Source: Alphaproteobacteria bacterium
GTDB taxonomy: Bacteria; Pseudomonadota; Alphaproteobacteria; JAUXUR01
Direction: 5' to 3'
Length of the DNA stretch: 64,000 nt
Assembly: GCA_030696155.1 (NCBI GenBank)
Contig: JAUYSY010000029.1
Location: forward strand, 71,985-135,984
The notes under the pieces are model-generated. The model did not search any database. It had not been told where the DNA came from and was given only the letters and a program-made list of their open reading frames with translations. This document shows positions 1-64,000 of this stretch, in pieces (position 1 is the first letter of the stretch; every line of letters begins with the position of its first letter). The position numbers and the translations under genes are program-made.

Positions 1-4
1 ATCA

Positions 5-168
5 TATACCCAAATAATCTGAAACTACCATTTTTAGTCGATGATCTTTGGCTGCTTTTTGAACCAAAAATTCCTAAGGTAAAACAATTATCTGTCATAA
101 TTTTTGGCATCAAAAATCATCTCAAATCTCATGCCTAAAAATCTGCATTTCCAAACCATTTGGGTATA
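5..168. mobile_element. MITE-like dispersed repeat, copy 1 (164 bp; TIR TATACCCAAAT/ATTTGGGTATA)
   Basis: Perfect 11-bp terminal inverted repeat with TA ends; colinear diverged second copy at 19448-19612. Confidence 0.7.
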
Positions 169-196
169 GCTTCCTTAAATAAGTTTCTTTTTTGTT

Positions 197-1975
197 TTAA
201 AAAGCAGCATCTTCCAATGAAAACTGAACGCCACCGCGAAAATTGTCAATCTTCAATTGGCCTGCAATGTGACATTCTTTACCAAAGGCATCTTTTAAAT
301 TGCGGCCTAAACTTGTATCGGCCGCTTTAAAAGCAATTGCATTTAAGAAATGCTCTTTTCCAAATTTTTCCTGCTTAAAAAGAAGTCGTAATGTGTTTTT
401 TGCTAATTGATCAATTTTAACCAAACGCATTTTAGGAATCACCAAACGTGGTGATGGGTTGCCTGATCCAAAGGGGCCTAGTTTTTCTAAATGTTTCACA
501 AGATCAGGCGTAAGGGCTTCTGTTAACAAAGTTGCATCAATTTCAAGTGGCGGATTATAAGGCGGATAAGGATATTTTTCCTTCATGAAAGCCTTAAATC
601 TTGGAATTTGAGCTTCCTCAATGCTTAGACCTGCTGCCATATCATGTCCACCGCCTTCCAAGATGATACCTGTCTGCTTGGCAGCAATAATATATTTGCC
701 CATTTCAAAGCCATAGACCGATCTACCTGAACCTTTGCCGATGCCCTCGTTAATGGCAATGATAATGGTGGGTCGATGGTAACGATCTTTAAGACGACTT
801 GCTACAATACCAATAATACCTGGATGCCAATCATGATTGGCCACAATAAGAGGCCCAATTTCATCGCTTTCGCTTTCAGCAAGCAACATGGCCGTTTCAA
901 CCATGCTTAATTCCATTTCTTGACGCTCTTTATTTAAAGAATCAAGATGTTGGGCAATTGATTGTGCCAGTGCCGGTTGATCCGTTGTTAGCAATTGAAC
1001 ACCAAGATCTGATTGACCAATACGACCGCCGGCATTAATACGAGGGCCCAACAAAAATCCTAAATGGTAAGCGCTTAAACTTTCAGATAATTTTGCAACA
1101 TCCGCTAAAATAGAAAGACCTAAATTTTGCCTTTTGCCCATGACTTTCAAGCCTTGGGACACAAAAGCACGATTTAAATCTTTTAATTTCATCACATCGC
1201 ACACAGTACCCAACGCAACAAGATCAAGCAGGCTTAAAAGATCAGGCTCAGAACGCGTTGCAAAAAAGCCTTTTAGTCGTAATTGACGATTGAGCGCAAT
1301 TAAAAATAGATAAGTTACACCAACAGCTGCTAGATTTTTGTGAGGCGAATCATCATCAAGCCTATTAGGATTAACAATCGCATATGCCTGGGGTAAAGAA
1401 GGTTCTGCTACATGGTGATCTAAAACAATAATATCGATTTTGTTGTCAAAAGCGTAGGCGATGGGTTCATAAGAAAGTGTGCCACAATCAAGAGTTAAGA
1501 TGAGTGTTGCACCTTGTGTGCGTAAGGATTTAAAGGCATTGATGTTGGGACCATAGCCTTCTTTAATGCGATCAGGAATATGACATAATATATTGATGTT
1601 TATGGCTTTAAAAAAGCGCATAAGAAGCGCTGATGAAGTTGCGCCATCGACATCATAATCGCCTAAAACTGCAATTTGTTCCTGATTTTCAATCGCTTTG
1701 ATGATACGCAAAACGGCTTTTTCCATATCCTGTAAATGATAGGGATCTGGTAAAAAATGACGCAAGGTTGGATTCAGAAAATGAGGGATGTGCTCAAACG
1801 CAATTTGTCTAGAGGCTAAAATATCACCTAAAATCGGTGGTAATCCATAGCTTTGCGTGATGGCCAGCGATAAACGTTCGTTTGATTCATTGCCAACCCA
1901 TTTGCGCCCTGAAAAGGAAGATTCAACCCCTAAAAAAGGGGTCTCAAGATCATGTTTGCGCGCGGGTAAGTTCAT
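197..1975 (-). CDS. recJ: Single-stranded-DNA-specific exonuclease RecJ
   Basis: DHH-family motifs GDYDVDG, LDCG, DHH, DLVALGTVCD, GPRINAGGRIG, GGGHDMAAG. Confidence 0.95.
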   Translation of the reverse strand: MNLPARKHDLETPFLGVESSFSGRKWVGNESNERLSLAITQSYGLPPILGDILASRQIAFEHIPHFLNPTLRHFLPDPYHLQDMEKAVLRIIKAIENQEQIAVLGDYDVDGATSSALLMRFFKAININILCHIPDRIKEGYGPNINAFKSLRTQGATLILTLDCGTLSYEPIAYAFDNKIDIIVLDHHVAEPSLPQAYAIVNPNRLDDDSPHKNLAAVGVTYLFLIALNRQLRLKGFFATRSEPDLLSLLDLVALGTVCDVMKLKDLNRAFVSQGLKVMGKRQNLGLSILADVAKLSESLSAYHLGFLLGPRINAGGRIGQSDLGVQLLTTDQPALAQSIAQHLDSLNKERQEMELSMVETAMLLAESESDEIGPLIVANHDWHPGIIGIVASRLKDRYHRPTIIIAINEGIGKGSGRSVYGFEMGKYIIAAKQTGIILEGGGHDMAAGLSIEEAQIPRFKAFMKEKYPYPPYNPPLEIDATLLTEALTPDLVKHLEKLGPFGSGNPSPRLVIPKMRLVKIDQLAKNTLRLLFKQEKFGKEHFLNAIAFKAADTSLGRNLKDAFGKECHIAGQLKIDNFRGGVQFSLEDAAF

Positions 1976-1986
1976 GCTTTTCTTCT

Positions 1987-2088
1987 TTCAAATTGTGGAG
2001 GGCGTCAGATTTCGGGATTCAGCATGCTCATGTATGAAGAGATACACTCCGCGTGTCTTACCACTCATCTTCCTACCCACATTTTGAA
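1987..2088. repeat. Short palindromic intergenic element
   Basis: Ends ttcaaattgtgg / ccacattttgaa; central ctcatgta..tacactccg core shared with the RPE-like family at 14808, 40460, 41500. Confidence 0.5.
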
Positions 2089-2093
2089 ATAAT

Positions 2094-3059
2094 TTAAGCA
2101 TATTTTGTATAATTACTTTTTATGGTGTAGGTTGCTTTTGCAAAAGAATGCAATACTAAACTATGTACTTCTTGAATACCATTGTTAATTGAAACCCCTT
2201 TTAATAAAGATCCATTGGTGACACCACTGGCAATAAATAACACATCGCCTTTAGCCAAATCAGATTCTTTATAAATATGATTTAAATCTTTAAGGCCTAA
2301 TTTAAAAGCGCGTTGTTTTTCATCTTCATTATCAAATAAAAGTTGTGCCTGCATTTGTCCGCCTAAAGTGGCTAAGGATGCCGCTGCTAAAACGCCTTCA
2401 GGCGCGCCGCCAGATCCCAAATACAGATCCACCCCTCCATTAGGTAAGCAGGTTGCCATGATGGCTGCAACATCCCCATCATTAATAAGTGTTAATCTTG
2501 CACCTGTTTCGCGAATTTTAGCAATCAGTTCCTGATGTCTTGGACGCTCCAGCACACAAATTGTTAAATCCTCAACATTTTTTTTCACGGCTTTCGCGAG
2601 TTCTTTAATGTTTTTTTGAGGACTTGCCGTAATATCAATCAAATCTTTCGGTAAATTTGGACCAATGGCGATTTTTTCCATATAAACATCTGGTGCTTCA
2701 AGTAAATTACCCCGTTCAGCAAGCGCCATAACGGATATTGCGTTGGGGTGATTTTTAGCTGTTAATGTCGTGCCTTCAAGAGGATCGACTGCAATATCAA
2801 TTTCGGGCCCCTGATGCATCCCCACTTTTTCACCAATATAAAGCATTGGCGCTTTATCACGTTCGCCTTCACCAATAACAATTTTACCTTGAATGGGAAG
2901 AGTATCAAATGCTTTACGCATCGCATCAACGGCTGCTTGATCCGCTTTTTTTTCGTCGCCTCGACCAATATAAAAGTAAGAAGCAATGGCAGCGGCTTCC
3001 GTTACTTTAAGTGCCTGATGTAATAAAGGGTCAAAAATTGACTGGTGGAATTGCGACAT
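2094..3059 (-). CDS. glpX: Class II fructose-1,6-bisphosphatase GlpX (likely start MSQF at 3059)
   Basis: TEAAA, ADQAAVDAMR, VIGEGERDKAPMLYIGE, AVDPLEGT, GGAPEGVLAA motifs; the K/Q-rich extension of the longer ORF overlaps the upstream gene. Confidence 0.93.
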   Translation of the reverse strand: MSQFHQSIFDPLLHQALKVTEAAAIASYFYIGRGDEKKADQAAVDAMRKAFDTLPIQGKIVIGEGERDKAPMLYIGEKVGMHQGPEIDIAVDPLEGTTLTAKNHPNAISVMALAERGNLLEAPDVYMEKIAIGPNLPKDLIDITASPQKNIKELAKAVKKNVEDLTICVLERPRHQELIAKIRETGARLTLINDGDVAAIMATCLPNGGVDLYLGSGGAPEGVLAAASLATLGGQMQAQLLFDNEDEKQRAFKLGLKDLNHIYKESDLAKGDVLFIASGVTNGSLLKGVSINNGIQEVHSLVLHSFAKATYTIKSNYTKYA

Positions 3060-3324
3060 GTGTTTCCTCTGGGAATTGTTCTGTTGTAAGCTGTTCTGCT
3101 GCATTTTGTGTTTCTCTCCTTTTTTCTTCTTCGTGTTTTGCTTCTGCTTTGTGCCAATCATTTTGTAGATTGTCTTTTAAGGTATTTTGACTATGCGGCG
3201 TTAATCGAATAATTGGTTTTTGGGGAACAGTAGAAAGATTGGGGTAAGGAAGATCGCCTGATGAACAAGCGCACAAAGATAAAATATAAACGAATGATAA
3301 AACGTAACGGTATTGAATTTTCAT
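3031..3324 (-). CDS. Hypothetical lipoprotein
   Basis: Basic N-terminus, hydrophobic stretch and lipobox-like LCAC-SSG. Confidence 0.5.
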   Translation of the reverse strand: MKIQYRYVLSFVYILSLCACSSGDLPYPNLSTVPQKPIIRLTPHSQNTLKDNLQNDWHKAEAKHEEEKRRETQNAAEQLTTEQFPEETHVAIPPVNF

Positions 3325-3419
3325 ATAAAAATAAACCTTATGTAAAGTTGAGAAAATGCCAAAAAATTGCTACACTCACTTTAAACCATCTTATAATAAC
3401 ATGAAAAGGGATAAGTGCC

Positions 3420-5222
3420 ATGACCACCCAAAAAGATTTTTTTTCTAAGCAAGAATCAATAAGTACTGATTCATCCCCGTGGTCCTCCTTTTTTACGCGT
3501 ATAGCAGAGCAAACGCAACTAGCGTTTAAAGCTTACCAAGAAGCGACGTCGCAAATAACATTTGACGATCCTTTGAATGTGAGACCCGCTTTTTTAGAAT
3601 TTTCACAAAAGGCTTTTTCAAACCCTGAATATCTTTTTGAAGCACAAAAAGAGCTTGTTGAAACACAATGGAATCTTTGGCAAAAATCTGTCCTTAAATT
3701 TTTTGGTGATAAACCAGAAGGTGGGCAAGAGCAATCCCAAAATCAAGACAAACGTTTTAAAGATCCTGCATGGTCTGAAAATAATATTTTTAATTTCATT
3801 AAAGAATCTTATTTTATTACATCTGAATGGTTACAAAATTCTGTTAATAACATGGATGGCATTGATCCATCCACCAAGAAAAAAGTTGACTTTTACACCC
3901 GTCAATTTGTAGACGCGATTGCGCCTACTAATTTTTTTGCGACCAATCCTGAAGTGTTACGTGAAACCATTAAAACAAATGGGATGAACATCATTAAAGG
4001 GATGGAAAATCTTGTTAAAGACTTTGAACGTGGCAATGGTAAATTGCGTATTAAAACGGTTGATCACGATCATTTTCAAATCGGTAAAAACATTGCATCA
4101 ACCCCAGGTAAAGTTATCTTTCAAACAGATTTGATGCAGCTTATTCAATATTCACCCAAAACAGAAAAAGTTGATCAAATCCCATTATTGGTTGTGCCAC
4201 CATGGATCAATAAATTTTATATCTTTGATCTATCGGATAAAAAATCATTCATTAAATGGGCGCTTGATCATGGCAAAACTGTTTTTATTGTTTCGTGGGT
4301 GAATCCTGACGATAAATTATCCCATAAAACGTTTAATTCTTACATGCAAGAAGGCATTATTGCAGCGATCGAAGCCATTATCAAGCAAACTGGCGAACCA
4401 CAAATTAACGTGGTTGGTTATTGCATTGGTGGCACCTTACTTGCCGCAACAATTGCTTATTTGACTGAAAAAAAACGAGATCTTATTAAATCAGCAACAT
4501 TCTTAACAACGCTTACTGATTTTACAGATGCAGGCGATATGAGTGTCTTTATTGATGACAAACAATTAGATCGACTCAGCAAACGTATTAATAAACAAGG
4601 CTTCTTGGATGCAGAAGCATTGAATAGAACCTATTCTATTTTACGTGCCAATGATATGATTTGGTCTTTTGTAATTAATAATTACATGCTTGGCCGCGAA
4701 CCTTTCCCATTCGATCTTCTTTATTGGAATGATGATTCAACCCATATGCCTGCAGAAATGATGACTTTTTTCTTACGTAGTATGTATAAAGAAAATTTGT
4801 TAGCAAAACCCGGTGGCATAAAATTAGATGGCGTTTCGATTGATTTAAGAGATGTTAAAATCCCTGTTTATCTTTTATCGGCGAAAGAAGATCATATTGC
4901 GCCTTGGCAAACTTGTTATACAGGCACACAGCTTTTCAAAGGTGATACACGTTTTGTGTTGGCTGCTTCCGGTCATGTAGCTGGTATGTTAAATCATCCA
5001 TCGTTGAATAAATATTGCTATTGGACAAATGAAAAATTACCAAGCAATTCAATGCAATGGTTTAAAGACGCTAAACAGGAGCAAGGTTCCTGGTGGAATG
5101 ATTGGTTAAGTTGGATTAGCAAACATGGTGGCAAACAAATTCCAGCGCTTGATCCTTCAAAAGGTAAATTAAAACCTATAGAAGATGCACCTGGTTCTTA
5201 TGTGCAGGTGAAAATGTACTAA
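3420..5222 (+). CDS. phaC: Class I poly(3-hydroxyalkanoate) synthase
   Basis: DKRFKDPAW, PPWINKFYIFDL, lipase box GYCIGG, EDHIAPW, ASGHVAG, DAPGSYV. Confidence 0.95.
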   Translation: MTTQKDFFSKQESISTDSSPWSSFFTRIAEQTQLAFKAYQEATSQITFDDPLNVRPAFLEFSQKAFSNPEYLFEAQKELVETQWNLWQKSVLKFFGDKPEGGQEQSQNQDKRFKDPAWSENNIFNFIKESYFITSEWLQNSVNNMDGIDPSTKKKVDFYTRQFVDAIAPTNFFATNPEVLRETIKTNGMNIIKGMENLVKDFERGNGKLRIKTVDHDHFQIGKNIASTPGKVIFQTDLMQLIQYSPKTEKVDQIPLLVVPPWINKFYIFDLSDKKSFIKWALDHGKTVFIVSWVNPDDKLSHKTFNSYMQEGIIAAIEAIIKQTGEPQINVVGYCIGGTLLAATIAYLTEKKRDLIKSATFLTTLTDFTDAGDMSVFIDDKQLDRLSKRINKQGFLDAEALNRTYSILRANDMIWSFVINNYMLGREPFPFDLLYWNDDSTHMPAEMMTFFLRSMYKENLLAKPGGIKLDGVSIDLRDVKIPVYLLSAKEDHIAPWQTCYTGTQLFKGDTRFVLAASGHVAGMLNHPSLNKYCYWTNEKLPSNSMQWFKDAKQEQGSWWNDWLSWISKHGGKQIPALDPSKGKLKPIEDAPGSYVQVKMY

Positions 5223-5250
5223 ATATAATTATTCGAAAGAATTCTATCCT

Positions 5251-5371
5251 CTTCCTACATCCCGCGACTTGATCGCGGGATCCAGACGATCTTCCCTAAA
5301 GTTAACATTGTATAAATTGGACAATGACATCTTCTTTATTTACTTTCTGGATCCCGCGGACAAGCCGCGGG
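5251..5371. repeat. REP/RPE-like double-hairpin element (family R: cctacgtcccgcgacttgatcgcgggatccag...ctggatcccgcggacaagccgcggg)
   Basis: Two GC-rich hairpins in inverted arrangement; 119/121 identical to 38445-38565. Confidence 0.85.
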
Positions 5372-5721
5372 CATATCATTACCCATAAGTATGGCAACTC
5401 GTAGTTCTCAACGTCCACCCCAGCTGTTTCCCTGGATCAATGAGAGCCCAAAGGGCTCGAATGTGGATCCAGGGTCCAGAAATAATTATGATCGAAGATC
5501 ATACTAAATGTTTAAAAAACAAAGACATGCTCTTACGAGCATGCATTTTAATCTGGACCCTGGATTCTACTCGAAGCTTTGCTTCTCGCCTGTCCAGGGA
5601 AACAATGGGAGTAGAGAAAATTTTGAACATAAATTTAAAAATTCTCCCATAAATTGAATCGAACTATCCGAAAATAAATAATAAATATCAATAACTTGAA
5701 ACACTTGTGGGTAATGATACG
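5372..5721. mobile_element. Non-autonomous insertion with TIR CATATCATTACCCATAAGTAT, flanked by direct GCCGCGGG
   Basis: Left end 5372-5392, inverted right end 5701-5721; 8-bp direct repeat at 5364-5371 and 5722-5729; IHF consensus at 5686-5698. Confidence 0.6.
5425..5604. repeat. Palindromic element (family S: tgtttccctgga...tccagggaaaca)
   Basis: 12-bp terminal IR and internal ggatccagggtccag/ctggaccctggatt IR; relative at 29855-30029. Confidence 0.75.
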
Positions 5722-5930
5722 GCCGCGGGACGTAGGAGGTGAGGTAGGCAATAATTATTAATTATCAATATGTTAGTATACTTATGGGTAATGATATGGC
5801 CGTGGGGCGTAGCAGGGGGTGTTGGGTAGTTATTAATAATGATCAAAATGTTTTAAAAGCCATAATCGGATAGGGCCTTTCATTTTTTTTAAATTCTCAG
5901 TAAGATATAGTGATTTATGAGGGGATAAAA

Positions 5931-7082
5931 ATGATGACGCCAAATCGTTATCTTAAACGTATGGTTCTTTTTTTAATTGCAATCACATGTTTAAGTCTTG
6001 TTTTTATTGGTTCTATTAAAAATTTTTTTATGGCCAATCCGCTTCTCAATGGCGCTATTCTTTCTTTGCTCATATTCGGTATATTTTATCAAATCAGACA
6101 AGTCCTACTTTTAAAACCAGAATATAATCTGATTGAAGCATTAAAGCGACATCACGATCATTTGCCTCAAAACAGTGCAAAATTACGTCTTTTGAATTCT
6201 TTGTTTTCTATGCTTCGCGCAGAAAAAGACCAAATCAAGCTTTCCCCACAATCCTTAAGAACAGTTCTTGATGGTGTTGCATCGCGTCTTGACGAAGATC
6301 GTGAAATCTCTCGTTATTTAACCCGCATCCTCATTTTCTTTGGTCTTTTAGGCACGTTTTGGGGATTACTAGAAACCATTCAATCAGTCGGTGGCGTGAT
6401 TAATGCACTTCCTTCTGGTGAGGCAAATTCTGCATTGTTATTTGGTGATCTTAAAAACCAATTAAAAGCACCTTTAGGGGGTATGGGCACAGGCTTTAGT
6501 TCTTCACTTTTTGGACTTACAGGCTCATTGGTTTTGGGATTTCTTGATCTGCAAGCAGGACAAGCACAAAATCAGTTTTATCGTCAATTGGAAGATTGGC
6601 TTTCGACGCAAACGAAACTTACAAGCAATAAAATGATGGGGGAGGGTGATTCTGTTCCAGCCTATTTATCAGCGCTTTTAGAAAAAACAGCTGATAGTTT
6701 AGATCATTTAACAAAATTATTAAGCCAAGATGATCATAATAAACGTATTGTTGATGCACGTCTTTTGACGTTAACAGAAAGATTAACGTTTCTTTCAGAT
6801 CAAATGCAGACTGAACAAACAGTTCTTTTAAGACTTGCAGAAGGTCAGAAAGATATTCGCCCTATTTTGAAAGCCTTAAGCGAACACCTTGGTAATCAGC
6901 AATCAGGTTTTGATGAGATCACCAAAAATCATATAAGAAGTCTCGATCTTGCATTGCAACATCTTGTACAAGACGCAAGCCGTGGACGTGATCAATTTGT
7001 GAGTGAAATAAAAGGAGAGATTAGACTTTTAGCGCGGACTATATCTCAAGTGCAAAATGATAAAAATAGGGCAGCATTATAA
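5931..7082 (+). CDS. MotA/TolQ/ExbB-family membrane protein with coiled-coil C-terminus
   Basis: TM segments, IFFGLLGTFWGL and GMGTGFSSSLFGL; paired with the downstream MotB-like gene; ATG at 5931 (the ORF track starts at GTG 5910). Confidence 0.75.
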   Translation: MMTPNRYLKRMVLFLIAITCLSLVFIGSIKNFFMANPLLNGAILSLLIFGIFYQIRQVLLLKPEYNLIEALKRHHDHLPQNSAKLRLLNSLFSMLRAEKDQIKLSPQSLRTVLDGVASRLDEDREISRYLTRILIFFGLLGTFWGLLETIQSVGGVINALPSGEANSALLFGDLKNQLKAPLGGMGTGFSSSLFGLTGSLVLGFLDLQAGQAQNQFYRQLEDWLSTQTKLTSNKMMGEGDSVPAYLSALLEKTADSLDHLTKLLSQDDHNKRIVDARLLTLTERLTFLSDQMQTEQTVLLRLAEGQKDIRPILKALSEHLGNQQSGFDEITKNHIRSLDLALQHLVQDASRGRDQFVSEIKGEIRLLARTISQVQNDKNRAAL

Positions 7083-7085
7083 ATC

Positions 7086-8147
7086 ATGGCTTTATATAGA
7101 TCTCGCGATAAAGAAAATAATGATATTTGGCCAGGATTTGTAGATGTTTTAACATCACTTTTGATGATTATTGTTTTTTTACTCACTTTCGTAATGATCG
7201 CTCAATATTTTTTATCACAAACAATTACAGGACAAAATACAGAGCTCGATGAATTCCGCTCTAAAATCAGTCAGTTAACTGATCTTTTAAATATGGAAAA
7301 AGTAGCGAGCGAAGATTTAACGCGACAACTTAAAAAAGCAAAATCAAATTTAACATCCGAATTAGATGAAAAAGATAAAGTTCTTTTGGAAAAGCAACAA
7401 GCTGATCTTAGAATTTCAAGCTATGATCAAGAAATAGATTTATTAAAACAAAAGCTTATCGATTTTGAGCAAGAAAAATTACAAACCTCTTCAACGCTTA
7501 CAGCACAACAACAAAAAGATGCTGAATTAATTGCTAGTCTAACACAACAAGTGACACACCTATCGACGGAACTCCAAAGAATTGTGCAAGCATTAGATCT
7601 TAAAGAAAAAGATACACAAGATAAAGAAACAATTATTAAAGATTTGGGTGAAAAATTAAATAAAGCCTTGCTACAAAAAGTTGAAGAACTTGAATCCGTT
7701 AGATCAGAATTTTTTGGCAAATTACAAAAAATTTTAAAAAATCAAAAGGATGTTTTAATTCAAGGAGATCGTTTTGTATTTCAGTCTGAAGTTTTATTTA
7801 CCTCAGCCTCCGCAATTTTAAATCCAGAAGGTGAAGAAGAATTAGCGCGATTGGCGAGCATTTTAAAAGAAGTCATGGATAAAATACCAACAAACATTCC
7901 ATGGATTTTACGCGTTGATGGGCATACAGATCGTTTAGCCTTACGATTTAATTTAGATTTTAAATCAAATTGGGAATTATCAACTGCACGTGCGCTTTCA
8001 GTTGTTCATTTTTTAATTAAACAAGGTATTGCCCCTGATAGATTAGCAGCGACGGGATTTGGTGAATATCATCCTCTAGATACAGAGCAAAATGATATTG
8101 CTTATCGTAAGAATAGACGTATTGAGTTTAAACTTACAAATCGTTGA
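7086..8147 (+). CDS. MotB/OmpA-family peptidoglycan-binding protein
   Basis: WPGFVDVLTSLLM TM with Asp, long coiled coil, C-terminal VDGHTD..NWELSTARA..RRIE OmpA-like domain. Confidence 0.8.
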   Translation: MALYRSRDKENNDIWPGFVDVLTSLLMIIVFLLTFVMIAQYFLSQTITGQNTELDEFRSKISQLTDLLNMEKVASEDLTRQLKKAKSNLTSELDEKDKVLLEKQQADLRISSYDQEIDLLKQKLIDFEQEKLQTSSTLTAQQQKDAELIASLTQQVTHLSTELQRIVQALDLKEKDTQDKETIIKDLGEKLNKALLQKVEELESVRSEFFGKLQKILKNQKDVLIQGDRFVFQSEVLFTSASAILNPEGEEELARLASILKEVMDKIPTNIPWILRVDGHTDRLALRFNLDFKSNWELSTARALSVVHFLIKQGIAPDRLAATGFGEYHPLDTEQNDIAYRKNRRIEFKLTNR

Positions 8148-8177
8148 GGAAATTTCTTAAAATCAATGTAAGAAAAT

Positions 8178-8206
8178 TTGACAAAAAACTAAGTTTAGTG
8201 TAAAAA
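8178..8206 (+). promoter_or_regulatory. Putative sigma70 promoter of rpsD
   Basis: TTGACA-N17-TAAAAA upstream of rpsD. Confidence 0.4.
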
Positions 8207-8258
8207 GGCATATCTCTTATCGTATGCGTGCGGCTGCACAAAATAGAGTAGGACTAAA

Positions 8259-8873
8259 ATGACTAAAAGAATTCAAGCAAAACATAAAATTGACCGTAGG
8301 TTAGGCATAAATCTTTGGGGCCGTCCAAAAAGCCCTATTAATATGCGTGCTTATCGTCCAGGTCAACACGGCCAACGTCGTACTAAGCCTTCTGATTATG
8401 GTGTTCAGCTTCATGCTAAACAAAAATTAAAAGGATATTACGCCAATATTACTGAACGTCAGTTCCGCAAAATTTATGCTGAAGCTGTTCGTTGTCGCGG
8501 TGATACGGGTGAAAACTTAGTTGGTCTTTTAGAACGTCGCTTAGATGCGGTGATTTATCGTATGAAAATTGTACCAACAATGCATGCGTCACGCCAATTC
8601 GTCAGCCACGGTCATATTTTAGTTAATGGAAGACGCGTTAATATTCCTTCATATCTCGTTAAAGAGGGTGATGAAATTTCAGTGCGCGAAAAAGCACGTG
8701 ATCTTGAATTAGTGCAATTAGCACTTAAATCAAGCGAACGTGATATTCCAGACTACATTACGATTGATGAAAAAGCTGTTAAAGGCACTTTCGTCCGCGT
8801 TCCTAAATTGTTGGATGTTCCTTATCCAGTTCAAATGGAACCACAACTCGTTATCGAGTTTTACTCACGTTAA
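8259..8873 (+). CDS. rpsD: 30S ribosomal protein S4
   Basis: [42 protein letters not shown]. Confidence 0.98.
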
Positions 8874-8892
8874 TCTTTTTTAACGTTATAAG

Positions 8893-8928
8893 AATCCCTT
8901 CTTTTGGTAACGAAAGAGGGGATTTTTT
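8893..8928 (+). terminator. Intrinsic terminator after rpsD
   Basis: aatcccttcttt/gaaagaggggatt hairpin followed by a T run. Confidence 0.7.
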
Positions 8929-8969
8929 ATATTTACGATCATCTCATCAAATTGCGTTAAAGTAAAAAA

Positions 8970-9797
8970 ATGTTTAAAAATATAATAGCTGGAATAATGA
9001 TAATGTTTTTAACAAGTTGTAAAGAAAAAATTGTTAAAACAGAAATTTTAGAAATTTCTGATATTAATAAAGTTCAAGAAATATTCAAAAATGCAACTGC
9101 TGATTCTATCGTTTTATGTGATATTGATGATACAATTATTACACCTAAATCAAAAATGTTTCGATATAACAGTGAATTTAAAAATTTAATTGATGTTATT
9201 AAAAAAAACAGAGAAAATATACCGAATTTTAACACTATCATTGGCAATTGGCGTTTGAATCGCAAAGCAATGTTAGTTTCGCCTCTTTGGCCTTCTATAA
9301 TAGCAGATCTAAAAACAAAAAATATCCCCACTTATGCCCTGACACAATTGGACACAGGAAAAGTTGGTCCTATTGAAAGTATGGAGGAATGGCGTTATCA
9401 AGAGCTTAAAAATTTAGGTATTGAGTTTACAAACAAATTTAATGAAAAAGAAAACTACATTGTTATATCCTCTGATCAAGGCACATCACATGCTGTTTTT
9501 CACAAAGGATTTTTTTTAACAGGCTTGCATTTAAAAGATCAATTGGTAAAAGAAATTATTTCCGTTCAAAAACCTGATCATATTTATTTCATAGATGATC
9601 GAAAAGATCATGTAATTGCTGTTGAAGAAGTTGCAAAAGAATCTTCTATCCCTTACACAGGCATTGTTTATAAAGGCGTTGAATTGTTGGATGAGAAACC
9701 TCATGAATTGGTTGTAAATGAACAAAAAAAACAACTTCTTGAAAATGCTCAATGGCTAGAAGATGAAGAAGTTGAGCAAAAATTAAGCATAAATTAA
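8970..9797 (+). CDS. DUF2608-like HAD-fold lipoprotein
   Basis: Lipobox FLTSC; CDIDDT and FIDD HAD motifs. Confidence 0.65.
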   Translation: MFKNIIAGIMIMFLTSCKEKIVKTEILEISDINKVQEIFKNATADSIVLCDIDDTIITPKSKMFRYNSEFKNLIDVIKKNRENIPNFNTIIGNWRLNRKAMLVSPLWPSIIADLKTKNIPTYALTQLDTGKVGPIESMEEWRYQELKNLGIEFTNKFNEKENYIVISSDQGTSHAVFHKGFFLTGLHLKDQLVKEIISVQKPDHIYFIDDRKDHVIAVEEVAKESSIPYTGIVYKGVELLDEKPHELVVNEQKKQLLENAQWLEDEEVEQKLSIN

Positions 9798-9801
9798 TTA
9801 A

Positions 9802-40459: not shown

Positions 40460-40580
40460 TAATTATTCATCCTACGCGTAAATTCGTCGTCAAGTCTGCG
40501 CTTCCAGTACTCATGTACTTAAGTACATTCCGTGCCGGTTCTCACCTTTCCTAGACTTTATCACATAATCTGAATAATTA
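40460..40580. repeat. Family P RPE-like element
   Basis: Perfect TIR taattattca/tgaataatta; reverse complement of the 14808 and 41500 core. Confidence 0.8.
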
Positions 40581-40718
40581 TCGGCTAAGTGTTTAGAAAA
40601 CATAATTAATAAAAAAGTGTACAAATGTCTTATCATTCCGTTCTTATTTGCATGTATCAAGTTTAATATACACGCACGAATAGAAGCGGTTACAGACTTT
40701 GTCTCATAAATCCAGTAA

Positions 40719-41486
40719 TTATGTCGATTTAAAATAGACGTCTCCTGCTGTTACTTTTATTGTTTCATTTTCTGTTTCGACGATGAGTGCGCCTTGCGTA
40801 TCCAAATCGCGAAAAATGCCTGTTAATTCTTTTTGCTCGAGCCGAATCTTGATGGGTTCATTTAGCCCTTTTGCGCGCTCTAGCCATAATTCTCTAATAT
40901 GCTGAAATCCATTTTTCAGCCAATATTCGTAAAAGAAAGATATCTTTTGTAAGATCCTATCTAACATTTTTTGTTTATCAGCATTTGCTGCTGAAACCCC
41001 ACGATCAATTAATGACGTTGCGGGCACTAAAGTCCCACTTTCTGGGAAATCCAAACAATTAAGGCCGATACCAATAATAATACCCTGTAGCTCGTTTTTT
41101 AAATTTGTATTGGCCTCAAGTAAAATGCCACACACCTTCAAATCATCAATTAATATATCGTTAGGCCATTTATACAACATTTTTGTCTTTTTGGGAAGTA
41201 TTTCTTGCAAAGCCTCACCAATGGCCAAACATATCACAAAAGAGAGCTCTGACGCTTTGGTAAGATTAACATTAGGCGTTACGCAAAGACTGAAATAAAG
41301 ATTGCCAATGGGTGATATCCATTGTCGTCCATAACGACCGCGACCGCCAGTTTGAAGATCCGATTGAACAATATATCCATGTGATTTTGTTGGATTATTT
41401 ACTAAATAATCGCGTACCACATTCATGGTGCTATCAATTTCATCATAATGGTGAATTGAAAATTCCATTATTGTGTAATTCTCCAC
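40719..41486 (-). CDS. birA: Biotin--[acetyl-CoA-carboxylase] ligase
   Basis: DSTM, QTGGRGRYGRQW, KWPND, KVCGILLE, GIGLN. Confidence 0.93.
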   Translation of the reverse strand: MENYTIMEFSIHHYDEIDSTMNVVRDYLVNNPTKSHGYIVQSDLQTGGRGRYGRQWISPIGNLYFSLCVTPNVNLTKASELSFVICLAIGEALQEILPKKTKMLYKWPNDILIDDLKVCGILLEANTNLKNELQGIIIGIGLNCLDFPESGTLVPATSLIDRGVSAANADKQKMLDRILQKISFFYEYWLKNGFQHIRELWLERAKGLNEPIKIRLEQKELTGIFRDLDTQGALIVETENETIKVTAGDVYFKST

Positions 41487-41499
41487 TTATTTGTTATTG

Positions 41500-41618
41500 A
41501 CTATCCAGATTATGTGACAAAGTCTAGAAAGGCAGAGAACCGGAACGGAATGTACCCCTTCGTACATGAGTACCGGAAACGCATGCCTGACGACGAATTT
41601 GTCCATAGGCTGGGTAGT
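41500..41618. repeat. Family P RPE-like element
   Basis: actatccag...ctgggtagt ends; closest relative of the nuoM-internal copy. Confidence 0.8.
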
Positions 41619-41623
41619 AAGCA

Positions 41624-43075
41624 TTATTGATAAACAACCAATGACGTCGCTGCCAGTCGCGCATAATGCGCTATAAAATCGGGTTTAATAAAAAAGCACA
41701 AGATAAAGACACCTGCCATAACCATAATGACTCTAAGCGTACGAGAGGACATAATGTCGAGGGATGACGTAACTTCATCAAAATACATCATTTTTATAAT
41801 ACGCAGATAATAGAATGCGGCAATAACTGATGTTACGACACCAATGATTGAAAGTGTATAAAGTTGTGCATCAATAGCGGCCATGAAGATGTATAGTTTC
41901 GCAAAAAAACCTGCCAAAGGAGGAATCCCTGCCATTGAAAACATGAAGACCGCCATTAAGAAGGCGGCGCCCGGATGAGATTTAGCGAGACCTTTTAAAT
42001 CAGCCCAATCATGAATAAGACGTCCTTGTCGTCTTAACGCTAAAACAACAGAAAATGTGCCAATGCCCATAATGACGTAAATGACAAGATAGACCAGAAC
42101 AGCCTCGATTCCTTTTTGACTGCCTGTTGCAAATCCCATTAATAAATAGCCTACATGACCTATGGAGGAATACGCTAAAAGTCTTTTGATTCCCTTTTGT
42201 TGGATAGCCCCAAAAGCACCGACCAACATAGATAAAATCGACAAAACAATAATAATTTGCTGCCATTGATGAACAAGATGGGCAAAAGGTCCTTGAATCA
42301 ATCTTAAGAAAATGGCGATGGCGGCAACTTTTGGTGCAATCGCAAAGAACGCCGTTACTGGTGTTGGCGATCCTTCATAGACATCAGGTGTCCACATATG
42401 AAAAGGAACAGCTGATACTTTGAATGAGAGGCCAACTAAAATCATGACAAGACCTAATGTGCCACCAATTGAAATCGTGGCACCTGTTTGTTTTATAATT
42501 TGATCAAGTTGTTCAAAATGAATGGATCCCGCATAGCCATAAATCAAGGAAGAACCGTAAAGCAAAAATCCTGAAGATAGAGCGCCAAGGACGAAATATT
42601 TAAGGCCCGCTTCGCTCGATCTTAATGCTTTTTTTCGGAAGGAGGCTAAAATATATAAACATAGGCTTTGAAGCTCGAGCCCCAAATAAAGTGCAATTAA
42701 ATTATTGGATGACACCATGACCATCATGCCAAGCGTCGCAAAAAGAATAAGTATTGAAAATTCAAAACGTTCTTCTTTTTCATTGCGCCAATAATTCATG
42801 GCCATTATGGTCGCAATCATTGATCCGAAAAGTATAAGAGGCTTTACAAATAATACAAAAGGATCAAGTGTAAAATGGTCTTTTAATATGTCGTTACTAT
42901 TTTTTGGTCCAAAAATTGTTAAAACAATTGCAATGGCAAATAAAGCGACGATGCATTGAGAAATAAGTCTTGATGCATTATTGCCTTTGAACGCACCTAC
43001 AATAAGTAAAACCATACCCGATATGGCGAGCAATAATTCCGGCAATAAGGGGCGTAAAATATTTACGATATTCAT
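41624..43075 (-). CDS. nuoN: NADH-quinone oxidoreductase subunit N
   Basis: [39 protein letters not shown]. Confidence 0.96.
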
Positions 43076-44820
43076 CGAATGCTCACTTTTTCTTTACTAT
43101 CCACATTATGGACAAATTCGTCGTCAAGCCTGTCAGAATTTATAAACTGGCCGGCATTCATGTACCCAAAGTACATTCCATTCCGGTTCTTGGCTTTTCT
43201 AGACTTTGCCTCATACTCTGGATAGTAATCGTTCTGAAAATCTATTGTATGTTTCGTATTATCGAAAGCCAAATTTGTTTGGTCAGGCGTTTTTAATCCT
43301 AAAACTTCCGCAACTGATTTTGTTGGGAAATGTTCTTTTGATTTGTGAAAATTCTTTATTAATTCACTCACCGTTGGATCGACCATATGCGTGAAATTTT
43401 TAGGATATATGCCCATCCAAAATACAATCAGTATTAATGGCACAAATATGCCTATTTCACGTGGACTTAAATCAAGAATAGATTTTAAATGATCCTGTTG
43501 AAGTGGTCCAAAAATAACCCGTCTATACAGATATAAAGCGTAAGTAGCGCCCAAAATAAGACCGGTGGTCGCAAATAAGGCGACCAAATTATTAACTTGG
43601 AACGATCCTAAAAGTACTAAAAACTCACCTACAAAACCGCTTGTGCCTGGCAAACCAATAGATGCAAGTGTGAAAATCATAAAGGCAATTGCGTAAAGCG
43701 GCATGCGTTCGACAAGACCGCCATAATACGAAATTTGGCGGGAATGCATGCGATCATAAACAACACCTACACATAAGAAAAGTGCTGCTGATACAATACC
43801 ATGGCTTAACATTTGGAAGATCGCACCTTGAACACCTTGTTGGGTGAGGGTGAAAATGCCTAATGTCACAAAACCCATATGGGCGACAGAAGAATAAGCG
43901 ATTAATTTCTTCATATCCTCTTGCGCAAGCGCAACAAGCGACGTGTAAATAATCGCGATAATACTAAGCGTATAGACAAAAGGCGTAAACACTTCGGTTG
44001 CATAAGGAAATAAGGGTAATGAAAATCTTAAAAATCCATAAGCACCCATTTTCAGCAAAACACCTGCTAAAATAACGGAGCCAGCCGTTGGCGCTTCGAC
44101 GTGCGCATCTGGAAGCCATGTGTGGACGGGCCACATTGGCACTTTGACCGCAAAAGACGCAAAAAAGGCAAGCCACAAATAAATCTGTAGATCATAAGGG
44201 AATGATTTTGTTAAAAGTTCTGGGATCGATGTCGTCCCCATTTGAACATAGATGGCAATGATCGCCAATAACATTAAAACAGAGCCTAAAAGCGTATAAA
44301 GGAAAAATTTAAAAGCTGCATAAACACGTCGTTGACCACCCCAAACGCCAATAATGATAAACATGGGGATTAAGACGGCCTCAAAGAAAAGATAGAATAA
44401 CACCAAATCAAGCGCTGCAAACATGCCGACCATCATGATTTCAAGTAATAAAAAACAAATCATATATTCGCGTATATAGGTTTTAATTGTTCGCCATGAC
44501 GCAATAATACAAACAGGAATAAGAAAGGTAGAAAGAAGTACAAAGAAAAGTGAAATACCATCAATACCGACAGCATATTTGATGCCTAAAGAAGGTAACC
44601 AATCTACAACATGGTAAAATTGGAATCCTTTGTGCGCAACATCAAATCCGCCCCACAAAAATAGCGACAATACAAAGGTTGTTACAGATGTCCATAAAGC
44701 GACATTTTTAATATTATGCTCAAAACGAGGGATTTGTTTAGGGACAAGAAGAATAAAGATGACACCGATGAGTGGCAAAAAAATAATTGTTGTCAACAAA
44801 ATTGGCAATTGCCCAAACAC
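43072..44820 (-). CDS. nuoM: NADH-quinone oxidoreductase subunit M with a C-terminal in-frame RPE insertion
   Basis: [37 protein letters not shown]; extended tail. Confidence 0.96.
43094..43228. repeat. Family P RPE-like element inside nuoM (135 bp, 45 codons)
   Basis: Perfect TIR ttactatcca/tggatagtaa; frame-preserving. Confidence 0.85.
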
Positions 44821-44833
44821 AAGAAATTCCTCT

Positions 44834-46747
44834 CTACATCAAAAACTTATAAATCATCCACGTCATTAATGCAAAAACGCCAAGCAGCATAACAAAAGCA
44901 TAATGATAGAGATAACCTGTTTGGAAACGACTAATGCGCAAAGAAGCATTCATGGTTAATTTTGAAATACCATCTGGTCCTAATCCATCAATAATAAAAC
45001 CATCGCCTGCTTTCCAAAAAATACGACCAATGATAAAGGATGGACGGACGAACATCAGATCATATAATTCATCAACATAATATTTATTATAGGATAATTG
45101 GTATAAAGCTTTAAATTTCCGTGCCATGATGCCGGGCAAAGTCGGTTTGAGTAAATAAAATATATAGGCCAACCCAATACCCACAAGCACGACGACAAGG
45201 GTTAGATGCTCGATAACGAAGGGCACGTGCGGATGTCCACTATGATTTGTTACAATTGATTTACCCCAAAAAGCAGCGCCCGATGTAAAATAATCAATAC
45301 CTAAGATACCTGCAAAAATAGCACCAATGGCGAGCAATATAAGTGGCATAATCATGACAAAAGGCGATTCATGAACATGTGCCATCACGCGTTCATGCGC
45401 GCGTGGCTTTCCATGGAAGGTTAAGAAAATAAGACGCCATGAATAAAATGCCGTTAATAAAGCAGTTAAAATGCCTATTGCATAAGCGAAATAACCAAGC
45501 ATATGACCATGTGCACCTGACGCAAAAGCGGATTCCAAAATAAGGTCTTTGGAATAATAACCTGCAAAAATAGGGATCCCTGCGAGCGCTAAACTGCCGA
45601 TCCACATCAAGACATAAGTCGTTGGAATTAAACGCCAAATACCACCCATTTGCCGCATGTCTTGCTCGCCCGACATGGCATGAATAACCGATCCTGCGCC
45701 TAAGAAAAGGAGTGCTTTAAAGAAAGCATGCGTCGCTAGATGGAAAATGGAGGCGTCATAAGCTGAAAGACCAGCTGCAAAAAACATATAGCCCAATTGG
45801 CTGCAGGTTGAATACGCAATAACACGCTTAATATCGTTTTGCGTCAAGGCAATGGTTGCTGCAAATAAGGCCGTGAGTCCACCGATAATCGTTACAAAAG
45901 CAAGCGTATCTGGCGCAAGTTCGAAAAGCGGCGACATGCGCGCCACCATAAAGACACCAGCTGTTACCATAGTCGCTGCGTGAATAAGCGCTGAAACAGG
46001 TGTTGGCCCTTCCATCGCATCAGGCAACCATGTATGAAGACCTAATTGAGCTGATTTACCCATAGCGCCAATAAACAGAAGGAACGTAATCAAGGTCATG
46101 GCATGAAAATCATGGCCTAAAAAATGAATAATTTTATCTTTGTGGCTTGCTGCATCCCTGAATATATCGTCGAATGAAACAGATCCAAAAATATAAAAAC
46201 ACGCAAAAATACCAAGCGCAAAACCAAAATCGCCTACACGATTGACCAAAAAAGCTTTAATGGAGGCTGCATTGGCGGTTGCTTTTTTATACCAAAAACC
46301 AATGAGCAGATAAGAAGCAAGACCAACGCCTTCCCAACCAAAGAATAATTGAAGCAAATTATTGGCAGTCACCAACATTAACATAAAAAAAGTAAAAAGG
46401 CTGAGATACGCCATAAACCGAGGGATCGACTTATCATGGCTCATATAGCCAATGGAATAAATATGGACAAGAGTTGATACAAAAGTGACGACAATCATCA
46501 TTACACAACTTAATGTGTCGAGCCTTAACGCCCACGAAACAGAAAATGTGCCTGTTTCAATCCAAGTAAAAAGAGGGATGATTGTTTCAATGCCTGAATT
46601 GCCTAAAAACAAAAAAACAGAAAGAATGGCAGAAAGGATCATCGGGATGCAGGTGGCATATTGCGCCCCTTTATCGCCTAATTGACGTCCAAATAATCCT
46701 GCAATAAGAAAACCTAGGAAAGGTAGAAAAACGCATAAAATGGCCAT
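44834..46747 (-). CDS. nuoL: NADH-quinone oxidoreductase subunit L
   Basis: [48 protein letters not shown]. Confidence 0.97.
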
Positions 46748-46757
46748 TCAGTTTTCC

Positions 46758-47066
46758 TTAACCTTTCATCATATTGACGTCTTCAACAGCGATAGAGCCG
46801 CGATTTCTAAAATAAATCACGAGAATTGCAAGACCGATAGCAGCTTCAGCCGCAGCAACAGTTAGTATAAACATCACAAAGACTTGGCCAACTAAATCTT
46901 GTAAGAAATGCGAAAAAGCGACCAGATTGATATTGACTGAAAGTAGAATAAGTTCGATGGATAAAAGGATGGTAATGACATTTTTACGATTTAAAAAAAT
47001 CCCAAAAACCCCCAATGAAAATAAGATGGATGAAATCACAAGGTAATGATTTATGCCAATGCTCAT
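46758..47066 (-). CDS. nuoK: NADH-quinone oxidoreductase subunit K
   Basis: [24 protein letters not shown]. Confidence 0.97.
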
Positions 47067-47689
47067 AGATTAATTCCTTCTCCCGTTGCAACTTTCTTAA
47101 TTTCAAGAACGTCTTCACGCGTTCTACTCACTTGGTTGGAAATATTTTGGCGTTTAACACCAACACGTTCCCTCATTGTCAATACAATAGCGCCAATCAT
47201 CGCAACCAGCAAGATAAGACCTGCAACTTCAAACAGATAAAAATAATCTGTGTATAGAATCAGCCCCAACGCTTTCGTATTGCTTGTTTGTGCTAAGTCA
47301 GGCATGGGCGATGCTTTTAAAGGTGTTTCTAAAAATTCGGGATTTGTCATCCACGACACCATTACAAAAATAAGCTCCGCCATCACAATAAGGCCAATGG
47401 CGCCACCAATGGGTAAATATTTTAAAAAGCCTTGCTTTGCTTCAGTTACCGTAACATCAAGCATCATGACAACAAAAAGGAATAAAACGGCAACCGCACC
47501 CACATAAACAATCATTAAAATCATGGCTAAAAATTCAGCACCACAGAGCATAAAAAGGCCCGCCGCATTAAAAAAAGCGAGGATCAAATAAAGAACAGAA
47601 TGAACTGGATTGCGCGATGAAATAACCATGACAGCTGCAAAAATCATTAAACTTGCAAAAAGATAAAAGGCAATATCGGCAAGAATCAT
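47063..47689 (-). CDS. nuoJ: NADH-quinone oxidoreductase subunit J
   Basis: [38 protein letters not shown]. Confidence 0.97.
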
Positions 47690-47787
47690 TTTTCTGTCCT
47701 AAGCGTTACGAAAAAGTGTAGTGGTTACGAACTACCTCGACAATTTTATGCCTCATGTCTTATGTTGTCCAATATTTTATCACGTGT

Positions 47788-47837
47788 GACAAAAGATGTG
47801 TCTGAAATGGGGGATCTTGGTCACAGGTGGGTGTTTT
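47788..47837 (+). repeat. 50-bp direct repeat, copy 1
   Basis: 49/50 identical to 49422-49471. Confidence 0.9.
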
Positions 47838-47982
47838 GAGAAGGCTTAGGAAGAACTAATTGAGATTATAGTTTTTTGTAAGTTCTTGGTAGTAAAAGTT
47901 GGACTGATATTAAGGCTCTAGGAGCTGTTCAGAGATTGAAAGCTCCTGATTTTAGGTTAATGGATAAAAATAGTTCAATGCA

Positions 47983-49131
47983 TTATTTTATATAAAGATC
48001 TTTTATGTTGCAGAAAGGTAAGCCTGTTTTTAGTGATGCTATACCCTCATCACCGATTTGCCCGTGCGAGATTTCAAGATATGTAAGATTTTGCATTTTA
48101 GCAATTTGAATAGCGCCTTCATTAGCGATAAGGTTGTGATTTATAAAAAGACGTTGTAAATGTCGCAATTGAGCAATGTGTGTAGCAACTTCGTTATCAA
48201 TGCGGTTAAAAGCAATAGCAAGAGAACGAAGTTTTTTAAAATTATTTAATTCTTTGATAATATTTATTTTTTCAGCAATAGGCATAGAATACAACGCACC
48301 ATTTAAGTATATAGTCTTAACATTAGGAAATTTTTGAGAAAGCAAGATGATTTCTTCTGGTGTTGGTGCAACTGAAAATATAATTTTATATACATCAAGT
48401 CTATATTCTAATTCTTGCTGTTGCTTTTGTAAAAATTCGCGCATCCAACTATCTAAACAAAAAAACGGGTTTTCAAATGAATCTGTATTTATTATCCTGA
48501 TATGCTGAAGATTTAGAGAGTTAGCCATAGAGATAATGTCATCTGTTGTTTCAAGATTCTGGAGATTTTTAAAATGAGTTAGATTTTTGATAATGTCGGT
48601 ATAATTACACTCGTTATTATCCATATCGTTAAGCTTTAGCACATAAGATAAATCTATGTTTTCAACATTAGGAAATTTTTGAGAAAGTAAGATCATTTCG
48701 TCAGGTGTTGGTCTAATCATAAATTTTAGTGATTTTATATTATACAAAGGCACTAATTCATGATCGGGATCAATTAAAAATTGACGTGTTGCACTATCAA
48801 AATAAGCCGTGCTTTTTTCATTTAAATTGAATATCCCACTCAGTCTATTGCTTAAATCAATTTCTCCTTTGTCATTTGCATCAGCAGGAATCAGTGGCGT
48901 TACAGTGTGCAAGGCCATAAGTTGTTCATTTTTTGGTAAAAATGAGACAATATGTTTGCATAATTCTCCTGAGATTAGAAAGCCTTCAATAGGCACAAGA
49001 CTTGGTGCCGAGACATAATCATTTTGACTTGACGAAGTCGTACAGGTGCTTTCATCGGCAATGTCATTACCATTTGCAAAAGCATGAATTGTTGGTGTTA
49101 ACAATAAAAATAGAACGTTCAGTGTTTTTTT
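47983..49131 (-). CDS. Secreted LRR protein with an F-box-like segment
   Basis: Signal peptide MKKTLNVLFLLLTPTIHAFA; GELCKHIVSFLP; duplicated PTP.E.ILLSQKFPNV; RI-type LRRs (NxIxxEG). Confidence 0.7.
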   Translation of the reverse strand, partial: KKTLNVLFLLLTPTIHAFANGNDIADESTCTTSSSQNDYVSAPSLVPIEGFLISGELCKHIVSFLPKNEQLMALHTVTPLIPADANDKGEIDLSNRLSGIFNLNEKSTAYFDSATRQFLIDPDHELVPLYNIKSLKFMIRPTPDEMILLSQKFPNVENIDLSYVLKLNDMDNNECNYTDIIKNLTHFKNLQNLETTDDIISMANSLNLQHIRIINTDSFENPFFCLDSWMREFLQKQQQELEYRLDVYKIIFSVAPTPEEIILLSQKFPNVKTIYLNGALYSMPIAEKINIIKELNNFKKLRSLAIAFNRIDNEVATHIAQLRHLQRLFINHNLIANEGAIQIAKMQNLTYLEISHGQIGDEGIASLKTGLPFCNIKDLYIK

Positions 49132-49421
49132 CATTTCGAATTCTTTCAATTAAATTAAAACTTACAAAAAAATCTGTAGCATATTTTTTAAAATACTACA
49201 ATAAATAAATAATAAAAAAGTTATTTATTAATATTTTTTTGTATAAAAGTATGAATATTCAAATAAATTTAATTCATTTGATGACCAAATTTTAAAAGTT
49301 GCACAAAAATTTGAAAATCTTAGCTTTTGTATGTACATTGAATAAAACTTTTTTGCATTAAATTTATTTTATACGACAGATTTAAATAATTTTTAAGCTT
49401 GTTCAATATGTTGTCATATTA

Positions 49422-49471
49422 GACAAAAGATGTGCCTGAAATGGGGGATCTTGGTCACAGGTGGGTGTTTT
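49422..49471 (+). repeat. 50-bp direct repeat, copy 2
   Basis: 49/50 identical to 47788-47837. Confidence 0.9.
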
Positions 49472-49561
49472 TTGTGGTTTGTAAAAAAATGTTGAAAAAG
49501 TAGTAATGATTATGGTATATTTGATAATTAAAATATTATTTATTAATTGGGATGTAATTAT

Positions 49562-50416
49562 ATGAAGATATACGCCAAACTATTTATTGCTTTGATGCTT
49601 TCTGTTTTTATTGCAACATCATCAAATGCTACATATACACAAGAGCAAGTTGATGAAATTGTGAGTATAAAAGCAAAAGAAACATTTGACTTAATTAATT
49701 TAAATTGGAGCTACTTACAAAATCTGAATGATTTAAATGCAGAATCTGCATTTTGGACCCCCACATTAGCAAAACCATCAATAAATTCCGCAATTTATCC
49801 AACACTAAAATTAAATGACACACAATGTGATATAATCGAAGCATTTCGTGATTTACCAACAAAACCAGCACATTTAGAATGTACGATTGTTGTAAAACTT
49901 GTTAAGAATCTATGCCTTTTAGAATTATTAGGTGAAGACAAATTCAATGAATGGTTGCAGATTTTACCTAAAACAACTGGGCGTCATCCTTCTGACCCTT
50001 TATTCTTTCATGTGATACCTGATCGTTTTTTTAGTGTTAAAAATGAAGGTTCTGGTTTTTACTATGTAGCAAACCACTCAGGTTATACAACAATGAAACC
50101 AAAAGGGATTGGCTGCGGATATAATGGTTTTCTCTTTCAAGATCAACAATTCATTTCTTTTGATCCGGTTCATTTCAAAGAAACAAAATCTATAGAAGAA
50201 ACGCAACATATTCTTTTTGAGGATATAATGTCTGATGAAAATGTTGAAAAAATTAATCTACATCAAGCACTTAAAACTCAATATGTGGGTGAGGATGGCT
50301 TTGCTAATTTTCGTCTAAATTGTTTAGAGACAAAACAACAATCACAGCCAATTTGGAAATTTAGCGCAGATAAAATAAATGCTTTTATGGATAGTGGTAT
50401 TATTCCAAAAAATTGA
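49562..50416 (+). CDS. Secreted Tgl-like (transglutaminase/papain-fold) protein, paralog 1
   Basis: Signal peptide; EAFRD..HLECT..LLGEDKFN resembles Bacillus Tgl AIRD..FECAT..IGEDKFN (from recall). Confidence 0.6.
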   Translation: MKIYAKLFIALMLSVFIATSSNATYTQEQVDEIVSIKAKETFDLINLNWSYLQNLNDLNAESAFWTPTLAKPSINSAIYPTLKLNDTQCDIIEAFRDLPTKPAHLECTIVVKLVKNLCLLELLGEDKFNEWLQILPKTTGRHPSDPLFFHVIPDRFFSVKNEGSGFYYVANHSGYTTMKPKGIGCGYNGFLFQDQQFISFDPVHFKETKSIEETQHILFEDIMSDENVEKINLHQALKTQYVGEDGFANFRLNCLETKQQSQPIWKFSADKINAFMDSGIIPKN

Positions 50417-50471
50417 TAATTTTTATACAATTAATTAAAATTATACTACAACATCAAAAGGAATTAATATT

Positions 50472-51326
50472 ATGAAAAACTACGTTAAATTGTTTTGTGC
50501 ATCAATATTTGCATTTTTTTTCACAGTAACAATAATAAATGCAACGCTCAATCAACATAAAGCAGATGAAATTGTTAGCCAAAAAGTCAAAGAACTATTT
50601 TGTTTGATTAATAAAAATTGGACATATGCTGAATATGACAATGAATGTTATACTGAATCAGAATATTGGAAACCTATCATTGTTGATGGCCCTGATTTTA
50701 AATATGTAACTTTAAAATTGATTAACCATAGATGTAATGTTATTGAAGCGCTTCGCGATTTACCAACTAAAAAAGCACGTTTAGAATGCGCGACAGTCTT
50801 TAGCCTTGTAAAATCTTTGTGTCTTTTAGAATTAATGGGAGAGAATAATTTTAACATATGGTTAAAAGATTTAAGTAAATATCAATATAAGCCTTCTGAA
50901 GATGGTTTTTTTAATTCAATACAAGGTGTTTTTTATGCTGAAAAACAAGCTGAAGAAAGCGGTTTCTATTATATACATAATCATCCTTCTTACAATAAAC
51001 TGAAACCTTCTGGTAATGCTGCTGGATATAATGGATTTCTTTTTCCTGATCAAACTTTTATCACTTTTGATCCCCACCATTTTATAGAACCTAAATCTAT
51101 AGAAGATACCCAACGCATTCTTTTTAATGATTTATTATCTGATGAACATGTATACAATCATGATCTGCATACCATATTTAAAATTCAATATGGTAGTGAT
51201 AATGGCTTTAATAAAATCCTAGAAACTTGCTTGGCCAAAAAACAAGCATCAGAGAAACCTTTTAATTTTGATGCAAATAGAATAAATAGATATCTTAAAA
51301 AAGGTATTACTGTCCTATTTGAATAG
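50472..51326 (+). CDS. Secreted Tgl-like protein, paralog 2
   Basis: Signal peptide; EALRD..RLECAT..LMGENNFN; colinear with paralog 1. Confidence 0.6.
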   Translation: MKNYVKLFCASIFAFFFTVTIINATLNQHKADEIVSQKVKELFCLINKNWTYAEYDNECYTESEYWKPIIVDGPDFKYVTLKLINHRCNVIEALRDLPTKKARLECATVFSLVKSLCLLELMGENNFNIWLKDLSKYQYKPSEDGFFNSIQGVFYAEKQAEESGFYYIHNHPSYNKLKPSGNAAGYNGFLFPDQTFITFDPHHFIEPKSIEDTQRILFNDLLSDEHVYNHDLHTIFKIQYGSDNGFNKILETCLAKKQASEKPFNFDANRINRYLKKGITVLFE

Positions 51327-51372
51327 AAAACTAATTAAAGTTTCAATAAATCCATCCATTTACCTCCTTCAC

Positions 51373-51408
51373 AATAGATCCCGCGGGTTTTGCCGCGGGA
51401 AGTAGGAG
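51373..51408. repeat. Family R half element
   Basis: tagatcccgcgggttttgccgcgggaagtaggag single hairpin. Confidence 0.65.
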
Positions 51409-51479
51409 AGTTTTGTATTGTTTTTTGCAACAGCATCAAATGCCACTTTAACTCAAGAATAAGTAAATAATATTATTAA

Positions 51480-64000: not shown

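Follow-up and report, generated by a model that had tools for sequence, protein, structure and literature searches.

The IS50 subgroup of the IS4 family comprises elements of 1350-1550 bp that have ends of the form CW------Y---CA-A--W- and are flanked by direct repeats of 8-9 bp (PMC2266710, Table 1). Tn5 inserts nearly at random and with a weak palindromic preference only (PMC2229646). Insertion sequences (ISs) that target REP elements are known in the IS3, IS110, IS4 (ISRm22), IS256, and IS5 families (PMC1525189). All copies of ISRm22 of Sinorhizobium meliloti, a member of the IS4 family, are located in REP elements (PMC1525189), and the conservation of its target arm has been noted as well (PMC2266710). 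In case of the IS110 family, IS621, ISPpu9, and ISPa11 each specifically hit a REP/MITE hairpin (PMC5896051, PMC1525189). IS1111 inserts in the QMITE2/GTAG REPs of Coxiella burnetii, a relative within the Legionellales, which represents a nesting of an IS in a MITE (PMC5896051).

The locus described here is part of a stretch of 64,000 nucleotides (hereafter the window) that derives from a groundwater metagenome. It carries a cluster of nested repeats in the spacer between phaC and motA and a related locus at 38.4 kb. This cluster very probably consists of nested MITEs, i.e., deletion derivatives of an IS of the IS4 family, IS50/Tn5 subgroup, that were inserted into the hairpins of a repeat family designated R.

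Anatomy of the nested repeats

Family R is composed of two CCTACGT-tagged, GC-rich hairpin arms (CCTACGT-CCCGCG..CGCGGG-ATCCAGA) in inverted orientation with an AT-rich spacer between them and thus has the form of a REP doublet. Four doublets and a solo REP arm occur in the window. For an uninterrupted copy, folded as single-stranded DNA, a 34-bp hairpin is predicted (dG -39.1 kcal/mol, z -9.2). Contigs of R reach 60-100 times the depth of unique sequence in the source run, the repeats of the region 40-90 times, and contigs of a second family, S, approximately 45 times. Tagged GC-rich palindromes, an inverted doublet, a long predicted hairpin, and many copies place R among the REP/REPIN repeats. 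A search of Rfam with R retrieved nothing above threshold; the best match was WsnRNA46 of Wolbachia with 25.7 bits compared to a threshold of 65.3. The following features were assigned.

5251-5371, plus strand: family R up to the insertion point, 98% identical to 38442-38565 (repeat family D7)
5364-5371, no strand: first copy of the target-site duplication, GCCGCGGG, equal to the REP stem arm that is bordered by the loop ACAA and the tag ACGTAGG
5372-5721, plus strand: MITE-B, 350 bp, very probably a non-autonomous derivative of an IS50-subgroup IS, as judged from its termini and its gap-free excision in silico
5426-5603, no strand: family S palindrome inside MITE-B with the ends GTTTCCCTGGA and TCCAGGGAAAC
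5722-5729, no strand: second copy of the target-site duplication, GCCGCGGG, exact (8/8)
5730-5737, plus strand: resumed terminal tag of R, ACGTAGGA, directly after the second duplication copy
5738-5798, minus strand: IRL-type end of an outer, 5'-truncated MITE-A with the terminus at 5778-5798, 87% identical to 38558-38642 (family D5)
5799-5812, plus strand: degenerate REP arm, the site of the outer MITE insertion, with the 8-mer GCCGTGGG followed by GCGTAG
29855-30029, no strand: second copy of family S, matching 5426-5603
38394-38411, plus strand: left arm of an R-type element (R') up to the insertion point, with the 8-mer TCCGCGGC at 38404-38411 right after the CCTACGT tag
38412-38634, plus strand: MITE-A, 223 bp, composed of an IRR-like end, 12 nt, a complete R, approximately 40 AT-rich nt, and an IRL-like end
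38635-38729, plus strand: rest of R' (family D4), with the second duplication copy TCCGCGGG at 38635-38642 and a right arm ending in ...GCCGCGGGAAGTAGGAAG
51377-51407, plus strand: solo REP arm, unoccupied, CCCGCGGgttttGCCGCGGGAAGTAGG, a CCGCGG-containing R-type repeat
53190-53306, plus strand: uninterrupted R copy, a paralogous empty site, used for the folding as single-stranded DNA

In the phaC-motA spacer, MITE-B splits the right arm of an R hairpin. This R copy starts at 5251 with CTTCCTACATCCCGCG, and its right arm (...TCTGGATCCCGCGGACAAGCCGCGGG) halts at 5371. The IRR-like terminus of MITE-B (5372-5392) begins with CATATCATTACCCATAAGTAT, and the IRL-like terminus (5701-5721) is its imperfect inverse with 18 matches in 21 positions. 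The flanking copies of GCCGCGGG form a direct and not an inverted repeat, since the reverse complement of this 8-mer is CCCGCGGC. The terminus that ends at 5798 is followed by GCCGTGGGGCGTAGC, and R together with the IRL-type end at 5738-5798 has the same organisation as 38445-38634. A sequence-only reading of this stretch had described the split R, the 350-bp insert with its 8-bp direct duplication, the inner S copy, and the further end with a degenerate arm, and the coordinates of all of these were reproduced.

In silico excision of 5372-5729 restored a unit of R and IRL that aligns without gaps to 38439-38650, with 100% identity across the junction and 90% overall, and the insertion was therefore precise. 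The paralogous empty site of this insertion is 38558-38579. MITE-B (5372-5721) lacks a transposase ORF, and no transposase was found by tblastn within the 64-kb window. A scan for promoters gave no promoter-like signal exceeding that of shuffled sequences. Two terminator-like matches (0.6 +/- 0.9 expected) were recorded, both of them on the central palindrome of S at 5525-5544.

In case of the locus at 38.4 kb, MITE-A interrupts the left arm of R' (38394-38729) directly after the CCTACGT tag, and the flanks TCCGCGGC and TCCGCGGG agree in 7 of the 8 positions of the duplication. MITE-A itself holds a complete copy of R (38445-38576). The nesting is thus the reverse of the order implied by the sequence-only reading: the element with terminal inverted repeats contains R and interrupts another R-type element. 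Due to the recurrence of the junction of the end, AAACRCCACCCC, and R in other contigs of two metagenomes, MITE-A is regarded as a propagating form and no one-off. Furthermore, some full-length or internally deleted ISs (L139 and L043) possess a REP arm just inside their IRL in the same orientation, which suggests how MITE-A may have originated.

The 18-mer core of the ends has six matches in the window (0.1 expected). The sixth, at 10966-10983, was rejected as an element end as it codes for the N-terminus of a flavoprotein (MITTHKYDVIIIGGG). For the right ends an IHF consensus had been pointed out, and matches are indeed present at two window ends. The functional idea behind it found no support, since the window contains 18 such motifs compared to 11.3 +/- 3.9 expected, which is no enrichment, and the motif is missing in the IRL of each of the six full-length relatives, as well as in the Legionella MITEs.

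The parent insertion sequence

A degenerate 18-mer scan of a genome collection, the matches of which mix real ends and chance matches in coding regions, revealed the end in many genomes; copies in Legionella and a distant IS clade are among the matches listed. In genomes with both ends approximately 1.5 kb apart, the interior codes for a protein of 450-460 aa with the Pfam domains Tnp_DNA_bind, DDE_Tnp_1, and Dimer_Tnp_Tn5. For one of these relatives (L074) the match to NCBIfam NF033590, "IS4 family transposase", has an E-value of 1.6e-136. An exact 21-mer scan of metagenome contigs identified 17 loci; at four of them the element is complete, shares these termini, and has an intact ORF of approximately 470 aa. 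The copies that define the parent element are listed below.

L126: full-length IS, 1504 bp, duplication GTCGCGGC (8/8)
L120: full-length IS, 1517 bp
L122: full-length IS, 1524 bp
L130: full-length IS, 1586 bp
L135: complete genome of Legionella birminghamensis, IS of 1508 bp, duplication GCTGCAAC (8/8)
L043: Legionellaceae MAG, internally deleted copy of 1201 bp, duplication GCCTCGGC (8/8)

The parent IS thus has ends of 19-21 bp (CATATCATTACCCATAAGTAT) and a single Tn5-like DDE transposase of 470 aa. The ORFs of L126, L120, L130, and L135 contain IQDTT, ADREGD, and YLCRWQIEIYFKILK, the last of which represents the Y(2)R(3)E(6)K motif; a DDE transposase with this motif, encoded by a single ORF, is characteristic of the IS50 subgroup. 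The transposase aligns end-to-end with the Tn5 transposase 1MUH (residues 11-458, E = 1.6e-32), and the precomputed Pfam assignments are PF14706, PF01609, and PF02281. Its last codons CAT ACT TAT GGG TAA (..H T Y G stop) fall within the right inverted repeat (IRR), which in part explains the strong conservation of the terminus. The window end at 5372 has 24 nt in common with the IRR side of the parent IS; the AT-rich IRL type is represented by the ends at 5721, 5798, and 38634.

With respect to the hallmarks of the IS50 subgroup, CATATCATTACCCATAAGTA agrees with the terminal consensus in 7 of 7 specified positions. The consensus also fits the window ends 5372, 5798, 38412, and 38634, and the end at 5721 has a G at position 2. 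Exact direct repeats of 8 bp were observed at 5364/5722 of the window and in L043, L073, L109, L126, and L135. Four of the lengths (1504, 1508, 1517, and 1524 bp) are in the range of 1350-1550 bp, and one copy measures 1586 bp. The elements of 350 and 223 bp in the window, which lack a transposase gene and share identical or near-identical termini with the full-length ISs, are MITEs of this IS.

Homologues of the transposase are plentiful in metagenomes (70-86% identity) and include "transposase Tn5 [Legionella birminghamensis]" of a complete genome. An N-terminal fragment of L. fairfieldensis as protein query retrieved only fragments of 53-159 aa, and intact copies were recovered with a full-length metagenomic transposase as query. 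Cultured Legionella other than L. birminghamensis carry transposase fragments only. L053 (L. pneumophila fraseri) was rejected as an IS copy; it consists of a single leftover end next to a tRNA-like sequence and lacks a transposase.

In the source run of the window, a 1559-nt contig consists of a flank, an IRR, and approximately 1.1 kb of a related transposase gene at a depth of 7.3, and is linked to the window genome by similar depth only (7.3 compared to 6-10 for unique flanks and parts of the window). A sister sample contains a near-complete IS copy at a depth of 98.7. The proposal of a REP-hairpin-targeting, non-autonomous element with a transposase encoded elsewhere is therefore supported by the flanks, by the junction contigs, and by autonomous partners, namely ISs of 1.5 kb with identical termini and an intact transposase in L. 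birminghamensis and in metagenomes, together with the partial copy in the source sample.

In the plasmid collection only distant relatives were found (42% identity or less, with the annotation "IS4 family transposase"), and therefore no ISfinder name can be assigned. The literature search found no paper that describes this IS or its MITEs. The label "undescribed" given by the sequence-only reading holds for this particular IS and its MITEs only, and not for the family, since the IS50 subgroup and REP-targeting ISs such as ISRm22 (PMC1525189) are already known.

The insertion site within REP hairpins

The targets were tabulated for every distinct end of the window type, i.e., approximately 25 ends. 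The 8-mer adjoins the (C)CTACGT tag in approximately 15 ends and the gACAA loop of the same hairpin in approximately nine. Tag and loop of the REP flank a single site, namely the stem arm that separates them, and this site is used by all three insertions of the window; both orientations of insertion were seen. The non-palindromic flanks GCCGCGGG, CCCGCGGC, GCCTCGGC, GTCGCGGC, and GCTGCAAC are direct repeats, and therefore represent true 8-bp target duplications and no extended inverted repeats.

The termini 5372, 5721, 5798, 38412, and 38634 all abut CCGCGG or CCGTGG, as had been claimed, and ends in other genomes are located on the same CCGCGG-type REP stem arm. The same MITEs could hence be explained by a transposase that reads only the hexamer CCGCGG, a palindromic preference comparable to the weak consensus of Tn5, the association with REPs being incidental. 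The majority of Legionella-type ends also adjoin CCGCGG or a variant that differs in one base, and in this genome of 35% GC the hexamer is found almost exclusively inside R repeats: of 13 occurrences in the window (3.4 expected), 13 are inside R-type repeats. We nevertheless consider this explanation rather unlikely. Each R arm offers two CCGCGG sites, yet the insertions choose the tag-adjacent copy. Moreover, exact 8-bp duplications without CCGCGG, namely GCTGCAAC of L. birminghamensis, GTCGCGGC of L126, and GCCTCGGC of L043, hold the same register of the hairpin. In case of L. birminghamensis, the REP stem is GTTGCAGC in place of CCCGCGGC and the register is unchanged, with acaa, GCTGCAAC, the IS, GCTGCAAC, and acgtagg following each other. 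Due to these in-register hits at stems that lack the hexamer, the target looks like the REP site and not the hexamer alone. Some sublineages with the same termini (L119, L124, and L122) are situated in other palindromes, GGGGTCAG/GTCCTGAC, and the CCTACGT tag is therefore no universal requirement. Tag, stem sequence, and hairpin may each have a share in targeting.

Returning to the interpretation as nested MITEs of an IS50/Tn5-subgroup IS, the Tn5 paradigm provides a probable course of events. A transposase dimer supplied in trans would bind both ends, excise the element by cut-and-paste, and join it to the target DNA with an 8-bp stagger. In the tabulated ends, the duplicated 8-mer is almost always the GC-rich stem arm bordered by the CCTACGT tag and the loop. 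MITE-A brings a complete R and hence two target arms, and every insertion of MITE-A makes fresh targets; the nesting may thus be ascribed to the fact that MITE-A carries its own target arms. At 38.4 kb, R' was struck by MITE-A, itself containing R, and at 5.3 kb the R of one MITE-A was struck by MITE-B, itself containing the palindrome S. The IRR end of the outer MITE-A in the 5.3-kb cluster was most likely lost through recombination between R copies.

The matches in distant relatives belong to several phyla, with hosts in the Thermodesulfobacteriota, Deltaproteobacteria, Actinomycetes, and other phyla. Their ends are CTTATCATTACCCACAAGT, and in copies with both flanks readable, duplications of 9 bp are located at the apex of CCCTCTCCCC-loop-GGGGAGAGGG hairpins, e.g., CCTTCGAGG in L041 and GCTGGGGGG in L004 (both 9/9). 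Tentatively, and as a possibility we regard with some doubt, these observations could reflect a widespread clade of Tn5-like transposases with the conserved end ..ATCATTACCCAYAAGT that captures REP-type hairpins in a fixed register. If so, a DDE enzyme of the cut-and-paste type would be guided to its targets by a structure or a tag. MITE-A and some ISs, which carry their own R/REP arm, could then seed new targets wherever they land, and such elements could spread together with a REP family between Legionellales and Alphaproteobacteria.

Assembly, relatives, and comparison with known systems

In principle, a chimeric path through the collapsed repeats of the MAG could give an apparent nesting. 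The region is far deeper than unique sequence, and the join of the phaC flank to the interior of R (5289-5361) is bridged only by one high-copy contig of 79 nt. Independent Logan contigs from the source run, however, match 5361-5545 and 5527-6100 exactly and without differences, and therefore support the junctions on both sides of the insert, the second end, the degenerate arm, and the unique motA flank. As these contigs cover every diagnostic junction, as the architecture of end, 8-mer, and tag is encountered again in the complete genome of a cultured organism and in numerous unrelated assemblies, and as the phaC-motA gene order is seen in a second MAG, an assembly artefact, which had been named as a point to be checked, is highly improbable. 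Still less credible is a BIME-like composite of ends and REP arms that owes its spread to recombination or to a REP-associated tyrosine transposase, without a DDE enzyme: R arms do bear a GTAG/CGTC-like tag (CCTACGTC) and a REP arm is situated beside the IRL in some ISs (L139 and L043), but a complete Tn5-like IS has these very ends, the flanks are direct 8-bp duplications, which IS200/IS605-type elements do not make, R copies without ends exist (53190-53306), and ends exist at other palindromes.

The second MAG, the sister MAG GCA_030680745.1, shares the phaC-motA order and, in its own source run, flanks of approximately 96% identity to those of the window, and has an unrelated spacer of approximately 570 bp. 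Homology breaks off at the stop codon of phaC (5222) and sets in again near 5831; the whole cluster is missing and the spacer is replaced wholesale, not merely empty. In L132 (86% nucleotide identity), neither R nor an end follows phaC and motA abuts recJ, which makes the phaC-motA junction of the window a break in synteny. In L133, phaC is succeeded by another REP and then, at the contig end, by ...CCTACGCCCCGCGGC/CATATCATTACCC. A simple orthologous empty site was present in none of the four relatives L132, L133, L134, and L140. Due to these unrelated or different spacers, the cluster is lineage-specific and the turnover of the spacer is quick.

Proteins sharing 90% identity or more with those of the window carry the label "Alphaproteobacteria bacterium", and the best named relatives of PhaC belong to Azospirillum (approximately 55% identity); a Legionella as host, considered at first, was therefore rejected. 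The IS and R-like REP arms are therefore common to this host lineage and the Legionellaceae, which suggests horizontal transfer between them; the same ends in Legionella and in a genome labelled as Alphaproteobacteria likewise point to transfer between lineages. These findings identify a mobiliser of abundant short repeats in environmental bacteria that are AT-rich and probably associated with hosts. Clusters of nested repeats grow since a mini-transposon carries its own target hairpin, and such clusters mark sites of intergenic turnover and synteny breaks. Since Tn5 is a workhorse of genomics, natural relatives with a precise target choice linked to hairpins could help to explain how site specificity arises in DDE transposases.

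Among the described systems, IS50/Tn5 is similar in its full-length homologous transposase with the same three Pfam domains, DDE triad, and YREK motif, as well as in 19-bp ends that fit the subgroup consensus, a length of approximately 1.5 kb, and duplications of 8-9 bp (PMC2266710). In contrast to Tn5, the present group inserts in a fixed register within REP hairpins, generates duplications of 8 instead of 9 bp, has the stop codon of the transposase within the IRR, and comprises many MITE derivatives. ISRm22 resembles the present IS as a REP-targeting member of the IS4 family, but is assigned to the IS4Sa subgroup with 5'-CA ends, and a nesting of MITEs is unreported for it; it is set apart here by its published description. 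The IS110/IS1111 elements differ by a DEDD recombinase and by the lack of classical terminal inverted repeats and of an 8-bp duplication, whereas the element described here has inverted ends of 21 bp, 8-bp duplications, and a Tn5-like DDE partner. R resembles the REPINs, since two tagged, GC-rich inverted hairpins fold into one long hairpin and the repeat is high-copy and intergenic (PMC3116915, PMC3733652). It differs from the CGTC families in that its stem and loop are unlike the published stems of 8-9 bp that start with AT and carry a CCA tail.

Gene order and repeats around the phaC-motA spacer

In L132, a relative that is 86% identical at the nucleotide level, recJ and motA are immediately adjacent (907/908; window counterparts 199 and 5869), and the genes located 3' of phaC are others, not motA. 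Judged from this gene order, the phaC-motA junction of the window, which harbors the repeat cluster, is a rearrangement junction. The corresponding spacer of the sister MAG (L140, 2723-3290) contains hairpins of the CCTCTCCCC..GGGAGAGG type in place of R, the CCTACGT-tagged REP doublet; these hairpins presumably represent another REP family in an intergenic position equivalent to that of the window cluster. Furthermore, the recJ-glpX interval of the window (1964-2101) is ~128 bases longer than that of L132, in which both genes overlap; the additional bases are probably a further inserted repeat.

Other repeats of the window are:

7-172 and 19451-19612: another MITE-like family, ~165-bp copies with 89% identity
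60638-60840: coding tandem array of 21-nt units, at least 7 copies, unit GATCCAARAAATCCAAAYCAR

The MITE-like copies, with inverted ends TACCCAAAT...ATTTGGGTA, are unrelated to R, to the palindrome S inside MITE-B and to the Tn5-like ends. The copy at 7-172 adjoins the synteny breakpoint on the recJ side. The tandem array starts directly 3' of an ATG and in one frame encodes DPxNPNQ heptapeptide repeats.

Termini and targets of the Tn5-like IS

In the full-length ISs L126 (1567-1587), L135 of Legionella birminghamensis (2900-2920), L120, L122, and L130, the last residues encoded by the transposase ORF are ...AFGHTYG, and its stop codon is situated within the right inverted repeat (CAT ACT TAT GGG TAA TGATATG), so that this terminus is constrained doubly, as coding sequence and as binding site. 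For some ISs, a REP arm (CTACGTCCTGCGGtttatCCGCAGGATCC) is located directly inside the left inverted repeat (L139, 12-80; internally deleted L043 of a Legionellaceae MAG, 2140-2214), and these elements thus carry a copy of their own target type. A sublineage with identical 21-bp termini (L119 2394, L124 1783, L122 22-1545, L114, and L125) does not use the CCTACGT-tagged REP and targets a different palindromic repeat, either GGGGTCAG|GTCCTGAC or GTCAAG-T-CTTGAC.

Deltaproteobacteria, Thermodesulfobacteriota, Thermotogota, Actinomycetes, and further phyla harbor distant relatives of the IS (L041 3825-4079, L004 1251-1551, L097, L074, L044, and L028). These relatives have ends of CTTATCATTACCCACAAGT and are located in hairpins of the form CCCTCTCCCC-loop-GGGGAGAGGG. 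At the apex of the hairpin, the duplications are exact over 9 bp in L041 and L004, match in 8 of 9 positions in L097 and comprise 8 with a one-base offset in L028; a clean 9-bp duplication is absent at L074 and L044.

Host range and resemblance to known elements

The host label Alphaproteobacteria is given by near-identical NCBI MAG proteins, and PhaC is closest to Azospirillum (~55%). Outside this host, the IS, the MITEs derived from it and REP arms resembling those of R were found in Legionellaceae, and this distribution suggests their exchange between classes. R (5261-5371, minus strand) has a sub-threshold Rfam match to the Wolbachia sRNA WsnRNA46 (25.7 bits, gathering score 65.3). A long hairpin with GGAUCCAGAAA...CUGGAUCC is common to both, and this likeness hints at a link to the palindromic elements of the Rickettsiales.

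Follow-up and report, generated by a model that had tools for sequence, protein, structure and literature searches.

A palindromic repeat element in frame in the C-terminal tail of complex I subunit NuoM of an environmental alphaproteobacterium

The question raised by this locus is whether a palindromic repeat has been inserted, in frame, into the gene of a core membrane subunit of respiratory complex I, and what then keeps the frame open. The window, i.e. the whole 64,000-nucleotide stretch of DNA that was analysed, comes from a groundwater metagenome, and its relatives are found in wastewater, biofilm and activated sludge. Its GC content is 30-40%, and the closest NuoM proteins in species genomes (65-69% identity) belong to Rhodospirillales-like or unclassified alphaproteobacterial MAGs. 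A TLC ATP/ADP translocase (55546-57057, plus strand; Pfam E = 5.5e-163) and a leucine-rich-repeat protein (47983-49149, minus) are encoded in the window. Proteins of these two kinds are hallmarks of an intracellular, energy-parasitic lifestyle, and the gene content suggests that the host is intracellular and protist-associated. Alongside the TLC translocase, the genome has retained complex I, ATP synthase and a PHA synthase (3420-5222).

The element at the end of nuoM and its siblings

The gene nuoM (43072-44820, minus) encodes the antiporter-like subunit M of complex I, 582 amino acids long, and is flanked by nuoL (44834-46747, minus) and by the coupled downstream gene nuoN (41624-43075, minus), with nuoJKLMN in the usual order. 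After nuoN come birA (40719-41486, minus) and the RNase J gene (38763-40421, minus). The protein matches NF004499, the curated NuoM equivalog model of NCBIfam, with 809.7 bits against a cutoff of 585, and Pfam Proton_antipo_M with E = 7e-92. As claimed in an earlier note on this DNA, the nuoM stop overlaps the nuoN start: TGA and ATG share an ATGA at 43072-43075 (minus), a translational coupling signal.

A 135-bp palindromic, MITE- or RPE-like element occupies 43094-43228 (minus) and corresponds to NuoM residues 531-575 (DYYPEYEAK...VHNVDS). In nuoM sense its 5' end is TTACTATCCA (43219-43228, minus) and its 3' end TGGATAGTAA (43094-43103, minus); together they form a perfect 10-bp terminal inverted repeat, with 88% complementarity over 17 nt. 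The earlier note had described this element as lying in frame and adding 45 residues to NuoM. Its coordinates and ends held on rechecking, and the peptide that it quoted is precisely what 43096-43230 encodes on the minus strand. The element ends 22 nt before the nuoM stop, and translation is not cut short ahead of it: no stop codon occurs in the nuoM frame before or inside the insert. This uninterrupted frame points to translation of the 45-residue insert as part of NuoM.

The part of the protein that would carry the insert is not conserved. The core of NuoM ends at about residue 500, NF004499 covers residues 8-497, and the tail, residues 506-582, is lineage-specific. Among solved structures the best homologue is the NuoM/Nqo13/ND4 subunit of Paracoccus denitrificans (8qby chain M, 513 aa), which matches the core, residues 8-500, end to end (E = 8e-186); this chain and the family model come to an end at about residue 497-506. 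The window NuoM runs on for about 77 further C-terminal residues, of which 45 derive from the element. A length of 503-513 aa is typical of alphaproteobacterial NuoM and of relatives; the range is 504-582 aa among relatives as a whole and 527-582 aa among the closest. An AlphaFold2 model built from 52 sequences is confident in the core (pTM 0.80); residues 510-582 have pLDDT of only 28-40 and no secondary structure in a region where the alignment is very shallow, and the tail is probably disordered. Subunit M of complex I has 14 transmembrane helices with both termini in the periplasm, and by this known topology the tail is expected to be periplasmic. The 41-45 insert residues are hydrophilic. 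The tail is hypervariable throughout this clade (527-582 aa). One more distant relative, L082 (positions 4430-4600; NuoM P0003, 576 aa, 75% identical), has a long unrelated tail that exceeds that of P0005 by about 49 residues; the idea that this tail holds a palindrome of separate origin was not accepted, its inverted repeats being weak (z = -2.1).

Sibling copies, placed by the earlier note near 14808, 40460 and 41500, were recovered with an nhmmer profile built from element copies (E = 1e-33 to 5e-38 for full copies in the window). They lie next to atpE (14807-14930, plus), in the spacer between birA and the RNase J gene (40460-40581, minus) and between nuoN and birA (41497-41620, plus), where 3 nt separate the copy from the nuoN stop. 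In total the 64-kb window holds four full copies of the family and one short remnant (33968-34022, minus), in which one terminal repeat is joined to the conserved 3' arm GACGAATTTG; the remnant has the appearance of a copy that lost its interior. Scanning the window with two core patterns returned four matches apiece, where shuffled sequence would give 0.00; one of these eight is a 3-mismatch hit at the truncated remnant. The ends of the siblings pair like the terminal inverted repeats of the nuoM copy. The intergenic siblings are 122-124 bp long in the window, and family copies overall are 122-125 bp, apart from the 135-bp nuoM version.

The nuoM element folds end to end as one imperfect hairpin (-23 kcal/mol as DNA, z = -5.2). 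Copies of the family give DNA hairpins of -17 to -23 kcal/mol, with z = -3.6 to -6 in four of five, and the RNA of the nuoM copy with its flanks (191 nt) folds at -48 kcal/mol (z = -3.9). Among nine copies compared, compensatory double changes were found in 11 of 39 consensus pairs, and therefore the pairing itself has been kept. Contig depth in the source metagenome is 9.7 in the flanks against 34-100 over the element, and in a second run 13.6 against 62-268; element depth is thus 3-20 times that of the flanks, which suggests roughly 10-20 similar copies per genome.

Several intergenic copies are free of stops in two of six frames. One of them is the frame that is read in nuoM, as with DYPDYVTKSRKAENRNGMYPFVHEYRKRMPDDEFVHRLGS at 41499-41618, and the other lies on the opposite strand (…MDKFVV…). 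With lengths of 122-125 bp, only some copies are multiples of three, and as a rough expectation about one in nine insertions of this family would read through.

Two further features were noticed near the sibling copies. The gene atpE (14928-15155, minus) has a TAA stop that forms the last three bases of the terminal repeat of the adjoining sibling, so that this copy supplies, or coincides with, the stop codon of atpE. Directly after the birA stop lies a second repeat of about 110 bp (around 40600-40715, minus), also found in L086 and L083, of which only the first 25 nt or so (TTACTGGATTTATGAGACAAAGTCT) are common to the family before the sequences diverge; it may belong to a related family or be chimeric.

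Alleles among relatives and occurrence of the family

The 90%-identity cluster of the window NuoM has six members, which were aligned. P0122 (98% to the window NuoM, 582 aa) carries the same insert with two substitutions, and P0124 (96%, 578 aa) a 41-residue version of it. P0123 and P0125 (92-93%, 537 aa) are empty, with a 45-residue gap exactly at the insert, and P0002 and P0126 (87%, 544 aa) are also empty. The earlier note had considered that orthologues without the repeat might have the same tail; P0123, P0125 and P0002 lack precisely these residues. At the DNA level, the nuoM site holds 135 bp in the window, L086 and L087 and 123 bp in L084 and L085, at identical position and in identical orientation, and it is empty in L083, L088 and L081. 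The last few nuoM codons and the ATGA overlap are common to filled and empty alleles. The 135-bp and 123-bp copies differ by a 12-nt in-frame indel, the extra nucleotides being those of the window, L086 and L087 (in the window at 43134-43145, minus, around residues FINS, with a placement uncertain by a few nt). A 13-nt insertion that would have rescued the frame was considered and rejected, as L084 has a 123-bp copy that is itself in frame and differs by this 12-nt in-frame indel. That the 45 residues are an insertion is supported by these alleles, and the empty outgroup L081 argues for gain; in principle, the empty alleles could be precise excisions rather than ancestral.

The other sites of the nuoM-nuoN-birA-RNase J region also differ in copy content among relatives, making three variable sites in all. 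The nuoN/birA junction is filled in the window, L086, L087 and L088 and empty in L081, L083 and L084. The copy in the birA-RNase J spacer is full in the window, L086, L087 and L083 and missing from L081, and in L084 and L088 the spacer contains nothing but a degenerate copy at a different position. The family is thus recently mobile, with copies at two neighbouring junctions that vary among relatives. The distributions are incongruent: the nuoM insertion is shared by the window, L086 and L084, that at nuoN/birA by the window, L086 and L088. Insertions at the two sites fit no single tree, and therefore excision or homologous recombination also occurs. The pattern implies either precise excision, possibly between 7-bp direct repeats, or a shuffling of alleles by recombination. 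In filled alleles of the nuoN/birA junction (window 41487-41626, minus) the element is flanked on either side by AATAATG, which contains the nuoN stop and the birA start, and there are about 25 extra, unexplained nt containing GGAG; empty alleles keep a direct TAATG overlap. The filled alleles also have an ORF of 45 codons that begins at the former overlapping ATG, crosses the element in its reverse open frame and stops at a TAA 18 nt ahead of the birA ATG. As for a target-site duplication of fixed length, the signs are ambiguous: AATAATG is duplicated at nuoN/birA, TA is found at both ends of three of the four copies but also extends the palindrome, and the nuoM flanks are too diverged to show one. 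A terminal-repeat search of the 64-kb window recovered short copies only and no autonomous partner with matching ends.

Recombination does occur in this region, as seen from the comparison of the window with L086: between 43444 and 46443 the divergence is mosaic, with 3.5-15% of sites differing in nuoL and the nuoM core, against 2% or less elsewhere in this otherwise nearly identical MAG contig. This pattern indicates a recombinant nuoL-nuoM core block that was imported into the complex I operon. Spread of the filled allele had been considered because its tail differs little between the window and L086, and was rejected when a sliding comparison identified the recombined nuoL-nuoM core block.

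Searches for the family elsewhere returned little. Peptides of either open frame had no match in Pfam and NCBIfam at E <= 10, in libraries whose content of RPE models is unconfirmed. Rfam has no family for the element, only a tRNA scoring above threshold in the window. The core DNA patterns gave 0 matches and 2 chance matches in 185,579 GTDB species genomes, and five chance matches in JGI metagenome contigs, none of which (0/5) was confirmed by nhmmer. No candidate came from peptide-profile and word-indexed single-peptide searches of a 90%-clustered protein collection; the profile search of this collection missed even the window NuoM, which holds the query peptide, so its negatives need caution.

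The peptide profile found five proteins among 1.84 billion representatives of 50% clusters. One is an 85-aa ORF over an element copy, another a 71-aa ORF over the intergenic copy in L083, and a third a prepilin-like gene whose call was extended upstream through an element copy; the other two are unrelated repeat proteins and were set aside. As far as these protein searches go, NuoM is the sole convincing in-frame case of the family, and they can overlook inserts in conserved proteins, for which the cluster representatives may be without the insert. The copy of the prepilin-like gene was seen in the related contig L097, where it lies at 4394-4517, directly upstream of the gene (4315-4902, with a GFTLIELL motif). 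Gene callers add 69 residues to the prepilin-like protein (P0128) upstream through the element; a GTG in the terminal repeat of the element would give a normal leader of six residues, MSSCNG, and the element may supply the start codon of this gene. In annotation, such repeats make ORFs longer and give rise to calls that are spurious or over-extended (P0127, P0128, P0130).

Constraint on the insert and alternative readings

The core of nuoM has a dN/dS of 0.02-0.04 across all relatives, and therefore nuoM is functional. The dN/dS of the insert is 0.43 in comparison with L086 (3 differences) and 0.60 in comparison with L084 (18 differences). The peptide sequence of the insert is thus hardly constrained, under a constraint that is relaxed relative to the core. 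Core dS between filled lineages is about 0.25-0.29, a span over which the filled allele has persisted. The motifs unchanged in the insert (…KSRK…, …DDEFVH…) are those kept in intergenic copies, which points to constraint on the DNA or the hairpin rather than on the protein. Among about 18 substitutions and one 12-nt indel no stop has arisen, an outcome with an estimated probability of about 0.15 under neutrality, and this weakly suggests selection for keeping the frame of the insert open. Were the insert to acquire a stop or a frameshift, translation of nuoM would be expected to cease as much as about 150 nt short of the nuoN start, and the ATGA overlap would thus offer a mechanistic ground for keeping the frame.

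These observations are very probably explained by an RPE-like, MITE-like repeat that inserted in the tail of nuoM and is read through, its peptide being a tolerated passenger. A non-autonomous palindromic repeat of about 122-125 bp would have inserted at the 3' end of nuoM in the ancestor of one sub-lineage of a low-GC alphaproteobacterium with an ATP/ADP translocase, living in groundwater and wastewater. The target would have been the non-conserved, probably disordered, periplasmic C-terminal tail, 22 nt before the stop. The inserted copy, presumably a multiple of three (123 bp, later 135 bp) and in one of the two stop-free frames, would let the frame run through the element to the ancestral stop that overlaps the nuoN start, so that NuoM would gain 41-45 residues. 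Selection would most plausibly protect the open frame, with ribosomes terminating at the ATGA and nuoN remaining translationally coupled. Both the neutrality of the insert and the argument from nuoN coupling are inferred.

A broader proposal is that the family as such has been shaped to be transparent to translation in the compact operons of what is probably an endosymbiont, targeting TAA-rich gene ends and keeping coupling by means of its two stop-free frames. The read-through of nuoM to the ATGA, the 45-codon ORF at nuoN/birA and the atpE stop taken from an element would all fit; the proposal is nevertheless unlikely. If it were true, readability in frame would be a selected property of the element and not the accident of one copy.

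Domestication of the insert, in which the 45 residues would function in the assembly or stability of complex I or in a periplasmic interaction and be kept by selection, would account for retention in frame across lineages as far apart as the core dS indicates, for a sole indel between versions that is a multiple of three, and for the preservation of terminal motifs, including DDEFVHN, between the 135-bp and 123-bp versions. It is improbable in view of the dN/dS of the insert (0.43-0.60, against 0.02-0.04 in the core), of conserved motifs that are the same as in intergenic copies and fit a constraint at the level of DNA or hairpin, of sister lineages that have the same operon without the insert, and of the predicted disorder of the region.

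The hairpin at the junction might instead be the functional part, as an mRNA stabiliser, a processing site or a coupling device for nuoN, with the peptide a by-product. Copies do gather around gene ends: one precedes the nuoM stop by 22 nt, one follows the nuoN stop by 3 nt and one overlaps the stop of atpE. The RNA hairpin of the nuoM copy is strong, and compensatory changes between copies keep the pairing. Yet copies are found in both orientations relative to transcription, close relatives that share the operon differ in whether a site is occupied, ribosomes melt a hairpin that is translated, and Rfam holds no match; a preference for TA- or TAA-rich stop regions explains the placement equally well. 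A role for the element in the RNA is improbable as well.

Insertion of a repeat that is read through, which remains the preferred explanation, also meets the objection that the source is a metagenome-assembled genome and that Logan contigs often break at the element. The filled site is found in frame in the independent assemblies L086 (an NCBI MAG), L087, L084 and L085. It is also seen ungapped in contigs that other studies obtained from two wastewater metagenomes, which excludes mis-assembly. A repeat mis-assembled into nuoM, or a nuoM that is decaying with an accidentally open frame, deserves hardly any credence when contigs spanning both unique flanks come from at least four runs and at least three studies as well as the NCBI MAG and ENA assemblies, all of them in frame, when the nuoM core is under strong purifying selection, and when the nuoJ-N genes present in the compared loci are all intact.

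Comparison with known systems

Palindromic elements within reading frames are known from Rickettsia and Wolbachia, as the earlier note had stated, and the literature agrees: RPE-1 and related families were described in Rickettsia (Ogata et al. 2000, 2002; Claverie & Ogata 2003), and protein-coding Wolbachia palindromic elements, or WPE, are reported as well (Ogata, Suhre & Claverie 2005). The further suggestion that such a process acts here on a core respiratory subunit is supported, with a likeness in behaviour rather than in sequence and with translation presumed from the open frame. Like an RPE, the nuoM element is a palindromic, multi-copy repeat in the range of about 100-150 bp in an alphaproteobacterial host, here probably an intracellular one. 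It has copies between genes and one in frame within a functional housekeeping gene, the insertion is in a region expected to be structurally permissive, and the family consensus keeps stop-free frames. Unlike an RPE, it has no match in the family models tested, through which the comparison was made, and its host is not Rickettsia. One convincing in-frame case is found here against dozens in R. conorii, and closely related alleles with an empty site exist in nature. The WPE, compared at the level of behaviour, resemble it as protein-coding palindromic repeats in another intracellular alphaproteobacterium and differ in host lineage.

Bacterial MITEs with in-frame fusions include intragenic ERIC, large BOX, QMITE1 of Coxiella and the MITEs of Anabaena (PMC10969869). 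The nuoM element shares with MITEs its small size and non-autonomous nature, terminal inverted repeats (10-17 nt in the nuoM copy) and a length that leaves no room for a transposase gene, and likewise insertion polymorphism among related genomes and fusion of its ORF with a host gene. In contrast to MITEs, its hairpin spans the whole element and not the ends alone, and no cognate transposase was identified in the search of the window. REP and BIME sequences differ from it in being imperfect palindromes of 20-40 bp, against 122-135 bp in this family. No literature was found that links palindromic elements of this kind to nuo genes. By its sequence features, the nuoM element appears to work like an RPE or a MITE and to fit no described family.

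Protein-coding palindromic repeats would thus be extended beyond Rickettsia and Wolbachia to an environmental, uncultured and probably protist-associated alphaproteobacterium, through a family that appears unrelated in sequence to the known ones and in a host gene that is among the most conserved respiratory membrane subunits. The phenomenon itself is known from Rickettsia, and the nuoM case is ordinary in principle and a clean example of it. The filled alleles of 135 bp and 123 bp, together with empty alleles in close relatives, form a natural experiment of a sort that is rarely available for RPEs, allowing estimates of how long an insert persists, of the constraint on the peptide as against the frame, and of how much C-terminal baggage subunit M tolerates.

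Follow-up and report, generated by a model that had tools for sequence, protein, structure and literature searches.

Tgl, the spore transglutaminase of Bacillus, is described in the literature as the smallest transglutaminase and as a "minimal" cross-linking enzyme, and Tgl-like genes are described as restricted to spore-forming Firmicutes. Its core is similar to that of the NlpC/P60 cell-wall endopeptidases (PMC6490927; PMC10318531). The nucleophile of Tgl, Cys116, is shielded within a tunnel that crosses the protein. The C116A and E115A mutants of Tgl are inactive and the E187A mutant keeps ~60% of its activity; Asn188 and Tyr171 form the glutamine-side entrance, and His200 is a lysine-side substrate-contact residue that is not catalytic (PMC6490927). 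Here, we report that two adjacent genes of an uncultured alphaproteobacterium encode very distant but true homologues of Tgl.

Within the 64,000-nucleotide stretch of DNA that was analyzed (hereafter the window), the two genes lie in tandem on the + strand between positions 49562 and 51326, exactly where the original prediction had placed two open reading frames, and each encodes a protein of 284 aa. The proteins share 49% identity across 283 residues (E 3e-88), which is far above chance, and are referred to as paralogs A and B. A Shine-Dalgarno-like GGGA is found 9 nt upstream of the ATG of A, and AAGGA 9 nt upstream of that of B. Features of the two genes are as follows.

49562..50416, + strand: paralog A, predicted Tgl-like exported cysteine enzyme of 284 aa, intact open reading frame
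49562..49630, + strand: signal-peptide-like N-terminus of A, residues 1-23, MKIYAKLFIALMLSVFIATSSNA then T (KD 3.0 over 11 residues)
49874..49882, + strand: nucleophile codons L-E-C of A, predicted Cys107 preceded by Glu106, aligning with Tgl F114-E115-C116
50072-50128, + strand: A counterpart of the B segment from N170 to G188
50150-50167, + strand: A counterpart of the B segment F-I-T-F-D-P
50472..51326, + strand: paralog B, predicted Tgl-like exported cysteine enzyme of 284 aa, intact open reading frame
50472..50543, + strand: signal-peptide-like N-terminus of B, residues 1-24, MKNYVKLFCASIFAFFFTVTIINA then T (KD 2.66)
50781..50789, + strand: nucleophile codons L-E-C of B, predicted Cys106 preceded by Glu105, with helix 106-122 of the model starting at the Cys
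50979..51035, + strand: B segment N170-H171 to G185-Y186-N187-G188 (column counts, mapping to Tgl), with Asn170 and Tyr174 (both invariant), His171 (clade-specific), a Tyr where Tgl has E187 and an Asn where Tgl has N188
51057..51074, + strand: B segment F-I-T-F-D-P, with Phe199 at the Tgl His200 position (ungapped HMM alignment to Tgl 184-213, and hhalign)

Both N-termini have a charged start, a hydrophobic core of 11-17 residues and a cleavage-like (S/I)-N-A motif without a lipobox, in line with the signal peptides originally proposed for both paralogs. These calls come from reading the sequence and from a crude hydrophobicity test; in the structural model of B, a helix spanning residues 2-17 is set apart from the rest of the protein and is predicted at lower confidence. 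The two motifs described as common to the paralogs, one around LEC and the other running NH...GYNG...FDP, are each found in A and in B. The key residues are Glu106-Cys107, Asn171-His172, Tyr187-Asn188 and Phe200 in A, corresponding to Glu105-Cys106, Asn170-His171, Tyr186-Asn187 and Phe199 in B, and B numbering is used below.

Similarity to Tgl exceeds chance at the profile level only. The Pfam TGL model (PF20085) matched B at 14.3 bits (E 0.025), below its gathering threshold of 23.7 bits, and did not match A; an NCBIfam scan of both proteins and a phmmer search of the single sequences against PDB returned no match. A profile built from six sequences reached B. subtilis Tgl (PDB 4P8I) at E 0.15, and a profile built from 79 family members reached it in an hmmsearch of PDB at E 3.5e-5. 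An hhalign comparison of the family with two Tgl sequences gave a probability of 97% and an E value of 8e-11 over 137 aligned columns at ~20% identity. From the Pfam side, 20 of the 79 family members match TGL at E<=0.1, the best of them, a member of A2, at E 4.1e-6, and one member (P0101) scores 23.3 bits against the cut-off of 23.7.

An AlphaFold model from the alignment of six sequences was unusable (pLDDT 47.6) and was replaced by an AF2 run of B on the 79-sequence alignment, with a pLDDT of 92.9. Foldseek searches of PDB with this model placed Tgl of Geobacillus stearothermophilus (7C9J) first with a probability of 0.99 and moderate TM-scores of 0.45 (query) and 0.58 (target), and all remaining matches among the best 50 of 203 have a probability of <0.1. 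Judged from the model, 7C9J is the sole credible structural match among these 50, which do not include 4P8I itself. Cys106 is predicted to lie at the N-terminus of a helix in a papain-like arrangement. Both homology and fold are established: the original prediction had named A and B as remote Tgl homologues and profile-profile and Foldseek comparison as the way to check this, and the two comparisons agree with it. The Tgl motifs that it had quoted were also accurate, a full Tgl sequence being identical to PDB 4P8I in all columns over residues 1-245.

Similar to Tgl (4P8I and 7C9J), A and B have a single-domain core of the NlpC/P60 type, and the aligned part corresponds to Tgl residues 76 to 214; Tgl F69 falls outside this region. 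Tgl and the paralogs have in common YW...L.L, A(I/L)RD, (F/L)-E-C, GE(D/N)(K/N)FN, Y..N, G.N and (Y/F)... motifs. However, A and B carry a signal peptide whereas Tgl is made inside the sporulating mother cell, their family is found on contigs of alphaproteobacteria and other uncultured organisms and not in spore formers, and the core is preceded by an N-terminal module unlike that of Tgl, marked by I-N-x-N-W-x-Y, and followed by a C-terminal helical extension of ~80 residues. The paralogs also resemble the exported NlpC/P60 endopeptidases and amidases (PF00877), in which a cysteine at the N-terminus of a helix is followed by a beta-meander bearing the second and third catalytic positions, yet they lack the Cys-His-polar triad, with Cys, Tyr and Phe in its place, and have no wall-binding domains.

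Cif/CHBP and Legionella MavC are papain-fold bacterial cysteine enzymes that deamidate or transamidate glutamines of host proteins, and a functional analogy with A and B is possible. These effectors have Cys-His-Gln/Asp triads and leave the cell by type III or type IV secretion with no Sec signal, unlike A and B, and neither Cif/MavC-type nor CNF/PMT-type effectors were matched in the PDB sequence searches or among the best 50 of 203 Foldseek matches.

The Glu-Cys pair of B (E105-C106) is equivalent to Tgl E115-C116; Cys106 is kept in 78/79 family members, as the original prediction had proposed for the nucleophile, and position 105 is Glu or Asp in 78/79, in a family whose members are ~20% identical overall. 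The one member lacking Glu-Cys, P0077, has QR instead. Tyr167 (53/79) and Asn187 (76/79) align with the glutamine-side tunnel residues Tyr171 and Asn188 of Tgl, and Asn170 and Tyr174 are each conserved in 77/79. Elsewhere the Tgl residues have been exchanged. The position of E187 is Tyr in both paralogs and varies widely among the 79 members (H 23, E 14, Y 11, S 10, Q 6 and F 5, with D also occurring), that of H200 is an almost invariant Phe (73/79), and Trp184 of the lysine side is lost in favor of Ala, Ser or Gly. The replacement of E187 and H200 had been predicted, and the alignment of GYN with GEN and of (S/T)FD with AHG agrees with it. The accompanying description of a remodelled active site holds for these two positions, but it overlooked the acidic residue before the cysteine; since the E115-C116 equivalents are kept and E115 is essential in Tgl, the minimal catalytic dyad is intact and only its periphery has been remodelled. 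Catalysis by nothing more than a Glu-Cys dyad is unusual, and in Tgl such a dyad has been shown to suffice only when E187 or E115 is available.

A second candidate base was the His of the NH motif (His171). It is indeed present in both paralogs, as predicted, but is not a feature of the family, occurring in 9/79 members, which rules it out as a family-wide catalytic residue. His171 is instead coupled to the Tyr at the E187 site, being accompanied by Tyr186 in all nine cases (9/9), and the combination appears at three separate positions in a neighbor-joining tree, which suggests a relocated His. The family amounts to a natural mutagenesis series for the residues that a minimal transglutaminase requires: it keeps Glu-Cys, Asn and Tyr constant, tolerates H, E, D, S, Q, Y or F at the E187 site, and has Phe in place of H200.

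The wider family comprises ~110 clusters at 50% identity, all from metagenomes and none of them named, and is not represented by a dedicated model in Pfam or NCBIfam; the expectation that the family is undescribed has thus held. A signal-peptide-like N-terminus was recognized by the crude hydrophobicity test in 79 of 100 N-terminally complete representatives. A word-indexed homologue search recovered five close relatives from a single sequence and seven from the 79-sequence profile, and the distant members were collected by an exhaustive HMM search; the family profile matches paralog A with 277.8 bits. One apparent member, P0016 (3597 aa; E 4e-25), is a false positive, a cadherin-like repeat protein with 19 repeat matches of ~6 bits each, and it is not matched by the deeper family profile. 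No family member was found when GTDB species representatives were scanned with alignment patterns of the close relatives; in the two deeper alignments, no stretch is conserved well enough to yield such a pattern. Proteins of the close relatives, from the same 90% clusters, are labelled "MAG: Alphaproteobacteria bacterium", and the best matches of NuoL are alphaproteobacterial at no more than 64% identity, pointing to a deep alphaproteobacterium. The members examined sit on bacterial contigs, several of them with typical bacterial genes. No neighboring gene is conserved among the ten family loci compared, and one distant member adjoins ftsQAZ/mur genes with M23 and YkuD genes nearby.

In addition, Foldseek with the B model retrieved two giant-virus proteins with a probability of 1.00, A0A3G4ZPB9 of Terrestrivirus (E 7e-5) and A0A5K0U7G4 of Yasminevirus (E 1.5e-3), at a query-normalised TM of ~0.5 and 12% identity. 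Both are multidomain proteins much longer than A and B, with 546 and 894 aa, respectively. A sister family of ~110 clusters, exported and encoded by uncultured organisms and possibly also by giant viruses, alters the picture of the distribution and origin of Tgl.

The genes around A and B, and the remains of an earlier copy, are as follows. L001 is a close relative (GCA_030680745.1).

47983..49149, - strand: LRR protein of 388 aa, divergent from A, with a signal-peptide-like N-terminus (Pfam LRR_6, 1.3e-9)
49492..49521, + strand: promoter-like site (TTGAAA-18-TATATT with TG; consensus scan), upstream of A
50413-50441: second promoter-like site, in the A-B spacer (consensus scan)
50436..51509, unstranded: segment of ~1.07 kb (B, hairpin and relic) absent from L001 (blastn of L001 against the window)
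51379..51400, unstranded: G+C-rich hairpin of 8 pairs between B and the kinase-like gene, a terminator-like site (scan)
51409..51510, + strand: third-copy relic, derived from the 5' end of the gene, SFVLFFATASNATLTQE*VNNIINHKKKEVFNS (blastn match of 77% to the A ortholog of L001, in its 5' part)
51480..52451, - strand: kinase-like protein of 323 aa, convergent with B, with a signal-peptide-like N-terminus (HGDLHxEN...DNE core)

Tandem duplication and turnover of the genes are established. L001 has an A ortholog in the same position (83% aa identity) and lacks paralog B, the flanks of the missing segment being 90-95% identical, and another genome (L005) carries the same A+B tandem. The relic of the third copy is truncated, contains an in-frame stop and overlaps the 3' end of the kinase-like gene. 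In a comparison of eight genes with their counterparts in a close relative, A ranks first both in dN (0.094) and in dN/dS (0.45), above the pseudopilin-like envelope genes and the adjoining housekeeping genes. The low-GC stretch with A, B and the LRR and kinase-like genes has a GC content of 29.4%, against 35.1% in the window. Both the LRR and the kinase-like neighbor are syntenic in L001; the latter matches NCBIfam Bud32 models at E 6.5e-9, far under their cut-offs, matches Pfam ABC1/APH weakly, and has no match among PDB sequences. A TLC nucleotide transporter gene lies 4 kb from A and B. Nothing in the window was recognized as a secretion system that crosses the outer membrane. Three pseudopilin-like genes are present, but no T2SS core gene (GspD/E/F) was recognized among ~40 scanned open reading frames of the window, and a link between A and B and these adjacent genes is therefore unsupported.

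The reading that we prefer, and to which we give about an even chance of being right, is that A and B are single-domain cysteine enzymes exported through Sec, that they share a common ancestor with Tgl and perform glutamine chemistry, and that host proteins are their likeliest targets. For the chemistry, the passage beyond the outer membrane and the target, we infer the following. On removal of the signal peptide, the NlpC/P60-type, papain-like core would bind a protein-bound glutamine at the glutamine side of its cleft, formed by Tyr167 and Asn187 in B. Glu105 would activate the neighboring Cys106, probably assisted in this clade by His171 packed against Tyr186, and Cys106 would attack the side-chain amide to give a gamma-glutamyl thioester. 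The thioester may then be resolved by an amine, giving a cross-link or amine incorporation, or by water, giving deamidation. As small residues and Phe199 stand in for the lysine side of Tgl (Trp184 and His200), both the substrates and the acceptor half-reaction are expected to be unlike those of Tgl. Enzymes of the A/B type might serve as small, self-active tools for protein ligation.

The site of action would be outside the bacterial cytoplasm. The source organism, a nucleotide-parasitising alphaproteobacterium, is probably intracellular, and its way of life together with the neighboring genes makes host proteins the likeliest targets and the symbiont's own surface the second. Host targeting is plausible, being hinted at by the exported LRR and kinase-like neighbors, the top-ranking dN/dS, the presence or absence of B, and the structural matches in amoeba-infecting giant viruses. 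Should host proteins indeed be their substrates, A and B would extend the known glutamine-modifying effectors by a new scaffold. A further reading, which we offer tentatively and think doubtful in its full form, is that they are host-directed glutamine deamidase or transglutaminase effectors from a gene pool common to amoeba endosymbionts and to giant viruses that infect amoebae, of one stock with Tgl and with a general base that is evolutionarily mobile. In such effectors only the Glu-Cys pair would be fixed, and the base could be a His on the canonical strand, Glu or Asp as in Tgl, or, as in this clade, a His on the neighboring strand together with Tyr.

Of the explanations that compete with host-directed glutamine chemistry, the one that survives best, though we regard it as unlikely, is that A and B cross-link proteins of the symbiont's own envelope or outer surface, for example in a resistant transmissive stage, as Tgl does in the spore coat. 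No other biology has been demonstrated for the closest known relatives, and the export signals and conserved glutamine-side residues would suit it. However, the lysine-side residues of Tgl have been lost, no candidate substrate gene is linked to the pair, B is dispensable in L001, and dN/dS is high relative to the pseudopilin-like envelope and housekeeping genes alongside.

A periplasmic cell-wall or envelope hydrolase that cuts peptidoglycan stem peptides or lipoprotein links is a rather improbable alternative. Searches of Pfam with the 79 members, of PDB with the profile and of structures with Foldseek (best 50 of 203) found Tgl alone and no NlpC/P60 hydrolase, even though the core of Tgl is of that type and resembles cell-wall endopeptidases (PMC6490927; PMC10318531). 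A Sec signal in a diderm would by default lead to the periplasm, and the distant member beside ftsQAZ/mur, with M23 and YkuD genes nearby, fits a role in the wall, but gene neighborhoods are not conserved, Pfam detects no peptidoglycan-binding domain, A and B have Tyr in place of the canonical His and Phe as the third residue of the triad, and fast evolution with variable copy number is unlike housekeeping wall enzymes.

We consider it quite improbable that the cysteine acts on peptide or isopeptide bonds, making A and B effectors of the papain-like protease, deubiquitinase or other acyl-hydrolase kind. The papain-like fold serves many chemistries (PMC10318531), the remodelled acceptor side is compatible with hydrolysis, and the His at the E187 equivalent in 23/79 members would give a classical Cys-His pair; nevertheless, conservation falls on the residues lining the glutamine entrance of Tgl (N187 and Y167), and no structure of this kind is matched among the best 50 of 203 Foldseek matches, where SseL ranks 48 with a probability of 0.06. 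Least probable by our estimate, and very unlikely, is a catalytically dead binding protein on the Tgl scaffold, as might be suggested by the missing E187 and H200 of the paralogs and the missing Glu-Cys of P0077, because the Cys and the acid before it are each retained in 78/79 members despite ~20% overall identity, His171 covaries with Tyr186, and dN/dS is <1.

Some minor observations concern domain architecture and expression. No recognizable fused domain was found in the longer family members. Two members, P0070 and P0086, have weakly F-box-like N-termini in place of signal peptides (E ~0.03, missing E 0.01), and given the weakness of these matches they are a hint only. Promoter-like sites are no more numerous than expected from shuffled sequence, so those upstream of A and in the A-B spacer serve as pointers only. 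The hairpin at 51379..51400 is a possible terminator, assigned by the scan to the - strand, that is, to the kinase-like gene.

The region that the original prediction had assigned to a tandem pair of exported relatives of Tgl, the Bacillus spore-coat transglutaminase, is filled by two open reading frames on the same strand, here termed paralogs A and B. These genes and their surroundings are as follows.

25660-26907, minus strand: second LRR protein, with strong LRR_8 and LRR_14 matches
47983-49149, minus strand: divergent LRR protein (Pfam LRR) with a predicted signal peptide, adjoining the Tgl-like pair
49562-50416, plus strand: paralog A, 284 aa
50472-51326, plus strand: paralog B, 284 aa
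51409-51510, plus strand: relic of a third Tgl-like copy, covering its 5' part (end of the signal peptide and first 20 or so mature residues)
51480-52451, minus strand: convergent kinase-like protein, 323 aa, with a predicted signal peptide and an HGDLHWEN...IDNE core
53345-55321, minus strand: three consecutive pseudopilin-like genes with N-terminal methylation motifs and lysine- and glutamate-rich tails
55546-57057, plus strand: TLC/Npt1-Npt2 ATP/ADP translocase (Pfam E 5.5e-163)

A and B are 49% identical across 283 residues (BLASTP, E 3e-88), confirming them as paralogs, and both motif blocks that had been picked out occur in A as well as B. Each ATG has a Shine-Dalgarno-like sequence 9 nt upstream (GGGA for A, AAGGA for B). 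A promoter-like site lies 5' of each gene, at a frequency of such sites not above that of shuffled sequence. Both N-termini run from a basic start through a hydrophobic core to an (S/I)-N-A motif, with no lipobox Cys at the right position in either, and are read as predicted type I signal peptides, in agreement with the original prediction.

At the level of single sequences, resemblance to Tgl is marginal. Pfam TGL (PF20085) matches B at E 0.025 and 14.3 bits (cut-off 23.7 bits) and does not match A, an NCBIfam scan and a PDB phmmer search with single sequences gave no match, and a word-indexed search returned five close relatives only. A six-sequence profile reached B. subtilis Tgl (PDB 4P8I) at E 0.15 only. 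An exhaustive HMM search covering 1.84 billion cluster representatives returned 112 proteins at E<=1e-3, 68 of them at E<=1e-10. One hit, the 3597-aa protein P0016 (E 4e-25), was rejected as a repeat-protein artefact, because its 19 cadherin-like repeats had each added about 6 bits. A 79-sequence family alignment (A2) served as the basis of the family profile, the AlphaFold model and all column counts. The A2 profile matches B. subtilis Tgl at E 3.5e-5, ungapped over WRGENVILLGEDKYFAHG, and 20 of the 79 members match Pfam TGL at E<=0.1 (best 4.1e-6); a longer relative, P0101, falls 0.4 bits short of the cut-off. Aligned by hhalign to a pair consisting of the Tgl sequence confirmed against 4P8I and the Geobacillus enzyme, the family scores 97% probability (E 8e-11, 137 columns), B 60-217 corresponding to Tgl 76-214. 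AlphaFold gave a pLDDT of 47.6 with a shallow alignment and 92.9 (pTM 0.87) with A2. In a Foldseek search of this model, Geobacillus stearothermophilus Tgl (7C9J; probability 0.99; TM 0.45 query-normalised, 0.58 target-normalised) was the only credible match among the 50 PDB matches listed, all others having probabilities below 0.1 and none being an NlpC/P60 hydrolase, Cif, MavC, CNF or PMT. A and B are therefore true but remote Tgl homologues, as had been proposed, and their family is separate from Tgl rather than orthologous to it. The best sequence-profile match, 4P8I, was not among the 50 structures listed.

Residues were mapped onto Tgl from the A2-profile match to 4P8I and from hhalign, and conservation was counted over the 79 members.

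Active-site positions in B, conservation in the family and Tgl equivalents
E105-C106: E or D in 78/79, C in 78/79; Tgl E115-C116
Y167: 53/79; Tgl Y171
N170: 77/79; Tgl N174
Y186: variable (H 23, E 14, Y 11, S 10, Q 6, F 5); Tgl E187
N187: 76/79; Tgl N188
F199: 73/79; Tgl H200

The position of Tgl W184 is taken by A, S or G residues before G185. In Tgl, C116A and E115A abolish activity, whereas E187A leaves about 60%, since E115 substitutes for E187; Y171 and N188 line the front tunnel entrance on the glutamine-substrate side, and F69, W184 and H200 the back entrance on the lysine-substrate side, H200A being inactive although H200 is not essential to catalysis itself (PMC6490927). Judged from these columns, the family keeps the nucleophile, the essential adjacent acid and the glutamine side, while the dispensable E187 position varies freely and the lysine side has been rebuilt. 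Taken together with the mutant data, the column counts mean that replacement at E187 and H200 (Tyr186 and Phe199 in B) had been correctly identified; what the claim of a remodelled active site overlooked is that the essential Glu is kept.

Attention had also been drawn to a His in the "NH" motif, His171, that both paralogs share. It is present in only 9 of the 79 members, with I, V or L elsewhere, which rules it out as a family-wide catalytic residue. Nevertheless, all nine His171 proteins have Tyr186, and nine of the 11 Tyr186 proteins have His171. In a crude neighbour-joining tree built without columns 171 and 186, the pair occurs at three places: the clade of A and B; P0047, nested among His186 members, whose sister P0050 has Ile171 with Tyr186; and P0082, among Glu186 members. 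Two locations for a His close to the Cys are thereby suggested: the canonical strand position (186), or immediately past the preceding strand (171), with Tyr186 as a buttress.

The LRR-A-B-kinase-like stretch (47983-52451, 4.5 kb) has 29.4% GC, compared with 35.1% for the window and 39.3% for the adjacent nuo genes. The matching locus of a close relative (GCA_030680745.1), with flanks 90-95% identical, carries the LRR gene, an A ortholog and the kinase-like gene, and lacks a 1.07-kb segment (50436-51509) containing B, a hairpin and the relic; the difference is clean (positions 2706-2719 on its side). The A and B tandem is also found as in the window in another read set. Translated, the relic reads ...FFATASNATLTQE*VNNIINHKKKEVF...; a stop codon interrupts its frame, its end is truncated, and its final portion runs into the 3' end of the kinase-like gene, which is convergent with it. 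Eight genes were compared between the two loci.

Divergence between the window and the matching locus
Paralog A: dN 0.094, dN/dS 0.45
Kinase-like gene: dN 0.054, dN/dS 0.22
LRR gene: dN 0.022, dN/dS 0.28
Three pseudopilin-like genes: dN/dS 0.16-0.23
Thioesterase gene: dN 0.005, dN/dS 0.05
TLC gene: dN 0.003, dN/dS 0.03

Among the eight, both dN and dN/dS peak in paralog A, and the TLC gene is highly constrained. Given these values, the presence or absence of B and the relic, the array is functional, fast-evolving and turning over by duplication and loss.

Relatives sharing 90% clusters with window proteins are labelled "MAG: Alphaproteobacteria bacterium", and the window NuoL shares no more than 64% identity with its matches in GTDB species representatives, all alphaproteobacteria. 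TLC/Npt ATP/ADP translocases mark obligate intracellular energy parasitism, and the gene found here points to such a lifestyle. The kinase-like protein has Bud32-type matches below cut-off (E 6.5e-9), sub-threshold ABC1/APH matches, a weak LepB_N match and no sequence match in the PDB; an atypical kinase that is exported is a possible identity. The window ORFs that were scanned included no recognisable GspD/E/F-type core genes.

The best-supported reading is that A and B are exported, Tgl-derived cysteine enzymes. Such an enzyme would still recognise protein glutamine and form a thioester via Glu105 and Cys106, assisted in the window clade by His171; the altered acceptor side would imply other partners or hydrolysis (deamidation). 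From context, host proteins are the favoured targets, with the symbiont surface second. Rivals that keep the pair at the cell envelope are a self-surface cross-linker and a periplasmic wall hydrolase, both compatible with a signal peptide; fast evolution with turnover by duplication and loss is the usual behaviour of host-interaction genes and unusual for housekeeping enzymes of the envelope. Further rivals are an effector of protease or DUB type and a pseudoenzyme, the retained Glu-Cys pair speaking against the latter.

Compared with Tgl, the family adds an export signal, differs in taxonomic range and has a rearranged active-site periphery. Tgl-like genes have been stated to occur in spore formers only (PMC3533761), and a 2023 survey of papain-like enzymes gives TGL with a spore-coat example only (PMC10318531). 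Full-text literature searches turned up no account of Tgl relatives from Proteobacteria or symbionts, and no member looked up had a source name other than "hypothetical protein", in keeping with the proposal of an undescribed family. On these grounds the family is regarded as a sister group of Tgl that is distinct from it and carries no annotation. A crude signal-peptide test was passed by 79 of 100 N-terminally complete representatives, several more nearly passing, and about a dozen have no signal peptide. In two of the latter, P0070 (L090 8001-8882) and P0086, the N-terminus weakly resembles an F-box (Pfam E about 0.03); P0070 is adjoined by a RAP-domain gene (L090 9274-10782). No recognisable fused domains were found in longer members, and no conserved neighbour gene over ten family loci. 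GC was 30-42% in the nine loci measured, several with typical bacterial genes. A neighbour of P0003 (L003 3916-5559) weakly matches Gly_transf_sug, a DXD glycosyltransferase domain that certain bacterial effectors also employ. Among viral models (BFVD), Foldseek matched uncharacterised proteins of Terrestrivirus (A0A3G4ZPB9) and Yasminevirus (A0A5K0U7G4), giant viruses of amoebae, at probability 1.00, and this structure comparison suggests that the fold may circulate among amoeba-associated viruses and bacteria.
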